Shown here: positions 1 through 64,000 of the stretch, in pieces
Layout: the number at the start of each line of letters is the position of its first letter
Position numbering within the stretch: position 1 is the stretch's first letter
From: Pirellulales bacterium
GTDB lineage: Bacteria > Planctomycetota > Planctomycetia > Pirellulales > PALSA-1355
NCBI GenBank assembly: GCA_040877415.1
Contig: JBBDNV010000157.1
Location: 230-64,229, forward strand
Direction of reading: 5' to 3'
DNA: 64,000 nt
Translations under genes and position numbers: made by a program
The notes under the pieces: model-generated
The model's database searches: none
Told to the model about the DNA's origin: nothing
What the model saw: only the letters and a program-made list of their open reading frames with translations

Positions 1-1211
1 TGGTCATCCCGCTGCTGCCGATCTACGCCAAGGATTTTGCCGCCCAGATGGGGCTGGAGGAGGAACACGCACGCGTGGGCCTCGTGATCGGGCTGTTGAT
101 GTCGAGCTTTTCGTTCATGCAATTCCTCTGCGCGCCGTTGTGGGGGCGACTGAGCGATCGCATCGGGCGGCGGCCCGTGCTGATGATTGGGCTGGCCAGT
201 TCGGTCGTTTTCTACACGCTGTTTGGCGTCGCCACGGTGATGAAGAGTCTCGCGCTGTTGTTCGTGTCGCGCATCGGCGCGGGCGTAGCCGGCGCGACGA
301 TTTCGACGGCGCACGCCTATATCGCCGACATGACGACCAAGGAGAATCGGGCCCGGGGCATGGCCCTGATCGGCGCGGCCTTCGGCCTGGGCTTCACGTT
401 CGGGCCGCTGTTCGGCTATTTGGCCGTGCCCAGCGGCGAGGGCGATCCGGGGCCGGGTCCCGGATATGCCGCCGCGGGCCTGTCGACGATCGCGCTGCTG
501 CTGGCCTATTTCAAATTGCCCGAAAGTCTCAAGCCCGACAGCCAGGCTGCAAGGCGGCGTTGGTTCGATCGCAAAGCGCTCGGCGACGCCCTGGCCACGC
601 CGGCGGTCGGCGTCTTGTTGCTGGCCATGTTCGTGTGCGTGTTTTCGTTCGCGAATCTCGAATCGACCCTCTCGCTGATCCTCAGCAATGAAAAGGGAGG
701 GTTTGAATTTGACTTTCGAGAGGTGTGTCTGACCTACGCCTTCATCGGATTTACGCTGGCGTTGGTGCAGGGCGGTCTGGTACGCCCGATCTCCGGGCGG
801 GTGAGCGAGGGCGTCCTGGCCGCCTTCGGCACGCTCGTGGAGATCGCCGGATTCATCGTGCTCGCCTGGGCCACGACGCATCCCTCGTTGCCGTTGATGC
901 TCTCGGGCCTGGCGGTCGTCGTAACCGGGTTTGCCTTCATGACCCCATCGCTCAATTCGCTGCTCTCGCGCTGGAGCGACCCGACGAAGCAGGGGGGCAT
1001 ACTGGGCATCGGTCAGAGCATGTCGTCGCTGGCGCGGATTCTGGGGCCGCTGGCCGGCGTGCCGCTGGTGGAGAATCGTCCGCTGGCCGAAAGCCTCGGA
1101 GTGAAGGCCGCGGAACTGCCGCTGTTTCTGGCCGCCATGATGATGACCGTGGGACTGGCCCTGATCATCACCGCCACCCGCCGCGGCCGCGATTTCGAAG
1201 CCGCGACGTGA
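1..1211 (+). CDS. MFS transporter, TetA/DHA1-like (5' end outside the window)
   Basis: Frame is open from the window start (VIPLLPIYAKDF...). MFS motif A GRLSDRIGRRPV, motif-C-like GAAFGLGFTFGP, many TM helices. Confidence 0.9.
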   Translation, partial: VIPLLPIYAKDFAAQMGLEEEHARVGLVIGLLMSSFSFMQFLCAPLWGRLSDRIGRRPVLMIGLASSVVFYTLFGVATVMKSLALLFVSRIGAGVAGATISTAHAYIADMTTKENRARGMALIGAAFGLGFTFGPLFGYLAVPSGEGDPGPGPGYAAAGLSTIALLLAYFKLPESLKPDSQAARRRWFDRKALGDALATPAVGVLLLAMFVCVFSFANLESTLSLILSNEKGGFEFDFREVCLTYAFIGFTLALVQGGLVRPISGRVSEGVLAAFGTLVEIAGFIVLAWATTHPSLPLMLSGLAVVVTGFAFMTPSLNSLLSRWSDPTKQGGILGIGQSMSSLARILGPLAGVPLVENRPLAESLGVKAAELPLFLAAMMMTVGLALIITATRRGRDFEAAT

Positions 1212-1275
1212 GCGAGTATTCCGCGTTTGTCGACGTCCATCGCCTGGCCGTCCTGCCGCTTGCGGCATAGCACCT

Positions 1276-4200
1276 TCACGGGCTCCCGTATCCGCCGCCG
1301 CCGGGGGTTTCGATGGTCAGCACGTCGCCCGGGCGGGCGCGAAATTGGGCCCGGCCGGGCAAGTGCTCGAGAGTGCCGTCGGTCCTTTGCAGCGTATTGC
1401 GGCCCAGGGCTCCGCTTTCGCCGCCGGCCAGGCCATACGGCGGATAGGGTCCGCGGCGCTCGGAAAGGATCGAGACTTCGAGCGGTTTCAAAAACTCGAG
1501 CCTGCGGATCACTCCGTCGCCGCCGCGCGTGCGGCCATTGCCCCCCGAGCCGCGGCGTATTGAAAACGATCGCACGCGGACCGGATAGCGGCGCTCGAGC
1601 ACTTCGGGGTCGGTGAGCCGGGTGTTGGTCATGTGCGTGTGCACCGCGTCGGCCCCGTCGGCTTGAGGCGTTGCGCCCGCGCCGCCGCAAATCGTCTCGT
1701 AATAGCCGAACGTGGCGTCGCCAAAGAGCAAATTGTTCATCGTTCCCTGGCTGGCCGCCGCCAGCCCCAAAGCGCCCAACAGCACGTCGACCACGCGCTG
1801 CGACGTTTCGACGTTGCCGCCGACCACGGCCGGGCAATCTAGGGCGCGCTCCTGTTCCGTGGGGTTCAAGAGTCCCGGCGGAATGATGATCTCGACCGGC
1901 GCAAGCACGCCCTGATTCAGCGGGATGTCTTCGGCCAGCATCGAGCGCAGCACGTACATCACCGCGGCGGTCGTGATCGCCCGATTGGCGTTCAGGTTGC
2001 CCGCCACGACCCCTCCCGTGCCGGTGAAGTCGACGGTGGCCCGCTCGCCGTCGATGGTAATGGTGACGGAAATTGGCGTGCCGTCGTCGAGATGATCGGT
2101 AAACGGGTACTTGCCGCTGGCGACGCGGGCCAGGGCGCGGCGGACTTTTTGTTCGGCCGCGCGTTGAATGTGTCCCATGTAGGCTTCGACGACGTCGAGC
2201 GAATAGCGCTCCACCAGCCGCACCAGATCACAGGCGCCGCGATGGTTGGCGGCCACTTGGGCCGCGACGTCGGCCAAATTGGCTTCGACGCTGCGCGTGG
2301 GATAGGGCCCGGCGAGCAGAAGCGACCGCAGCTCGGCCCAGCGCTCGTTGCCGCCGTCGATCAGCTTGAAGTTGCGGATGAGCACCCCTTCTTCCGCCAG
2401 GTTCTTGGAAAACGGCGGCATCGAGCCGGGCGTGATGCCTCCCAATTCGGCGTGATGGGCTCGGCTGGCCGTAAAGAACAGCAGCCGGCCAAAGGCGTCG
2501 TGCACCGGGGTGATCACGGTGATGTCGGGCAGGTGCGATCCGCCGCGATAAGGATCGTTGGTCACAAACACGTCGCCCGGGCGCATCGCGGGATTGTCGG
2601 CGATCGTGCGGCGCACGGTCTCGGCCATCGCGCCCAGGTGCACGGGTATGTGCGGGGCATTCACGACCAGGTCGCCCGCGGGCGTAAACAGCGCGCAACT
2701 GAAGTCGAGCCGCTCCTTCACGTTCACGCTGCTGGACGTGTTGCGCAGCGTGATGCCCATCTGCTCGGCGATGGCGGCGAACTGGTTGTTGAAGATTTCC
2801 AGCATGACCGGGTCGGCTTCGGTCGAAACGCTAGCCGGCGGCGGCGGTTCGTCGGACTGCTCGACGAGCAATTCGCCCCCGCTGAGCACCTCGGCCTGCC
2901 AGTGGGGGTCGATGACGGTGGTGGACGCCGTCTCGCACACGATCGCCGGCCCGCGGATGCGATCGCCCGCTTGCAACTGCCCGCGATCGAAGATTCTCGC
3001 TTCGACCATTTGTCCGCCGAAGTAGGTGCGAGCGGTCGCGTCGCTTTTGGCTTCGCGCGGCGCCGCGCGCGTCGAAGGGCTCAATCCGAGAGACGACCGG
3101 CCGCGGGCTTCGACGCGGGCGGCGACAATCTCAAGCGGGCGCTCGTGGTGTACGTAGCCGTACAATTTGCGGTGTTCGGTCCGGAACGCGTCGGCCACGG
3201 CGGGGGCCGTGCATGCCGCGGGGCAGGGGAGCGTGAGCGAGGCTTCGACGCCGAGGTAGCGCAACTCGAGAAATCGGCTGACGGCGATCTGCTCGCGGGC
3301 AATCCCTTCGCCGGCGACGCCTTCGACCGCTTTGCCTTCGAGCCCGGCGAAGACGCCCTGGATGCCCTCCAGCGAATCGCGCGAAAGAAGCTCATAAACG
3401 CCGGCCACCTGATGCCGCTCGACGTCGGCCAGCCCAATGCCGTAGGCGCTCAAAAGTCCCGCGGCGGGATGGTGCAGAATCTGGCGGATCCCGAGCTCGC
3501 GGGCGACGGCGCAGGCATGCTGGCCGGCGGCGCCGCCGAACGGCACGAGCACGTAATCGCGCGGATCGCAGCCTTTGGCCACGGAGATCGAGCCGATGGC
3601 TTTGGCCATGCTGGCATTGGCCACGCGCACGAAGCCTTCGGCCAGTTCGAGCGGATCGTAGGGGTGGCCGCTTTCGATTTTGATCCGGTCGATCCATTCG
3701 GCGAGGCGCGATTCGGCGGCCGCGCGATCGAGTGGAAACGGAAAGCGGTCGGGCGGGATCTTGCCCAACAGGAAATTGACGTCGGTGATCGACAGCGGCC
3801 CGCCGCGGCCGTAGCAGGCCGGTCCCGGATCGGCCCCGGCGCTGTCGGGCCCGACGACAAGCTTGACGCCGTCGAAGCGGCAGATCGATCCGCCGCCGGC
3901 CGCCACCGTTTCGATGGCCATCATCGGCGCCACGACGCGGACGCCCGATTTTTCGGTTTCAAATTCCAATTCAAAGCGGCCGTCGAAGCGCGACACGTCG
4001 GTGCTGGTGCCGCCCATGTCGAAACCGATCGCGCGGCTGAATCCGGCCGCCTGCGCCACGCGCGAAAAACCGACGACCCCGCCGGCCGGGCCCGACAGGA
4101 TGCTGTCCTTGCCGACAAACTGATCGGCATCCACCAGCCCTCCGGCGGAAGTCAGCAGCCGCAGAGAGCTGTCGGGCAAATGGTCGCGCAGGTCGTGCAC

Positions 4201-5079
4201 GTAGCGGCGCAGGATGGGGTTGAGATAGGCGTCCATCACGGTGGTGTCGCCGCGCGAGACGATCTTTACCAAGGGAGCGATGCGGCTCGAGATGCTGATT
4301 TCCTCGAAACCGACGTCGCGCGCCACCTCGGCGACCAGCTCCTCGTGATCGGGCCGCACGAAGGCGTGCAACAAACAGACGGCCAGCGATTCGATGCCCG
4401 ACTTCCTGAGCGATTCCAATTGCGTGCGGACTTGACCGGCGTCCGGGCTGGCCAGCACGCGGCCTTCGAAGTCGACCCGTTCGTCGATTTCCACGACGGC
4501 GGCAAACAGAGGCTTTCGTTTGCGAACGGCCAGCTCGAAAATCCGCGGGCGATTCTGATAGCCGACGTGCAGGATGTCGCCGAAGCCGCGGGTCGTCACC
4601 AGCGCCGTTTTGGCTCCGCGGCGCGTGATCAGGGCGTTGGTGCCGCGCGTCGTTCCCAATCGCACGGCGACGCCGGAGAGCGGCATCGCAAGCGGCATGC
4701 CCAGCAGGTAGCGGATGGCGACCAGCGGCGCTTCGTCGCCGCTTGACAGCTCGTAGCGCTGTCCGGGTTGCGGCTGCCGCGAGAGCGGCTCGACAAGCTC
4801 GATGGTCGCCGTCGAGCGCGAAAAGCGCGCGACGGTCGTCTCAGATTCTGCGTTTCCGTGCTCGTCGAGCAGGCGGAAGCGAAAACCGGTCCAGATCTCG
4901 TCCGGATCGTGTCGCCGGGCAGGGTCGGTGATTTGTTTTCGCGAGGACCCGTGGCCGACGGCCCCCTTGATGACTCCGGAGCTGAGCACCTTGTAGTGCG
5001 CGAGCGTGCCGTCGGGCGCGCGAGCGAAACTGTCGGTGAAAGTTCCGCCGACGTCGATCCAAAATTCCCAACTGGACAT
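1276..5079 (-). CDS. Fused hydantoinase A/B / ATP-dependent 5-oxoprolinase
   Basis: [61 protein letters not shown] and C-terminal ETPGGGGYG motifs; 1267 aa. Confidence 0.93.
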
Positions 5080-5127
5080 GCAAACCCCGGACGCTTTTCG
5101 CGCGCTATGCGGTTTTGCGGCGCCGGC

Positions 5128-5931
5128 TCAGGAGGCGACCTGCCGGTCCGGCCCAACGGCAATCGGCTCCAGTCCCGTCAATTCCTGCGTAACGCTCTGG
5201 TGGATGCACACTATGTTGAACGCGATGGTGTTGGGAAACACGTTGTGGAGGTTACCGAAGAAATTGTTGGGGCTGAAATAGAACGGCCTGTGCCAATACA
5301 TCCTGTAAGAGAGCGAATCGATGAGGCGCACCAGCGCGTCTGATTTGTCCGGATTCTCGTTTTCCACGTACATCACCGGCCGGCATCGCGCGATCAGGCT
5401 CGTGCCCCCTTCAATCACTTCTTTTTCCATGCCCTCGACGTCGACTTTCAAAAAGTGGCAGGCGGGCAGATTGAGATCGTCGAGCCGGATCATCGGCACC
5501 GACTCGCCGGACTGATAGCTGCCCAAGGCCAGGCTGCCAAAATTGTTCTCGCGCGTGAAGTCCAGCGTAGGAACGACGATCGAACCGCGCTGGGCGCCGA
5601 CGGCCTGCTGGAAGCAGAAGGCGTTCAGGATGTTGTTCAGCGCCAGGTTGGCGCACAGCGTCTGAAACAGAATCCGCTGCGGCTCAAAGGCCACGACCAT
5701 GCCCGAGGGCATCACTTGCCGCGCGAGAAAAACCGTGTGCGCGCCGATGTTGGCGCCAACTTCCACCACGATTGAATCGGGCTCGATCACCTGGCGAAAC
5801 AGCTCGATTTCACTTTCGCAGTACTCGCCATACAGATCGAGCGATCGGCCGACGACCGTGTCGTGGACGTTGTACAGCATCTGGCCGTGGCGGCAGGCCT
5901 TCTGACGGTTGACTGCCTCGACGCTTGCCAA
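5128..5931 (-). CDS. FkbM-family methyltransferase
   Basis: VVEVGANIGAHT, AFEPQ and LKVDVEGME motifs. TTG start chosen just after a GAGGAG RBS. Confidence 0.88.
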   Translation of the reverse strand: MASVEAVNRQKACRHGQMLYNVHDTVVGRSLDLYGEYCESEIELFRQVIEPDSIVVEVGANIGAHTVFLARQVMPSGMVVAFEPQRILFQTLCANLALNNILNAFCFQQAVGAQRGSIVVPTLDFTRENNFGSLALGSYQSGESVPMIRLDDLNLPACHFLKVDVEGMEKEVIEGGTSLIARCRPVMYVENENPDKSDALVRLIDSLSYRMYWHRPFYFSPNNFFGNLHNVFPNTIAFNIVCIHQSVTQELTGLEPIAVGPDRQVAS

Positions 5932-5953
5932 GACGGTTCTCCTCAAAGCGGCG

Positions 5954-8143
5954 TCAGCCGGCGGACGATCGTTCGTGCACGCAGGCGGCCAACGGGTCCT
6001 TCATCTGAGCAAACACACTCGACCAATCGCCCGGACAAGACTGACGAAACAGCCGCATGGTCGGATACCAGGGACTGTCGGGCCGCTCGCGCATCCACCG
6101 CCAATCGGGCGCGGTCGGCAGGGCCACCCAAACCGGCACGCCCAAGCCCCCGGCCAGATGCGCGGCGGCCGTGTCGGAGGTGATCACGAGATCGAGATTA
6201 CACATCACGGCGGCGGTGTCCATGAAGGCCCCCGCCTTTGTATCCAGCGTACTGCCCAAATCGTAGACGGTAAACCGGCCATCGAGCGCGGCGACCTGTT
6301 CGGCGCCGAGATTCTTCTGCAGATTCACCAGCCGCACTCCGTCGACCTGGGCCAACGGCGCGAACTCGACCAAAGGCATGGAGCGAAAGTGATCGAACGT
6401 ATAGTTCGGGTTCCCCTGCCATACGATTCCGACCTTAAAACCCCTCAGGCTGCGCAAATGACTCCGCCAGACCTTGATCAGCCGCGGGTCGGCCGCCAGG
6501 TAGGGCACCTCGGCGGGAATCGAATCGAGCGTCGTCGCCAGCGCGTAGGGCAGGCTCAGAAGCGGAAGCTGGACGTCGAACCGCGGCAGCGGCGATCCGC
6601 CGGGAATCATGCCGGTATAGCCCGACGCCTTGAGCAACGGAGCAAGCCCCGGCTGGACCTCGAAAAATACCGGCCCGCCGAGCCGCTCGACGATTTTCTG
6701 GTAGCGGATGAATTGCAGCGTATCGCCCAAGCCTTGCTCGGCATGGACCAGCAGCGTCCGACCCTCAAGGGGCGAGCCGTCCCACCGCGGCGCGTCGAAG
6801 CGGCGTCCCTGATAGTCCTTGCACCTGAGGCGCCACTCGTAATCTTGCCAACCGGCTTTGAGATCGCCCCGAGAAAGCCGCGCGAACGAGCGGTTGTAGT
6901 AAACCTCGGCGTAATCGGGCTTGAGGCGGATGGCTTCGGCATACTCTTCCACCGCGTCGTCATCGTGACCTTGAAAATGCAAGGTCGTTCCCAGCAGGTA
7001 GTAGGCACGCGGCAGGCTGGCGTCGGCTGCGATCGCGCGGCGAAACCACTCGACCGCCTTGTCGAACTGGCCTTGCATGTGCATCGCGGAACCCACGTTG
7101 ATCATAGTCTCGGCCGAGTGGGGTTCGATTTCCAGCGCCTTGTGATAGCACGCAAGCGCGTCGTCAAAGTGCTTTTGATCCTGGTGGACGGTGCCCAGGT
7201 TATTGTAGGCTTGCGCGAAGTCGGGCCGCGCCGCGATGGCGCGGCGGAAAGAATCGATCGCCTCGTCGTACTGCTTCCGATCGTGGAGGACCGAGCCCAG
7301 GTTGCTAAGCGCCTCGGCAAAGTCCGGCGACTCGGCCAGCGCCAGGCGGAAGCACTGCTCGGCCTGGTCGAGCCGGCCCAACGTGCGGAACACGCACCCC
7401 AGGTTGTTCTGCGCCGCGATGTGACGAGGGTTGTGGACGACGGCGGCTTGCAGCTCCAGCGCTGCTTCATCGAGGCGATTCTGTGATTGCAGCAGGAAAC
7501 CGAGCCAGTAGTGGGCCTCCGCGTTGGTCGAATCGACGTCGAGCACGCGGCGATAGGTGGCTTCGGCCGCCTGGTGCTTTTTCAACTTCAGTTGCACGCC
7601 GGCCATCGACATGGCGGCCTTGACGTAGGTGGGTTGGGCGGCCAAAGCCGCGGCGTAGCATTTTTCGGCTTCCTCGAGATCGCCCCCGTCGCGCAGCAGG
7701 TTGCCGAGGTTGAAATGCGCCTGGACGAATTTCGGCGCCAGCTCGATCGCCCGCCGGTAGCCGATTGCCGCGTCGGCCTTGCGGCCGCGAAGACCCAACA
7801 GCGCCGCCAGGTTGTAGTGGACTTGTGGGTCGGTCGCGCCCAGCGAAAGCGCCTTGCGGAACGCGGCCTCGGCCTCGTCCAACCGCGAAAGCCCGGCATA
7901 CGCCGCCCCCAAATGGTTGAGATAGATCGGTTTGTCGCCGCCGAGCTGTAAGGCGCGCGAAATCGACTCCACCGCCTCGTCGTTGCGTCCCGCCTGGTGG
8001 GCGGCCACGCCCAACAGGTGCCATGCGTCGGCATGAGTGGGCTCGGAGGCGACGATCTGGCGATAGATCCGTTCGGCCTCGGCGATTTCACCCCGTTGAT
8101 GATGGGCAAACGCAATCGACAATGCTTCGGCAATCGTGGCCAC
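5954..8143 (-). CDS. TPR-repeat protein with C-terminal GT-B (GT9-like) glycosyltransferase domain
   Basis: Many TPR units (e.g. AHFNLGNLL, AYNNLGTV), then EQGLGDTLQF, DLVITSDTAAAHLAGGLG and DWRW...SPWYPTMRLFRQ. Confidence 0.9.
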   Translation of the reverse strand: MATIAEALSIAFAHHQRGEIAEAERIYRQIVASEPTHADAWHLLGVAAHQAGRNDEAVESISRALQLGGDKPIYLNHLGAAYAGLSRLDEAEAAFRKALSLGATDPQVHYNLAALLGLRGRKADAAIGYRRAIELAPKFVQAHFNLGNLLRDGGDLEEAEKCYAAALAAQPTYVKAAMSMAGVQLKLKKHQAAEATYRRVLDVDSTNAEAHYWLGFLLQSQNRLDEAALELQAAVVHNPRHIAAQNNLGCVFRTLGRLDQAEQCFRLALAESPDFAEALSNLGSVLHDRKQYDEAIDSFRRAIAARPDFAQAYNNLGTVHQDQKHFDDALACYHKALEIEPHSAETMINVGSAMHMQGQFDKAVEWFRRAIAADASLPRAYYLLGTTLHFQGHDDDAVEEYAEAIRLKPDYAEVYYNRSFARLSRGDLKAGWQDYEWRLRCKDYQGRRFDAPRWDGSPLEGRTLLVHAEQGLGDTLQFIRYQKIVERLGGPVFFEVQPGLAPLLKASGYTGMIPGGSPLPRFDVQLPLLSLPYALATTLDSIPAEVPYLAADPRLIKVWRSHLRSLRGFKVGIVWQGNPNYTFDHFRSMPLVEFAPLAQVDGVRLVNLQKNLGAEQVAALDGRFTVYDLGSTLDTKAGAFMDTAAVMCNLDLVITSDTAAAHLAGGLGVPVWVALPTAPDWRWMRERPDSPWYPTMRLFRQSCPGDWSSVFAQMKDPLAACVHERSSAG

Positions 8144-8152
8144 GATCTGATC

Positions 8153-9616
8153 CTAAACGGCGTCTATTTTTTCTTGCAACTCGCGGGCCATGGAGAGAAA
8201 CACTTCCCGCCAGTCGCCGAAGGCCGTTTGACGAAACAGCCGCGCCCCAGGATACCACGGGCTGTCGGCGCGGCGGGTGAGCCATCGCCAATCGGGCGAA
8301 AGCCGCAAGGCCACCCAGACGGGCACGTCCAGGGCTCCGGCCAAATGGGCGGCGGCCGTGTCGGAGCTGACGACCAGATCGAGGTTCTTCATGATGGCCG
8401 CCGTGTCCATGAATGGCCCCGATTCGTCGTCGATATGGCTACCTAAATCTACGATGGAAAAGGCATTCCGCAGCGCCGAAATCTGCTCGATTCCCGGACC
8501 TTTTTGCAGGCTGAACAGGCGCGCGCCCCGCACCGCGGCGAGCGGGGCGAAACAGGCCAGCGGGATCGACCGAAACCGGTCGCCGCGATACGTCGGACTG
8601 CCTTGCCAGACGATACCCACCTTAAACCCATCATAGCGCGCCAACTCCTTGCGCCACGCGTGGACGAGTCGCTCGCTTGGTTTCAGATACCCGACGTCGG
8701 CGGGAATCGTTTCCAGGGTCGTGCCGAAAACGTGCGGCAGACTGGCAAGCGACACCTGCGCGTCAAACCACGGTAGCGCCCAACCGTGCGGCACAAGGTT
8801 CTCGAAGCCCGATTCTGCCAGCAAGGGCAACACGGCCTTCGGCACTTCGACGATGACGCGGCCGCATCGCGCGGCCACCAGGGGCAAATAGCGCGCAAGC
8901 TGCAGCGTGTCGCCCAGTCCCTGCTCGGCGTACACAAGCAGCGTCTTGCCGGGAAGCGACGAGCCGTCCCAGGTTGGCTGTGGGAAGTTTCGCGGCTTGA
9001 AAGCCGTCAGGCGCAGCCGCCACTCGTTCTCGGCAAACCCTTCAGCCAACCGGCCCAGGCTGAGCAAAACGAGGGATCGATTGTAATGGGCCGTCGCATA
9101 GTTCGGATCGACGGCCAGGGCCTTCTCCAAGTGCAAAAGCGCTTCGCCGAGCGACCCCAGCTCTCGCTCCACGTCACCGAGGTTGTTCAGCGCCAGCGCG
9201 TGGTTGCCGTTGAGCTCGAGGCTGCGGCGATAGCCCGCGGCTGCTTCCTCCAGCCGGCCAAGATCCACCAGGGCGAGAGCCCGATTGTAGTAGAGATCCG
9301 CATTGCGCGGCTCCAGGCCGATGGCCCGATCGAATACCCCGATCGCGTCAGCCGGCCGACCGGCGGTCCGGTACGCGGCGCCGAGGTTGCTCACATACTC
9401 GGCGACCGGTGGCCCCGCGGCGATCGATTGTTCGAGCATCGCCAGCGCCTCGTCGGTGCGCGACGTTTGCAGGGCCAACAGCCCGAGCATGTGCAGGGCT
9501 TCGGCGTGTTGCGGCTCACGGGCGAGCACTTCGCGATAGATCGACTCGGCGCGCGGCAACTCGCCGCGCCTGTGAAGTTTCAAGCCCAACGCCAGGGCTT
9601 CGGCAATGGTTGCCAT
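8153..9616 (-). CDS. TPR-repeat protein with C-terminal GT-B (GT9-like) domain; shorter paralog of the neighbour
   Basis: Same MATIAEAL start, fewer TPRs, EQGLGDTLQL, SDTAAAHLAGAL and SPWYPGARLFRQ. Confidence 0.9.
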   Translation of the reverse strand: MATIAEALALGLKLHRRGELPRAESIYREVLAREPQHAEALHMLGLLALQTSRTDEALAMLEQSIAAGPPVAEYVSNLGAAYRTAGRPADAIGVFDRAIGLEPRNADLYYNRALALVDLGRLEEAAAGYRRSLELNGNHALALNNLGDVERELGSLGEALLHLEKALAVDPNYATAHYNRSLVLLSLGRLAEGFAENEWRLRLTAFKPRNFPQPTWDGSSLPGKTLLVYAEQGLGDTLQLARYLPLVAARCGRVIVEVPKAVLPLLAESGFENLVPHGWALPWFDAQVSLASLPHVFGTTLETIPADVGYLKPSERLVHAWRKELARYDGFKVGIVWQGSPTYRGDRFRSIPLACFAPLAAVRGARLFSLQKGPGIEQISALRNAFSIVDLGSHIDDESGPFMDTAAIMKNLDLVVSSDTAAAHLAGALDVPVWVALRLSPDWRWLTRRADSPWYPGARLFRQTAFGDWREVFLSMARELQEKIDAV

Positions 9617-9679
9617 GGCAAAGCTGCGTTTTGGGGGGTCAATTCCTCGATCGAGTACCCGAGATTTCCGGGGCGCGGG

Positions 9680-10963
9680 TTATTCTTTGCCGACGGCCAC
9701 CAGATGCGATTCGGTTCGCAGGAACATGCGTCCGTCGGCCACCGCGGGCGTGGCGCGGCTCGTTTCGCCCAGCGGGCAGCGCCCCAACAGCTTGAATCGG
9801 TCGCTGGCCGCCAGCGCCACGACCTCACCTTCGGCCGAAATGCAATACACGCGGTCTCCGACGCGCACGGGCGAACCGAAGTAATTGCCGCCGACGCGCT
9901 CGCGCCAGTGAACCGTGCCGCTGGCCGCGTCGATGCACGTGACGACTCCGCGGTCGCCCCACAGGAACACCAACTCGTCCTTCGCGACCAGCGACGGCAC
10001 ATAGGGGGCGCTTTTGTCGATTTGATAAACGACTTCGGGCTTGTCGCCGTTGGCATACGGCTTGATCGCCACCACGACGTTGTCGCCGGCTCCTGAGCCG
10101 CAGGAGGCCAGAATCAGCCCGCCGGCGACGATCGGCGAGCTCACTGCGCGGCTCGGCAAGACTTCCGCCTGCCAGTTCGTCTGTCCCGAGACCGGATCGA
10201 CGCTGGTGACGCCGTACTGCCGGCTGCACACGATCAGCTCGGCCGCTCCGCCCGGCCGAGTGAAAACACAGGGCGTCGAATAGCAGGTGTTTTGTTCCTG
10301 GATATGCCGGCGCGGCACTTTCCAGCGCGTGGCGCCCGAAGTGCGATCGACGGCGATCAGGAAACTGTCGGCGTCCTGGTCGTTGGTGATGATCAGCAAT
10401 TCGCCGATTAGAATCGGGGAGGTGCCAAAGCCGTGCTGGCTGACGAACGGCCCCAAGTCGGCCCTCCATGCCGATGAGCCGTCGTGCGCAATCGCCAACA
10501 GGGTAAACTCCTCCGGCGTGCTCCAGGCGCAATAGACCCGGTTCTCGTCGACGGTCGGCGTGCTCGAGGCCAGTGTGTTTTGCTCGTGAATCTGGTGCGT
10601 CTGCGACGGGTAGTCACGCTTCCAAAGCAGCTTTCCGTCGGCGGCCGACAGGCACAGCACGTAGCGCGTGCCGTCGTCGGGATTGGCGCTGGTGAGAAAA
10701 ATCTTGTCGCCCCACAGCACGGGGGACGAGTTTCCCTTGCCCTCTAGCGCGGCTTTCCAAAGATAGTCGCCCTCGTTCCACTGGGCGGGAATCGTGGTGG
10801 CCTCGCTTTGTCCCGATCCATTGGGGCCGCGGAACCGCGTCCACTCCTGGGCGCCGGCAACGTTGCCGGGCCCTAGCGCGCTACAGAGAAGCAATACTAC
10901 GATCGATGCCATGCTCACGCTCGCGTGAGCATGCCTCGTTGGTTTCAGAACTGTGGATTGCAT
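9680..10963 (-). CDS. Secreted PQQ-binding-like beta-propeller (BamB-like) protein; start may be at 10912
   Basis: Signal peptide, then EWTRFRGPNGSG, GNSSPVLWGDKIFL and repeated ..G...W propeller blades. Confidence 0.85.
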   Translation of the reverse strand: MQSTVLKPTRHAHASVSMASIVVLLLCSALGPGNVAGAQEWTRFRGPNGSGQSEATTIPAQWNEGDYLWKAALEGKGNSSPVLWGDKIFLTSANPDDGTRYVLCLSAADGKLLWKRDYPSQTHQIHEQNTLASSTPTVDENRVYCAWSTPEEFTLLAIAHDGSSAWRADLGPFVSQHGFGTSPILIGELLIITNDQDADSFLIAVDRTSGATRWKVPRRHIQEQNTCYSTPCVFTRPGGAAELIVCSRQYGVTSVDPVSGQTNWQAEVLPSRAVSSPIVAGGLILASCGSGAGDNVVVAIKPYANGDKPEVVYQIDKSAPYVPSLVAKDELVFLWGDRGVVTCIDAASGTVHWRERVGGNYFGSPVRVGDRVYCISAEGEVVALAASDRFKLLGRCPLGETSRATPAVADGRMFLRTESHLVAVGKE

Positions 10964-11047
10964 AGGCTGCTATCGTGCTCAGGGTCAAGCTGTGGGGGAA
11001 TTCAGTCGGCACTTCGCACGCTCACGCCTGGCGCGAGCATGGCACCC
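10908..11047. repeat. REP doublet, family A (GGGTGCCATGCTCACGC-nn-GCGTGAGCATG)
   Basis: gccatgctcacgctcgcgtgagcatgcc at ~10908-10935 and cacgctcacgcctggcgcgagcatggcaccc at ~11017-11047. The same motif recurs at ~32013, ~32065, ~60111 and ~63237. Confidence 0.75.
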
Positions 11048-11061
11048 ATTCACCGCCGACG

Positions 11062-12921
11062 TCAGGACGAACTCTGCGGCGAACTTTCCGACGGCGCGAG
11101 CCCGTACTGCTTGACCTTATAATACAATGTGGCTCGGCCGATCCCCAGTAGGCCGGCGGCCTCGGGCACGTTGCCGCCGCTGCGGCGCAGCGCTTCGCCG
11201 ATGAGCCGCTTTTCCCAGTATTTGAGCTTGAGCGACTCCATTTCGTCATCGATCGGCTCGTGCAGGCCCAGATCGGGTGCCTTGATTTCGGGACCTTCGG
11301 CCAGCACGACCGCGCTGTCGATCACGTTGCGCAATTGACGCACGTTTCCGGGCCAACCGTAGGCAAGCAGCTTCTCGCGGGCCGCCTTCGAGAGCTGCAA
11401 ACCGGGCCGGCCGTGCTGCCGGCGGAAATGATCGAGGAAGAAGTCGACCATAATCGCGATGTCTTCGCCCCGCTCGCGCAGCGGCGGCGCATTCAGCTCG
11501 AACACGCTCGTGCGGTAAAAGAGATCCTCGCGGAATTTTCGCTCGCGGACGTACGCTTTCAGATCCTGGTTCGTGGCCGTGATCACCCGCACGTCGACGC
11601 TCACTTCCTGCTGAGCGCCGACCGGCAGAAACGGATGGCCTTCGAGTATTCGCAGCAGCTTGGCCTGGCCTTCGAGGGTCATCTCGCCGACTTCATCCAA
11701 GAACAGCGTGCCCTGGTCGGCCTGCTGGAAATAGCCGCTATGATCGCGATCGGCGCCCGTAAAGGCGCCCGCCTTGTGGCCGAACAGTTGGCTGTCCATC
11801 AAGTCGGGGGGAATCGCCGCGCAGTTGACGCACAGCATCGGGCGATCGGCGCGCGAGCTGGCGTGGTGCACCGCGCGGGCGATAAGCTCCTTGCCGGTGC
11901 CGCTTTCGCCCGTGATCAACACGCAGCCGCCGGAGCGGCCGATGCGTTTGATCCGGCTCTTGAGCTCCTGCATCGCCTCGCAGTTGCCGATGATCTCGCC
12001 CGAGTCAGGCAGCTTGGCGACCAGGTTTTGGTAGTCGGTGCTCAGGCTCCGTTCCCGTCGCGCGCGCACGAGCGCCACGGTCGTGATGCTCGCGAGCGAA
12101 ATCGTGAAATCGAAATCGCTTTGGCGAAAGCGGCCGTGCTCAAGGTACACGTGCAGCGCGCCCAGAATCGTGCTCTCGCGCACCAGCGGAACGCACAGCG
12201 CGTCGGCATAGTGTTCCAAGCTGTCGACCGCCTCGCCGGCCCGCTGGTTGGCCACCCAGATCGCCTGTTTCTGCCGGCAGACCATTTCGGTCAGCTCCTT
12301 GCTCAATACGACGCGCTTGGTGCCGTCGGGCGGAATGACGAGCCGCGGCTTCAAGTCCCCCTGGTCGGTCAGCGAGAGAAACCCGACCACCGTGGCGTGC
12401 GTCCACTCCAGCACCAGCTCCAGCGAATTGCGCACCACGTCGTCGGGCAGATCGCAGCCCAACAGCTTGATGCTGAACTGGTAGAGCAGCAGCAATTCCT
12501 GGGCGCGGCGCGAATCGGCCAAGGCCGCCAGTGGCTGGGGCTCAAGGTGCCCGCCGATCATGGGGAAGTTCTTGATGACCGTTTCCGTCAGCGCCCCGTC
12601 GGAGGGCGAGGTGATCGTCGGCGGCTGGTCGGTCTGGTGGAACTCAAACTCCACGCTGCCGATGCGCACCGAGTGGCCTTCCGCCAGCACGGCGTCGTCA
12701 ATCTTCTGATCGTTGACGAACGTGCCGTTGCGGCTCTCGAGGTCGTGAATGTGCCAGGTTCTGTTTTCCTGAACCAGGATGGCGTGCACCCGCGAACAGA
12801 GCGGATCGCCCAGCGTGATGGTGCACTCCGGATCGCGTCCGATGCGATTCTCCTCCGTCGGGTCGAGGAGAAAGCTCGTGCCGGCCCGGCTGCCGACGGT
12901 CATCGTCAGGTAAACGTACAC
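11062..12921 (-). CDS. FHA-GAF-sigma54-dependent transcriptional activator (Fis HTH)
   Basis: FHA (IGRD..SRVHA..DLESRNGTFVN), GAF-like region, GESGTGKE, GAFTGA, FLDEVGEM, WPGNVRQL and C-terminal HTH. GTG start inferred. Confidence 0.9.
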   Translation of the reverse strand: MYVYLTMTVGSRAGTSFLLDPTEENRIGRDPECTITLGDPLCSRVHAILVQENRTWHIHDLESRNGTFVNDQKIDDAVLAEGHSVRIGSVEFEFHQTDQPPTITSPSDGALTETVIKNFPMIGGHLEPQPLAALADSRRAQELLLLYQFSIKLLGCDLPDDVVRNSLELVLEWTHATVVGFLSLTDQGDLKPRLVIPPDGTKRVVLSKELTEMVCRQKQAIWVANQRAGEAVDSLEHYADALCVPLVRESTILGALHVYLEHGRFRQSDFDFTISLASITTVALVRARRERSLSTDYQNLVAKLPDSGEIIGNCEAMQELKSRIKRIGRSGGCVLITGESGTGKELIARAVHHASSRADRPMLCVNCAAIPPDLMDSQLFGHKAGAFTGADRDHSGYFQQADQGTLFLDEVGEMTLEGQAKLLRILEGHPFLPVGAQQEVSVDVRVITATNQDLKAYVRERKFREDLFYRTSVFELNAPPLRERGEDIAIMVDFFLDHFRRQHGRPGLQLSKAAREKLLAYGWPGNVRQLRNVIDSAVVLAEGPEIKAPDLGLHEPIDDEMESLKLKYWEKRLIGEALRRSGGNVPEAAGLLGIGRATLYYKVKQYGLAPSESSPQSSS

Positions 12922-13079
12922 AGCGTGCGCCGTTTGAATCTTAGGGACTCGAGTTAACCGGAAATCCGCTCTGTCAAAGCGCAAGTGCCGCCAGTATAGC
13001 AGGCTCGAAATTGCTCCCACAGCAAACCCCATGCGCGAGCCGGTCGCCTGCTTCAAGCCCGCTTTCCACTTTCCTTACA

Positions 13080-13109
13080 TTGTCTCCTCGACGAGCGTGG
13101 CTTTACAAT
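13080..13109 (+). promoter_or_regulatory. Candidate sigma70 promoter for cbiX
   Basis: TTGTCT-N18-TACAAT. Confidence 0.35.
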
Positions 13110-13220
13110 AAGCTGCTTGAGCCGGCCACCATCTGTCTGGCGGTTCGGCAACATCAACGCGGCGGGAAAGGGGGGCCGGAGCCGGTCGCCATGGCGGGTT
13201 TTTCGATCCCAACGGCAATC

Positions 13221-14018
13221 ATGTCCACGTCAAACGCCGGTTTCCATTGGCCTCCCGATACCGGGTTGCTCTTGGTCGGCCACGGCTCGCGCGAACCAAC
13301 GGGCGTCCGTGAGTTTCTGGCCACCACCGGACTCGTGGCCGGGATGGCTGCGCAATTGACGGTCGAGCCGTGCTTTCTGGAGTTTGCCGAGCCGGCGATC
13401 GCCGACGGTTTCCGGACGCTCGTGCGCCGCGGCGCGCGGCGCATCGTCGTCGTGCCCGTGCTGCTCTTTTCGGCCGGACATGCCAAGCGCGATATTCCCG
13501 CGGCCGTCGCCGCGGCTGCCGCGGGGGAAACATCCGTTAACGTGCTCGAGAGCGATCATCTGGGTTGCCACGAGGCGATCTTGGAGCTCTCGCGGTTGCG
13601 CTATGACCAGGCGATCGCCGAGCACGCAGCCGCCGGCGATGACGAGACGGTGCTCGTCATGGTGGGCCGCGGAAGCCACGATCGCCAGGCCACCGCCGAA
13701 ATGCGCCGTTTCGTCGAATTGCGCGGCCGAGCCGCGCGGGTGCCGCGCGCCCGTGCGTGCTTTGTCGCCATGGCCGAACCACGATTAGCCGACGTGCTCG
13801 ACGAGGCCGCCTTGTGCGGCGTCAAACAGATTGTCGTCGAGCCGCATCTGCTCTTCGGCGGCGTGCTCGTGGACCGCGTCCGCCGGACGGTCGCAGAGTA
13901 TGCGGGCCGATATCCCCGGATCCGGTGGGTGACCACGGGGCATTTGGGCCCGTCGGAGCTTGTCGCCAGGGCCATTCTATGCCGCGCCAGGGAAACGCTG
14001 TCACGCTCGGAAGCTTGA
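13221..14018 (+). CDS. cbiX: Sirohydrochlorin chelatase, CbiX/SirB family (start could be 13191)
   Basis: LLVGHGSR, CFLEFAEP, VPVLLFSAGHAKRDIP; second domain VGRGS..EPHLLFGG. Confidence 0.85.
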   Translation: MSTSNAGFHWPPDTGLLLVGHGSREPTGVREFLATTGLVAGMAAQLTVEPCFLEFAEPAIADGFRTLVRRGARRIVVVPVLLFSAGHAKRDIPAAVAAAAAGETSVNVLESDHLGCHEAILELSRLRYDQAIAEHAAAGDDETVLVMVGRGSHDRQATAEMRRFVELRGRAARVPRARACFVAMAEPRLADVLDEAALCGVKQIVVEPHLLFGGVLVDRVRRTVAEYAGRYPRIRWVTTGHLGPSELVARAILCRARETLSRSEA

Positions 14019-14343
14019 CAACACGCGGCCCTCAGTCCCCGTCCCGCCGGCCAGAGCGGTGGCTAACGCAAGGCAGTTAATCGCTACAGTCGGTCAATTC
14101 GCGCGGATCATTCACTCAGGAAATGCTGAGCTTCGACCGATCAAAAACTCAGCGGCCCGCCGCAAGGTCGCATGGGCAACAGCAGTCCTGTCACGTCTTT
14201 CGATCCCGGCCGATTTTATGCCCGCGCGACCCAAGTTCACGTTGGCGTCGTAGGAATCCAGTGAAGCGCAATGGCTTAAGACGCGTGGCTTGGGAAGTTC
14301 GATCCGGCTGTTGTGGCCAACAAGTTGGGGACGATAGGTGATA

Positions 14344-14372
14344 TTGCATTGCCGAGCCGCGGCGTATACGAT
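14344..14372 (+). promoter_or_regulatory. Candidate sigma70 promoter for prc
   Basis: TTGCAT-N17-TACGAT, about 60 bp upstream of the start. Confidence 0.4.
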
Positions 14373-14431
14373 CTGTTTAAACCTTTTCGATTGCGGAACT
14401 TAGGTTTTCTAAAAAGAATCTCCGAGGGATT

Positions 14432-16528
14432 GTGATGAGCCGACTCTCCGCCGTAACTATCGGTTTGCGAAGCCCGAGATGGACGTTTGGTGCCCTGGTG
14501 GTGGCGGCGCTTTCAGGTGCCGTGCTGGTGTCGGGCCGGCCGAGTTGGGCCGAGCCGACCGGTCCCGCCGCGGCGGACAAGCACATTACGCATGCCATCA
14601 CGGTCTTGATGAACCACGAGCACCTGACGCGGCATCCGCTGGACAACGAGATCAGCGGCCGGTGGCTCGACAACTACCTGAAGATGCTTGATCCGCGCAA
14701 AGTATTCTTCACCGAGAGCGACGTCGACAATTGGATGGCCTATCGCAGCCAACTGGACGACATGGCGTTGCGCGGCGACACGTCGTTCGCCTATCGCGTG
14801 TTCGGCCAATTCCTCGAGCGCATCGACGAACGGGTCAAGCTGGCCAAGGAACTGGTTTATGAACCGCACGACTTTGTGATCGACGAGGCGATGGACACGG
14901 ACGCCGACGCGGTTGCATACGCGAAAAACGACGCGGAAATGCGCGACCGCTGGCGCAAGCGGGTCAAATTCGAGCTGCTGGACCTGGAAGTCGAGAAAAA
15001 ACTGACCGGCAAGGAGGCCCAGGAAAAGATCGCCAAGCGCTACCAGAACCTTTCCAAGCGGATGCGGCAGACCGACAACGACGAGCTGTTGGAGATGTAC
15101 CTGACGGCGCTGACCACGGCCTACGATCCGCACACGGCCTACATGTCTCCCAGCACCCTGGAGAACTTCGAGATCCAGATGCGGCTCAACCTGGAAGGCA
15201 TCGGCGCGGCGCTCGAGGCCCCCGATGGTGAAACGGTGGTCAAAAGGGTCATCCCCGGCGGCGCGGCGGCCAAGGACGGCCGGCTCAAAATGGACGATCG
15301 CATCATCGGCGTCGGGCAGGGAATCGATGGTCCGATCGTCGACGTCAGCGATATGAAGCTGAATGACGTCGTCAAGCTCATCCGCGGCCACCAGGGCACC
15401 ACGGTGCGGCTGCAGGTGGTGCCCGAGGGCGAAAAAGACGCCAAGATTTACGCCATCGAGCGGGCGCAGGTCGCGCTGACCGACAGCGAGGCCCGCAGCG
15501 TCATTTTCGAAGCCGGCAAGAAGGCGAACGGGTCGCCGTACAAGGTCGGCGTTATCAATTTGCCCAGTTTCTACATGGACATGGAAGCCGCCCGCAGCGG
15601 CCGCGACGATTTCAAAAGCACCACGCGCGACGTGGCCGGGTTGCTCGAGAAGTTCAAGGCCGAAAACGTCGACGCCGTCGTGCTCGATCTGCACTTAAAC
15701 GGCGGCGGCTCGCTCACCGAATCGATCAACCTGACGGGGCTGTTCATCGACACCGGCCCGGTCGTGCAGGTGAAGGACATCGACGGTCAAAAGACCCAAT
15801 ATGACGATACCGAGCGCGGCCTGGCCTGGAGCGGGCCGCTGGTCGTGCTCACGAGCAAGTTCAGCGCCAGCGCCAGCGAAATCTTCGCCGGAGCCATTCA
15901 AGATTACAAGCGCGGGATCGTCGTCGGCGACACGGCCACCCACGGCAAGGGCACCGTGCAGAGCCTGTTGGATTTGAGCCAGAAAATGTTCCGCGGCGTG
16001 AGAAACGCGCCGCAGTTGGGCGCATTGAAGATCACGATGCAGCAGTTCTACCGCCCCGACGGCGACAGCACGCAAAACCGCGGAGTGTTGGCCGATATCG
16101 TGCTCCCTTCGCTGATCAGCCAGTTGGACGTGGGCGAATCGAGCCTCGACTACGCGATGAAGTTCGATCACGTCGACCCGGCGGAGCACTCCAGGTACAG
16201 TATGGTCGACGATCGCATCGTCCAGGAGCTGCGCAAACTCTCCGGCCAGCGCCGCGACAGCTCGGGGGACTTTCAAAAGCTGACGCACGACATCGAGCGA
16301 TTCAACACGCTCAAGGATCGCAAGAGCATCTCCCTCAACCGGGAAAAGTTCATCGCCGACAAGAGTGAGTTGACGCCCGAAAAACAGGAGGAAAAGGAGT
16401 TCGAGGAACTCAACGATCCGAACCGCCCGGTCGTTAAACGCGACTACTACTTCAACGAAGTGCTCGACATTACCGCCGACTACGCCCGGTTGCTCGCAGC
16501 CCCGCAAGCCGCCGCGGTTGAGCGGTGA
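14432..16528 (+). CDS. prc: Tail-specific (carboxy-terminal processing) protease, S41
   Basis: Signal peptide, YDPHTAYMSP, LEGIGAAL (PDZ), NGGGSL, SASASEIFAGAIQDY, THGKGTVQ and QFYRPDGDSTQNRGV. Confidence 0.93.
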   Translation: MMSRLSAVTIGLRSPRWTFGALVVAALSGAVLVSGRPSWAEPTGPAAADKHITHAITVLMNHEHLTRHPLDNEISGRWLDNYLKMLDPRKVFFTESDVDNWMAYRSQLDDMALRGDTSFAYRVFGQFLERIDERVKLAKELVYEPHDFVIDEAMDTDADAVAYAKNDAEMRDRWRKRVKFELLDLEVEKKLTGKEAQEKIAKRYQNLSKRMRQTDNDELLEMYLTALTTAYDPHTAYMSPSTLENFEIQMRLNLEGIGAALEAPDGETVVKRVIPGGAAAKDGRLKMDDRIIGVGQGIDGPIVDVSDMKLNDVVKLIRGHQGTTVRLQVVPEGEKDAKIYAIERAQVALTDSEARSVIFEAGKKANGSPYKVGVINLPSFYMDMEAARSGRDDFKSTTRDVAGLLEKFKAENVDAVVLDLHLNGGGSLTESINLTGLFIDTGPVVQVKDIDGQKTQYDDTERGLAWSGPLVVLTSKFSASASEIFAGAIQDYKRGIVVGDTATHGKGTVQSLLDLSQKMFRGVRNAPQLGALKITMQQFYRPDGDSTQNRGVLADIVLPSLISQLDVGESSLDYAMKFDHVDPAEHSRYSMVDDRIVQELRKLSGQRRDSSGDFQKLTHDIERFNTLKDRKSISLNREKFIADKSELTPEKQEEKEFEELNDPNRPVVKRDYYFNEVLDITADYARLLAAPQAAAVER

Positions 16529-16559
16529 GCAGGGGAGCCGACGTCACGCCGATCATCCC

Positions 16560-16592
16560 AAAGGCCCGGAGAAAACCTCCCCGGGCCCTTTC
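16560..16592. terminator. Probable bidirectional intrinsic terminator between convergent genes
   Basis: AAAGGCCCGGAGAAAACCTCCCCGGGCCCTTT hairpin with A/T flanks. Confidence 0.55.
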
Positions 16593-16619
16593 ATTGCGCG
16601 GTTGAAATGCGCGCGTGGT

Positions 16620-17423
16620 TCACGTCAGCCGAATGCGCAGCCCGTCGTAGGCCAACTCCATGCCCGCGGGCAGCGACGCGTTCGCGGCGTCGTGCTCCAG
16701 GTCGTGCGACATGTGCGTGAAGTAAGTTCGCTTCGGCTCGAGGCTGCGGGCCGCTTCCACCGCTTCGTCGAGACTGAAGTGCGTCGGGTGCGGCTTATGG
16801 CGCAAGGCGTCGATCACCAACACGTCGAGTCCCAAAAGCAACGCCCGGCTTTCCGGCGGAATGCCGTTGGTGTCGGTGCAGTAAGCAACGTTGCCAAAGC
16901 GAAAGCCCAAGACTTCGAACTTGCCGTGCGCAAGGCGGATCGGAATCACGCGGGCCCCCAGCACGTCGAACGGCTCGGTCGAGATCCGTCGAAACTCGAT
17001 CTGCGGCACGCCGCCGCCGTAGTACGGCGCGGCTTGCACAAACGCGTAGTCGAACGACTTGCGGATCCGCGCCTCGACTTGTTCCTCGCAATACACCGGC
17101 ATCGGATGGCCCAGGTAGTACGGAAACAGGCGCAGATCGTCCAGTCCAAAGACGTGGTCGGCATGGTCGTGCGTGAAGAGCGTCGCGTGCACCAGCCCGA
17201 TCTTCTCCCGCAGCAATTGCGTGCGCAGGTCCGGGGGCGTGTCGACCAGCAGCGTCCCGTCCGGCAGCCCCACGACGAGTGCGCATCGCAGTCGTTGATT
17301 GCGGGGGTTCGGGCTGGTGCACGTCGGGCATCCGCAGCCGAGCACCGGCACCCCGACGGATGTACCGGTGCCCAAGAACACCATTTCGCCGCGCACGTCA
17401 GTCGTCACGACAGCTTTAGCCAA
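16620..17423 (-). CDS. MBL-fold metallo-hydrolase, PhnP/YycJ-like phosphodiesterase
   Basis: FLGTGTSVGVP, CGCPTC, THDHADHVFGLDDLR, AYCTD, THF and THMSH. Confidence 0.88.
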   Translation of the reverse strand: MAKAVVTTDVRGEMVFLGTGTSVGVPVLGCGCPTCTSPNPRNQRLRCALVVGLPDGTLLVDTPPDLRTQLLREKIGLVHATLFTHDHADHVFGLDDLRLFPYYLGHPMPVYCEEQVEARIRKSFDYAFVQAAPYYGGGVPQIEFRRISTEPFDVLGARVIPIRLAHGKFEVLGFRFGNVAYCTDTNGIPPESRALLLGLDVLVIDALRHKPHPTHFSLDEAVEAARSLEPKRTYFTHMSHDLEHDAANASLPAGMELAYDGLRIRLT

Positions 17424-17526
17424 GGCGATTCGAAGGGGGTAGTTGCAATGGGGTGGATACGACAGCGAAAAGACTTGCGGCTGCTGGCGCTTGGCGCAAT
17501 GCGCCAGCAGGGGCGAACAACCGTTA

Positions 17527-17555
17527 TTGACCCTTCGTAATAATCGTTATAAATT
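17527..17555 (+). promoter_or_regulatory. Candidate sigma70 promoter for secA, in an AT-rich divergent region
   Basis: TTGACC-N17-TAAATT. Confidence 0.45.
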
Positions 17556-17681
17556 ATGGTGCTTACGAATCTTACGCTTCTTGAACCGGCACTGGCGAAG
17601 GTCGCCAGCCGGCGCGTCGCAGCCACTGGTGCGCGTCGCCGTTGCTAGGTCGACCGCCCGGCACTTTTTCCAGGCCCTGTT

Positions 17682-20600
17682 ATGGAACTGTTGGAACAGA
17701 TTTGGGAAGCCATTGGCGGCTTTTTCGCCTCGCTGGCCAGCGGGATCGAACGGGGGATCACCTCGCTGTTCGGCTCGTCCAATGCCAGATATATCAAGAA
17801 GTTACAGCCCGATGTCGATGCGATCAACGCCCTGGAACCAAAATTCCAGGCGATGACGGACGAGGAGCTCAAGGGCCAGACCCCATTATTTCGCCAGCGG
17901 CTGGCCGAGGGCGAAACGCCCGATCAGCTCTTGGTCGAAGCCTTTGCCGCTGCCCGCGAGAGCGGAATCCGCTACCTGGGCATGCGGCATTACGACGTGC
18001 AACTGATGGGCGGCATGATCCTGCACGCCGGCAACATCGCCGAAATGGTGACCGGCGAAGGCAAGACCCTGGTGGCCACGCTGCCGGCCTATCTCAATGC
18101 ACTGACCGGAAAAGGCGTGCACGTCGTCACGGTGAACGACTACCTGGCCCGCCGCGACATGGAGTGGATGGGTCCCTTGTACATCGGTCTGGGGATGACC
18201 GTGGGCAACATCCAAAGCGGCATGGACTCGGGCGAGCGGCAAAAGTCGTATGCCTGCGACATTACGTACGGCACGAACAACGAGTTCGGTTTCGACTACC
18301 TGCGCGACAATATGCGGCCGGCCGCCCGCGACGACGATCGCTATCCCAAGCAGTTTCAGCAGTCGCAGGGCAGGCTGAACTACGCGATTATCGACGAAGT
18401 CGACAACATTCTGATCGACGAGGCCCGCACTCCGTTGATCATCGCCGGGCCGGCGCACGACGATGTGAGCCGCTACAGTCGCGCGGACAAGATCGCGCGG
18501 CAATTGACGAAGGACGAACACTTCGAGGTCAAGGAAAAGGAACACTCCGTCCACCTGACCGACGAGGGAGTGCGGGCGGCCGAGAAAATCGCGGGCGTGG
18601 AGAGCTTCTACACGTCCGGCAACATGGAATGGCCCCATTTGATCGACAATGCGCTCAAGGCCCACCATCTGTACAAGCGCGACGTGAACTACGTCGAAAT
18701 GGACGGCGAGATCGTCATCGTCGACGAGTTCACCGGCCGCTTGATGCCCGGCCGCAATTGGAGCGACGGGCTGCACCAGGCCGTGGAGGCCAAAGAGGGC
18801 GTCAAGGTCAAGGAAGAGAACCAGACGCTGGCCACGATCACGCTGCAGAATTTCTTCAAGCTGTACGAAAAAATCTGCGGCATGACCGGCACGGCCATGA
18901 CCGAAGCCAGCGAATTCTGGAAAATCTACAAGCTCGACGTGATCACGGTTCCCACCAACCGGCCGCTCAAGCGGACCAACAATCCCGACGTCATCTTGCG
19001 CTCCGAACGCGAAAAGTTCAACGCCATCGCCGAGGAGATCGAGCTCTTGCACCGTTGGGACGTGGTGGAACTGACGGACCGCACCGAGCAAATTGGCACG
19101 ATCACGGCCGAAACTTCCGACTCGATCGAATTGCGGCTTCGCGAAGGAAGCAAACAGCGCGAAATCATTCCCCGCTCGAACATCAAAAACGTCCAAACAC
19201 GCGGCCGCCCGGTGCTGGTCGGAACCGTCTCGATCGAAAAGAGCGAACGCCTGTCGGCGATGCTCGAAAAACGCGGCATCAAGCACGAGGTCTTGAACGC
19301 CAAGCACCACAAGCGCGAGGCCGAAATCGTCGCCCAGGCCGGACGCAAAAACTCCGTCACCATCGCCACCAACATGGCCGGCCGCGGCACCGACATCGTC
19401 CTCGGCGGCAACCCGGAAACCATGGCCTGGGCCCTGCTCCAGGACAAGTACGCCACGCGCCTCGACGTTCCGCACGAGGAGTGGAGCACGCTGGTGAAGC
19501 AGATCGAAGAACGCGAAAAGATGAAGGCCGAGGGCCAGGACGTCGTCGCCCTCGGCGGTTTGCACATCATCGGCACCGAGCGCCACGAAGCACGGCGAAT
19601 CGACCTGCAATTGCGGGGCCGCTGCGGCCGGCAGGGCGATCCGGGTTCGAGCCGCTTCTACCTTTCGCTGGAAGACGACCTGATGCGCATCTTCGCCGGC
19701 GAATGGGTCAAGAACATCTGGACCCGGCTGGGAATCCAGGAAGGCGAAGCCATCACCAGCCGCATGGTCAGCCGCCGCGTCGAGGGCGCGCAGAAAAAAG
19801 TCGAGGAACGAAACTTCGAGATCCGCAAAAACCTGCTCGAATACGACGAGGTGATGGACGAGCAGCGCAAGCGCATCTATGGATATCGCCAGCGAATCCT
19901 CGACGGCGCCAACTGCAAGCAGTTGATCCTCGAAATGATCGACGACCAGGTGAACCATCACCTCGACGAATTCCTGGCCGCCAACTACAGCATCGACACG
20001 TTTGCCGAGTGGGTCAGCGGCCGGCTCGCGATGGAGTTCGATCCGGGCGACTGTCGCGGGCTCGATTTCGAGGGCGCCTCGCGGTTTGCCAAGGACGAAG
20101 CCGAGCGGATGGCCGAAAATCAGATCTACGAGGCCATCGAGGAGAACTTGCCTGAGGACGAAGATCCGCGCGAATGGAACTGGGAAGCTCTGGCCAAGAC
20201 GTTCAACACGCGCTGGAAGTTGAACCTGCGCGATCGCGATCTGAAGAAGATCGAAGATCGCGGCCACCTGGCCGAAATGGTCCTCGAGAAGGCACGCGAG
20301 GCCATCGCCGCGGTCGACTTGAGCGAAGGTGCCCCCTTCCTCGAGGAAAACTTTTCGGTGCGCTCGGCCTGCGCCTGGGTGCAGTACAAGTTCGGCATCG
20401 TGCTCGACCCCGAGGAAATGAGGTCGCTCGAGGCCGAACCGTTCAAAGTGCGCATTCGCGAGCGGGCCGCCGCGGTCTACGAGGAGCGCGAGGTCGAATA
20501 CCCAGTGCTGCTGGGCCTGTCGCGCTTCACCGCCCCGGATGCCAACGGCCACAAGCGCATCGATCGCGAAGCTCTGGCCGCTTGGGCCCGTCAGCGGTTC

Positions 20601-21380
20601 GGCGTCGAATTGGACATCGAAGACCTCAAGAGCCGGCAGCGCGAAGAAATCCGCGGCCTGCTGGTCGAACACAGCCGCGCGCAGCAAAAGCAAGCCGTCG
20701 CCGCCTTGGCCGAAGCGCAGCACCACGTTGAAAACCTGTTCAACGGCGCCGGTGCCGGCGAAACGGCCGCGATTGCCAGTGGCGGAAACGGAGCTTTGAC
20801 GTCGCTCGCCGCGTGGCTGCGCAGCAGCCTGCACCTCGAATTGTCGCCTGAGAAACTGGCGCGGCTCAATCGCGAGCAACTCGAGCGGCGGTTGGAAATG
20901 GCCGTCGAGGACCGCTACCGGCCCGAGATGCGGCAAATGGAGCGGTTGGTGCTATTGGACATCCTCGATACGGCCTGGAAGGACCATCTGCTGACGATGG
21001 ACCACCTGCGCTCCAGCGTCGGCTTGCGCGGCTATGCCCAGGTCGATCCCAAGGTGGAGTACAAGCGGGAAGGCATGCGGACGTTCGAGCGAATGTGGAA
21101 TTCCGCGGCCGAGCAGGTGACCGACCTGGTGTTTCGCGTGGAACAAGTCGACGCCGCGGTCAAGTCCCGCTTTGTCGAAAGCGAAGCCATTCACGAGGAA
21201 TCGCCCGGCGCCGCGGCCATCGCCGACCAGCAGCAAGCCGCGATCGACGCCACGCAAACCGACAAGAAAACCGAACCGATCCGCAATCGCGGCCAGCGCG
21301 TGGGCCGCAACGAACCTTGCCCCTGCGGCAGCGGAAAAAAATTCAAGAACTGCTGCATGCGAAAGGGTGGCGTTGCCTGA
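17682..21380 (+). CDS. secA: Preprotein translocase ATPase SecA (long, 1232 aa)
   Basis: MRHYDVQLMGG, EMVTGEGKTL, IIDEVDNILIDEARTPLII, ATNMAGRGTDI, QLRGRCGRQGDPG and SEC-C motif GRNEPCPCGSGKKFKNCC. Confidence 0.98.
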   Translation: MELLEQIWEAIGGFFASLASGIERGITSLFGSSNARYIKKLQPDVDAINALEPKFQAMTDEELKGQTPLFRQRLAEGETPDQLLVEAFAAARESGIRYLGMRHYDVQLMGGMILHAGNIAEMVTGEGKTLVATLPAYLNALTGKGVHVVTVNDYLARRDMEWMGPLYIGLGMTVGNIQSGMDSGERQKSYACDITYGTNNEFGFDYLRDNMRPAARDDDRYPKQFQQSQGRLNYAIIDEVDNILIDEARTPLIIAGPAHDDVSRYSRADKIARQLTKDEHFEVKEKEHSVHLTDEGVRAAEKIAGVESFYTSGNMEWPHLIDNALKAHHLYKRDVNYVEMDGEIVIVDEFTGRLMPGRNWSDGLHQAVEAKEGVKVKEENQTLATITLQNFFKLYEKICGMTGTAMTEASEFWKIYKLDVITVPTNRPLKRTNNPDVILRSEREKFNAIAEEIELLHRWDVVELTDRTEQIGTITAETSDSIELRLREGSKQREIIPRSNIKNVQTRGRPVLVGTVSIEKSERLSAMLEKRGIKHEVLNAKHHKREAEIVAQAGRKNSVTIATNMAGRGTDIVLGGNPETMAWALLQDKYATRLDVPHEEWSTLVKQIEEREKMKAEGQDVVALGGLHIIGTERHEARRIDLQLRGRCGRQGDPGSSRFYLSLEDDLMRIFAGEWVKNIWTRLGIQEGEAITSRMVSRRVEGAQKKVEERNFEIRKNLLEYDEVMDEQRKRIYGYRQRILDGANCKQLILEMIDDQVNHHLDEFLAANYSIDTFAEWVSGRLAMEFDPGDCRGLDFEGASRFAKDEAERMAENQIYEAIEENLPEDEDPREWNWEALAKTFNTRWKLNLRDRDLKKIEDRGHLAEMVLEKAREAIAAVDLSEGAPFLEENFSVRSACAWVQYKFGIVLDPEEMRSLEAEPFKVRIRERAAAVYEEREVEYPVLLGLSRFTAPDANGHKRIDREALAAWARQRFGVELDIEDLKSRQREEIRGLLVEHSRAQQKQAVAALAEAQHHVENLFNGAGAGETAAIASGGNGALTSLAAWLRSSLHLELSPEKLARLNREQLERRLEMAVEDRYRPEMRQMERLVLLDILDTAWKDHLLTMDHLRSSVGLRGYAQVDPKVEYKREGMRTFERMWNSAAEQVTDLVFRVEQVDAAVKSRFVESEAIHEESPGAAAIADQQQAAIDATQTDKKTEPIRNRGQRVGRNEPCPCGSGKKFKNCCMRKGGVA

Positions 21381-21394
21381 CGCGTTTGCCAATC

Positions 21395-21459
21395 GGGTGC
21401 CACGGGTGGCTCGTCCACCCGTGCTGCCGACACTGCTTGACAAGCAAGCAGTGGCACCG
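21395..21459. repeat. REP doublet, family B (GGTGCCAC...GTGGCACC)
   Basis: gggtgccacgggtggctcgtccacccgtg...cactgcttgacaagcaagcagtggcacc: two hairpins enclosed by inverted GGTGCCAC ends. Confidence 0.65.
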
Positions 21460-21482
21460 GCAACGGGAAAGGAGTCCCTCGA

Positions 21483-22796
21483 ATGCCGTACTTGCTCAAC
21501 TTCTTTTATCTCGTGCTGCTAACGGCCGCGTCGCCGTGGCTGGTCGTGCAGGCTGTACGCACCGGGAAATACCGCGAGGGGTGGGGCCAGAAACTCCTCG
21601 GGCTCGTGCCAAGGCGGCCGTCGACCGCTAGCTGCGTCTGGCTGCACGCCGTCAGCCTGGGCGAAATGAGCCTGATCGGTTCGCTCGTGGCGGAGCTCGA
21701 GCGGCGCCATCCCGATTTCGAGATCGTGATTTCCACCACCACGCTGACCGGCCGCGCGCTGGCCAAATCGCGCTACCCCGAGCACACGGTGTTTTATTGC
21801 CCGCTGGATTTCACCTGGGCCGTGCGACGGGCCCTGGCTCGCATTCGGCCCGACGTGCTGATCCTCGTGGAACTGGAATTGTGGCCCAACTTGATTGCCG
21901 CCGCCCGGCAAAGCGGGGCGAGAGTCGTGATCGTCAACGGGCGGTTGAGCGACCGCAGCTTTCGGGGCTATCGGCGCATCGGCCCGCTCGTGCGCCGGTT
22001 GCTCGAAAAAATCGACCTGGTCACTGCGCAGAATGAGCAGTACGCCGACCGTTTCCAAAAACTCGGCGCGCGGTCCAATGCCGTGCACGTCACCGGATCG
22101 CTCAAATTCGACGGCGCCCAGACGGATCGCGGCAACCCGGCGACGGTGCGCTTGCGCGAGTTGGCCCGTTTTGCGGCCGACGACGTCGTGTTTCTGGCCG
22201 GCAGCACGCAGGACCCCGAGGAACAGTTGGCAATCGAAGCGTACAAGGAGCTGGCGCCCGAGCATCCGCGCTTGCGGCTGGTGATCGTGCCGCGCCATCC
22301 CGAGCGCTTCGACGAAGTGGCCGGGCTGCTGGCCACCAGCGGGCTCGTCTGGGAAAAGCGCAGCCAATGGCCTGCTTCCGGCGGCAATCGCCTGGCCCGC
22401 GTGCTGTTGGTCGACAAAGTCGGCGAATTGGGAGCGTGGTGGGGCGCGGCGACCGTGGCTTACGTCGGCGGCAGCATGGGCAGTCGCCAGGGCCAGAACA
22501 TGATCGAGCCGGCCGCCTACGGCGCCGCCGTTTCGTTCGGCCCCAAGACCAAAAACTTCCGCGACGTCGTCTCGGCCCTCTTGGAGGCCGAAGCCGCGGT
22601 CGTCGTGCACGACGGGGCCCAACTGACCGCCTTCGTACGGCGCTGTCTCGACGAGCCTCAATTCGCCGGCGAGTTGGGGAGCCGCGCCGCGCGGGTCGTA
22701 GCTTCTCAATTGGGCGCCACTCGCCGCACGGTCGATTTGCTCGACCTGTTGCTCGAAGGCCGGGAAGCGACGCGCGATCGCCGCACGGCGGCATGA
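21483..22796 (+). CDS. waaA: Kdo transferase (3-deoxy-D-manno-octulosonic acid transferase)
   Basis: WLHAVSLGE, ELELWPN, VNGRLSDRSFRGY, GSLKFD, VPRHPERF and GQNMIEPAAYG. Confidence 0.95.
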   Translation: MPYLLNFFYLVLLTAASPWLVVQAVRTGKYREGWGQKLLGLVPRRPSTASCVWLHAVSLGEMSLIGSLVAELERRHPDFEIVISTTTLTGRALAKSRYPEHTVFYCPLDFTWAVRRALARIRPDVLILVELELWPNLIAAARQSGARVVIVNGRLSDRSFRGYRRIGPLVRRLLEKIDLVTAQNEQYADRFQKLGARSNAVHVTGSLKFDGAQTDRGNPATVRLRELARFAADDVVFLAGSTQDPEEQLAIEAYKELAPEHPRLRLVIVPRHPERFDEVAGLLATSGLVWEKRSQWPASGGNRLARVLLVDKVGELGAWWGAATVAYVGGSMGSRQGQNMIEPAAYGAAVSFGPKTKNFRDVVSALLEAEAAVVVHDGAQLTAFVRRCLDEPQFAGELGSRAARVVASQLGATRRTVDLLDLLLEGREATRDRRTAA

Positions 22797-22910
22797 AGCG
22801 CCGGCACGCCTGGTGCCGGGCCGCTGCCGGCTCGTACGCCGGCCGGACCCGTTCATCGCCGAAGCCGCAGCACGGAAGACTCCTAACAGGCAGCACGCAG
22901 CACGGCAGAG

Positions 22911-22940
22911 TTGCGAGGGCCGCTGAGCCGTGTTTATAAT
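22911..22940 (+). promoter_or_regulatory. Candidate sigma70 promoter for metK
   Basis: TTGCGA-N18-TATAAT; AGGAG RBS at ~22998. Confidence 0.5.
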
Positions 22941-23010
22941 GCCGAATTGCCCTCCGGGCGTCGTCCGTCCAGCACGGATTACCTTCCTCCCCGTCATAGG
23001 AGATGGCCAC

Positions 23011-24198
<1,188 letters not shown>

Positions 24199-24262
24199 TA
24201 CGACAGAGACCCTGTGGTGCTACGCGATTCCCTCACCCCTGGCGGGCTTTGCACAAGAACCC

Positions 24263-24460
24263 CTAGATCATAGCTAGTTCTTGTGCAACTGGCGATTCTG
24301 CCCAAAAAGTCGTTTCGATTCCAAGCTCGTAGGATTCCTGGATCAGGCAGCAGATATTGTGGCAGACGATCTTGCAGAGCACTTCGTTGACCATCGCCAC
24401 GTCTGACTTGCGGCGCACGTGGTCACGGAACTTCGCCTTAATCATGGAGAAGGTCGACAT
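24263..24460 (-). pseudogene. DDE transposase remnant (C-terminal 65 aa only)
   Basis: STFSMIKAKFRDHVRRKSDVAMVNEVLCKIVCHN resembles the segment after the catalytic Glu (R-S-x-x-E-S-T-F-x-x-x-K) of IS4/IS5-type transposases. The stop lies 18 bp inside the left TIR. Confidence 0.75.
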
Positions 24461-24519
24461 GTCAATGCCTTGGCGGTAATTTACTTGTAAATAATGTATT
24501 TTCTGGTAATATACCAGCT

Positions 24520-24657
24520 ATGGCCAAGATCATGCTCAAAGTACCCGGTTTTCGTTGCGAGAGATGCGGGCACGAGTGGCAGCCGCGCGCGTCAAAGCGC
24601 CCGACCGTGTGCCCTAAGTGCAAAAATCCGTACTGGGATAAGCCGAAGAAGGTCTAG
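24520..24657 (+). CDS. 45-aa C4 zinc-finger/zinc-ribbon micro-protein (not in the ORF track)
   Basis: Hand translation MAKIMLKVPGFRCERCGHEWQPRASKRPTVCPKCKNPYWDKPKKV*: CxxC...CPxC, basic, ending 6 bp before the RM gene. Confidence 0.75.
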   Translation: MAKIMLKVPGFRCERCGHEWQPRASKRPTVCPKCKNPYWDKPKKV

Positions 24658-24663
24658 CTAGCC

Positions 24664-27282
24664 ATGAGCGAAGAACTTCTCCAGACCATTCCATTCCAGA
24701 TCGGCAAGTACACGTATTACCGACTTGGCAATACAACCCTCGCGCAGCTTAGGAACGCAGGCATCATCCCGAAGAAGAATTACGAGAAGCTAGAGGCTAA
24801 GAAACCAGATGGCTTGATTGTGTACCACGGCAGGATAAAGGCTGTTGTCGAATACAAGCAGCCCAAGGATTTGTCTTCCGAAAGAAAAATCAACAAGGCG
24901 ATTGCCCAGGAATTAGAGGTAGCCAAAGCGCTTTCCAAGATTTTGATCGTCACTGACTCAACTAAGACATTTTGGATCAATGCACTGAATGGCGAGCGAA
25001 TTCAGGACATGGAGGGCAACGACCTAGAAACCGTCTTTCACGCATTCGCCGTTAGGAACCCGACCTTGTTGGAATACCTACTGGATGAAGTCGACGCCTC
25101 GGTCAGCGCAACGAATTCCACCATCCGGCGACCACGGCTCATCGACCCGACACCATTGGCAACTCGCCTATGGCAAACGATTTGGGTTGCGACGGGGAAG
25201 TCACCCGTCAAATGCCTCTACAACGTCGTCGAGTTATTCATCTTCAAGTTCCTGAGCGACTTGCGGGTTTTGCCGGATGACATTGCATTCAATCGGATTC
25301 GAGAGAAGGCAATGGAGGACCCAGAAGAAGCCCTAGACTTTTACGCGAAAAACACCCGGAAGAAAATATACAAGCTCTTTCCGGCGGGTGGAGACGGTAC
25401 GACCATCATCAACGGAACGATCTTTGTTGCAGAGAACGGGGAAGCCAACCTTTCGCAGTCGGTCCTATTCCGTCGGTCACTGGACCATTTGCATAAGTAC
25501 GCCGAAGAATTTGGCGGCCTCACTAAGATTGACAAGCAGTTCAAGACGAAGGTCTACGAGAGCTTTTTGAAGCAGGAAGTCGCGGCATTGGGCCAGTATT
25601 TCACGCCGCGCCGGATCATCCAATCGATTATCCGCATGGCCTCGCTTGACTCGCCTTCCTTTCGGTCTGCGGGCACGCGCATCTGTGACCCGTTTTGTGG
25701 CGTAGGAGGATTCCCACTTGAAATTCTGAACATGAATGAGGGAATGCAATGCTGCTATACCCCAGCGGCGGACAAGACCATATCGGTGCCGTTTGTGATT
25801 CACGGTTTCGACAAAGGCTTTGAGCGCGATGACGAGCGGACCATCATTCTCGCCAAGGCGAACATGCTCATTTATCTCTCGGAGTTGGTCTTTGCGTATC
25901 CCACTTGTTCTGGGGAGTTCTCCCGCGCATTCAACGACACGTTTATTCTTTTTAAGGACAATCTCGGGACCTTCGGGCACATCATCGACCAAGAGCAGGA
26001 GAAGTACGATTTCATCCTGAGCAACCCGCCTTATGTCACAAGCGGCTCTGGCATCATCAAAGAAGAGATCAAGCGGACCCCGCGTACTTCAACCAAATAC
26101 CCCGTGAATGCGCTAGGTTTGGAAGGTCTCTCGATGGAGTGGATCGTCCGATCACTCAAGAAGGGCGGCCGGGCATTTGTCATTGTTCCAGACGGCATAC
26201 TCGGACGGGTGGGTGGTAAAAAACTACGAAGCCATATCCTGCGCGAATGCTACCTCGATGCAATCGTATCTCTGCCTTTGCGTACCTTCTACGCGAATTC
26301 CGAACACACCTACATCATCGCGCTTACAAAGAAGCACAACCCAGATGACGCACAGACGAAACCCGTCTTTACGTATCTGGTTTCCAATATCGGTGAACGG
26401 CTAAAGAGCGTCCACCGGGAGGAAATCGAAGAAGATGACCTCCCTCAAATGGAAAGCCTCTATAAGATCTTCTCGGCAACTGGTGACGCGACGAGGAAGA
26501 TGCTGGAAAGGGAAACCGGCCGCTGTAAGATTCTAGATATTGTGCGATTCCGCGAAGAGCCTCACTGGGTTATAGATCGATGGTGGACGAAGCAAGAACT
26601 GATTGATGCCGGCGTAGAGGAAGGCACCAATGCCGCCGAAAAGCCAGAGGTCGATGCGGCAACTAAAGCGTTCAACGGGGCTGTCGCCGATTACGACCGG
26701 TTCATTTCTGCGAATCCATTGGCCGAGATGCAGCACAGGGCCGTACTCTTGGGAGACGAGTCATGCTTCAAAACATTTATCGGCAAGCGTGTGCTTCTCA
26801 AGGACATTACTGACGACGACAGCAACATTCCGCTATTCAGCGCCAATGCGATTCAGCCGATGGGGTTCGTCGAGAAAGGAAACATTTCTGATTTCAACTA
26901 CCCTGCCATACTATGGGGGATCGACAACAGCCTGTTCAACTACAAATTGATTGCCTCTGGAGAGGAGTTTGCCACGACAGATCATTGCGGGGCGATTCAG
27001 ATACTCGACAAATCGATTATGCCAGAGTATCTGCTCTATGCGTTGTGCCTTCTTCGATCCGAGAAAACTTTTGATCGATCGTTCCGCTCGTCTCTTTCAA
27101 ATATGCGTCTTCTGTCGCTAGAGATTCCCGTAAAGCAGGGCGGTGGGTTTGACGTTCGGGCGCAAAAGTCGATCGCCAAGCGATTCACTGCAATGCAAGA
27201 GAAGCAACAGCAGCTAGGCATCGCCAAAAAGCGGCTTGACGACGTGTTCTCCCGGTACTTAGTGATGGGAAACTGGCATTAA
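24664..27282 (+). CDS. Single-chain type IIG-like restriction-modification enzyme (PD-ExK nuclease + N6-adenine MTase + TRD)
   Basis: N-terminal KPDGLIV...VVEYK. GQYFTPR, ICDPFCGVGGF (motif I) and ILSNPPY (motif IV), i.e. gamma order. C-terminal HsdS-like TRD with a terminal helix. Confidence 0.85.
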   Translation: MSEELLQTIPFQIGKYTYYRLGNTTLAQLRNAGIIPKKNYEKLEAKKPDGLIVYHGRIKAVVEYKQPKDLSSERKINKAIAQELEVAKALSKILIVTDSTKTFWINALNGERIQDMEGNDLETVFHAFAVRNPTLLEYLLDEVDASVSATNSTIRRPRLIDPTPLATRLWQTIWVATGKSPVKCLYNVVELFIFKFLSDLRVLPDDIAFNRIREKAMEDPEEALDFYAKNTRKKIYKLFPAGGDGTTIINGTIFVAENGEANLSQSVLFRRSLDHLHKYAEEFGGLTKIDKQFKTKVYESFLKQEVAALGQYFTPRRIIQSIIRMASLDSPSFRSAGTRICDPFCGVGGFPLEILNMNEGMQCCYTPAADKTISVPFVIHGFDKGFERDDERTIILAKANMLIYLSELVFAYPTCSGEFSRAFNDTFILFKDNLGTFGHIIDQEQEKYDFILSNPPYVTSGSGIIKEEIKRTPRTSTKYPVNALGLEGLSMEWIVRSLKKGGRAFVIVPDGILGRVGGKKLRSHILRECYLDAIVSLPLRTFYANSEHTYIIALTKKHNPDDAQTKPVFTYLVSNIGERLKSVHREEIEEDDLPQMESLYKIFSATGDATRKMLERETGRCKILDIVRFREEPHWVIDRWWTKQELIDAGVEEGTNAAEKPEVDAATKAFNGAVADYDRFISANPLAEMQHRAVLLGDESCFKTFIGKRVLLKDITDDDSNIPLFSANAIQPMGFVEKGNISDFNYPAILWGIDNSLFNYKLIASGEEFATTDHCGAIQILDKSIMPEYLLYALCLLRSEKTFDRSFRSSLSNMRLLSLEIPVKQGGGFDVRAQKSIAKRFTAMQEKQQQLGIAKKRLDDVFSRYLVMGNWH

Positions 27283-27396
27283 GAGTTTTTGTGCAGACTC
27301 ATCCCTTTTTGTGCAGAGGGGCCTTATTGTGCAAAGCCCCCCTGGCGGGAGAGGGTCCCCGTGAGGGGGCAAGGCGCACAGTAAGGTTGAACAGGC

Positions 27397-28236
27397 ATGG
27401 ACGCATCAACCACGTTTGGCCCTCCGGTCGGCATGGGCCTCGCCGCGCCGGTGTTGTCTCGGCTGGGGCGCGTACTGGCGATTTCGGCAATCGGCTTGCT
27501 TGCTTTGACCGGGCTGGTGATTTGCGCGCGCCGCGCGACCGGCGCGCTTGCCGAGCCGCTTTCGCCGGGGCTGCTCGCCGGTCTGGGCGTCGTTCTGGCC
27601 GCGCTGGCCGTATTGTTTCGCAAAACGTTTGTCGCCGTGCCGCTTCCCCGCGCCGCCGCCTTTGCACTGTGGGCCGCGCCTTCGAGCGTGCTAGTGATTT
27701 GGGCGGCGGCCGTCTCGCTTGAAGGGAGCGGCACGCTGGGACTGGTGGCACTATTTGGAGTTTTGCTTCTGGAAGAGGGTTACAGTTGGGGCCGGCTGCG
27801 GGTGAAGTCCGACGCCGCGACCAGGCACGCTAAAGCGCCGCTCGATTCGCTCGCCCCACGCGGGGCTGCCGGACGGCCGGGAGTCTGCAATGCTCCGGCC
27901 ATTGAATCCGACCGCGACGAAGCGGTAACTCAAAGCATGATCCGCCGGCAGCGCGAGACGGGCGAAGTGATCGAGGGCTGGCTGCGCGTCGACTTTGCCG
28001 CGGCGCAGCGTCACGCCGCGGCCCACGTGGCCATTTGCCCACCGATGGATCGCGTGCCCGAGTGTTTCGCCGAACAAATGGATGGGCCGCCGGCGGCGAT
28101 CAAGGTCGCGCAGGTGCTGGCCTGCGGCGTGCGGTTCGAAGTCAAGCTCGACCAGCCGGCCGAGGAACCGGCGAGCGTCTTGATCGAATTCTCGATTCAA
28201 GAGCGGCCGGCCAATTCCTTGGAAGAAGAAGGATAA
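27397..28236 (+). CDS. Hypothetical membrane protein (about 4 TM plus a soluble C-terminal domain)
   Basis: Hydrophobic N-terminal half and host-like codon usage; no recognisable family. Confidence 0.65.
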   Translation: MDASTTFGPPVGMGLAAPVLSRLGRVLAISAIGLLALTGLVICARRATGALAEPLSPGLLAGLGVVLAALAVLFRKTFVAVPLPRAAAFALWAAPSSVLVIWAAAVSLEGSGTLGLVALFGVLLLEEGYSWGRLRVKSDAATRHAKAPLDSLAPRGAAGRPGVCNAPAIESDRDEAVTQSMIRRQRETGEVIEGWLRVDFAAAQRHAAAHVAICPPMDRVPECFAEQMDGPPAAIKVAQVLACGVRFEVKLDQPAEEPASVLIEFSIQERPANSLEEEG

Positions 28237-28311
28237 CCACCAAGACACCAAGAGCACCAAGGAAAGTAGAGACAACCTCCTTCGCTCTTTAGTCTTGGTG
28301 TCTTGGTGGTT
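28235..28311. repeat. Palindromic intergenic repeat built from CACCAAG units; probable bidirectional terminator
   Basis: 19-bp perfect inverted repeat AACCACCAAGACACCAAGA / TCTTGGTGTCTTGGTGGTT between convergent genes. Confidence 0.7.
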
Positions 28312-28312
28312 G

Positions 28313-29338
28313 TCATTCGTGGTTTTCTCCGGACGCGGCCTGCAGGACTTCGCCCATTTTTTCCAGCACCCGGGGCGTGGGCACCTCGATGCGGCCGTCG
28401 AGCAGGAAGACGAAATTGTCGGCCAGGATTTCCTCGGGATGAATGATGTAGCGGGTGTTGCGGCCCACTTGCTCGTGATAGCCGGGCACGTCGTCGGGAT
28501 CCCATAACACGGGATTGCCGGCGTCGAGCACAGGCCGCCACTCGCCGCCGGCATTTTCCACCGCCATCAGCTTGAAGGTCAGATAGGTGAAAAGGCTGCC
28601 GCCCCGGGCCGGGTCGTAGCCGGGAGTCTTGGAAAACAGCACGGGCACGAGCTGAATTTGCCGGCCGCCCCGCGTCACGGTGATGTAGTGCTTGATCACC
28701 GGCGCGTCGGGGTTCGTGATCTTTCTCGCCCGCAGCGGTTCGGGCAGTTGCACTTCATTCGACGGCTGAAAGCCGATTGTGGCGTACAGCGCGTCGCGGA
28801 GCTTGGGATTGTGGCTGCTGAGAACGTGAAACAGCTCGTGCGGCAGGATTCTGGCCAGCTTGCCGCCGTCCACCATGTTTTGCGGCAGCACGATCGCCGA
28901 GCCGCGGCAATAGGCCGCCCCGCCTTCCTCGCGACCGGTGGTCTTGACCAGCAGCACCACCGGCGGCAGCTTGAGTTTCCAGGGGGCGATTTTTCGGGCC
29001 AGCTCCTCGACGAGCGGCGTCAGCTTTTCGATATCCGCGCCGGTCCACGGCACAACGTGCCCCGCCACAAAGGCCACGAGTTCGTCCTCGCTCACGTCGC
29101 GGTCGGTCCGGAGCCGAACCTGCCGGTCGAATGGACTCATCCGCTTGATGTAGTCGTCGCGCCGAGTCAATGCCTCGATGCCGTCGCGTACGTCGGCAAA
29201 CCGGACGACCGTTCCCTCGGCAAGCGGAATGTCGCTCGCGGCCAGCGCCGAAGCCGGCCAAACCGCCGCGACCATCACGCATCGCAGAGACCAGGTTCGC
29301 AGGGCTCGCGCGTTCGCAAACAGGCGGCGGTTGACCAT
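28313..29338 (-). CDS. Secreted hypothetical protein with an HExxH (zincin-like) motif
   Basis: Signal-like ...ASALAA, PHELFHVLS and downstream HPEEILADNF. Start uncertain. Confidence 0.7.
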   Translation of the reverse strand: MVNRRLFANARALRTWSLRCVMVAAVWPASALAASDIPLAEGTVVRFADVRDGIEALTRRDDYIKRMSPFDRQVRLRTDRDVSEDELVAFVAGHVVPWTGADIEKLTPLVEELARKIAPWKLKLPPVVLLVKTTGREEGGAAYCRGSAIVLPQNMVDGGKLARILPHELFHVLSSHNPKLRDALYATIGFQPSNEVQLPEPLRARKITNPDAPVIKHYITVTRGGRQIQLVPVLFSKTPGYDPARGGSLFTYLTFKLMAVENAGGEWRPVLDAGNPVLWDPDDVPGYHEQVGRNTRYIIHPEEILADNFVFLLDGRIEVPTPRVLEKMGEVLQAASGENHE

Positions 29339-29351
29339 AAGGCCTCGGTGG

Positions 29352-30092
29352 CTACTTGACGCCTTCCAGCACGGCCCACATCTCTTTTCGCCAGGGCGTG
29401 CCAACGCTGCGGAATCCGCAGTCGCACAGGTAGCCCAGTTGGGCCTCGACCGTTTCGTGGCAATCGTCGCCGCTGGCGCGCGGCTGGTCGAATCGGGTCA
29501 CGTTGCGTTCCTTCCATTTCTCGAACATCGGCCGCATGGTTTCGCTGACCCGGCCGTCGTCGACGATCTGGAGCAAGTGGGCCGCCCACTGTTCGAGCCG
29601 GGCCCGATATTTGGCGTCGTCCGCGTCGCGACACTCGTCGCCGTTCAAGAGAATGCCCAGCGGCACGAGCGCCTCGTACGCGCGCTGGTAAAGCTGCCGT
29701 TTCTCGTCGGGAGTGAGATGGTGAATGGCCGACATGCTCGTGATCACGGTGGGCGCTTCGGGCAAAGCCGACGCCCAATCGTCTTGGAGCCGCGCGGTCA
29801 AGCATGTTCCGCGGCCCGCGAAGGGCGCCATCCGGCTGGCGGCGATTTCCAGAAACGGCGCCGACTGGTCGACGACGATGGCCGTAGCGCGCGGAAATCG
29901 GGCCAGAAACTTTTCGGACAATCGCCCCGATCCGCCCCCTAAATCCACGAGCAAGAATTCCGCGTCGCGCGGCCGGGCAACCTGGTCGAGGATCGTGTCC
30001 TGGATTTCCACGTAATAGGGGTGAATCACGTGGGCCGCGGCGTCGTAGCCGGCCGCGTGATCGGCGATATTCCAGCGATAGGGATGCGTCAT
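29352..30092 (-). CDS. Class I SAM-dependent methyltransferase
   Basis: LVDLGGGSG, VDQSAPFL, SMSAIHHL and LVPLGILLNGD. Confidence 0.85.
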   Translation of the reverse strand: MTHPYRWNIADHAAGYDAAAHVIHPYYVEIQDTILDQVARPRDAEFLLVDLGGGSGRLSEKFLARFPRATAIVVDQSAPFLEIAASRMAPFAGRGTCLTARLQDDWASALPEAPTVITSMSAIHHLTPDEKRQLYQRAYEALVPLGILLNGDECRDADDAKYRARLEQWAAHLLQIVDDGRVSETMRPMFEKWKERNVTRFDQPRASGDDCHETVEAQLGYLCDCGFRSVGTPWRKEMWAVLEGVK

Positions 30093-30310
30093 GTTGATCC
30101 TGCTCCTCCAAGAGTTTGCCGCTCGGCTGGTCAATATAATTCTCCCGGGTGCCCCAGGACCAGCGTGGGGCCGTTTGCCGGCCGGCCGGCGGCGGGATAG
30201 TAATAATAGAGGGCCCGCCGCGGCCGCTTGTTCGCTTTCGCGTTGAAGAATCGTCCATTCCATAGCAGAATCTTCGTATGGCCCGCTGGCCGCGACACGT
30301 TCGGACGACG

Positions 30311-30391
30311 ATGATCACCTATTTGATGATCTTCGGGCTGTTCCCGCTGCTCTGCGCATTGGCGTGGGCCTGGGTGCGCGGGTGGTTTTAA
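30311..30391 (+). CDS. Putative 26-aa single-TM small protein (not in the ORF track)
   Basis: Hand translation MITYLMIFGLFPLLCALAWAWVRGWF*; GC3-rich codons; fills the intergenic gap. Confidence 0.5.
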   Translation: MITYLMIFGLFPLLCALAWAWVRGWF

Positions 30392-30431
30392 CGGCTGGCT
30401 CGCGGCGGCCGAATCCGGAGACCTTTCGACT

Positions 30432-31847
30432 GTGAACCGCGCAATAAACGATGACGAGCTCGTCAGGCACCTGGCCGCTTTCTCCCAAGAGCACGTGTTG
30501 GCGTTTTGGCACGAGCTTGATCCGCAAAAGCGCGACAGGCTCGCCGCTCAAGTGGAACAGCTCGATTTAAGGCTTCTCGACGAGCTGTTTCGCAATCAGG
30601 TCGCCGGCGAAGACTGGGCTCGCGTGGCTCGCCGCGCTGCCGCGCCCCCCGCGTTTCGTCTCAACGAGCGCCGTCCGTCGGTCTCGCCGGAGCAGGCGCA
30701 CCAGCGCGGCCGACAAGCGCTCGAAGCCGGCCACGTCGGCGTGATTCTGGTGGCCGGAGGGCAGGGCACCCGGCTGGGTTTCCAGCGTCCCAAGGGGATG
30801 TTTTCGATCGGACCGGTTTCGGGCGCGTCGCTGTTTCAAATCCTGTTCGAAAAAATTGCGGCCCGGTCGCGCGCCGCGCAAATGCGGATTCCGCTGTACC
30901 TGATGACCAGCCCTGCCACGCACGAAGACACCGTGAAATATTTGGCGGCCAACGAATACTTCGGCCTGGCGAGCGAAGACGTCAGAATCTTTTGCCAGGC
31001 AGCGATGCCCGCGGTTGACGCGGTCACCGGCCGGTTGCTGCTGGCCGCGAAGGGGGAGCTGGCACTGAGTCCCGACGGCCACGGCGGCACGCTGCCGGCA
31101 TTGGCTGCCGGCGGCTGTCTGGCGGACATCCGGGCCCGCGGCCTGCGGCAGTTGTTCTATTGCCAGGTCGACAATCCGCTGGTGGAAATGTGCGATCCGC
31201 TGTTTCTCGGTTATCATTTGCTCTCCGACTCCGACCTTTCGACGCTGGTGGTGGCCAAGCGTCATTCGCGCGAGCGCGTGGGAAACGTCGTGTCGATCGA
31301 CGGCCAGATGCGGATGATCGAATACAGCGATCTCAACCCGCTTGAAGACGAAATCGTCGAGCGCCGCGGGCCGGAGGGCGGGCCGGTGTTCTGGGCCGGC
31401 AACACGGCCATTCACGTTTTCGACGCCGCGTTTCTCGAATCGATGGCCGCCACGACCGCGGCGCTGCCGTTTCACGCGGCGAAGAAAGCGGTCGGCTACG
31501 TCGACGCCGCGGGCCGGACCATTGCGCCGCGCCAGCCGAACGCGATCAAGTTCGAGCGGTTTATCTTCGACCTGCTGCCGGCGGCGCGCCGGGCAATTGT
31601 CGTCGAAGTCGACCCGGCACGAGCCTTCGCGCCGGTCAAGAACGCGCCCGGCGCGGATGCCGATACGCCCGAAAGCGCGCAGGCTCAAATGATAGCGTTG
31701 CACGCCGGGTGGCTTCGGGCGGCCGGCTGCGAAGTGGCCGACGGCGTGGCCGTTGAGGTCAGCCCGATGTTTGCACAAAATGCGCAGGAGCTGGCGGCCC
31801 AAATCCGTCCCGGAATGGCCGTGACGGGACCGCGCTATTTTTGCTAG
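30432..31847 (+). CDS. UDPGP-family (UAP1-like) UDP-N-acetylhexosamine/UDP-sugar pyrophosphorylase
   Basis: LVAGGQGTRLG..PKG, YLMTSPATH, SPDGHGG, QVDNPL, IEYSD, KFERFIFD and FAPVKN. Confidence 0.9.
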   Translation: MNRAINDDELVRHLAAFSQEHVLAFWHELDPQKRDRLAAQVEQLDLRLLDELFRNQVAGEDWARVARRAAAPPAFRLNERRPSVSPEQAHQRGRQALEAGHVGVILVAGGQGTRLGFQRPKGMFSIGPVSGASLFQILFEKIAARSRAAQMRIPLYLMTSPATHEDTVKYLAANEYFGLASEDVRIFCQAAMPAVDAVTGRLLLAAKGELALSPDGHGGTLPALAAGGCLADIRARGLRQLFYCQVDNPLVEMCDPLFLGYHLLSDSDLSTLVVAKRHSRERVGNVVSIDGQMRMIEYSDLNPLEDEIVERRGPEGGPVFWAGNTAIHVFDAAFLESMAATTAALPFHAAKKAVGYVDAAGRTIAPRQPNAIKFERFIFDLLPAARRAIVVEVDPARAFAPVKNAPGADADTPESAQAQMIALHAGWLRAAGCEVADGVAVEVSPMFAQNAQELAAQIRPGMAVTGPRYFC

Positions 31848-31850
31848 CCT

Positions 31851-31953
31851 AACAGGCCGTTGAAAAATGGGACTGGCTCCGAGCACGTCGCGGCCAGACC
31901 CGCGAAAAACGGCGGTCGCGAGGTGCCTGTCCCAGTTTTTCAACACGCGGCTA
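31851..31953. mobile_element. MITE-like element, family C (GGGACTGGCTCCGAGC...GGTGCCTGTCCC core with GTTGAAAAA/TTTTTCAAC ends)
   Basis: About 100-bp non-coding imperfect palindrome. The same core occurs at ~48454 and ~48570. Confidence 0.6.
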
Positions 31954-32012
31954 AGGCCCCCGCGGCGGGAACAATTCTCATGTGCCGTGAAAAATACCGG
32001 GTGCCGGGTGCC

Positions 32013-32096
32013 GGGTGCCATGCTCACGCGTGCGTGAGCATGGATGAGTTGAACGAGCGTGCCGGGCATGCTCACGCGTGCGTGAGCATGGCACCC
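32013..32096. repeat. REP doublet, family A
   Basis: gggtgccatgctcacgcgtgcgtgagcatg and the inverted catgctcacgcgtgcgtgagcatggcaccc, preceded by CCGGGTG x3. Confidence 0.8.
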
Positions 32097-32136
32097 TTGG
32101 CGCGACGAATGTGGCTCTGGACAAGTTAGCACAACG

Positions 32137-33279
32137 ATGCTTCATGCAGTCATCATGGCCGGCGGATCGGGAACGCGGTTCTGGCCCGAAAGCCGCGCCG
32201 CGCGCCCCAAGCAACTGCTGCGCCTGGTGGGCCAGCGCACCATGATCCAGTCGACCGTCGATCGACTGGGCGCGCTGGTTCCGCCCCAGCGGATTCTGAT
32301 CGTCACCGGCGCGCACCTGGTCGACGAGATCAAAAACCAGCTTCCACAGCTTCCTGCGCGCGCCATGATCGGCGAGCCGTGCCGCCGTGACACGGCGCCG
32401 TGCATCGGCCTGGCCGCGCTGCGGATCGTCCGCGAAGACCCCGGCGGCATCATGGCCGTGATGCCTTCGGACCACGTGATTTCGCCTGACGAGGCCTTTC
32501 AGGAAGCAATTACGCTCGCGCAAAAACTTGTTGAGCATTCCACGAATCGAATTGTCACGTTCGGAATTCGGCCTAGCTACCCCGCGGAATCATTTGGATA
32601 CATTGAGCGCGGCGCGCCCTTTGATGCCTCAGGCGATGGTTTCAACGGCGAGGAACGCGATGGAACGGTTGTCAGTGACGATGAGGTAGGTGATCAACGA
32701 CAGATCGTTTTCCATGTTCGACAATTCCGCGAGAAGCCTCAGGCCGACGTAGCACGGAAGTATGTAGAGGCCGGCACGTTCTATTGGAATTCGGGAATCT
32801 TCGTGTGGAAGGCCGCCACGATTCTGCAAGCGCTCGAAGAGCGCCAGCCGGAAATGATGAACCGGTTGAAAACGATCGTCGCGGCCGCCGACACCGCCGG
32901 CTACGACGAAGTTTTCGCCCGCGAGTTCGCGGCCATCGCCGGCATATCGATCGACTATGCCGTGATGGAACATGCCGCCGACGTCGTGGTGGTCGAGGCC
33001 CCGTTTTCCTGGGACGACGTGGGCAGTTGGCAGGCGATCGCCCGGCTCCAAGGGTCCGATGCCGAAGGCAACACGATTTCGGCCCGGCATCTCGGACTGC
33101 GCACGAGCGGCACGATCGTTCGCGGCGGCGATGATCATTTGATCGTCACGCTGGGCGTTTCCGACTTGATCGTGGTGCACACGCCCGACGCGACGTTGGT
33201 GGCCAACAAGCACGACGAAGAGGCGATCCGCCAACTGGTCAAAGTGATTGCGGACCGCGGTTGGCACGAGTACCTTTGA
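32137..33279 (+). CDS. manC: Mannose-1-phosphate guanylyltransferase
   Basis: IMAGGSGTRFWPESR..PKQ, EPCRRDTAPCI, PSDH, FREKP, YWNSGIF, ISIDYAVME and WDDVGSW. Confidence 0.93.
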   Translation: MLHAVIMAGGSGTRFWPESRAARPKQLLRLVGQRTMIQSTVDRLGALVPPQRILIVTGAHLVDEIKNQLPQLPARAMIGEPCRRDTAPCIGLAALRIVREDPGGIMAVMPSDHVISPDEAFQEAITLAQKLVEHSTNRIVTFGIRPSYPAESFGYIERGAPFDASGDGFNGEERDGTVVSDDEVGDQRQIVFHVRQFREKPQADVARKYVEAGTFYWNSGIFVWKAATILQALEERQPEMMNRLKTIVAAADTAGYDEVFAREFAAIAGISIDYAVMEHAADVVVVEAPFSWDDVGSWQAIARLQGSDAEGNTISARHLGLRTSGTIVRGGDDHLIVTLGVSDLIVVHTPDATLVANKHDEEAIRQLVKVIADRGWHEYL

Positions 33280-33290
33280 AAGCAGGGTCC

Positions 33291-34346
33291 ATGGATCGAC
33301 GCAGCTTTACCGCAAGTTTCTTATTCGCCGCCAGCCAGGTGTTCAGACCCTGGTGGGCCAGGGCAGAAGACGTGGAAGCGCAACAGCCTTCGACCGGCAA
33401 CATGAACGCCGTCACCCCGACGCTCGGCGGAAAACAGTTCTGGGCCGACGAGCTGTTTTTTCACGATTGGCACATCCAGCGCAACGTTTTTACCGGCCAC
33501 TACCGGTTGCTGGACGGCTACAACCTGCGGCATGCCTGGGGCACTTTTGACGAATGCCGCAGCAAGCTCGAGGAGATCAAGGAGCGCCGCGGCCTGACGC
33601 CGATGCAGGGCCCGGCCGTGATCGTGTTGCACGGGCTGTTTCGCAGCGCGTCGGCCATGAGCCGCATTTGCCGTTATCTGCGCGAGGAAGGCGGCTACAC
33701 GGTGTTCAACGTCAACTACCCGACGACGCGCGGCAGCATGGCCGACCATGCCCGCTCGCTCGCCAGGATTATCGAGACTCTCGACGGGATCGGCGAATTG
33801 AACTTCGTCGGTCATAGCCTGGGCAACCTGGTGGTGCGCCACTACCTGGCCGATCACACGCGGCCCGAATGGGGCCTGCGCCCCGACGAGCGGATCAAGC
33901 GGATCGTGATGCTCGGCCCGCCCAATCAGGGCGCTCAGATGGCCGAGGCGCTCGGCGGCGTCGGATTATTCCACGTCGTGGCCGGAGCGTCCGCGAGCCA
34001 GTTGGCCCGCCAGTGGAGCGAACTGGTGGAAAACCTGGCCACGCCGGCCTGCGAATTCGGCATCCTGGCCGGCGGTCGCGGCGGGCGCGGTTATAACCCA
34101 TTGCTCGAAGGCGACAACGACCTGGTGATCAGCGTCGAGACCACGCGCTTGGCCGGCGCCGCCGACTTTGCCGTGCTGCCGGTCATCCACACCCTGATGA
34201 TGGACGATCGCACGGTCCAGGAGTATACGCTGCGCTTCCTCAAGCACGGGTATTTCGTTTCCGCCCAGGCGCGTCAGCCGATCGGGCCGGCCGGCAAGGA
34301 CGCGCTCGCGCGACAAGCCGGCAACCCGGGGCGTGCCAAGCAATAG
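33291..34346 (+). CDS. Alpha/beta hydrolase (lipase/esterase-like) with a Tat-like signal
   Basis: MDRRSF, VLHGL, FVGHSLG nucleophile elbow, LGPPNQG and NDLVISVE. Confidence 0.85.
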   Translation: MDRRSFTASFLFAASQVFRPWWARAEDVEAQQPSTGNMNAVTPTLGGKQFWADELFFHDWHIQRNVFTGHYRLLDGYNLRHAWGTFDECRSKLEEIKERRGLTPMQGPAVIVLHGLFRSASAMSRICRYLREEGGYTVFNVNYPTTRGSMADHARSLARIIETLDGIGELNFVGHSLGNLVVRHYLADHTRPEWGLRPDERIKRIVMLGPPNQGAQMAEALGGVGLFHVVAGASASQLARQWSELVENLATPACEFGILAGGRGGRGYNPLLEGDNDLVISVETTRLAGAADFAVLPVIHTLMMDDRTVQEYTLRFLKHGYFVSAQARQPIGPAGKDALARQAGNPGRAKQ

Positions 34347-34359
34347 TGGTGCAATCGCG

Positions 34360-34830
34360 GTGAATCGTCCACCCGGAAGAATCGCGGGAATCGACTACGG
34401 GACGGTGCGCATCGGCATTGCCGTCTCCGACGCCGCAGCGTCGATCGCCAGTCCGTACGAAACCTACGTGCGGCGCGGCGAGGAGCCCGACCGCCGGCGC
34501 TTCCGGCGGCTCGTGGACGAGGAGCAGATCGTGCGGTTCGTCGTCGGGCTGCCGCTGCACCTGGACGGCCGCGAAAGCGAGAAGTCGGCCGAAGCGAGGC
34601 GCTTTGGCCGCTGGCTGGCCGAAGCGACCGGCGTCGGCGTCGAATTCTTCGACGAGCGCTTCACGACGCACGAGGCCGAAATACACCTGGCCGCCGCGCA
34701 ATTGAGCAAGAAAAAGCGCAAAGCCCGGCTCGACAAGCTGGCCGCCCAGATCATGCTCTCCGCCTACCTGGAACGCCTGCGCGCGAATCCTCAAGGCGCC
34801 GACGAGCCGCCCCGCGGCCTGGATGAGTAA
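34360..34830 (+). CDS. ruvX: Holliday junction resolvase-like / pre-16S rRNA nuclease YqgF
   Basis: GIDYGTVRIGIAVSD, VVGLP, FDERFTT and DKLAAQIMLSAYL. Confidence 0.93.
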   Translation: MNRPPGRIAGIDYGTVRIGIAVSDAAASIASPYETYVRRGEEPDRRRFRRLVDEEQIVRFVVGLPLHLDGRESEKSAEARRFGRWLAEATGVGVEFFDERFTTHEAEIHLAAAQLSKKKRKARLDKLAAQIMLSAYLERLRANPQGADEPPRGLDE

Positions 34831-34833
34831 GCC

Positions 34834-35715
34834 ATGTCCAAATTGATCGTTGGCTGCGGATACCTGGGGTCGCGCGTGGCGCGGCGGTGGCGCAATGCGG
34901 GGCACGAAGTGTTTGTCGTCACCCGCGACGCGGAGCATGCCCGGCGGTTTGCCGAGGAACGCTACCAGCCAATCGTGGCCGACGTGCTGCGGCCGGCGAG
35001 CCTGGCACATCTGCCGGCTGCCGACACCGTGCTGTACGCAGTGGGCTACGATCGCGGGTCCGGCGTTTCGATTCATGAAGTGTACGCGTCCGGATTGCGA
35101 TCGGTCCTGGACGCGCTGCCGGGCGAGCCGGCGAGGATCATTTACACGAGCTCAACCGGCGTCTATGGCCAGTCGCAGGGCGAAACGGTGGATGAGGAAT
35201 CGACCACGGCGCCCACGCGCGAGGGCGGCCGCGCGTGCTTGGCCGCCGAAAGGGCACTGGCCGCGCATCGGCTGGGCCATCGCGGCGTCGTGTTGCGGAT
35301 GGCCGGCTTGTACGGACCGGGCCGCATCCCGCTGGCCGGCGAAATTCGCCGCGTTCGGCCGATCGCCGCGCCGCAGAATGGATCTTTGAATTTGATTCAC
35401 GTGGACGACGCGGCCAGCGCCGTGCTGGCGGCCGACGAGCGCGCCGTGCCGCCGCGCACGTACGTGGTTTCCGACGGCCACCCGGTCGAGCGGCGCCGGT
35501 ACTACGAAGAACTGGCGCGGTTGTTGGGCGCGCCTTCGCCCTGCTTCGCGACTTCGCCGGTCGATTCACCCGCCAGCGCACGAGCCGCGTCCGACAAACG
35601 CGTCGACAACGCGCGCATGCTCGGCGAGCTTCGCGTGCGGCTTGCGCATCCGAGCTATCGGGAAGGTCTGGCGGCCATCGTGGCGGCCCAATCCACGGCC
35701 CCCGGCGATGGTTAG
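34834..35715 (+). CDS. NAD-dependent epimerase/SDR (atypical, YeeZ-like)
   Basis: [28 protein letters not shown] and NLIHVDDAA. Confidence 0.88.
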
Positions 35716-35896
35716 GCAAGCGCGGCCGGCGCGGGGCGCTTGCCGTGCCGCAAGCCCGGCTTTAGAATTCGGTGCTTTGCCGGTTCCTCACTTTCGCCAA
35801 GGGCACACAGTCGCGATTACGGTCGACCCCTGCGGCAGCATCGCCGATGGTGCGCAAGTGGCCTCTTCGGCGGCCCATGCAGGAAGGACAAACGCC

Positions 35897-36679
35897 ATGC
35901 TTCAGCGGAAGCCCGTCTTCCCACACGTCATCGAAATCAATCACCAGGCCGGCGAGCGGCTGGGCTGCAACGTGTATCTGATTTTCGACGGCCCCGAGTG
36001 GCTGCTGATCGACGTGGGCTACGACGAGACGGTCGACGAGATCGTGGAATTGATCCGCCAGCTCGATTTTCCCCTGTCGCACTGCAAGATGCTGATCGCC
36101 ACGCACGCCGACGTCGACCACAGCCAGGGGATGGCCAGGATCAACCAGTTGCTGAAAACAAAACTCGTCGGCCATCGGCTGGCCGCCGACACCCTGGCCA
36201 CCGGCGATCGGATCAAGACGTTTGCCGAAATCGCCGCGCAGGACATCCACCTCGAAATGCCGCCGGTGAAGCTGGACGCCTTGATCGACGAGGGCGACAA
36301 GATTCGCGTCGGCCAACTGGAGCTCGAAGTCTGGCACACGCCGGGGCACACCGACAGCCAGCTTTCGTTCCGACTGGGCAAGCTGCTATTGAGCGGCGAC
36401 AACATCTATCGCGACGGCTGCGTGGGCGCGATCGACGCTCATCACGGCAGCGACATTCAGGCCTTTATCGCATCGCTCAAACGGATTCGCGCAAGCGACG
36501 TCGAGTGGCTTCTGCCCAGCCACGGGCCGATCTTCCGCAAGGACGACGCGCTGTTGGATGCGGCCATTAAGCGGCTCGAGGGCTATCTGCACATGGCCGA
36601 TTTCGGCACCTGTGCCGTCGACTGGCCCCTGATGGACGAGTGGGACAGGGAATTGGCGGCCGGCAAGATGCCCCAGTAG
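35897..36679 (+). CDS. MBL-fold metallo-hydrolase
   Basis: LLIDVG, THADVDH, HTPGHT, SGD and PSHG. ATG after an AGGA RBS. Confidence 0.85.
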
Positions 36680-36915
36680 CTAGCATCATTGCCCTGACGA
36701 CGGATTCGTAACACCGCTCCAAGCGTCAGGACAAGCCCGGACCTGCATCCTGACCGACGGCGAGCGGCCTGACCGTGACGGTTCTGACGAATATTCCCTC
36801 AATACGGTCTGTGACGGCTGCCGATGCTGTAGTTAGACCCAGGCACCCCGGACGCGCCAGCGGCCCAAGTGCCGCGCGTCCGCACGAATTGGATTCACAC
36901 AGGGGGGAATCTTCG

Positions 36916-37266
36916 ATGGTCCGCCGGATGTTGCTCATCGCTTGCTCGGCGGCGGCTTTGACCGTGCTGGCTGCCCGCGATGCCCGAGCCCAACAGCCCT
37001 TCGCTCAGAATTACGGCCAGCAGGCTTTCGGCCGGCAATGGGGCGGCAGCTACAGCACCCAGGATTGGAACCGCCTTTACCACTACCCCTACGTCTACTA
37101 TCCGCAAAACTTCTGGGCGAGCGAGTATTTTCAGAGCTCCAACGATTTGTACTTCCGTTATCCACCCGAGATGCGCGTGCCGGTGTACAACAAGCAGTGG
37201 ATGAACATGTTTCCGGAGGGCCGTTTGTATCACGCCGGCCACCACTTCATTCTCGACCAGTTCTGA
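36916..37266 (+). CDS. Small secreted Tyr/Trp/Gln-rich hypothetical protein
   Basis: Purine-rich RBS, signal peptide ending ARA-QQ, aromatic-rich mature part. Confidence 0.7.
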   Translation: MVRRMLLIACSAAALTVLAARDARAQQPFAQNYGQQAFGRQWGGSYSTQDWNRLYHYPYVYYPQNFWASEYFQSSNDLYFRYPPEMRVPVYNKQWMNMFPEGRLYHAGHHFILDQF

Positions 37267-37295
37267 TTGTTCCTGACGCGCCGGTGTTTGGATTT

Positions 37296-37405
37296 GGCTG
37301 CCACCGGTGGCCGTCGGGTCTCCTGTGCTTAACCACGTGCGTGGAATTCACTGACTTTGGTGAGAACCAGCACCCCAGACCCGCGGACGGCCACCCGTGG
37401 CAACC
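37296..37405. repeat. REP-like inverted doublet related to family B
   Basis: ggctgccaccggtggccgtcgggtc ... gacccgcggacggccacccgtggcaacc. Confidence 0.5.
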
Positions 37406-37449
37406 ATTGCCGAAACGGGGTCGGTCCATTGAAACGGGGCCGCGATTCG

Positions 37450-37506
37450 AAGGGGTCGGGAGTCGCACGGACTCTCGATCCCTTTATTTTTCGAGACGCG
37501 CGGCTA
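37450..37506. repeat. Hairpin repeat/terminator abutting the stop codon of the M20 gene
   Basis: aaggggtcgggagtc-gcacg-gactctcgatcccttt followed by tttttcgagacgcgcggcta. Confidence 0.55.
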
Positions 37507-38700
37507 AACGTTCAGCCCGCGGCAGCCAAATCGGTAGAGAGCTTCGCTGGCCCGGGCCAATTGATCGAGCGCGAGCCATTCGTCGGCGGTGTGGGCCTGG
37601 TCGATCGAGCCGGGCCCGAACACGATCGACGGCACGCCGGCGGCGCTGATCGCGGCCGCGTTCGTGCCGTAAGGAACCCCCGTCGAACGACTGGCGACTT
37701 GTGCCTCCCGGGCCGCTGCCACCATGCGCTCGGCAAGCGGACCGTTGCTCTGGTCCGACAGGCCAAAGCCGATCAAGTACGGCTTCTTGTGCTCGATCGC
37801 TTCGTCGCCGCCGGTTTCGCTGGTCACATAATCGACGATCTGCCGATAGGCCTCGTTTGGATCTTCGCCGGGAATCAGCCGCCGGTCGATGTCGATCGTG
37901 CAAGAATCGGGCACCGTGTTGACGCTCATTCCGCCGGCGATGACGCCGACGCTCAACGTGGGCGTTCCGCACAACGGGTGCGGTCTCATTTTCGTGGCCA
38001 CTTCGTCATGATAGCGCTCGAGCACCCCCAGCACGCGCGCCATCTTAAAGATGGCATTGACGCCCAGGTGCGGTTGCGAGCTGTGCGTGGCCCGGCCGTG
38101 AGCGCGGCATTGCCAGCGCGCCACGCCCTTGTGGGCCACGACGACCTGCAATTCGGTCGGTTCGGCCACGATCGCCGCGTCGGGACGGCGCGGAATGATT
38201 GAGCCCGGCTGCGACCAAAGCTCCACGAGCGCCATCGCGCCCGAGTAGCCGTATTCCTCGTTGACTGTGCAGGCCATGATGATCGTGGGCATGCCGCGCG
38301 GCCGCTCTTCGGCCAACCGCGCAAAGGCGCCAAGCATCGCCGTCAGCCCGCCCTTGATGTCGCACGATCCGCGGCCGTACAGCCGGCCGTCGCGCACCAC
38401 CGGCGTCCACGGTTCGATCGTCATGCCGTCAACCGGCACGGTATCCTGATGGGCTTCGAACAGCACCAGCGGCCCGCCTTCGGCCGGCGGATTCTGGCCG
38501 TCGATGCGCGCCACGATGTTGTCGCGCAACGGCTCGACCGTTTGACGCTGGAAAGGAACGTCGAGCGACCGAAAAAGCGATTCCAGATAGTCGGTGACTC
38601 GGTGCTCGCAATGCACCGCGTCGCTGACTTTCTTGCCCATCGGGTTGACGCTGGGCAGCGCCACCAGATCGCTTAATGTTTGCGTGAGGTCCAAGGCCAT
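37504..38700 (-). CDS. M20 metallopeptidase, ArgE/DapE-like
   Basis: EAHQDTVP, GRLYGRGSCDIKGG, VNEEYG, AEPT, GRATHSS and FGPGSIDQAHTADE. Confidence 0.9.
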   Translation of the reverse strand: MALDLTQTLSDLVALPSVNPMGKKVSDAVHCEHRVTDYLESLFRSLDVPFQRQTVEPLRDNIVARIDGQNPPAEGGPLVLFEAHQDTVPVDGMTIEPWTPVVRDGRLYGRGSCDIKGGLTAMLGAFARLAEERPRGMPTIIMACTVNEEYGYSGAMALVELWSQPGSIIPRRPDAAIVAEPTELQVVVAHKGVARWQCRAHGRATHSSQPHLGVNAIFKMARVLGVLERYHDEVATKMRPHPLCGTPTLSVGVIAGGMSVNTVPDSCTIDIDRRLIPGEDPNEAYRQIVDYVTSETGGDEAIEHKKPYLIGFGLSDQSNGPLAERMVAAAREAQVASRSTGVPYGTNAAAISAAGVPSIVFGPGSIDQAHTADEWLALDQLARASEALYRFGCRGLNV

Positions 38701-38944
38701 GGCCGGCGTCGCTCGGGCGGCAAGGGGGCAGAAGCGTTCTCATGATAACGCTTTGCGTGCCGTTTAGCCCGGAGCCAACGGCGACGGGCTAAACGGGGGC
38801 GATGGCCGTTCGTCGTGTACGGACGGTGCTGCGCTTGACCGGCCCGACGAGGGTCGATACCATTTTCGATGCGTTCCCACCCCAAACAGGGGCCCGGATT
38901 TACGACGATTTTCGCACCCAGACCCGAACCGGGTCTTTTATTAG

Positions 38945-38978
38945 GGCCCACTTTGTGACAAGATTCACAAAGTGGGCC
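38945..38978. promoter_or_regulatory. Palindromic operator upstream of nuoA, Rex-box-like
   Basis: GGCCCACTTTGTGA-CAAGAT-TCACAAAGTGGGCC. The core TTGTGACAAGATTCACAA (38953-38970) differs at one position from the Rex consensus TTGTGAAnnnnTTCACAA. Confidence 0.7.
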
Positions 38979-39000
38979 GTTTCCCGGGATTTCTCGCGCC

Positions 39001-39399
39001 ATGGAACAAGCCGTCCTGCCGATCTTTCTGTTCGCCGCCTGTGCCATCGCCGTGGCATTGGCCCTCTTGGGCGTTAGTGCCGTGGTCGGTCCGAGCAAAA
39101 CCGGACGCGTCAAGGAGATGCCCTATGAAAGCGGCATGGACCCGATCCACGACACGCGACGCCGCTTCGACGTGCGGTTCTACCTGGTGGCGATTGCCTT
39201 TCTGGTCTTCGACGTCGAGTTGTTGTTCCTCTATCCGTGGGCCGTGGCCAGCCGCAACCCGCAAGGCATCGACCACGCGATCGAAGCCGGCTGGGTGACC
39301 GGCCGCGGACTGGTATTTGCCGAGGTTCTGGCATTCGTCGTGCTGTTGGTCGCCGGCTTTGTGTACGCCTGGCGGAAGGGGGTTTTCCGATGGCGATAG
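39001..39399 (+). CDS. nuoA: NADH-quinone oxidoreductase subunit A
   Basis: PYESGMDP, FYLVAIAFLVFDVELLFLYPW and YAWRKG. Confidence 0.96.
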   Translation: MEQAVLPIFLFAACAIAVALALLGVSAVVGPSKTGRVKEMPYESGMDPIHDTRRRFDVRFYLVAIAFLVFDVELLFLYPWAVASRNPQGIDHAIEAGWVTGRGLVFAEVLAFVVLLVAGFVYAWRKGVFRWR

Positions 39400-39971
39400 A
39401 GGTGCCGGAAAACGTCGTCGTCAGCCGGCTCGACGCGCTGGCCAGTTGGTGCCGCAAAAACAGCCTGTGGCCGATGCCGTTCGCCACGGCTTGTTGCGGG
39501 ATCGAATTGATGGCCACCGGCGCCAGCCGTCACGATCTGGCCCGCTTTGGCGCCGAGGTGCTGCGCTTCAGCCCGCGCCAATGCGACCTGATGATCGTGG
39601 CCGGCCGCGTGGTGATGAAGATGCTGCCCGTGTTACAGCGCATCTGGCAGCAGATGCACGAGCCGAAGTGGTGCATTTCGATGGGGGCTTGCGCATCGAC
39701 CGGCGGAGTGTTCGACACCTACTCGGTGGTGCAGGGAATCGATCGGTTCCTGCCGGTCGACATGTACACACCGGGCTGTCCGCCGCGGCCCGAGCAGTTG
39801 ATTCAATCGATCATCGATTTGCAGGAGTTGATTCAGCGCGAGGGCACGATTTCCGGTCGGGAGTTCGCGGCGCGAAGTCGCCAGCAGCCGAAACGGGCGC
39901 TAGTTGAGCTGAGCGTCGTTACGCTGCCGCGCGGAGTGAGTCGCTTGCCGCAGAGAGTTCGCGTCGAGTAA
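39390..39971 (+). CDS. nuoB: NADH-quinone oxidoreductase subunit B
   Basis: ATACCGIE, SPRQCD, MGACAS and PGCPPRPE. Confidence 0.96.
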   Translation: MAIEVPENVVVSRLDALASWCRKNSLWPMPFATACCGIELMATGASRHDLARFGAEVLRFSPRQCDLMIVAGRVVMKMLPVLQRIWQQMHEPKWCISMGACASTGGVFDTYSVVQGIDRFLPVDMYTPGCPPRPEQLIQSIIDLQELIQREGTISGREFAARSRQQPKRALVELSVVTLPRGVSRLPQRVRVE

Positions 39972-40019
39972 GGCGCAAGCGGCGTAATCCGCCTGAGTGC
40001 TTTCGTGCAAGGACCGCGA

Positions 40020-40517
40020 ATGATTGATCGCCAGACCACCGCCGCCGTCAGCAGCGAGTTTCCCTCGCTCGCGTGGAGCGAATTCCGCGGCCAGTCGCGG
40101 GCCGTCGTGCCGCGCGACGAGCTGCTGCGCGTGCTGAAATTCCTGCGCGATTCTCGCGGCTTCGACCTGTTGGTCGACATCACGTGCGTCGATTATCTGA
40201 ACTACCGCGGCGCCCAGGACCGTTTCGCTCTGGTGTACCTGTTGTCGGGTACCCGCACCAACGAGCGGATCACGCTGCGGGTGTTCGTCAATGAGCCCGA
40301 GGCGAGCGTGCCGTCGGCCGTGCCGTTGTGGGAAGGCGCGAACTGGATGGAGCGCGAAGTGTGGGACATGTTCGGCATCCGCTTCGAGGGGCATCCCGAC
40401 CTGAGGCGGATCCTGCTGCCCGAGGAGTTCACCGCCCATCCGCTGCGCAAGGATTACCCGCTGCAGGGCCGCGGCGAGCGCCACAACTTCCCCGTGCTGC
40501 GCCGCGCGGAAGGATGA
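40020..40517 (+). CDS. nuoC: NADH-quinone oxidoreductase subunit C
   Basis: ANWMEREVWDMFGIRFEGHPDLRRIL..HPLRKDYP. Confidence 0.96.
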   Translation: MIDRQTTAAVSSEFPSLAWSEFRGQSRAVVPRDELLRVLKFLRDSRGFDLLVDITCVDYLNYRGAQDRFALVYLLSGTRTNERITLRVFVNEPEASVPSAVPLWEGANWMEREVWDMFGIRFEGHPDLRRILLPEEFTAHPLRKDYPLQGRGERHNFPVLRRAEG

Positions 40518-40594
40518 ACGAGAACCGTTTAGCCCCAGGACCATCGGTCCCTTGCGGAATTTGCTTTTGGCAAGCAGTATTGGCTTCCGGGAAG

Positions 40595-41821
40595 ATGACA
40601 GTCGTTCAAGCCAAAACCGTCGAAGACCTGGCCCAGGCCGAGGCCCGCGATTACGTGTGGACCTTGAATTTCGGCCCGCAGCATCCGGCCACGCACACCA
40701 CGCTGCGCCTGGTGCTGTTGCTTGACGGCGAGCGGGTCGTCGACGCGATCCCCGACATCGGTTATCTGCACTCGGGCTTCGAGAAGCTCGGCGAACACCT
40801 GAACTACAACCAGTACGTGACGGTCACCGATCGCATGAACTACATCTCGCCGTTGGCGAACAACATCGCCTGGCACGGCGCGGTGGAAAAGCTGCTGGGG
40901 CTGGAGATCACGCCCCGCTGCAAGTATTTGCGGACCATTCTGGCCGAGCTGTCGCGGATCAGCGACCACTTGTTGTGCAACGGGGCCGTCGGGATCGACG
41001 TCGGGGCGTTCACGTTCTTCCTGTACGCCTTCTATCAGCGCGAGGTCCTCTACGACATTTTTGAGACTCTCTGCGGCGCCCGATTCACAAACAGCTATAC
41101 CCGCGTGGGCGGCCTGATGTACGACGCCGGCCCCTTGGTGGTGGAAAAGATCCGCGCATTCGTGCGCAACTTTCCCAGGACGCTCGACGACATGGACAAG
41201 CTGCTCAATCGCAATCGCATCTTCGTCGATCGCACCAAGGGCGTCGGCGTGCTCTCGAAGCACGAGGCCATTGCCCGCAGCGCCACCGGCCCGATCGCGC
41301 GGGCCAGCGGCGTGACCCGCGATCTGCGCAAAGACGAGCCGTACCTGGCGTACGAGGATTTTGATTTTCAGGTGTGCTGCGCCACGGCGGGCGATTGTTT
41401 CGCCCGCTACCTGGTGCGCATGGCCGAAATGCGCGAGAGCTTGAAAATCGTGGCCCAGGCGATCGAGAACCTGCCTGCCGGAGGGGTCAACGTCGGCATC
41501 GACGAGCGCACCGCGCTCCCCTCGAAGCAGCAGGTTTACCAGACCATCGAAGGCACGATTTCACACTTCGAGCTGGTGATGACCAATCGCGGCTTCGTCG
41601 TGCCCCAGGAGGAGGTTTACGACGCCATCGAGGCGCCCAACGGCGAGTTGGGCTTTTACCTCGTGGGCGACGGCAGCGACGTGGCGTATCGGGCCCGCTG
41701 CCGCCCGCCGTCGTTCATCCACTTTGCGTTGTTCCCGCATTTGATCCGCGGCCACACGCTTTCCGACGTCGTGGCCGTTTTGGGAAGTTTGAACATCATC
41801 GCCGCCGAACTGGATCGGTAG
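40595..41821 (+). CDS. nuoD: NADH-quinone oxidoreductase subunit D
   Basis: LNFGPQHPATH, IGYLHSGFEK, DRMNY, EAPNGELG and C-terminal ELDR. Confidence 0.96.
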   Translation: MTVVQAKTVEDLAQAEARDYVWTLNFGPQHPATHTTLRLVLLLDGERVVDAIPDIGYLHSGFEKLGEHLNYNQYVTVTDRMNYISPLANNIAWHGAVEKLLGLEITPRCKYLRTILAELSRISDHLLCNGAVGIDVGAFTFFLYAFYQREVLYDIFETLCGARFTNSYTRVGGLMYDAGPLVVEKIRAFVRNFPRTLDDMDKLLNRNRIFVDRTKGVGVLSKHEAIARSATGPIARASGVTRDLRKDEPYLAYEDFDFQVCCATAGDCFARYLVRMAEMRESLKIVAQAIENLPAGGVNVGIDERTALPSKQQVYQTIEGTISHFELVMTNRGFVVPQEEVYDAIEAPNGELGFYLVGDGSDVAYRARCRPPSFIHFALFPHLIRGHTLSDVVAVLGSLNIIAAELDR

Positions 41822-41872
41822 TTGTTAGTTCTTGGTTATTAGTGGTTACTGGAAGCCCGACCCCCAACCCCT

Positions 41873-42373
41873 ATGAAATTCTTGACCGACGAAATGATCG
41901 AGGCGATCAAGGCCTACTTTCCGCGGTACCCGACGCGGCAGGCCGTGACGCTGCCGGCGCTGCACGTCGTGAATGAGCGATTGCGCCACGTGCCGCTTGC
42001 GGCCGTAGTCGAGATCGCCGAACTGTTGCAGCTCGCTCCGGCCGAGGTGCAGGACACGCTGTCGTTTTACGGCTTTTTCAAGCAGGCGGGGCCGCACGGC
42101 CAGACCCGGGCCTGGGTCTGCCGCTCGATCAGTTGCGCGCTGCGCGGCGGCGAGGAAGTTTTGGATCACATGTGCCGCACGGCCGGCATCCGGCCGGGCG
42201 AAACGACGGCCGACGGCAAGCTGACGCTCGAGTTCGCCGAATGTTTGGGAGCCTGCGAGTTTGCCCCCTGCATGTTGGCCGCCGAGGTGTTGCACAAGAA
42301 CCTGACCAGTCAGTCGGCCGAGGCGTTTTTGAGCGAAGTCCGCAAAGGTACAGTCACGGGCGGCCACCGGTAG
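41873..42373 (+). CDS. nuoE: NADH-quinone oxidoreductase subunit E
   Basis: CRSISC...ECLGAC [2Fe-2S] motif. Confidence 0.95.
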   Translation: MKFLTDEMIEAIKAYFPRYPTRQAVTLPALHVVNERLRHVPLAAVVEIAELLQLAPAEVQDTLSFYGFFKQAGPHGQTRAWVCRSISCALRGGEEVLDHMCRTAGIRPGETTADGKLTLEFAECLGACEFAPCMLAAEVLHKNLTSQSAEAFLSEVRKGTVTGGHR

Positions 42374-42398
42374 CCGTCTTACTTCCACTCGACGACCA

Positions 42399-43757
42399 AT
42401 GATGCCGCCCTTTGAACCCGTTCTGCTGGCGAACATCGATAAGCCCAACAGCCATACGCTGGCGGCGTATGAAGCTGCCGGCGGATATCGCGCGCTGCGG
42501 AAGGTCGTGGCCGAAATGTCGCCCACCGAGCTCGTCGAGCTGATCAAGAGCAGCAACCTGCGCGGACGCGGCGGGGCCGGCTTTCCCACGGGGCTCAAGT
42601 GGTCGTTTTTGCCCAAGGACCATCCCGGACCGATCTACATGTGCATCAACGCCGACGAGAGCGAGCCGGGCACGTTCAACAACCGCATCCTGATGGAGCA
42701 AGACCCGCACCAGGTGATCGAGGGCTCGATTCTCAGTTGCTACGCCACGCGGGCCGCCACCGCCTACATCTACCTGCGATACGAATATCCGCTGTCGTAC
42801 AAGCGGCTGCAAGCCGCGATCGACGAGTGCTATGCGGCCGGATACCTGGGCAAGAACGTCCTGGGAAGCCCGTTTTCGCTCGACATGTATCTGCATCGCG
42901 GCGCGGCGGCGTACATCTGCGGCGAAGAGACGGGGCTGATCGAAAGCCTGGAGGGCAAACGGGCCTGGCCGCGCATCAAGCCGCCGTTTCCGGCCGCCGA
43001 GGGCGTCTTTCGCAAACCCACCGTCGTCAACAACATCGAAACCCTCTGCTGCGTGACCCAGATCGCGGCCCGGGGCGTCGAGTGGTTCAAGAGCATCGGC
43101 GTGCCGGCCGATCCCAACAACCCGCGCGACGCCGGCAGCTACGGACCGAAGTTGTATTGCCTTAGCGGTCACGTCGAAAAGCCGGGCTGTTACGAGGCGC
43201 CGTTGGGCATTACCTGCCGGCAGTTGATCGACGAATTCGGCGGCGGCGTGTGGAAGGGCAGAAAGGCCAAAGCGGCCATTCCCGGCGGCATCAGCATGGG
43301 GCTGCTCGCCGAAGCCGAGTTCGACACCCCGCTCGACTTTGCCGCCTTGGGGCGTGTCGGCTGTCTGGGCTTGGGCACGGCGGCGGTGGTCGTGCTCGAC
43401 GAGACCGTTTCGATGGTCGACTTTCTGCACAATAGCTGCCGGTTTTTTGCCCACGAAAGCTGCGGCCAGTGCACGCCCTGCCGCGAAGGCACCCTCTGGG
43501 CGCTGGCGATGCTCGAGCGCATCAAGGCGGGCCGCGGACGCCTGCGCGATTTGGACCTGCTGTTGGAAATCGGCGATACGATCGGCATCATTCCCGGCAC
43601 CACGATCTGCGGCCTGGCCGACGGCGCCGCCTGGCCCATCAAGAACGCGATCCGCAAGTTTCGCGGTGAATTCGAAGAGTACATCAAACGCACCAACCCC
43701 GCGGGCTACATGACCACCGAAGCCGTCGAGGCCCTGCCGGTCCTAACGGCCCACTAA
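42399..43757 (+). CDS. nuoF: NADH-quinone oxidoreductase subunit F
   Basis: LRGRGGAGFPTG, NADESEPGT, YICGEETGL and HESCGQCTPCREG. Confidence 0.97.
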   Translation: MMPPFEPVLLANIDKPNSHTLAAYEAAGGYRALRKVVAEMSPTELVELIKSSNLRGRGGAGFPTGLKWSFLPKDHPGPIYMCINADESEPGTFNNRILMEQDPHQVIEGSILSCYATRAATAYIYLRYEYPLSYKRLQAAIDECYAAGYLGKNVLGSPFSLDMYLHRGAAAYICGEETGLIESLEGKRAWPRIKPPFPAAEGVFRKPTVVNNIETLCCVTQIAARGVEWFKSIGVPADPNNPRDAGSYGPKLYCLSGHVEKPGCYEAPLGITCRQLIDEFGGGVWKGRKAKAAIPGGISMGLLAEAEFDTPLDFAALGRVGCLGLGTAAVVVLDETVSMVDFLHNSCRFFAHESCGQCTPCREGTLWALAMLERIKAGRGRLRDLDLLLEIGDTIGIIPGTTICGLADGAAWPIKNAIRKFRGEFEEYIKRTNPAGYMTTEAVEALPVLTAH

Positions 43758-43821
43758 ACGAAACCGCCTAACGTCCGCTTGCGGCTTAGCACCGTATTGC
43801 CAACCGCGCGGGTAAGCTTTC

Positions 43822-45444
43822 ATGCCCATCGTCATCATCGACGGAATCGAAGTAGAGCTGGTTGCCGGCGAGCGCCCGAACGGCATCGAAGCCGCGCGCC
43901 GCGCGGGGATCGAGATTCCGCACTATTGCTGGCATCCCGGGCTGACGGTGGTGGCCAGTTGCCGCATGTGCCTGGTCGAAACCGGCACGCGCAATCCCCA
44001 GACGGGCGAAGTCGCCATGCTGCCCAAGCTCGTGCCCGCCTGCCAGACGCCGGCCGGGCCGAACACGGTCTTCGTGACCAACAGCGAGAAGGTGAAACAG
44101 AGCCGGGCCATGGTCGAAGAGGATTTGCTCATCCGGCATCCTATCGACTGCCCCATCTGCGACAAGGCCGGCGAGTGCTACTTGCAGGACTATCACTTCC
44201 GGTACGGCCAGGACGAGCGCCGGGCCGACGTTCGCCCGTTTACCAGCCGGCGGCGCGAAATGGGCGACACCGTGACCTTGTTCGTCGACCGCTGCGTGAT
44301 GTGCACGCGCTGCGTCCGCTTCACGCGCGAAATCTCGGGCCGCGGCGAGCTGATGGTGATCAACCGCGGCGACCGCGAGGAGATCGACGTCTTTCCCGGC
44401 TATCCGCTGGCGAACAAGCTCTCGGGCAACGTCGTCGACCTGTGCCCCGTCGGCGCCTTGGGCGACAAGGACTTTTTATATCAGCAGCGCGTCTGGTTCA
44501 TGAAGAAACATCCGGGCGTGTGCACCGGCTGCTCCACCGGCTGCTCGATCGACGTGGAGGAGAACCAGGACACGGTCTATCGCCTCAAGCCGCGGGAGAA
44601 TCCGCACGTCAACCAGTGGTGGATGTGCGACGAAGGGCGCTATGGCTTTCACCACGTCCACAGCGACCGGCGGCTCTCCAGCGTCGAGCGCCGAGACGGC
44701 GCGAACCGCACGCTGGTGGAATGGTCCGACGTGCTTCGCGAGATCGACGAGCGGTTTCGCGCAATCGGCCGCGTGGCCGCCGTGCTGTCGCCTCATTTGA
44801 CCGTCGAGGAAGCCTATCTTTTGGCCAAGTATGCCCGGGCGGTCGACCCGCAGGCGCTCGTGGTGCTCGGGCCGGTGCCGGTTGTCGGCGAAGACGAAAC
44901 GTTCAAAAGCGGCTTCACGATCCGGGCCGAAAAATGCCCCAACCGCCGCGGCGTCGAGGAAATCGTCCGGCACTTCATGGGCCGCACCGCGACGCTCGAC
45001 GAATTGCTCACCAGCGGTGAGCCCGCCGAACGCGCGGTGTGGACGAGCGGCGGATACAAGCGCGATTGGATCGACGCGCGGGCGGCCGCATCGTTGGCCG
45101 CCGCCCAGTGCCTCGTCGTGCAGGATTTGTTCGACTCGCCGCTGGCCCAACGCGCCGCGTACGTGCTGCCCGGCGCGGCGTTTGCCGAGCGGGAAGGTTC
45201 GTACGTCAATCATGCCGATCGGCTGCAAAGCGTGCCGTGGGCGATTCGCCCGCCCTCTGGCGTGCGCGTCGAGGCGGGCGTGTTTTGGGAGTTGCTGGGC
45301 ATGCCGGGGCTGGTGAAGGCCCGACGCGTGTTGGATGAAGTCGCCAGCCAGATCGCCTTCTTCGCCGCCGCCGCCGAAACGATCGGGCCATTGGGAATTC
45401 TCTTGAAGGCGTCGGCGCCCGCCGCCGCCGCGACCACGGGTTGA
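43822..45444 (+). CDS. nuoG: NADH-quinone oxidoreductase subunit G (short form)
   Basis: IPHYCWH..CRMCLVE, HPIDCPICDKAGECYLQ, CVMCTRC, CPVGAL and CTGCSTGC..CDEGR. Confidence 0.92.
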   Translation: MPIVIIDGIEVELVAGERPNGIEAARRAGIEIPHYCWHPGLTVVASCRMCLVETGTRNPQTGEVAMLPKLVPACQTPAGPNTVFVTNSEKVKQSRAMVEEDLLIRHPIDCPICDKAGECYLQDYHFRYGQDERRADVRPFTSRRREMGDTVTLFVDRCVMCTRCVRFTREISGRGELMVINRGDREEIDVFPGYPLANKLSGNVVDLCPVGALGDKDFLYQQRVWFMKKHPGVCTGCSTGCSIDVEENQDTVYRLKPRENPHVNQWWMCDEGRYGFHHVHSDRRLSSVERRDGANRTLVEWSDVLREIDERFRAIGRVAAVLSPHLTVEEAYLLAKYARAVDPQALVVLGPVPVVGEDETFKSGFTIRAEKCPNRRGVEEIVRHFMGRTATLDELLTSGEPAERAVWTSGGYKRDWIDARAAASLAAAQCLVVQDLFDSPLAQRAAYVLPGAAFAEREGSYVNHADRLQSVPWAIRPPSGVRVEAGVFWELLGMPGLVKARRVLDEVASQIAFFAAAAETIGPLGILLKASAPAAAATTG

Positions 45445-45450
45445 ACGCGT

Positions 45451-46731
45451 ATGGACTGGCAATCGCTCATGCAGCCGCTTGTCGTGCCGTTGGTCAAAAT
45501 TGCGATTTTGATCTTTATCCTGCTGACCGCGGCGGCCTACCTGGTGCTCTTGGAGCGCCGCATGGCCGCCTGGATCCAGGACCGCCGAGGTCCCAACCGC
45601 GTCGGCATTCCACTCACGAACATCAAGCTGTTCGGGCTCGGCCAGCCTTTGGCCGACGCGCTGAAGTTCATTTTCAAGGAAGAGTACACGCCGACCCACG
45701 TCGAAAAGGCGCTCTACATTCTGGCCCCCATCGCCATCCTGGCCGCGGCGATCGCCATCTTTGCCGTCGTGCCCTTTGGCGACGTCCTGCCGATCGAAGT
45801 GCCGGGCGTCGACGGGCCGATCGACCTGGTCGTGGCGCCCGGGCTCGACGTGGGCATGGTTTACGTATTTGCGCTCAGTAGCATTGCCGTCTACGGCGTC
45901 ATCCTGGGCGGCTGGGCGAGCAACAACAAGTACGGCTTTCTGGGCGCGCTGCGGTCGAGCGCTCAACTCATCGCCTACGAGATTCCGCTGGGCCTGGGCA
46001 TATTGGGCGTCGTGCTGGCGGCCGGCTCGTTGCGGCTCGAGACGATCGTTTTCGCCCAGGCCACGAGCGGCGTGTGGAACGTTTTTGTCCAACCGCTGGG
46101 ATTCTCGGTCTTTCTGATCGCGGCCTTTGCCGAGGCGGCCCGATTGCCGTTCGATCTGCCCGAGTGCGAGCAGGAGCTGATCGGCGGATACCACACCGAA
46201 TACGCCGGCATGAAGCTGCTGTTGTTCCTGATTGCCGAGTTCCTGCACATGGTCATCGGCGCCTTCCTGATCGTGATCCTGTTTCTCGGCGGCTGGCATT
46301 TCTGGGGCCTCTCCGGGCCGGTCCAGGGCGCGATCGGTTGGCCGTTGGCGCTTGCGCGCGTGGCGGTGCTGCTGGCCAAGGTGCTGTTGGTGATCCTGTT
46401 TTTCATGCTGGTCCGCTGGACGTGGCCCCGGTTCCGCTTCGACCAATTGATGAACCTGGCCTGGAAGGTGATGCTGCCCTTGGGACTCGTGAACCTGGTG
46501 GCCGTGGCGATTGTGCTCGAGTACGAGCACGTCGCCGGGACGGAGCATGCGCCTTCCGGCGCATGGCTGGCGATCGGCGTCGGCTGGGGCGTGGCGATCG
46601 TGTCGTGGGTCGCTGCGGCACTGCTGGCGCCGTTGCACACCGACAATCGCCCCCGGATGGACGCGCTTGCCCCGCCCGATTTCGAGCCCGAGGAGCTGCT
46701 GGCCCGCCGGCGGCAGATTTCGACCCCTTAA
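45451..46731 (+). CDS. nuoH: NADH-quinone oxidoreductase subunit H
   Basis: ERRMAAWIQDRRGPNRVG, GQPLADALKFIFKE, RLPFDLPECEQEL and PRFRFDQLM. Confidence 0.96.
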   Translation: MDWQSLMQPLVVPLVKIAILIFILLTAAAYLVLLERRMAAWIQDRRGPNRVGIPLTNIKLFGLGQPLADALKFIFKEEYTPTHVEKALYILAPIAILAAAIAIFAVVPFGDVLPIEVPGVDGPIDLVVAPGLDVGMVYVFALSSIAVYGVILGGWASNNKYGFLGALRSSAQLIAYEIPLGLGILGVVLAAGSLRLETIVFAQATSGVWNVFVQPLGFSVFLIAAFAEAARLPFDLPECEQELIGGYHTEYAGMKLLLFLIAEFLHMVIGAFLIVILFLGGWHFWGLSGPVQGAIGWPLALARVAVLLAKVLLVILFFMLVRWTWPRFRFDQLMNLAWKVMLPLGLVNLVAVAIVLEYEHVAGTEHAPSGAWLAIGVGWGVAIVSWVAAALLAPLHTDNRPRMDALAPPDFEPEELLARRRQISTP

Positions 46732-46754
46732 AACCGCGAACCGATCGACGAGCC

Positions 46755-47288
46755 ATGAAACCCGACGACCCGGACATCAAGTGGATTGAAGAGCCGAAGC
46801 TGGGGCTTGCCGGCATGATGTATTTGCCCCTGTTCGTCGACGGATTGACCACGACGGCCCGGCACCTGTTCGGCCCGAAGGTGACGGTCAGCTATCCCGA
46901 GGCGCGGCCCAGGATTGACAACCCGCTCATCTATCGCGGCGTCCACCGGCTGAACAAGGACGAGCAGGGCCGCGTCAAGTGCGTGGCCTGCTTCTTGTGC
47001 GCCACGGCGTGTCCGGCTCACTGCATCGACATCGTGGGTGTGGAAAGCCCCTGGCCGGACCGCGAGAAGTATCCCGAGAGCTTTACGATCGACGAGCTGC
47101 GCTGCATCTTCTGCGGGATGTGCGAAGAGGCGTGTCCGGTCGACGCGATCGAGCTCACCAGCTTGTTCGACCTGACGGGCCGCAGCCGCGAGGAGATGAT
47201 TTTTGACAAGGAAAAATTGTTGAGCGTTTACGACCAGACGAAAGACGCTGAGCCGATGAAATCGACCGCGATGGGGGGCACGCTATGA
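46755..47288 (+). CDS. nuoI: NADH-quinone oxidoreductase subunit I
   Basis: CVACFLCATACP and CIFCGMCEEACP, two [4Fe-4S] motifs. Confidence 0.96.
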   Translation: MKPDDPDIKWIEEPKLGLAGMMYLPLFVDGLTTTARHLFGPKVTVSYPEARPRIDNPLIYRGVHRLNKDEQGRVKCVACFLCATACPAHCIDIVGVESPWPDREKYPESFTIDELRCIFCGMCEEACPVDAIELTSLFDLTGRSREEMIFDKEKLLSVYDQTKDAEPMKSTAMGGTL

Positions 47289-48007
47289 TCGCGACGCTGG
47301 CGATTCTCGCCGCGGCCACGCTGCTGTTGGCCGCCGGCATGTGGCTTTTGCTGCCGCGCGCCAGCGCTGGGGGCCGCTGGCTGGGCACGGTGCTCGTCGG
47401 GGGCAGCTTGCTCGCGTTTGCCTGGGAATCGCCGGGCCTGGGCACGTGGACCGCCGACGGCGTGTTTTACGCTCTGGCAGCCGTGACGGTGGCCGCCGCC
47501 GTGTGTACGGTCACGTTTCGCAACCCGGTTTACTCGGCGATCTGGTTTGCGCTGTCGCTGCTGGGCACCGCCGGCTTGTTTCTGTTCGACGGGGCCCAGT
47601 TTCTGGGCGTGGCCACGATCGTGGTCTACGCCGGCGCAATCCTGGTCACCTTTTTGTTCGTGCTCATGCTGGCCCAGCCCGAAGGTCACGCTCCGTACGA
47701 CCGCGTGAGTTGGGCTCCGTTGCTTTCGGCCCTGACCGGGGCGCTTTTGGTCGGATTGCTGACGCTGGTGCTGGTGGGCGTGTTTCAAAACCAATCGGTA
47801 GAAAAGCGGCCGCGGGCGCCCTTTACCACCGCCCAGCTCGAAAGCGAAATCCTGGCCGACGAGCACATGGCCCATTTGGGAGCACGGTTGTTCAGCACGC
47901 AACTGGTGGCCGTGGAAGTGGCCGGCACGCTCCTGCTGGTGGCGCTGGTGGGCACGGTGGCCATCGTGGCCCAGATTCGCAAGCCCGGAGGGCCGTCGCA
48001 TGGATGA
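47285..48007 (+). CDS. nuoJ: NADH-quinone oxidoreductase subunit J (N-terminal TM extension)
   Basis: RNPVYSAIW, IVVYAGAILVTFLFVLML and EVAGTLLLVALVG. Confidence 0.93.
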   Translation: MIATLAILAAATLLLAAGMWLLLPRASAGGRWLGTVLVGGSLLAFAWESPGLGTWTADGVFYALAAVTVAAAVCTVTFRNPVYSAIWFALSLLGTAGLFLFDGAQFLGVATIVVYAGAILVTFLFVLMLAQPEGHAPYDRVSWAPLLSALTGALLVGLLTLVLVGVFQNQSVEKRPRAPFTTAQLESEILADEHMAHLGARLFSTQLVAVEVAGTLLLVALVGTVAIVAQIRKPGGPSHG

Positions 48008-48443
48008 GCTGGCCCTGTTGGAAAAATATCTGTTCACGGGCGCGCTGCTCTTCGGCATCGGATTAGTGGGCTTCACGAGCCGCCGCAACATGATCGTGAT
48101 GTTTCTTTCGGTCGAGATGATGCTGCAGGGCGTTTCCGTGAGCCTGGTGGCTTGGAGCCGCTATCACGACGACTGGGGCGGCCAGATGCTGGTGATCTTC
48201 ATCCTCACCGTGGCGGCTTGCGAAGCGGCAATCGCGCTGGCGGTCGTGCTGACGCTGTTTCACAAGACGGGCTCGCTCGACGTCACCGTCTGGCACAAGT
48301 TGCGCGAAGACAATCAACCTCCGTACGTCGAGCGCCGCATGCCGGAGCCCGCCGAAAAAGAACCCACGTGGCCAAAGCTCGTGCCCGCGGGCGTGGAGCC
48401 CGAGCACGATCTGGAAGAATTGACGCACCGGGCGCACGTTTAG
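48000..48443 (+). CDS. nuoK: NADH-quinone oxidoreductase subunit K (C-terminal extension)
   Basis: RRNMIVMFLSVEMML and VAACEAAIALA. Confidence 0.95.
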   Translation: MDELALLEKYLFTGALLFGIGLVGFTSRRNMIVMFLSVEMMLQGVSVSLVAWSRYHDDWGGQMLVIFILTVAACEAAIALAVVLTLFHKTGSLDVTVWHKLREDNQPPYVERRMPEPAEKEPTWPKLVPAGVEPEHDLEELTHRAHV

Positions 48444-48638
48444 CCGAAATCAAGGGGACTGGCTCCGAGCACACCGAGCACTCACAACGAACTGGCGATC
48501 GCTCGGTGCCTGTCCCCTTTATCGATCTGGAAGAATTGACGCACCGGGCGCACGTTTAGCCGAATTCAAGGGGACTGGCTCCGAGCACACCGAGCACTCA
48601 CAACGAACTGGCGATCGCTCGGTGCCTGTCCCCTTTAT
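48407..48638. repeat. 116-bp tandem duplication (nuoK 3' end plus a family C palindrome)
   Basis: 48407-48522 and 48523-48638 are identical except for one mismatch (gaaatc vs gaattc). Confidence 0.9.
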
Positions 48639-48653
48639 TTCAACCGAAACCTC

Positions 48654-50729
48654 ATGGCCGACGCGATTCCCACGCTGCTCGTCTTGATTCCGGCGTTGCC
48701 CCTGGCGGCAACGATCGTTACGGCCGTGTTCGGCCGCAGCGTGCTGCGTGAAAAGAGCCACGTGCCGGTTGTGGTGGCACTCGTTGCCTCGTGCGTCGCC
48801 AGTCTCGTGTTATTGGCCGAAGTGCACGAAAAAGCGGCCGGCGAAACGGCGATGATCGGCTGGGAAGCGACCTACGAATTCTGGAATTGGGCAACGATTG
48901 AGCAGGCGATCAGCACCGCATCGGCCAGTAGCGCCGAACCGGCCGCGGGAACTGCCGCGCTGCCCGCGTCGCTGCCGTTTTCGATCGACGTGACGCTGCG
49001 GGCCGACGCGCTCTCGGCCATCATGCTGGCGATGGTCACGTTCGTCTCCATGCTGGTGGCCATCTACGCCGCCGGCTACATGCGCGGCGACCGCGGATAC
49101 TGGCGGTTCTTCAGCTACATCGGGCTGTTCGTCTTCTCGATGACGATGCTCGTTTCGGTGAGCAACTTCGTCCTGTTGTACGTGTTTTGGGAGGCGGTCG
49201 GCCTGTGCAGCTACCTGTTGATCGGTTTCTGGTATGAAAAGCCGCCAGCGGCGGCGGCCGGCAAAAAGGCGTTCCTGGTCAATCGGGTCGGCGATTTTGG
49301 CTTTGCGCTGGGGTTGTTTTTGATCTGGACCACCTACGGCACGCTCAACTTCCACGATGCCGGCGGCGTGGCCGGCGTGTTGGGGCAAACGCGGCTCGCG
49401 CATCCCGAGTTGTTCGCCGGCGGCGCCGTGGCAACGGCCATTTGTTTGTTGTTAATGTTGGGAGCCTGCGGCAAAAGCGCCCAGTTTCCGCTGCACGTGT
49501 GGCTGCCCGACGCCATGGAAGGGCCCACGCCCGTGAGCGCCCTGATCCATGCCGCCACGATGGTCACGGCCGGGGCCTACATGGTTGCCCGCACGACGCC
49601 GCTATTTGTCGCTTCGCCCGACGCCCAGCGCGTGGTGGCCATTATCGGCGGCACGACGGCCGCGATCGGCGGCGTGATTGCCCTGACGCAAACCGACCTG
49701 AAACGGATCCTGGCCTACTCGACGATCAGCCAGTTGGGGTACATGTTCCTGGGACTCGGCGTGGGAACGCTGGCGGGCATTACCTCCGGCATGTTCCACC
49801 TGTTCACGCACGCGTTTTTCAAGGCCTTGCTGTTTCTGGGGGCCGGCAGCGTGATGCACGCCATGGGAGGCGTGATCGACATTCGCCTCTTCGGCGGTTT
49901 GCGGCGGCGGCTGCCCATCACGCATTGGACGTTTCTGTTCGGCTGCCTGGCGCTGGCCGGCCTGGTGCCGTTCGCCGGCTTCTGGAGCAAGGACGCGATC
50001 ATCGCGGCGGCCTACGACAAGGGACAGCACGAAAGCTTGTTTTTCGCGCTGTATTGGCTGGCGACGATCATTGCTTTCGTAACCGCCTTCTACACGTTTC
50101 GCGCGTTCTTCCTGACGTTTTATGGGCCCGAGCGACTGCCGCACGAAGCGGGCGATCACGTCCACGAGTCGCCGCCGGTGATGACCGTTCCGCTTGTAAT
50201 CCTGGCCTTCTGCTCGTTGGTCGTGGGAGCTTATTTCACCTGGACCGGGAGTTTTGCCAGCTTCCTGGCAGAAACGCCGGCGCTGGCTTATTCACTGGTC
50301 GCGCCCGACGCCGCCCACGCGGGCGATTCGCACGGCCTGGTCAGCACAGTCGGCACCGTGGTGGCCGTCGTCGGCATTGGGCTGGCCGCCTTTTTGTATC
50401 TGGGCGACGATCGGCTGGTGCTCGGCTTGAAGCGGGTGCTGGCGCCGTTGTACCTGTTGTCCTACGGAAAACTGTTTTTCGACCAGATTTACTTGGCCCT
50501 GGTGGTTTGGCCGCTCGAGATGCTCGCGCGGCTCAGCTTTTGGGTCGATCGCCGAATCGTCGACGGCCTGGTGAATTTCGTAGGGCGCATTCCGCCGGCG
50601 GTGGCCGGCGGATTGCGGCCGCTGGGGAACGGTCTGGTGCAGTTCTACGCGCTGGCCATGTTGTGGGGCGTCGTGGTGTTGGTCCTGACGCTTTTGATCT
50701 GGCCGGCCCTGGCCGCCGTGCTTAGGTGA
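48654..50729 (+). CDS. nuoL: NADH-quinone oxidoreductase subunit L
   Basis: WEAVGLCSYLLIGFW, NRVGD, GKSAQFPLHVWLPDAMEGPTPVSALIHAATMV and LAYSTISQLGYM. Confidence 0.97.
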   Translation: MADAIPTLLVLIPALPLAATIVTAVFGRSVLREKSHVPVVVALVASCVASLVLLAEVHEKAAGETAMIGWEATYEFWNWATIEQAISTASASSAEPAAGTAALPASLPFSIDVTLRADALSAIMLAMVTFVSMLVAIYAAGYMRGDRGYWRFFSYIGLFVFSMTMLVSVSNFVLLYVFWEAVGLCSYLLIGFWYEKPPAAAAGKKAFLVNRVGDFGFALGLFLIWTTYGTLNFHDAGGVAGVLGQTRLAHPELFAGGAVATAICLLLMLGACGKSAQFPLHVWLPDAMEGPTPVSALIHAATMVTAGAYMVARTTPLFVASPDAQRVVAIIGGTTAAIGGVIALTQTDLKRILAYSTISQLGYMFLGLGVGTLAGITSGMFHLFTHAFFKALLFLGAGSVMHAMGGVIDIRLFGGLRRRLPITHWTFLFGCLALAGLVPFAGFWSKDAIIAAAYDKGQHESLFFALYWLATIIAFVTAFYTFRAFFLTFYGPERLPHEAGDHVHESPPVMTVPLVILAFCSLVVGAYFTWTGSFASFLAETPALAYSLVAPDAAHAGDSHGLVSTVGTVVAVVGIGLAAFLYLGDDRLVLGLKRVLAPLYLLSYGKLFFDQIYLALVVWPLEMLARLSFWVDRRIVDGLVNFVGRIPPAVAGGLRPLGNGLVQFYALAMLWGVVVLVLTLLIWPALAAVLR

Positions 50730-50745
50730 TCGGAGTTGTTTCAAC

Positions 50746-52389
50746 GTGGACTCGATGTCGACCATCCTGCTGTTAACGATCTTTCTGCCGGCCACGGGCG
50801 CGCTGGTCGTCTGCGTGCTGGCGGGCCGAGGGCAAATCGCGGTGCGGCAAAGCGCGCTCGTGACCGCGATCTTGACGCTCATTTTTGCGGGCGTGCTGGT
50901 GTGGAACTACGAGCCACTGGCGGAGCCGTTCGCGGCTTCGAGCCTGCCGTGGCTTGGCCCGTCGTCGGCCATCGACATTCAATTCAGCGTGGGGCTCGAC
51001 GGATTGAGCCTGTGGCTGTTTGCGCTCAGCGCGCTTTTGCTGCTCACCTGCGTGCTGGTTAGCTGGGAGTCGATCGTCGACCGCCCGGCCGTGTTTTACA
51101 GCCTGCTACTGCTGTTGGCCAGCGGCATGCTCGGCGTGTTCGCGGCCCGGGACATTATCCTGTTTTACATCTTCTTCGAGTTCACGCTGATTCCGCTGTT
51201 TTTCCTGGTGGGCGTGTGGGGCTACGAAGAGCGCCGCTATGCCGCCGCGAAATTCTTTCTGTACACGCTGGCCGGCAGCCTGCTGACGTTCCTGGGCCTG
51301 CTGGCGATCGTGCTTTGGGACTACTATCACTCCGGCACCGGCGTGATGTCGTTTTCGATTCCCGATTTGACCGAAGGCCTGGCCGAGCACCCGATTCGTG
51401 CGCCGTACCAGTTGTGGATCTTTCTGGCCCTGTTTGCCGGATTCGCCATCAAGGTGCCGCTGTTTCCGCTGCACACCTGGCTGCCGCTCGCGCACACGCA
51501 AGCCCCGACGGCCGGCAGCGTCATCCTGGCCGGCATCCTGCTGAAGATCGGCACCTACGGCTTTGCGCGGTTCAGCATTCCGATGCTGCCCGACGCCACC
51601 GCCGCGTGCGTCCCCTGGATCCTGGGATTGTCGGCCGTGGGCATCATCTACGGAGCGCTCGTGGCGCTCGCGCAAAGCGACATGAAGCGGCTCGTCGCCT
51701 ATTCGAGCGTCAGCCACCTGGGCTTTTGCATGTTGGGGCTGTTTGCCCTGACCAGTCTGGGCGTCCAAGGGGGCGTGCTGCAAATGATCAACCACGGGCT
51801 GTCCACCGGCGGGCTGTTCGCCGTCGTGGGCATGATCTACGAGCGCTATCACACCCGCCACATTTGCGAGCTGGGCGGGCTGTCGCGGCGCACGCCGATT
51901 CTGGCGTTTTTTTTCGTGCTGCTCGCGCTCTCGAGCATCGGCCTGCCCGGGCTGAACGGATTCGCCGGCGAGTTTCTGCTGCTGGCCGGCATGTTCCAGC
52001 GGGCCTGGACCGCGGCGCCGGCTTCGTTGGAGTTGTTCTATAAGGTAATCTCCGTGTTGGCCGTGTTCGGCGTCGTGCTGGGCGCCTGGTACATGCTGTA
52101 TCTTGTGCAGCGGGTGTTTTTCGGCCCCTTGAAGGAGCCTGCCCACGACCACTCGCGGCCGCCGGTGCGCGATCTGTCGCTGCGTGAAATTGCGGCCTTG
52201 GCGCCGCTTGTCGTCTTTGTGTTCTGGATCGGCTTGCAGCCGGAGTTCTTTCTGAGCCGGATGCAGCCGACGCTCGAGCCGATGACCGGTCGTGCTTTGC
52301 AGGCGCTCGAGCACAACGGCGGGCGGCGCCGCCCGGCGCTGGCCCGGCAATCGGACGAACCCCAGGGGGAGTCGTCGCGTGTCGAATGA
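50746..52389 (+). CDS. nuoM: NADH-quinone oxidoreductase subunit M
   Basis: FYIFFEFTLIP, IKVPLFPLHTWLPLAH, LKIGTYG and GLPGLNGFAGEF. Confidence 0.96.
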   Translation: MDSMSTILLLTIFLPATGALVVCVLAGRGQIAVRQSALVTAILTLIFAGVLVWNYEPLAEPFAASSLPWLGPSSAIDIQFSVGLDGLSLWLFALSALLLLTCVLVSWESIVDRPAVFYSLLLLLASGMLGVFAARDIILFYIFFEFTLIPLFFLVGVWGYEERRYAAAKFFLYTLAGSLLTFLGLLAIVLWDYYHSGTGVMSFSIPDLTEGLAEHPIRAPYQLWIFLALFAGFAIKVPLFPLHTWLPLAHTQAPTAGSVILAGILLKIGTYGFARFSIPMLPDATAACVPWILGLSAVGIIYGALVALAQSDMKRLVAYSSVSHLGFCMLGLFALTSLGVQGGVLQMINHGLSTGGLFAVVGMIYERYHTRHICELGGLSRRTPILAFFFVLLALSSIGLPGLNGFAGEFLLLAGMFQRAWTAAPASLELFYKVISVLAVFGVVLGAWYMLYLVQRVFFGPLKEPAHDHSRPPVRDLSLREIAALAPLVVFVFWIGLQPEFFLSRMQPTLEPMTGRALQALEHNGGRRRPALARQSDEPQGESSRVE

Positions 52390-54028
52390 GACCATTTACC
52401 TGCTCGCGCCGGAAATCATTCTGGTCCTGTTCGGTACGCTTTTGTACCTGGGGGGCGCGTTTTTGCCTTCCCGGCCCGGTTGGAGCTGGCTGGCCGCCGC
52501 GGCGATTGTATTGGCCGGCGTGGCCCTGTATCAGCAGGCAGTAACGCCCGCCGCCCGCGAGGCGCTTGGGCACGGAAACGCCAGCGGCCCGATTGTGATC
52601 GATCTGTTTTCCGCGACATTGCGGTACGCCATTTTGGGCGCGGGGCTGATCTTCGTCATGATGGCTTCCCGCCGCTCGCACGAGGTCGAAGCCTCGGAGT
52701 TCATGGGCTCGCTCTTGATGATCCTGGCCGGGCTCATGCTCGTGGCGATGGCCACCGATCTGGTGCTCATTTTTGTCGGCCTCGAGCTGATCTCGATTCC
52801 CACCTACGTGATCCTGTATCTGGGGCGCGGCGGCAACCTGTTGGAGTCGGGCACGAAGTATTTCTTCTTAAGCGTGCTGGCCAGCGCCCTGTTGCTCTAC
52901 GGGTTCAGCTTTCTGTACGGCGCGGCCGGATCGACCGGCCTGTGGGAGATCCAGCAAGCGCTGGCCGCGCCCCCGCCCGAGACGAACGGGATGGGCGCGT
53001 TCGCGGAGTTGGCATTGATCCTCATATTCGCGGGCTTGGCGTTCCGGCTCACGGCGGTGCCGTTTCACTTTTACGCTCCCGACGTCTACCAGGGCACAAC
53101 CAACCCCAACGCCGGCCTGTTGGCCGTGGTGCCCAAGATCGCCGCGGTGGCCGTGCTGGTGCGGATTGCGTACGTGGCCATGCCCGGCTTGGAGCGGCTG
53201 GGCTGGCAGCTTTCATTGGCGTTGGCCATGGTCACGATGACCCTGGGGAACTTGCTGGCGTTGTGGCAGGCCAACGTGCGCCGGCTGATGGCTTACTCTT
53301 CGATTGCGCATGCCGGATACATGCTCATCGGGCTAGCCGTGGGGTTTGCCGTGGCCGGCGGGGCGACCGAAGCCGACAACTTCGACGGCGTCGGCGCGAT
53401 GCTGTTCTACTTGTTGGTGTATGCAGCGGCGACCGCCGGCACGTTTGCCGCGATCTCGTACCTGTCGAGCGAGCGGCGGCCCATCGATACGGTCGAACAG
53501 TTGGCCGGCTTGAGCGGCAGCTATCCGAAAACGGCGGCCGCGTTGGCGGTGTTCATGTTTTCGCTCACGGGATTGCCGCCGCTGGCCGGCTTCTGGGGTA
53601 AGTTGACGTTGTTTACCGGCGCGTTGGCCGTCGATGCCAAGGATCCCGACGCGAGCGGACTGTGGCCCTGGTTTCTGGCTTTGGCCGTCACGGGCGCGCT
53701 CAACGCGGCGATCTCAGCGGGATACTATTTGCGGATCGTCGGTGTCATGTACTTCCAAGCGCCCTCGGAGGTGCCCGATGCGCGCGGCGGCAGCGGACCC
53801 GCCTGGGCCACCGCCGTGTGTGCCGCATTGGTTGTGGGGATCGGCTGCTATCCGGGCCCGGTGGTGGAACAGGCGCAACGGGCCAGCCGGGCCACTCGCG
53901 AGCCGCCGGCCGAGCCGCCGGCGCGACCCATCGACGCTGCCGCCAAAGGTCCCCATCGCTCCATTGTGAGCGCCCCTCCGATCGCCGTCTCGAGTCCGGA
54001 AGCGGCGACGGACTTCGGGGGCCGATAG
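52379..54028 (+). CDS. nuoN: NADH-quinone oxidoreductase subunit N
   Basis: GLELISIP, ESGTKYF, VPFHFYAPDVYQG, AYSSIAHAGY and GLPPLAGFWGK. GTG start overlaps the nuoM end. Confidence 0.95.
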   Translation: MSNETIYLLAPEIILVLFGTLLYLGGAFLPSRPGWSWLAAAAIVLAGVALYQQAVTPAAREALGHGNASGPIVIDLFSATLRYAILGAGLIFVMMASRRSHEVEASEFMGSLLMILAGLMLVAMATDLVLIFVGLELISIPTYVILYLGRGGNLLESGTKYFFLSVLASALLLYGFSFLYGAAGSTGLWEIQQALAAPPPETNGMGAFAELALILIFAGLAFRLTAVPFHFYAPDVYQGTTNPNAGLLAVVPKIAAVAVLVRIAYVAMPGLERLGWQLSLALAMVTMTLGNLLALWQANVRRLMAYSSIAHAGYMLIGLAVGFAVAGGATEADNFDGVGAMLFYLLVYAAATAGTFAAISYLSSERRPIDTVEQLAGLSGSYPKTAAALAVFMFSLTGLPPLAGFWGKLTLFTGALAVDAKDPDASGLWPWFLALAVTGALNAAISAGYYLRIVGVMYFQAPSEVPDARGGSGPAWATAVCAALVVGIGCYPGPVVEQAQRASRATREPPAEPPARPIDAAAKGPHRSIVSAPPIAVSSPEAATDFGGR

Positions 54029-54162
54029 CAAAGTCCGGCTCGGCGGCGCTTGCCCCTCGGATGGCTGCGCCGGTAGTTGCCGTATTTTTGCCTCTCTTTG
54101 TGGAGGTTTGCGCCGCGGCAGACTATGCTGAAGGTTGGGCAGGGTCGCCACAGAGAAGCTGC

Positions 54163-55545
54163 ATGTCTCGATCTCACACGACCGCGACCGATCTGGCCAG
54201 ATTATTGGACGACGGCGCGGCACCCCTCTACGTTCTCGACGAAGATCGGCGCATTATCTATTGCAACGCCGCCTGCGCTCTCTGGGTGGGGTTGGCGGCC
54301 GACGAGCTCGTCGGTCATCAGTGCAACTACCACGCGCCCGGCGCGGAGCCGGGACCCTCCGGGGTGGCCGTCGGATTGTGCCCGCCGCCGGCGGTTTTCT
54401 CGGGCCACGCGCAAATGGCGGTTGTGAGTTGCGCGCGGCCGGATGGCCGGCTGGTGGATCGGCGAGGTTTTTTTCTGCCGCTGGCCGACGGGCAGGATGA
54501 AAGCGCGCCGGTGATTGCAATTCTGGAGACGAGCGACTGCCCCCCAGACGCGCACCCCGATGAGCGGCCCGACGATGCGCGGCTGCACGAGCAAGTGCGG
54601 CGCTTCCGCCACCAGACGGCGGGGCGATTCGCGGCCGAAAGCCTGATCGGAAACAACCCGCTTGTGGCGCGGGCCCGCTTGCAGATCGAGCTGGCCGCCG
54701 GCAGCGGCGCTTCCGTGCTGATCGTCGGTCCGCGCGGAAGTGGCAAGGATCATGCGGCCAAGGCGATCCACTATTGTCAGAGTGAGCCGGGACTGCTGGT
54801 GCCCCTGGATTGCGCCGTGTTGGAAACGAACGTGCTGCGTTCCGCTCTGCGGACCCTTTGCGCCCGCAGCGCGACTCGACCGCCGGGCGGCACGGTCGTT
54901 TTGGAAGACGTCGATAGCATGCCCGGCGACGCCCAGCAGGACATGGCTGAAATCCTGCGCGCAGGCACGCTCAACATGCGCGTCATCGCCACCAGTGCCG
55001 CGCCGCTGTCCGTGCTGGCGGCGGAAGGCCGTTTTTTGCACGAGCTTGTGTGTGCCCTGAGCACGCTAGTGATCGAGCTGCCGCCCTTGGCCCAGCGGCT
55101 GGACGACCTGCCGCTATTGGCGCAGGCCATCCTGGAAGAGATCAATGCCACCAGTTACCGGCAGCTAAGCGGCTTTACGCCCCAGGCCCTGGACCAGTTG
55201 GCGGCGTACTCCTGGCCGGGAAATATTGACGAGCTGGCCGCCGCCGTCCGCGAAACGCACGAAAAAGCCCAGGGGTGCGAAGTCACGGCGCACGACTTGC
55301 CCAAGCGGATTCATTGGGCCGCCGCCGACGCCGGACATCCCTCGCGCGCCGACGATTCGATCGTGCTCGTCGACTTTCTTGGCCGCGTCGAAAAAGAACT
55401 GATCGCACGTGCCATGCGGCGCGCGAAAGGCAACAAAAGCAAGGCGGCAAAACTGCTCGGGCTGACGCGGCCGCGATTGTATCGCCGGCTGGTGCAGCTC
55501 GGGTTGGAACAGCCCGACCAACGCGGCGCCGAGCCGAAAAACTGA
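54163..55545 (+). CDS. PAS + degenerate sigma54-type AAA+ + Fis-HTH transcriptional regulator
   Basis: PAS-like N-terminus, GPRGSGKD, YSWPGNIDEL and GNKSKAAKLLGLTRPRLYRRL. No GAFTGA loop. Confidence 0.82.
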   Translation: MSRSHTTATDLARLLDDGAAPLYVLDEDRRIIYCNAACALWVGLAADELVGHQCNYHAPGAEPGPSGVAVGLCPPPAVFSGHAQMAVVSCARPDGRLVDRRGFFLPLADGQDESAPVIAILETSDCPPDAHPDERPDDARLHEQVRRFRHQTAGRFAAESLIGNNPLVARARLQIELAAGSGASVLIVGPRGSGKDHAAKAIHYCQSEPGLLVPLDCAVLETNVLRSALRTLCARSATRPPGGTVVLEDVDSMPGDAQQDMAEILRAGTLNMRVIATSAAPLSVLAAEGRFLHELVCALSTLVIELPPLAQRLDDLPLLAQAILEEINATSYRQLSGFTPQALDQLAAYSWPGNIDELAAAVRETHEKAQGCEVTAHDLPKRIHWAAADAGHPSRADDSIVLVDFLGRVEKELIARAMRRAKGNKSKAAKLLGLTRPRLYRRLVQLGLEQPDQRGAEPKN

Positions 55546-55578
55546 AACCCATCAAATGCCGCGCCGCGGCGCGGGTGA

Positions 55579-55607
55579 TTGTCAACAAGCGGCGCCGCAC
55601 CTACCAT
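55579..55607 (+). promoter_or_regulatory. Candidate sigma70 promoter
   Basis: TTGTCA-N17-TACCAT, about 30 bp before the next ATG. Confidence 0.45.
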
Positions 55608-55639
55608 GAAACGGGAAACGAGTTGAATCGTCAGGCGCC

Positions 55640-56080
55640 ATGGCCAACAAACCGTCGGTAATCGTTTGCGAGCGGAGGGGCATTTGGGCCGCCGGATTGC
55701 GGCGCCATTTGCCGCGCGAGATCCGCGTGTGCGAGACGCGCTTGCTGGCCGACTGCCGGCGTGAATTGGCCGGCGCGCCGCCAAGCCTGGTGGTCGTCGA
55801 GCTCTCGGAGTCCAACCTGGCCGCCGCGCTCGATCTGGTGGCCGACGCGGTCCGCCGCTTTCCCTTGGCCCGCGTCGTGGCCGTGGCCGAGCGGGGGTGG
55901 GAACCGTATGAATGGCTGCTGCGCGAAGCAGGGGCCATCCATTTCACCACACAGCCGCGCAAGGCCGACACGTTGGCCCGGCTGGCCGTTCGCCACGTCG
56001 CCCGCGTTCCGCTGCCGCGCACCACGCTCGTGGCCGAAATCTGGGACTCGTTGCCCTGGCACGATACGGCCGTCAGCTAG
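55640..56080 (+). CDS. Hypothetical protein, receiver-domain-like (atypical)
   Basis: Alternating beta/alpha pattern VIVCE...LVVVEL...VVAVAE...EAGA; no canonical phospho-Asp. Confidence 0.6.
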   Translation: MANKPSVIVCERRGIWAAGLRRHLPREIRVCETRLLADCRRELAGAPPSLVVVELSESNLAAALDLVADAVRRFPLARVVAVAERGWEPYEWLLREAGAIHFTTQPRKADTLARLAVRHVARVPLPRTTLVAEIWDSLPWHDTAVS

Positions 56081-56216
56081 AAAAAGGCCCGCTCGGCTGC
56101 CGGCCGACCGGGCCGACGCTCGATCTCGTTCGTTGGACAAGGGATACTGGCCAAGGCGGGCGCTGGCCCGCGATTGTCCGGTCGAGAAGACACCCTTGAG
56201 ATAAGGACCCGACTCC

Positions 56217-57293
56217 ATGGCCGAGGGACTAATTGACGCCGCCGCCGTGACGGCCGCTTTGAGCGGTTTTTCTGATCCCGAAACAGGTCAAAACGTCGTC
56301 GAAGCCGGGCAACTGCGCGACGTCAAGGTCGACGCAGGCCATGTTTCGCTGACCTTGGGCCTGTCGACCCATTCGGCCATCCTCCGTGACGAGACCGCCG
56401 AAGGACTGCGCCAATTCCTGCGCGAGCGGTTGCCGGCCGCCAAGGACGTGACCGTCAACCTGACCCAGCACAAGCGTCCGCCCGAAAAGATCGGGCAGAT
56501 CGGACTGGCGGCCAAGAGCGTCGTGGCGGTCGGATCCGGTAAGGGCGGCGTCGGCAAAAGCACCATCGCGGCCAGCCTGGCACTGGGGCTCAGGCGCGCC
56601 GGCAGTCAAGTCGGACTCATGGACGCCGACGTCTATGGTCCCAGCATTCCGCATCTGTTGGGTGTAAATCAAAGGCCCGAAGTGGTCGATAATCGCATCC
56701 AGCCGATCGAGGTTGCCGGCATAAAGCTGATCTCGATGGGCCTGTTGGTGCCGCCGGGCGAGGCGGTCGTGTGGCGCGGGCCGATGCTGCACGGGGCGAT
56801 CACCCAGTTCTTGCGCGACACGGCCTGGGGCGACTTGGATTTCTTGATTATCGATTTGCCCCCGGGCACGGGCGACATCGCCTTGACCCTTTCGCAGCTT
56901 TTGCCCCTATCGGGCGCGGTCGTGGTTTGCACGCCGCAGGAAGTGGCGCTGTTGGACGCGGTCAAGGCCGCGGCCATGTTCCGCAAGGTGAATATCCCGA
57001 TCCTGGGCATGGTCGAGAACATGAGCGGCTTTGTGTGTCCCGATTGCGGTAAGCGCTACGACATCTTCGGCTCGGGAGGCGCCAAGGCGCGTGCCGGCGA
57101 GCTGGGCATTCCGTTCTTGGGTGAAGTGCCGATCAACATGGGCATTCGCACCAGCGGCGACGAAGGGCGCACGGCGGCCATTTTGGACGATCCGGCGGCC
57201 GGCGCCTATTTGCTCACGATTTGCAAGAATGTAGTGCGCAATTTATCGCAGGCCAAGGCCCAAGTGGCCCCCTTGCCCACGCTGTCCCTCTGA
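56217..57293 (+). CDS. apbC: Mrp/NBP35 (ApbC) Fe-S cluster carrier ATPase
   Basis: N-terminal DUF59-like domain (DPE), GSGKGGVGKST, DADVYGPSIP, WRGPM, DLPPGTGD and ENMSGFVCPDC. Confidence 0.93.
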   Translation: MAEGLIDAAAVTAALSGFSDPETGQNVVEAGQLRDVKVDAGHVSLTLGLSTHSAILRDETAEGLRQFLRERLPAAKDVTVNLTQHKRPPEKIGQIGLAAKSVVAVGSGKGGVGKSTIAASLALGLRRAGSQVGLMDADVYGPSIPHLLGVNQRPEVVDNRIQPIEVAGIKLISMGLLVPPGEAVVWRGPMLHGAITQFLRDTAWGDLDFLIIDLPPGTGDIALTLSQLLPLSGAVVVCTPQEVALLDAVKAAAMFRKVNIPILGMVENMSGFVCPDCGKRYDIFGSGGAKARAGELGIPFLGEVPINMGIRTSGDEGRTAAILDDPAAGAYLLTICKNVVRNLSQAKAQVAPLPTLSL

Positions 57294-57296
57294 GCG

Positions 57297-57320
57297 CAAA
57301 AGCCCTTCACTGAAGGGTTT
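57297..57320. terminator. Probable bidirectional terminator
   Basis: AAAAGCCCTTC-ACT-GAAGGGTTT, right after the apbC stop. Confidence 0.5.
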
Positions 57321-57462
57321 AGGGACGGCCGGCGAGCGATCGCGTGAGCGCAACGACAGAGCCGCCCGCACCCCACCGGATCCGGACGGCTCTTTCTCGT
57401 TGGGTTCCCTACCGCTTACTGATCGAGCGGTCTGCGGCGACAAGCGCGCCGCGCGAAGAAGC

Positions 57463-57528
57463 CTACTTCTTCTTTTTGGCCTTCTTCTTGGGAGCCTTCT
57501 TGGCGGCTTTCTTTCGTCTCTTGGCCAC
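57463..57528 (-). CDS. 21-aa Lys/Ala-rich basic micro-protein (not in the ORF track)
   Basis: GGAGG-N7-GTG, then MAKRRKKAAKKAPKKKAKKKK*; 14 of 21 residues are K/R. Confidence 0.7.
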   Translation of the reverse strand: MAKRRKKAAKKAPKKKAKKKK

Positions 57529-57960
57529 AGTCCGTCCTCCAAAAAAAGTGTCGGCAAGATCCGTCTCGGTGACGTCCAAGTCACATGTGTGCTCCGAGCG
57601 AGTCCTACCCGAAACAAAACTAAAGTTTCTTCGCGCGAACGTTATTCTGTCGCGCGAAGAAAACTTTTACACGCCTAATTCAGGAAAGAACTAACTACCA
57701 TTTGTACACGATTTGCAAAATAGTGCAACCTGAAACTTGCCTTCCGAGGAAAATATTTTACCCGCTTCCCCCAGCCGTCCTTTGGCTTCCTCGGCGCGCC
57801 CGCGACGCCGCGCGCCGAGTTAGTGCGCATCATGACGCCGTCGATGACGATTCGATCCGCGCGATTTGAACCTGAGGCGGCGCCGCGCTCTGGGGGCGCG
57901 GGGGCGCTGATAGATCGCCACCGTCGTACCGTCGATCAGGACGTTCAGCGAGCAACGTTT

Positions 57961-58704
57961 TCACCGGAATCTTCCCAGCCCGCCCCCGGGTCCGAAGTAG
58001 GACTGCAACGTCATGTAGCTCGTGTAGGCCATGTAACCGAAGAACAAAAGCAGAAATAACTCGTGCAACCGAACGTAAGCCAACACGCCCACGCCGGCTG
58101 CCACGACGACCGATAGCCAGAGCGATTGTCGCAGCCCGTCGCGCGGATTCGCGAGTTGAAATATTTCCAGTGAAATTTGTCCGCCGTCGAGCGGATAGAC
58201 GGGCAGCAGGTTCACCAGGCCCCAGAAGATGTTGACGTACAGCAGATCGTCGACGAGCATCTCCAGCTTGGTCGATGCAAAGTCGTAGTTGATGGGCAGC
58301 ACCCAGCCCTGCCAGCCGAATTGCACGCGATGCCCAAAGGCGGCAATCGAGCCCACGATGAGCGCGGCGAACAGAAACCCCGCGCCCGGTCCGGCCAGCG
58401 TGATGACAATTTGCTTGATCGGGCTGCGGTAGGTCGGCTGATAAGAGGCCAGTCCGCCGAAGACGTGCAACGTAATCGAGGGATCCCAACCGTAAAAGCG
58501 GGCCGCCAGCGCGTGGCCCAACTCGTGAACCAGAATCGAAACGAACACCGCCGCGACCCACAGGACTAGCTGCTGGGGTTCCTCGTTGCCGCGCACGCCC
58601 AACACCACGGCCGCGAGCCAGAACAGCGGATGGACGCGGACCGGAATGCCCAGCGCGCGGAAGTTCAAGTCATAGGGGGTGCGTGGCGGCTCGTTGAGAA
58701 TCAC
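57961..58704 (-). CDS. Site-2 protease (M50) membrane metalloprotease
   Basis: SILVHELGHA, ITLAGPGAG and NLLPVYPLDGG. GTG start after GAGGA. Confidence 0.9.
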   Translation of the reverse strand: MILNEPPRTPYDLNFRALGIPVRVHPLFWLAAVVLGVRGNEEPQQLVLWVAAVFVSILVHELGHALAARFYGWDPSITLHVFGGLASYQPTYRSPIKQIVITLAGPGAGFLFAALIVGSIAAFGHRVQFGWQGWVLPINYDFASTKLEMLVDDLLYVNIFWGLVNLLPVYPLDGGQISLEIFQLANPRDGLRQSLWLSVVVAAGVGVLAYVRLHELFLLLFFGYMAYTSYMTLQSYFGPGGGLGRFR

Positions 58705-58805
58705 GATGGTTTTGTCCTCGTCAGTTGCAGGACCGCAGGGTGGATCGCCGCCGTACGAACCGGCCATCCGAAGCGCTAGAATTCTACACGGCAAGGCCGG
58801 CGATT

Positions 58806-60077
58806 TCAGGCGGCCGTTTTCCGCGGCTGCGTGGCCGGCTGGCTGGGCAGCACCCGATGGGGAATGAAATGGGGCGTCAAAACCCGCGCCGGCCGCCGCT
58901 CGAATTCGTCGAGCAGATATTGGGCCGCCGCGGCCGCGGCCCCGCCGTGCCCGACCACGTCTTTCAATCGCGCCAGTCGTGCCACCAGCCGCTGGCGCGC
59001 CGGCACGTCCGTGAGCCACTCGATCACGTGCCGCGCCAGTTGCCCCGTGCGGTCCTCGCAGGTCAGGTACTCGGGAAACAGCGCCTCGTCGGCCTCGGGC
59101 GAATCGGGGTCGTAGGGAGTCGTGTCTTTGCCAAATACGTCGCCGGCGGCCAGCAGGTTCACGAGCGTGATGTACTTCACGCGGCGGAAACGCTTTTGCA
59201 CCGCATAGGCCAACGGCGAAATCCAATACAGGATCGCCGTCGGCTTCGTGTGGTAGAGCAATTCCAGCGACACCGAACCGGACACCGCCAGACAGCAATC
59301 CGCCAGATGGATCAACTCCGGCGTCCGGCGCACGAACACCTCGACCGGCAATCCGCTGCGGGCGGCGGCCGCGCGGGCCAGTTGGGCGTGATGCGGCCGA
59401 AAGGCTGCCACGGCGAAGCGCGCCTCGGGCACCCGGGCGTGCACCAGCCGCGCCGCTTGCAGCAAATGCCGGATGTTGTGCGTGACCTCCTGCGTGCGCG
59501 AGCCCGGCAGAATCGTGACCAGCGGCCGCCCGGGATCGCGTTGCCTGGCCAGGAACGCTTCATCCAGCTTTTGGCAGCGGACTTCGTCGAAGTAGGGATG
59601 GCCCACGAAGGTGGCGTTGCAGCCGCGCTCGGCAAGCCAGCCAACCTCGAAGGGCAGCCCGCACAGCACGTGATCGACGTAGCGCCGCATCTTCGCCACG
59701 CGCCACGACGCCCAGGCCCAGATCTGCGGGGGCGCGTAATAAAACACCGGGATGCCGTGCGCCTTGGCCCGCCGCGCGATCCACCAATTGAAGCCCGGAT
59801 AGTCCACCAGCACGACGGCGTCGGGCCGCTGGTGGCGAAAGTAGCGATCGGCCCGCCCCGCCAGCGCCAGAAACTTGTGAAGGTTCACCAGCACGCGCAG
59901 AAACCACATCACGGCCAGCGCCGTCAGGTCGGCGTGCAAGTGGCAGCCCGCCGCGGCCATCTCGGGCCCGCCGTAGCCGACGGCTTCGATCGCCCCGCAG
60001 CGCGAGCGCAGCTCGCGGATCAGATTGGCGCCGTGCAAATCGCCGCTCGGTTCGCCGGCGGAGAAAAAAATCTTCAT
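58806..60077 (-). CDS. lpxB: Lipid-A-disaccharide synthase
   Basis: SAGEPSGDLHG, VDYPGFN, PPQIWAW, FVGHP, LPGSRTQE and SGSVSLEL. Confidence 0.95.
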   Translation of the reverse strand: MKIFFSAGEPSGDLHGANLIRELRSRCGAIEAVGYGGPEMAAAGCHLHADLTALAVMWFLRVLVNLHKFLALAGRADRYFRHQRPDAVVLVDYPGFNWWIARRAKAHGIPVFYYAPPQIWAWASWRVAKMRRYVDHVLCGLPFEVGWLAERGCNATFVGHPYFDEVRCQKLDEAFLARQRDPGRPLVTILPGSRTQEVTHNIRHLLQAARLVHARVPEARFAVAAFRPHHAQLARAAAARSGLPVEVFVRRTPELIHLADCCLAVSGSVSLELLYHTKPTAILYWISPLAYAVQKRFRRVKYITLVNLLAAGDVFGKDTTPYDPDSPEADEALFPEYLTCEDRTGQLARHVIEWLTDVPARQRLVARLARLKDVVGHGGAAAAAAQYLLDEFERRPARVLTPHFIPHRVLPSQPATQPRKTAA

Positions 60078-60110
60078 TTTCCCTTTTGGAGTTCTGAGGA
60101 TTCAGCGGCC

Positions 60111-60170
60111 GGGTGCCATGCTCACGCTTCGTGAGCATGCCGATCGTTCGACGCACCAAAGCATGGCACC
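60111..60170. repeat. REP, family A
   Basis: gggtgccatgctcacgcttcgtgagcatgcc ... agcatggcacc. Confidence 0.7.
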
Positions 60171-60188
60171 ACATGGCACCCCAAAGCG

Positions 60189-60983
60189 TCAACCCGAGTC
60201 GCCGGATTGTTTCTCCACCGGCATGAACGCCGGCTGTGGGACGTAGCGCGGCCGAGCGGCGTCGTAGCGGGCCGGCACCATCCGCGGCTCGTCTGCGCCG
60301 GCGCGCATCATTTCGCTGGCCAGGTGCGGCTCAAATCGCCGGTCGAGCCAATAGCTGGCCAGCCGATCCACCAGTCCGGCTCGATAGATCGTGCCTTGCG
60401 GCGGCAGCCCGTCGGCGAGCATTAAGCGGCACACGCGAAACCCCCGCCGCGCGACGATTTTTCCCAGGATCCGAAACGCGCCGCGCGCCAGCGCCAATCC
60501 GGCGACCGCTTCGCGGCGAGCCGCCCAGAACAGATCCTCCGAAGGCTGCAATTGGGGCTCTCCCGCGATCAATCGCGGCACCCGCGCGACGCGCTGCCAA
60601 AGTTCCGTCCGCAGCGGGCGCTCGTGGCTGGCGATCACCAGGTCGTTTTGCGAGAGCCGCGCAACCAGGTGCGGAATATAGCGCGTCGACGCGCCATCGC
60701 GGGGGTCGACGGCGATCACCAGGTCGCCCCCGGCGGCGGCCAGCCCGGCCGTCAGGGCCGCGCCGGTTCCGCGCGGCTTGTCGAAACGCAGCACGCGCAG
60801 TTGTTCGTGCTCGGCCAGCAATTCTTTCAGGCTGCCGGAGGCCGGCTGTGCCGAGGCGTCGTCAATGCAGATGATCTCATAGGGCAGAAGCAGGCCACCC
60901 AGCACCTGGCAGAGTTGCGGCAGCAAGCGGCCGATCGCGTCGGCTGCATCCCGCTGGGGGATCAAAACCGAATAGTGAATCAT
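60189..60983 (-). CDS. GT2-like protein (DPM/ArnC-like), degenerate
   Basis: YSVLIP, YEIICIDDAS and GTGAALTAGLAAAGGDLVIAVD; the DxD motif is not intact. Confidence 0.72.
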   Translation of the reverse strand: MIHYSVLIPQRDAADAIGRLLPQLCQVLGGLLLPYEIICIDDASAQPASGSLKELLAEHEQLRVLRFDKPRGTGAALTAGLAAAGGDLVIAVDPRDGASTRYIPHLVARLSQNDLVIASHERPLRTELWQRVARVPRLIAGEPQLQPSEDLFWAARREAVAGLALARGAFRILGKIVARRGFRVCRLMLADGLPPQGTIYRAGLVDRLASYWLDRRFEPHLASEMMRAGADEPRMVPARYDAARPRYVPQPAFMPVEKQSGDSG

Positions 60984-61167
60984 GGGCGGCCCTGCCACCA
61001 AACGCACGCCAAGTCCTTTGGCACTCCGCGGCGGTGGCAAGTATCTCAAAATCGGGCCGGTGCTGTAAAGTGCAGTTTCCGCGCACGCCCGACGGCGGCG
61101 AGCGCCCTTGCGGCAAGAAAAAACCGCCGGGAAAACCGCGCAAAAAATCCGGTCCGTCGCGGCGCGC

Positions 61168-61200
61168 AAAAAAAGGGCGCCCCGTCGGGAGCGCCCCTTT
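61168..61200 (-). terminator. Intrinsic terminator for the upstream minus-strand gene
   Basis: On the minus strand GGGCGCTCC-CGAC-GGGGCGCCC followed by T7. Confidence 0.7.
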
Positions 61201-61229
61201 GATGTGTTCGCGATTGCTTTGAAACGACC

Positions 61230-61673
61230 CTACTCCTTCGCCGGCTTGAAGCCTTTCGACGTGTCGGCCAGCAAGCAATTGATCTTTTCGTCATCGCTGG
61301 CAAGCTTGTTGACCTTGCCGAAGCAGTTGTTGCAGCAGACGCAGATCTCGACGCCGGCAAGCTTCACCACCTTTTCGGGATTGATAGGCTTGCCCGTCAA
61401 AGGACAATTGACCTGCTTCAATTGACCCGTCTGGACCAATTGCAGGTTAGCCTTGCCGGCGAACTTTTTCTCGTTCTTGGCGAACGCCTTGGGGCAATTC
61501 GGGCAGCAGAATTCCACTTCGCCGCCGTTGAACGCCACCTTGTGGTCCGCGCTAGTCGCCTTGCCGGAGACGGGGCACTTCAAGGCCACCTTTTCCTTCT
61601 CCGCCGCACGCAACGACCCAGCCACTACGAGACTAGCGACGGCAAGCGCCGCAACAAACAGCCGAGATTTCAT
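61230..61673 (-). CDS. Secreted protein with two YHS/TRASH-like Cys motifs
   Basis: Signal peptide; CPVSGK...FCCPNC and CPLTGK...CCNNC. Confidence 0.8.
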   Translation of the reverse strand: MKSRLFVAALAVASLVVAGSLRAAEKEKVALKCPVSGKATSADHKVAFNGGEVEFCCPNCPKAFAKNEKKFAGKANLQLVQTGQLKQVNCPLTGKPINPEKVVKLAGVEICVCCNNCFGKVNKLASDDEKINCLLADTSKGFKPAKE

Positions 61674-61922
61674 GGCAATGGTTCCTTTCCTAAAGGTGTC
61701 TCAAATCCGTGGGCCCAAGTCTACCGTGTATTTACCCGCAAGGCGAGCCTCGGCAGCCAGCAGCCCTCAAAGTCGGTGATCGCCCGTCTACATCCGAAAA
61801 ATCCTCGCCACGGCCCCAGAGCCGCAAGCGGCATTATTTTCGACCATGCGAACCGTTAAAGTCAAGCAACTTTGCCTGACACGCACAGATTCGCGGAAAA
61901 AAAGGTTCCCCCAGGTCGCCCG

Positions 61923-62495
61923 CTACCCTCCGTCGGCGGCACCTTGGCGGGCGGCCACGAGCAGCTCCAAGTAGCTGCGCCGTTCGCTGTTGCTTAAATT
62001 CAGCCGGCCAGCCAATGACGAAATCGCGTCTCGGGCCGCGTCCACATGGTCCTCGCCCGCCATAATCTCCAGCTCCACGAAGTCGCCCAGCCCCTCGACC
62101 TGATCGAGCGCCACGCCGATCTCGCGGCCGCCCCATACAAGCGTGTAGTGGACGCGGCGTTTGCGCACTTCGGCGAACCGACCAAACGACAGGGCCACGA
62201 GCAACCCCGCGGCATTGTCGGCCGCTTGTTGGCCCTCGGGCAATTCGATCTCGATCTCGTGCCGGGTTTTGGTGGAAGTGTCCAGTTTGGGGCCTTTGTA
62301 GGTAACATAGTTGCGCTGCCCCACGCGCCGTAGCCGCAGGGCCTCGTCGGTTTGGGCGAAGTCGCGTTGGGGATGCGCGAAATAGCTGTCGACTTGCGAC
62401 TCGGTTGCGCCCGGGGCGGCGCCAAGCGCGGCCAACTGCCGCTCTAGCGAGGTGACATCGGAAACGCGGAATTTTTGCTCGACTTCGATGGCCAT
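61923..62495 (-). CDS. cyaB: CYTH-domain protein (class IV adenylate cyclase-like)
   Basis: IEVEQKF, QVDSYF, ALRLRR, TYKGPK, VRKRR and LGDFVELE. Confidence 0.85.
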   Translation of the reverse strand: MAIEVEQKFRVSDVTSLERQLAALGAAPGATESQVDSYFAHPQRDFAQTDEALRLRRVGQRNYVTYKGPKLDTSTKTRHEIEIELPEGQQAADNAAGLLVALSFGRFAEVRKRRVHYTLVWGGREIGVALDQVEGLGDFVELEIMAGEDHVDAARDAISSLAGRLNLSNSERRSYLELLVAARQGAADGG

Positions 62496-62542
62496 GCTGC
62501 GGCAGCCTGGTGTGTCAGTTCGACCCATTCTGGAAAACACCC

Positions 62543-63589
62543 ATGACGGATGCAACCGACCCTCCAGCGGCGCGCAACGGGCGGCCCGTGAGGTTTTGGC
62601 TCACTTTGGCCGTATTGGCCGCCGGCGTGTTCGTTTATGTCCTGCTGATAACCACGCCCACCGGAGGACCAAAAGGCACCGAGGGACCGGCCATCGGCCG
62701 CCGGCTGGGATACCTGCGCTTGGAAGGGCTCACCGGCGAGGCCGGGGAAGTTTCGCTCGACGACCTCGAGGGGCGGGTGACGCTTTTGAACTATTGGGGC
62801 ACGTGGTGCCCGCCGTGCCTGCGCGAGTTTCCCGAGATTGTCGAGCTCGACGAGCGGTTCGGCGGCCGAGACGATTTTCGCCTGTACGCCGTGTCGTGCG
62901 GCCAGCGGGATGATCCGACGCTCGACGAGCTGCGCGACGAGACCGAGTCGTTTCTGGCATCGCGCCGCTTCACGCTGCCGACCTATGCGGATCCCAACGG
63001 TGCCAGCCGCAAAGCGATGGTCCTCGTGCTCGGGCTCGGCGAGATGGCGTACCCGACCACGCTGGTATTCGACCGCCAAGGCGTGATCCGCGGTTTCTGG
63101 CCAGGCTACCATCCGCGCGCCGCGCGCGAGATGGCGGAGCTGATCGAACAACTTCTGGCCGCGCCGCACGAAAAAGGGGACGCAGCGACGCAGGGCGTTT
63201 CAGTTCCGTCCAGGGTTTCCCCTTGCGTGCCATGCAGTGCCATGCTCACGGTTTGCTCGCGCTTGCGTGATCATGCCCGCCCCATTGTATCCGTGATGCC
63301 GCGATTGTGCCCTTTTCCACTTCCAATACCTGATGTCCCCTTCTGTGCTTCACGGCTTCCACGCGAACGACTGGACGATCTGGGCAACCTGGCCGCGCGG
63401 ATCGCGCAGCGAATCGGCGTACATGAAGACAAGCACGGCCGTCTGTTTCCCGAACGCGCGCGCAAAGACGTCGGCGTTGGCCGTCCCGCCGTAGTCGGAG
63501 TACCAAAGATCGTAGCTCAGGGTCACTCTCTGCCACTTGCCAAATTCCGACCGGCTGAGGGACACCTTCTTCGAGAAGCCCGACGCTAG
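62543..63589 (+). CDS. TlpA/ResA-family thiol-disulfide oxidoreductase; 3' end runs on abnormally
   Basis: N-terminal TM, LLNYWGTWCPPCLREFP and YPTTLVFDRQG. The thioredoxin domain ends near 63170 but there is no stop until 63589. Confidence 0.8.
   Translation: MTDATDPPAARNGRPVRFWLTLAVLAAGVFVYVLLITTPTGGPKGTEGPAIGRRLGYLRLEGLTGEAGEVSLDDLEGRVTLLNYWGTWCPPCLREFPEIVELDERFGGRDDFRLYAVSCGQRDDPTLDELRDETESFLASRRFTLPTYADPNGASRKAMVLVLGLGEMAYPTTLVFDRQGVIRGFWPGYHPRAAREMAELIEQLLAAPHEKGDAATQGVSVPSRVSPCVPCSAMLTVCSRLRDHARPIVSVMPRLCPFPLPIPDVPFCASRLPRERLDDLGNLAARIAQRIGVHEDKHGRLFPERARKDVGVGRPAVVGVPKIVAQGHSLPLAKFRPAEGHLLREARR
63227..63278. repeat. Degenerate REP, family A
   Basis: gtgccatgcagtgccatgctcacg...gcgtgatcatgcc. 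Confidence 0.5.
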
Positions 63590-63817
63590 ACGAGGCCCGT
63601 TCTCGGTCATTCGCTTCGCAATCTGCTGCGGGGTCAATTCGACGAGATACACCCTCATCTGGATGTCATGATAAGAACTTGAATTGTGGCCCCAGCCGTC
63701 GCCCCCCAGATGGGCCAGGCAAGCACCGAACGGCAACAGCGCATTAACGATTTCGGCGTATTCCTTGTCCCATTCGCCGTCGGCGACACGAACCCTTGCC
63801 AACTCGGTCGGCGACAA
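63350..63817 (-). CDS. Hypothetical protein; true start unclear, possibly 5'-disrupted
   Basis: Protein-like composition. The frame stays open upstream to a TGA near 63987 with no in-frame ATG/GTG. Confidence 0.5.
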   Translation of the reverse strand: MSPTELARVRVADGEWDKEYAEIVNALLPFGACLAHLGGDGWGHNSSSYHDIQMRVYLVELTPQQIAKRMTENGPRLASGFSKKVSLSRSEFGKWQRVTLSYDLWYSDYGGTANADVFARAFGKQTAVLVFMYADSLRDPRGQVAQIVQSFAWKP

Positions 63818-64000
63818 GTGGATGTTTTCATGGTACTTTGCTTGCCAATCGAGCCAGTGTTGGGGAATCTGAAACGACCCTCCCGCCGGCTGGAGTTCTA
63901 TAATGCCGGCTTGCCCATGCGCGACTCCGTACGCAAAACAAGCCGCCTTCGTATCATGGGTGTTCTGTTGACGTGCGGAATGCGGTCAACGCCTCGTCGC

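What the first reader, a model, noticed from the sequence alone, without database searches (positions are those of the whole stretch)
24236..27347. Cargo-carrying IS5/IS903-like transposon delivering a zinc-finger + type IIG restriction-modification module
Seen: perfect 12-bp TIRs (GGCTTTGCACAA), a perfect 9-bp flanking duplication (CCCCTGGCG) and lower GC. Three genes lie inside one pair of IS ends: a transposase remnant on the minus strand, and divergently a 45-aa C4 zinc finger and an 872-aa nuclease-MTase-TRD fusion. Known: IS903-group elements begin GGCTTTG and make 9-bp duplications, but normally encode only the transposase. Inference: this is a 'transporter IS' that mobilises an anti-phage gene. 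It may belong to a family with a fixed transposase / zinc-finger backbone and a variable cargo slot, which would be a route to new defence genes.
Basis: partly seen in the sequence, partly recalled or inferred. Interest (0 to 1): 0.85.

Follow-up and report, generated by a model that had tools for sequence, protein, structure and literature searches.

The report
Cargo-carrying IS5-like transposon with restriction gene
A 3.1-kb mobile element that has lost most of its own transposase gene sits just after metK and carries a small zinc-ribbon gene and a one-protein restriction-modification enzyme; it belongs to a large, unnamed family of insertion sequences that routinely carry variable passenger genes.

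Summary
The insert has perfect 12-bp inverted ends (GGCTTTGCACAA), a perfect 9-bp duplication (CCCCTGGCG) and about 50% GC against about 65% outside.

It holds three things: a 65-aa C-terminal stump of a transposase, a 45-aa zinc ribbon, and an intact 872-aa type IIG-like enzyme (invariant PD..ExK and NPPY motifs).

Removing the insert and one duplicate copy restores a REP-like hairpin repeat that occurs at least 25 times in this genome. In related genera, metK lies directly next to the downstream gene.

Full-length relatives have the same ends and 9-bp duplications. They encode a 414-aa SWIM + DDE transposase that is IS5-like but scores below NCBIfam cut-offs.

All 26 elements I could bound are 2.7-9.3 kb. 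Related elements share only the terminal ~55 bp and the transposase (+ zinc-ribbon) block. The DNA on both sides of that block is unrelated cargo: RM systems, AAA_14/DUF4143 ATPases, SDH proteases and mostly unknown genes. One genome has two 99.8%-identical 3175-bp copies, so cargo moves with the element.

The window copy is non-autonomous, because a clean 1.1-kb deletion removed the DDE residues. No helper transposase is in the assembly.

The zinc ribbon occurs in 13 of 26 elements. It also sits beside three other transposase families.

The parts
24228..24244 (.). Left half of the REP-like target hairpin repeat. It includes the left copy of the target duplication.
   Evidence: Joined to 27348-27372, it gives a 42-nt unit that matches G000 C159:6016-6057 (90%) and C133:60642-60681 (90%) across the junction.
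24236..24244 (.). Left 9-bp target-site duplication, CCCCTGGCG.
   Evidence: Read. It is identical to 27339-27347.
24245..24256 (+). Terminal inverted repeat at the transposase-proximal end, GGCTTTGCACAA.
   Evidence: The same 12-mer ends the full-length elements in L023, L024 and L025.
24249..24288 (.). Terminal TTGCACAAGAAC (24249-24260) and its inverted subterminal copy GTTCTTGTGCAA (24277-24288). I take these to be repeated transposase-binding motifs.
   Evidence: Read. The equivalent subterminal TGCACAAAAA copy in L029 and L025 appears in the alignments. The binding role is inferred.
24263..24460 (-). Transposase remnant, a 65-aa ORF equivalent to about residues 350-414 of the 414-aa enzyme. 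It is a pseudogene.
   Evidence: tblastn gives 59% identity, E 1.8e-21, query residues 337-410. blastn gives 81% to L025 and 71% to L029. The invariant D214, D289 and E349 of the family are all missing.
24457..24461 (.). Junction of a 1112-bp internal deletion, relative to L029 element coordinates 3634-4745.
   Evidence: Two collinear blastn blocks abut here. tblastn extends weakly about 13 codons further, so the junction is good to about +/-40 bp.
24461..24519 (.). Remnant of the divergent transposase/zinc-ribbon intergenic region. I presume it holds the promoter of the zinc-ribbon/RM operon.
   Evidence: It aligns with the region upstream of the zinc ribbon in L029 (67% over 177 bp including the gene). 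The consensus promoter scan found no site here, so the promoter is inferred only.
24520..24657 (+). 45-aa zinc-ribbon protein, the backbone accessory gene.
   Evidence: Weak Zn_ribbon_8 / FmdB hits below cut-off. Thirteen columns are invariant across 10 element-borne homologues, including C13, C16, C31, C34, H18, W20 and W39. 565 relatives were confirmed in metagenome contigs.
24664..27282 (+). 872-aa single-chain restriction-modification enzyme, type IIG-like: N-terminal PD..ExK nuclease, N6-adenine methyltransferase, C-terminal target-recognition domain. This is the cargo.
   Evidence: - Pfam N6_Mtase 3.2e-25 and Eco57I 3.5e-08.
- PADLOC REase_MTase_IIG on residues 698-866.
- Invariant P48 D49 ... 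E63 x K65 and N454 P455 P456 Y457 in 46 homologues.
- AF2 model with pLDDT 82.5.
- Foldseek hits to the type IIG enzyme BpuSI (3s1s, E 1e-15) and to type I M subunits.
27283..27338 (-). Cargo-side terminal 56 bp with three TGCACAA motifs, ending in the inverted repeat.
   Evidence: 75-81% identical to the first 53-56 bp of L025/L024, L029 and L030.
27327..27338 (-). Terminal inverted repeat at the cargo-side end.
27339..27347 (.). Right 9-bp target-site duplication, CCCCTGGCG.
27348..27372 (.). Right half of the REP-like target repeat.
22930..24198 (+). metK (S-adenosylmethionine synthetase), the upstream host gene. It is not part of the element.
   Evidence: Pfam S-AdoMet_synt N, M and C domains.

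Best explanation
Window 24245-27338 is a non-autonomous derivative of a cut-and-paste DDE transposon. The transposon belongs to an unnamed, IS5/IS903-related family.

The family's layout is: [~55-bp end with repeated TGCACAA motifs] - [cargo slot A] - [zinc-ribbon gene, leftward] - [SWIM+DDE transposase, rightward] - [cargo slot B] - [end]. The transposase makes 9-bp staggered cuts.

Here the element inserted into the loop region of a REP-like hairpin repeat 38 bp after the metK stop codon. It brought a horizontally acquired, low-GC operon made of the zinc-ribbon gene and an intact type IIG-like restriction-modification enzyme in slot A.

A 1.1-kb internal deletion then, or beforehand, removed the transposase promoter and about 349 codons, including all three catalytic residues. 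Both ends are still intact, so the element could move only if a related transposase were supplied in trans. None is present in the assembly.

What is shown: the ends, the duplication, the empty site, the deletion, the family architecture, the cargo variability, and recent transposition of a cargo-bearing sister element.

What is inferred: cut-and-paste chemistry, TGCACAA as the binding site, anti-phage activity of the enzyme, and the zinc ribbon as a DNA-binding regulator or accessory of the transposon.
For: 1. Ends and duplication. The ends and the duplication are read directly from the sequence, the 12-mer is rare in the window and genome, and GC drops inside the insert.

2. Empty site.
- Left flank + one duplicate copy + right flank recreates a 42-nt unit. 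It matches C159 and C133 of the same genome at 90% across the junction (E 1.4e-07 and 2.3e-06).
- 25 copies of the 24-nt core occur within 4 mismatches.
- In 10 of 11 loci from related genera, metK and the downstream gene are adjacent.

3. Full-length relatives.
- L023/L029 is 4958 bp and holds a 414-aa transposase with DDE_Tnp_1 (2.3e-19) and a weak SWIM hit. NCBIfam transpos_IS5_2 scores 110 bits, below its cut-off of 140.
- C46, C48, C58, D214, D289, E349, Y342, R345 and K356 are invariant in 27 sequences.

4. Bounded elements. 23 of the 45 genome-contig loci could be bounded by a GCTTTG-type inverted pair. 22 of these have a perfect 9-bp duplication, and L029 has a 10-bp repeat. Lengths run from 2667 to 9283 bp.

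5. Modularity. Related pairs share only the ~55-bp left end, the zinc-ribbon + transposase block (68-92%) and sometimes 60-125 bp of the right end. For example, L041 and L052 have a 92% identical transposase, ends at 100% and 89%, and unrelated cargo. All-vs-all blastp of cargo finds almost no recurrence.

6. Mobility with cargo. Two 3175-bp copies in G008 are 99.8% identical. They sit at different sites with different 9-bp duplications, and each carries the zinc ribbon and an SDH-type protease.

7. Deletion. WIN 2702-2878 aligns with L029 3457-3633, and WIN 2882-3094 aligns with L029 4746-4958.

8. No helper. The only transposase match in the own genome is the remnant.

9. Cargo enzyme.
- Domain hits, conserved motifs, the model and fold matches all fit a type IIG-like enzyme.
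- At least 119 full- or near-full-length homologues at 59-78% identity exist in other lineages.
- Only 1 of 400 other genomes of the same phylum has a match at E<=1e-50, at 32% identity. This fits horizontal acquisition.
Against: - No transposition, restriction or methylation was measured.
- The window copy is single and has no transposase, so its own mobility is historical.
- The transposase family fails the NCBIfam IS5 cut-off, and its nearest named relative is only 25% identical. Placement in the IS5 family, IS903 group, is therefore loose.
- 22 of the 45 genome-contig loci could not be bounded, so 'cargo is the rule' rests on the bounded half.
- Many 'cargo' ORFs come from a greedy longest-ORF call in high-GC DNA, and 22 of the 30 largest have no Pfam hit. 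Some may not be genes.
- The zinc ribbon is absent from 13 of 26 elements, so it is not essential for the family.
- The consensus promoter scan found nothing upstream of the zinc-ribbon gene.
- The assembly is 94.6% complete in 214 contigs, and repeats are often unassembled, so a helper copy could be missing.
Confidence: 0.8

Rival explanations
1. Timing variant A. A complete, autonomous element (transposase + zinc ribbon + RM) inserted here, and the 1.1-kb deletion happened afterwards in place, fixing the RM gene at this locus.
For: - No other copy or helper transposase is in the assembly.
- Autonomous sister elements with the same layout exist.
- Deletions that inactivate a transposase are the common fate of single-copy elements (general knowledge, not tested).
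Against: Nothing in the sequence dates the deletion relative to the insertion. No same-genus genome was available: the 40 relatives searched were all from other genera.
Confidence: 0.55
2. Timing variant B. The element was already deleted and was moved here in trans by a related transposase that has since been lost or is unassembled. It would be a MITE-like element with cargo.
For: - Both ends and all subterminal TGCACAA motifs are intact.
- The duplication is still perfect.
- Genomes of the same family hold several related elements at once. G008 has three, and two different elements sit in tandem in L041/L052.
Against: No second copy of the deleted form and no helper in the 94.6%-complete assembly. 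I did not find a transposase-less twin elsewhere; the 80 metagenome loci held none with the 872-aa family next to the zinc ribbon.
Confidence: 0.25
3. The zinc ribbon belongs to the cargo and not to the transposon. It would be the controller of the RM gene (a C-protein analogue), and its presence beside transposases would be incidental.
For: - In the window it lies 6 nt upstream of the RM gene on the same strand.
- DNA methyltransferases are frequent immediate downstream neighbours in metagenome loci: N6_N4_Mtase 7, N6_Mtase 3 and MmeI_Mtase 2 of 61.
- 21 of 59 loci with enough upstream sequence have no recognised transposase next to it.
Against: - It stays with the transposase while the downstream gene changes. 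Homology between related elements runs through the transposase and zinc ribbon and stops at the zinc-ribbon stop codon, in three transposase families.
- In G008 the gene next to it is a protease on the opposite strand.
- The 872-aa family is beside it in at most 1 of 80 metagenome loci, a weak 23% hit.
- Its nearest sequence neighbour usually has the same transposase class (27 same, 6 different, 11 unclassed).
Confidence: 0.12
4. The RM gene is the invader. A selfish RM unit inserted into, and destroyed, an ordinary insertion sequence, so the element never carried it as cargo.
For: RM genes are known to be mobile (recalled). The transposase is broken.
Against: - The deletion junction (24457-24461) lies on the opposite side of the zinc ribbon from the RM gene.
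- The RM gene occupies exactly the slot, between the zinc-ribbon stop and the 56-bp end, that holds other cargo in intact sister elements.
- No repeats or duplication flank the RM gene itself.
Confidence: 0.04

Closest known systems
IS5 family, IS903 group. The properties of IS903 itself are recalled from ISfinder/TnPedia and were not fetched here.
   Same: - DDE_Tnp_1 catalytic domain with the Y-x2-R-x3-E-x6-K signature.
- Termini beginning GGCTTTG and 9-bp target duplications.
- A 1.05-kb 'IS5 family' element on Vibrio plasmids, the nearest named relative at 25% identity, also starts GGCTTTG at both ends.
   Different: - The transposase has an extra ~95-aa N-terminal SWIM-type CxC...CxH domain.
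- It scores below the NCBIfam IS5 cut-off (110 vs 140 bits).
- Public sources name it only 'transposase'.
- Elements are 2.7-9.3 kb with passenger genes, not about 1 kb with one gene.
- Many also have a separate zinc-ribbon gene.
Transporter IS (tIS), the ISfinder term for insertion sequences with passenger genes.
   Same: IS-type ends and a single DDE transposase, plus genes unrelated to transposition, inside one pair of inverted repeats. The concept is stated in PMC7986276 (passage read).
   Different: In the examples I could read, tIS are scattered single members of families; PMC7986276 cites one IS6 member with one hypothetical gene. Here every bounded member (26 of 26) carries cargo, in two slots, with rapid cargo turnover.
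Type IIG restriction-modification enzymes such as BpuSI (PDB 3s1s), and relatives MmeI and DrdV.
   Same: A single chain of about 870 aa with an N-terminal PD..ExK nuclease motif, an N6-adenine methyltransferase with NPPY, and a C-terminal specificity domain. Foldseek gives BpuSI E 1e-15 and DrdV E 3.5e-12.
   Different: - Only 12% identity to BpuSI in the structural alignment, with low global TM (0.30).
- No MmeI-specific Pfam domains.
- Sequence hits to solved structures cover only the methyltransferase core.
- The recognition site and the cleavage are unknown.
Insertion sequences that target REP / palindromic repeats. IS1397, ISPpu9/10 and similar are recalled; no paper was read.
   Same: The insertion lies inside an extragenic hairpin repeat present in many copies. 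Sister elements in G008, L029 and L030 also sit in short palindromes, with the duplication centred on the loop.
   Different: Most other family members show no palindromic target: the symmetric-pair score is 5 or less of 11 in 19 of 26. The preference is therefore clade-specific or host-dependent.

Membership tests
IS5 family (IS903 group) | DDE_Tnp_1 transposase with catalytic D, D, E and the Y(2)R(3)E(6)K motif. | tested here: met
   Met for the full-length relatives: Pfam DDE_Tnp_1 2.3e-19, and invariant D214, D289, E349, Y342, R345, K356. The window copy keeps only the part after E349, so it has no catalytic residue.
IS5 family (IS903 group) | Reaches the curated NCBIfam score for an IS5-family transposase model. 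| tested here: not met
   The best model, transpos_IS5_2, scores 110 bits against a cut-off of 140. All other IS-family models score far below their cut-offs.
IS5 family (IS903 group) | Ends beginning GGC(TTTG) and a 9-bp target duplication (definition recalled). | tested here: met
   Window. Of the 23 bounded genome contigs elements, 22 have a perfect 9-bp duplication. L024 and L025.
IS5 family (IS903 group) | Simple element of about 1 kb that encodes only the transposase (definition recalled). | tested here: not met
   Bounded elements are 2667-9283 bp around a transposase gene of about 1.25 kb.
Transporter IS (tIS) | Passenger genes inside a single pair of IS ends, moved together with the transposase. 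| tested here: met
   Two 99.8%-identical 3175-bp copies with cargo sit at different sites in G008. The window element has cargo between intact ends flanked by a duplication.
Type IIG restriction-modification enzyme | Nuclease and methyltransferase in one polypeptide, with intact PD-(D/E)xK and NPPY motifs. | tested here: met
   P48, D49, E63, K65 and N454-Y457 are invariant in 46 homologues. Pfam N6_Mtase and Eco57I.
Type IIG restriction-modification enzyme | Own target-recognition domain. | tested here: inconclusive
   The PADLOC REase_MTase_IIG model matches residues 698-866 (3.3e-17). Methylase_S (PF01420) is precomputed on some homologues but was not reported for the query itself.
Type IIG restriction-modification enzyme | Cleaves unmodified DNA and methylates its own site. 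| not testable with these tools
   Needs expression, methylome and restriction assays.
MmeI family (type IIL) | MmeI_N, MmeI_hel, MmeI_Mtase, MmeI_TRD and MmeI_C Pfam domains. | tested here: not met
   None was reported for the 872-aa protein. They were found on other cargo next to zinc ribbons in metagenome loci.
Non-autonomous (MITE-like) derivative | Intact ends and duplication but no functional transposase. | tested here: met
   It differs from classical MITEs in size (3.1 kb) and in coding capacity.

The most novel reading that the evidence does not exclude
A conserved ~45-55-aa zinc-ribbon gene, placed head-to-head with the transposase, marks a class of modular gene-shuttling transposons. 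The class spans at least three or four unrelated DDE transposase families: SWIM-DDE IS5-like, DUF772-DDE, IS1595 and IS1-like. It occurs in soil and sediment bacteria and DPANN archaea.

In each family, homology stops at the zinc-ribbon stop codon, and what follows is a hypervariable slot. The slot is rich in DNA methyltransferases and RM systems, ATPases of defence type, and genes of unknown function.

If so, the zinc ribbon would be a portable accessory, a regulator or DNA-binding factor, exchanged between IS families. Anchoring on it would be a practical way to harvest new defence genes.
Probability: 0.3. Interest if true: 0.82.

Novelty: new variant of a known kind. Interest (0 to 1): 0.66.

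Why it matters
Insertion sequences are usually treated as transposase-only elements. Here a very large environmental family behaves as a two-slot gene shuttle.
- At least 7996 proteins are related to the transposase, and at least 565 zinc-ribbon loci turned up in the scans.
- Cargo turns over faster than the backbone diverges.
- Recognisable cargo is largely defence-like: type IIG and other RM systems, a Dam-type methylase, PDC-S01-type AAA_14/DUF4143 ATPases, a PD-(D/E)xK nuclease and SDH proteases.
- Most cargo has no family assignment.

This gives a concrete, sequence-anchored way to collect candidate defence or addiction genes from metagenomes, using the conserved ends, the transposase and the zinc ribbon.

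For the window itself, it explains how a low-GC restriction enzyme came to sit behind metK, and why it is now fixed there.

Tried and rejected
- Chance repeat: rejected.
- Second copy or helper transposase in the own genome: none found with DNA, pattern or protein queries.
- Exact empty site in relatives: not obtainable, because all 40 relatives searched are from other genera and their intergenic DNA has diverged. Only a synteny-level empty site was obtained.
- Zinc ribbon + 872-aa enzyme as a fixed module: rejected. At most 1 of 80 metagenome zinc-ribbon loci has even a weak match.
- Plasmid collection: no close relative of the transposase. There were 132 records, all under 60% identity and none covering 80%.
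- Protein Atlas on the zinc ribbon: only unnamed small-protein clusters.
- Consensus promoter and terminator scan: fewer sites than the shuffles, and none upstream of the zinc ribbon.
- Complex prediction of the 414-aa transposase with its zinc ribbon: no verdict (score 0.00, controls not run). It counts neither for nor against binding.
- Literature: five searches found the general tIS concept but no paper describing a SWIM+DDE IS5-like family with a zinc-ribbon gene or with systematic cargo. ISfinder, TnPedia and REBASE could not be queried, so prior cataloguing there is not excluded. Supplementary files were not consulted.
- The first boundary script timed out. A second was too strict on where the right end may lie. 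One search replaced both.
- In one search a greedy ORF pick let antisense ORFs mask the transposase; this was corrected.
- A note of mine said 21 of 30 cargo ORFs lacked Pfam hits. The recount is 22 of 30.

Full report
**1. The observation**

The sequence shows CCCCTGGCG at 24236-24244 and again at 27339-27347. Immediately inside these lie GGCTTTGCACAA (24245-24256) and its reverse complement (27327-27338).
- With up to one mismatch, the 12-mer occurs only at these two places in the window. Shuffles give a mean of 0.28 matches.
- In the 5.4-Mb assembly these are the only exact copies. One-mismatch copies are no more frequent than for the backwards control.
- GC is 0.47-0.54 inside and 0.61-0.70 outside.

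**2. The three genes**

*The transposase stump.* The 65-aa minus-strand ORF has no family hit of its own. It aligns with residues 337-410 of a 414-aa transposase from a same-family genome at 59% identity, E 1.8e-21.

*The zinc ribbon.* The 45-aa ORF gives only sub-threshold zinc-ribbon hits: Zn_ribbon_8, FmdB and YgiT-type.

*The 872-aa protein.*
- It has Pfam N6_Mtase and Eco57I.
- A PADLOC type IIG model matches its C-terminal 170 residues.
- It has at least 119 homologues of about 870 aa at 59-78% identity.
- Across 46 of them, P48, D49, E63, K65 (a PD..ExK nuclease motif) and N454-P-P-Y457 are invariant.
- An AlphaFold2 model (pLDDT 82.5, pTM 0.68) finds type I M subunits, the type IIG enzyme BpuSI (E 1e-15), BsaXI and DrdV.
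- Sequence search of solved structures reaches only the methyltransferase core.

I read it as an intact type IIG-like restriction-modification enzyme. Activity is inferred.

The family is rare in the host phylum: 1 of 400 other genomes at E<=1e-50, at 32% identity. This fits horizontal acquisition, as does the low GC.

**3. It is an insertion**

In 10 of 11 loci from related genera, metK is followed within an estimated 0-181 bp by the homologue of the downstream gene. The eleventh contig ends.

I removed the insert and one copy of the 9-mer in silico. This gave a 42-nt unit that matches two other places in the same genome at 90% right across the junction.

The core of that unit is a hairpin, CCCTCTCCC-N5-GGGAGAGGG followed by GGGGTGAGGGG. 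It occurs 25 times within four mismatches. By my own estimate, chance would give about 0.03.

So the target was a REP-like repeat, and the duplication is roughly centred on the hairpin loop.

**4. Full-length relatives**

A search of 40 relatives with the region found DNA matches to the left end, the zinc-ribbon region and the right end in several genomes.

*G020 (L023; the same element is in L029).*
- It is 4958 bp, with identical 12-bp ends.
- It holds a 414-aa transposase: DDE_Tnp_1 2.3e-19, SWIM 0.0027, NCBIfam transpos_IS5_2 110 bits against a cut-off of 140.
- It has a divergent zinc ribbon.
- Its cargo is a 646-aa N6_Mtase protein plus three small ORFs.

*G008.*
- It has two 3175-bp copies, 99.8% identical, at different sites with different 9-bp duplications.
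- Each carries the zinc ribbon and an SDH-type ClpP-like protease.
- This is direct evidence that cargo-bearing elements of this family transpose as units.

*The transposase alignment.* In 27 sequences, the SWIM cysteines (C46, C48, C58; H60 at 90% or more), D214, D289, E349 and the Y-R-E-K signature are invariant.

**5. The window copy is deleted**

blastn against L029 gives two collinear blocks that abut at window 24457-24461. They leave out 1112 bp: 65 bp of promoter region and about 349 codons.

The remnant starts just after the catalytic E. The ends and the subterminal TGCACAA repeats are conserved. No other transposase copy is in the assembly, which is 94.6% complete in 214 contigs.

**6. 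The family**

A genome-contig scan with the transposase gave 45 loci. They come from Planctomycetota, Xanthobacteraceae and other Alphaproteobacteria, Verrucomicrobiales, Acidobacteriota, Dehalococcoidia and several DPANN-type and other archaea.
- 23 could be bounded by a GCTTTG-type inverted pair. 22 of these have a perfect 9-bp duplication. Lengths are 2667-9283 bp.
- 22 loci could not be bounded.
- With the window and the two G008 copies, that makes 26 elements, none near the ~1.4 kb of a simple insertion sequence.

Pairwise blastn shows what related elements share:
- the ~55-bp left end;
- the zinc-ribbon + transposase block, at 68-92%;
- sometimes 60-125 bp of the right end.

Everything else, on both sides of the block, is unrelated. 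Cargo proteins hardly ever recur.

The transposase family is very large: 7996 of the 8000 scored candidates had E<=0.001. Sources name it only 'transposase' or 'SWIM zinc finger'.

In 72,556 plasmids the best match is 25% identical, an 'IS5 family transposase' on Vibrio plasmids. That 1.05-kb element also begins GGCTTTG at both ends.

**7. Cargo content**

*Pfam.* Of the 30 largest cargo ORFs, 22 have no Pfam hit. The rest are:
- AAA_14+DUF4143 ATPases (two);
- a PD-(D/E)xK nuclease;
- a D12 (Dam-type) methylase;
- an N6_Mtase+Eco57I protein of 729 aa;
- an SDH protease;
- a DUF4352 protein;
- a sub-threshold proteasome-like hit.

*PADLOC.* This was run on 70 ORFs, including the window's. Three match N6-methyltransferase models, two match a type IIG model (1.7e-40) and two match the candidate system PDC-S01 (4e-42).

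*Caveat.* ORFs were called by a simple longest-ORF rule, so some may be spurious.

**8. The zinc ribbon**

A local profile finds it in 13 of 26 elements. It is always just upstream of the transposase and divergent from it. Thirteen columns are invariant.

Of the 59 loci with more than 900 bp upstream, the immediate divergent neighbour is:

| Neighbour | Loci |
|---|---|
| SWIM-DDE transposase | 25 |
| DUF772+DDE_Tnp_1 transposase | 7 |
| IS1595-family transposase | 4 |
| IS1-like transposase | 2 |
| Something else or nothing recognised | 21 |

Classes rest on blastp clusters, with one Pfam-scanned representative each.

In the DUF772 and IS1595 groups, homology between loci again runs through the transposase and zinc ribbon and stops at the zinc-ribbon stop codon. 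A zinc ribbon's nearest relative usually sits by the same transposase class (27 same, 6 different, 11 unclassed). Even so, ribbons from different classes can be over 70% identical.

The first sizeable ORF downstream of the zinc ribbon was scanned in 61 loci:

| Pfam family | Loci |
|---|---|
| DUF488 | 9 |
| N6_N4_Mtase | 7 |
| N6_Mtase | 3 |
| MmeI-type | 2 |

Single cases include AAA_21, AAA_15, DprA, peptidase M78, Schlafen/AlbA_2, DUF3800 and a SLOG domain.

The 872-aa family is next to the zinc ribbon in at most 1 of 80 loci. So the ribbon is a backbone gene and not the RM controller. Its function is unknown. I favour a DNA-binding regulator or accessory of transposition (inference).

**9. 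Target choice**

Palindromic targets, with the duplication centred on the loop, are seen for the window, both G008 copies, L029, L030 and, more weakly, L052 and L033. Most other elements show none.

**10. Comparison with what is known**

The concept of insertion sequences with passenger genes (tIS) is established (PMC7986276, passage read). PMC6563490 (passages read) treats archaeal IS-like transposons as 1-2-gene elements.

Five full-text searches found no description of this family. ISfinder, TnPedia and REBASE could not be consulted.

I therefore call it a new variant of a known kind. It is an IS5/IS903-related lineage with an added SWIM domain, an optional zinc-ribbon gene and two cargo slots. 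The window copy is a transposase-deleted member carrying a type IIG-like enzyme.

**11. Verdict**

The main open points are:
- the activity of the enzyme;
- the role of the zinc ribbon;
- when the deletion happened;
- how cargo is exchanged;
- whether curated IS databases already hold members.

Noticed in passing
G000 genome-wide, e.g. C159:6016-6057 and C133:60642-60681; window 24228-24244 + 27348-27372: A REP-like extragenic repeat, CCCTCTCCC-N5-GGGAGAGGG followed by GGGGTGAGGGG, occurs at least 25 times in the own genome (24-nt core, up to 4 mismatches).
   Followed up: partly
L041 5129-13233 and L052 2325-11607 (same contig): Two different family members (8105 and 9283 bp; transposases 92% identical, cargo unrelated) lie head to tail, separated by one 9-mer, CGCCAGGCC. 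That 9-mer also flanks both outer ends, so there are three copies. This could be repeated use of one target or a tandem structure. The right flank of the L058 element also starts with a family end.
   Followed up: partly
L135 4945-13902: An 8958-bp unit with perfect 14-bp family ends and a perfect 9-bp duplication contains two full transposase genes in opposite orientation. It may be a composite or nested element.
   Followed up: no
L107, L110, L141, L142, L096, L097 (DUF772+DDE_Tnp_1); L081, L103, L105, L126 (IS1595 family); L076, L085, L086 (IS1-like): The same small zinc-ribbon gene sits head-to-head with transposases of three other families. In at least the first two groups, homology ends at the zinc-ribbon stop codon.
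   Followed up: partly
L082, L083, L085, L086, L101, L106, L129, L130, L140 and others (downstream of the zinc ribbon): DUF488 proteins are the commonest immediate downstream neighbour of the zinc ribbon (9 of 61 loci). Their role there is unexplained.
   Followed up: no
L032 7492-7884 (-): Here the zinc ribbon is fused to an extra ~80-aa C-terminal domain, giving 131 aa.
   Followed up: no
L091, L124, L137, L139 (45-49 bp after the zinc-ribbon stop): A family-type end (..CAAAGCC) follows the zinc ribbon almost directly, with no recognised transposase upstream. These may be decayed elements or solo ends.
   Followed up: no
G008:C2:1058985-1067615: A third, diverged family element of about 8.6 kb lies in the genome that holds the two identical 3175-bp copies. 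In those two copies, one has a frameshifted transposase and the other a split protease gene. These breaks are possibly assembly indels.
   Followed up: no
L022, intergenic region after metK: One relative has a run of GGAACTC heptamer repeats between metK and the downstream gene.
   Followed up: no
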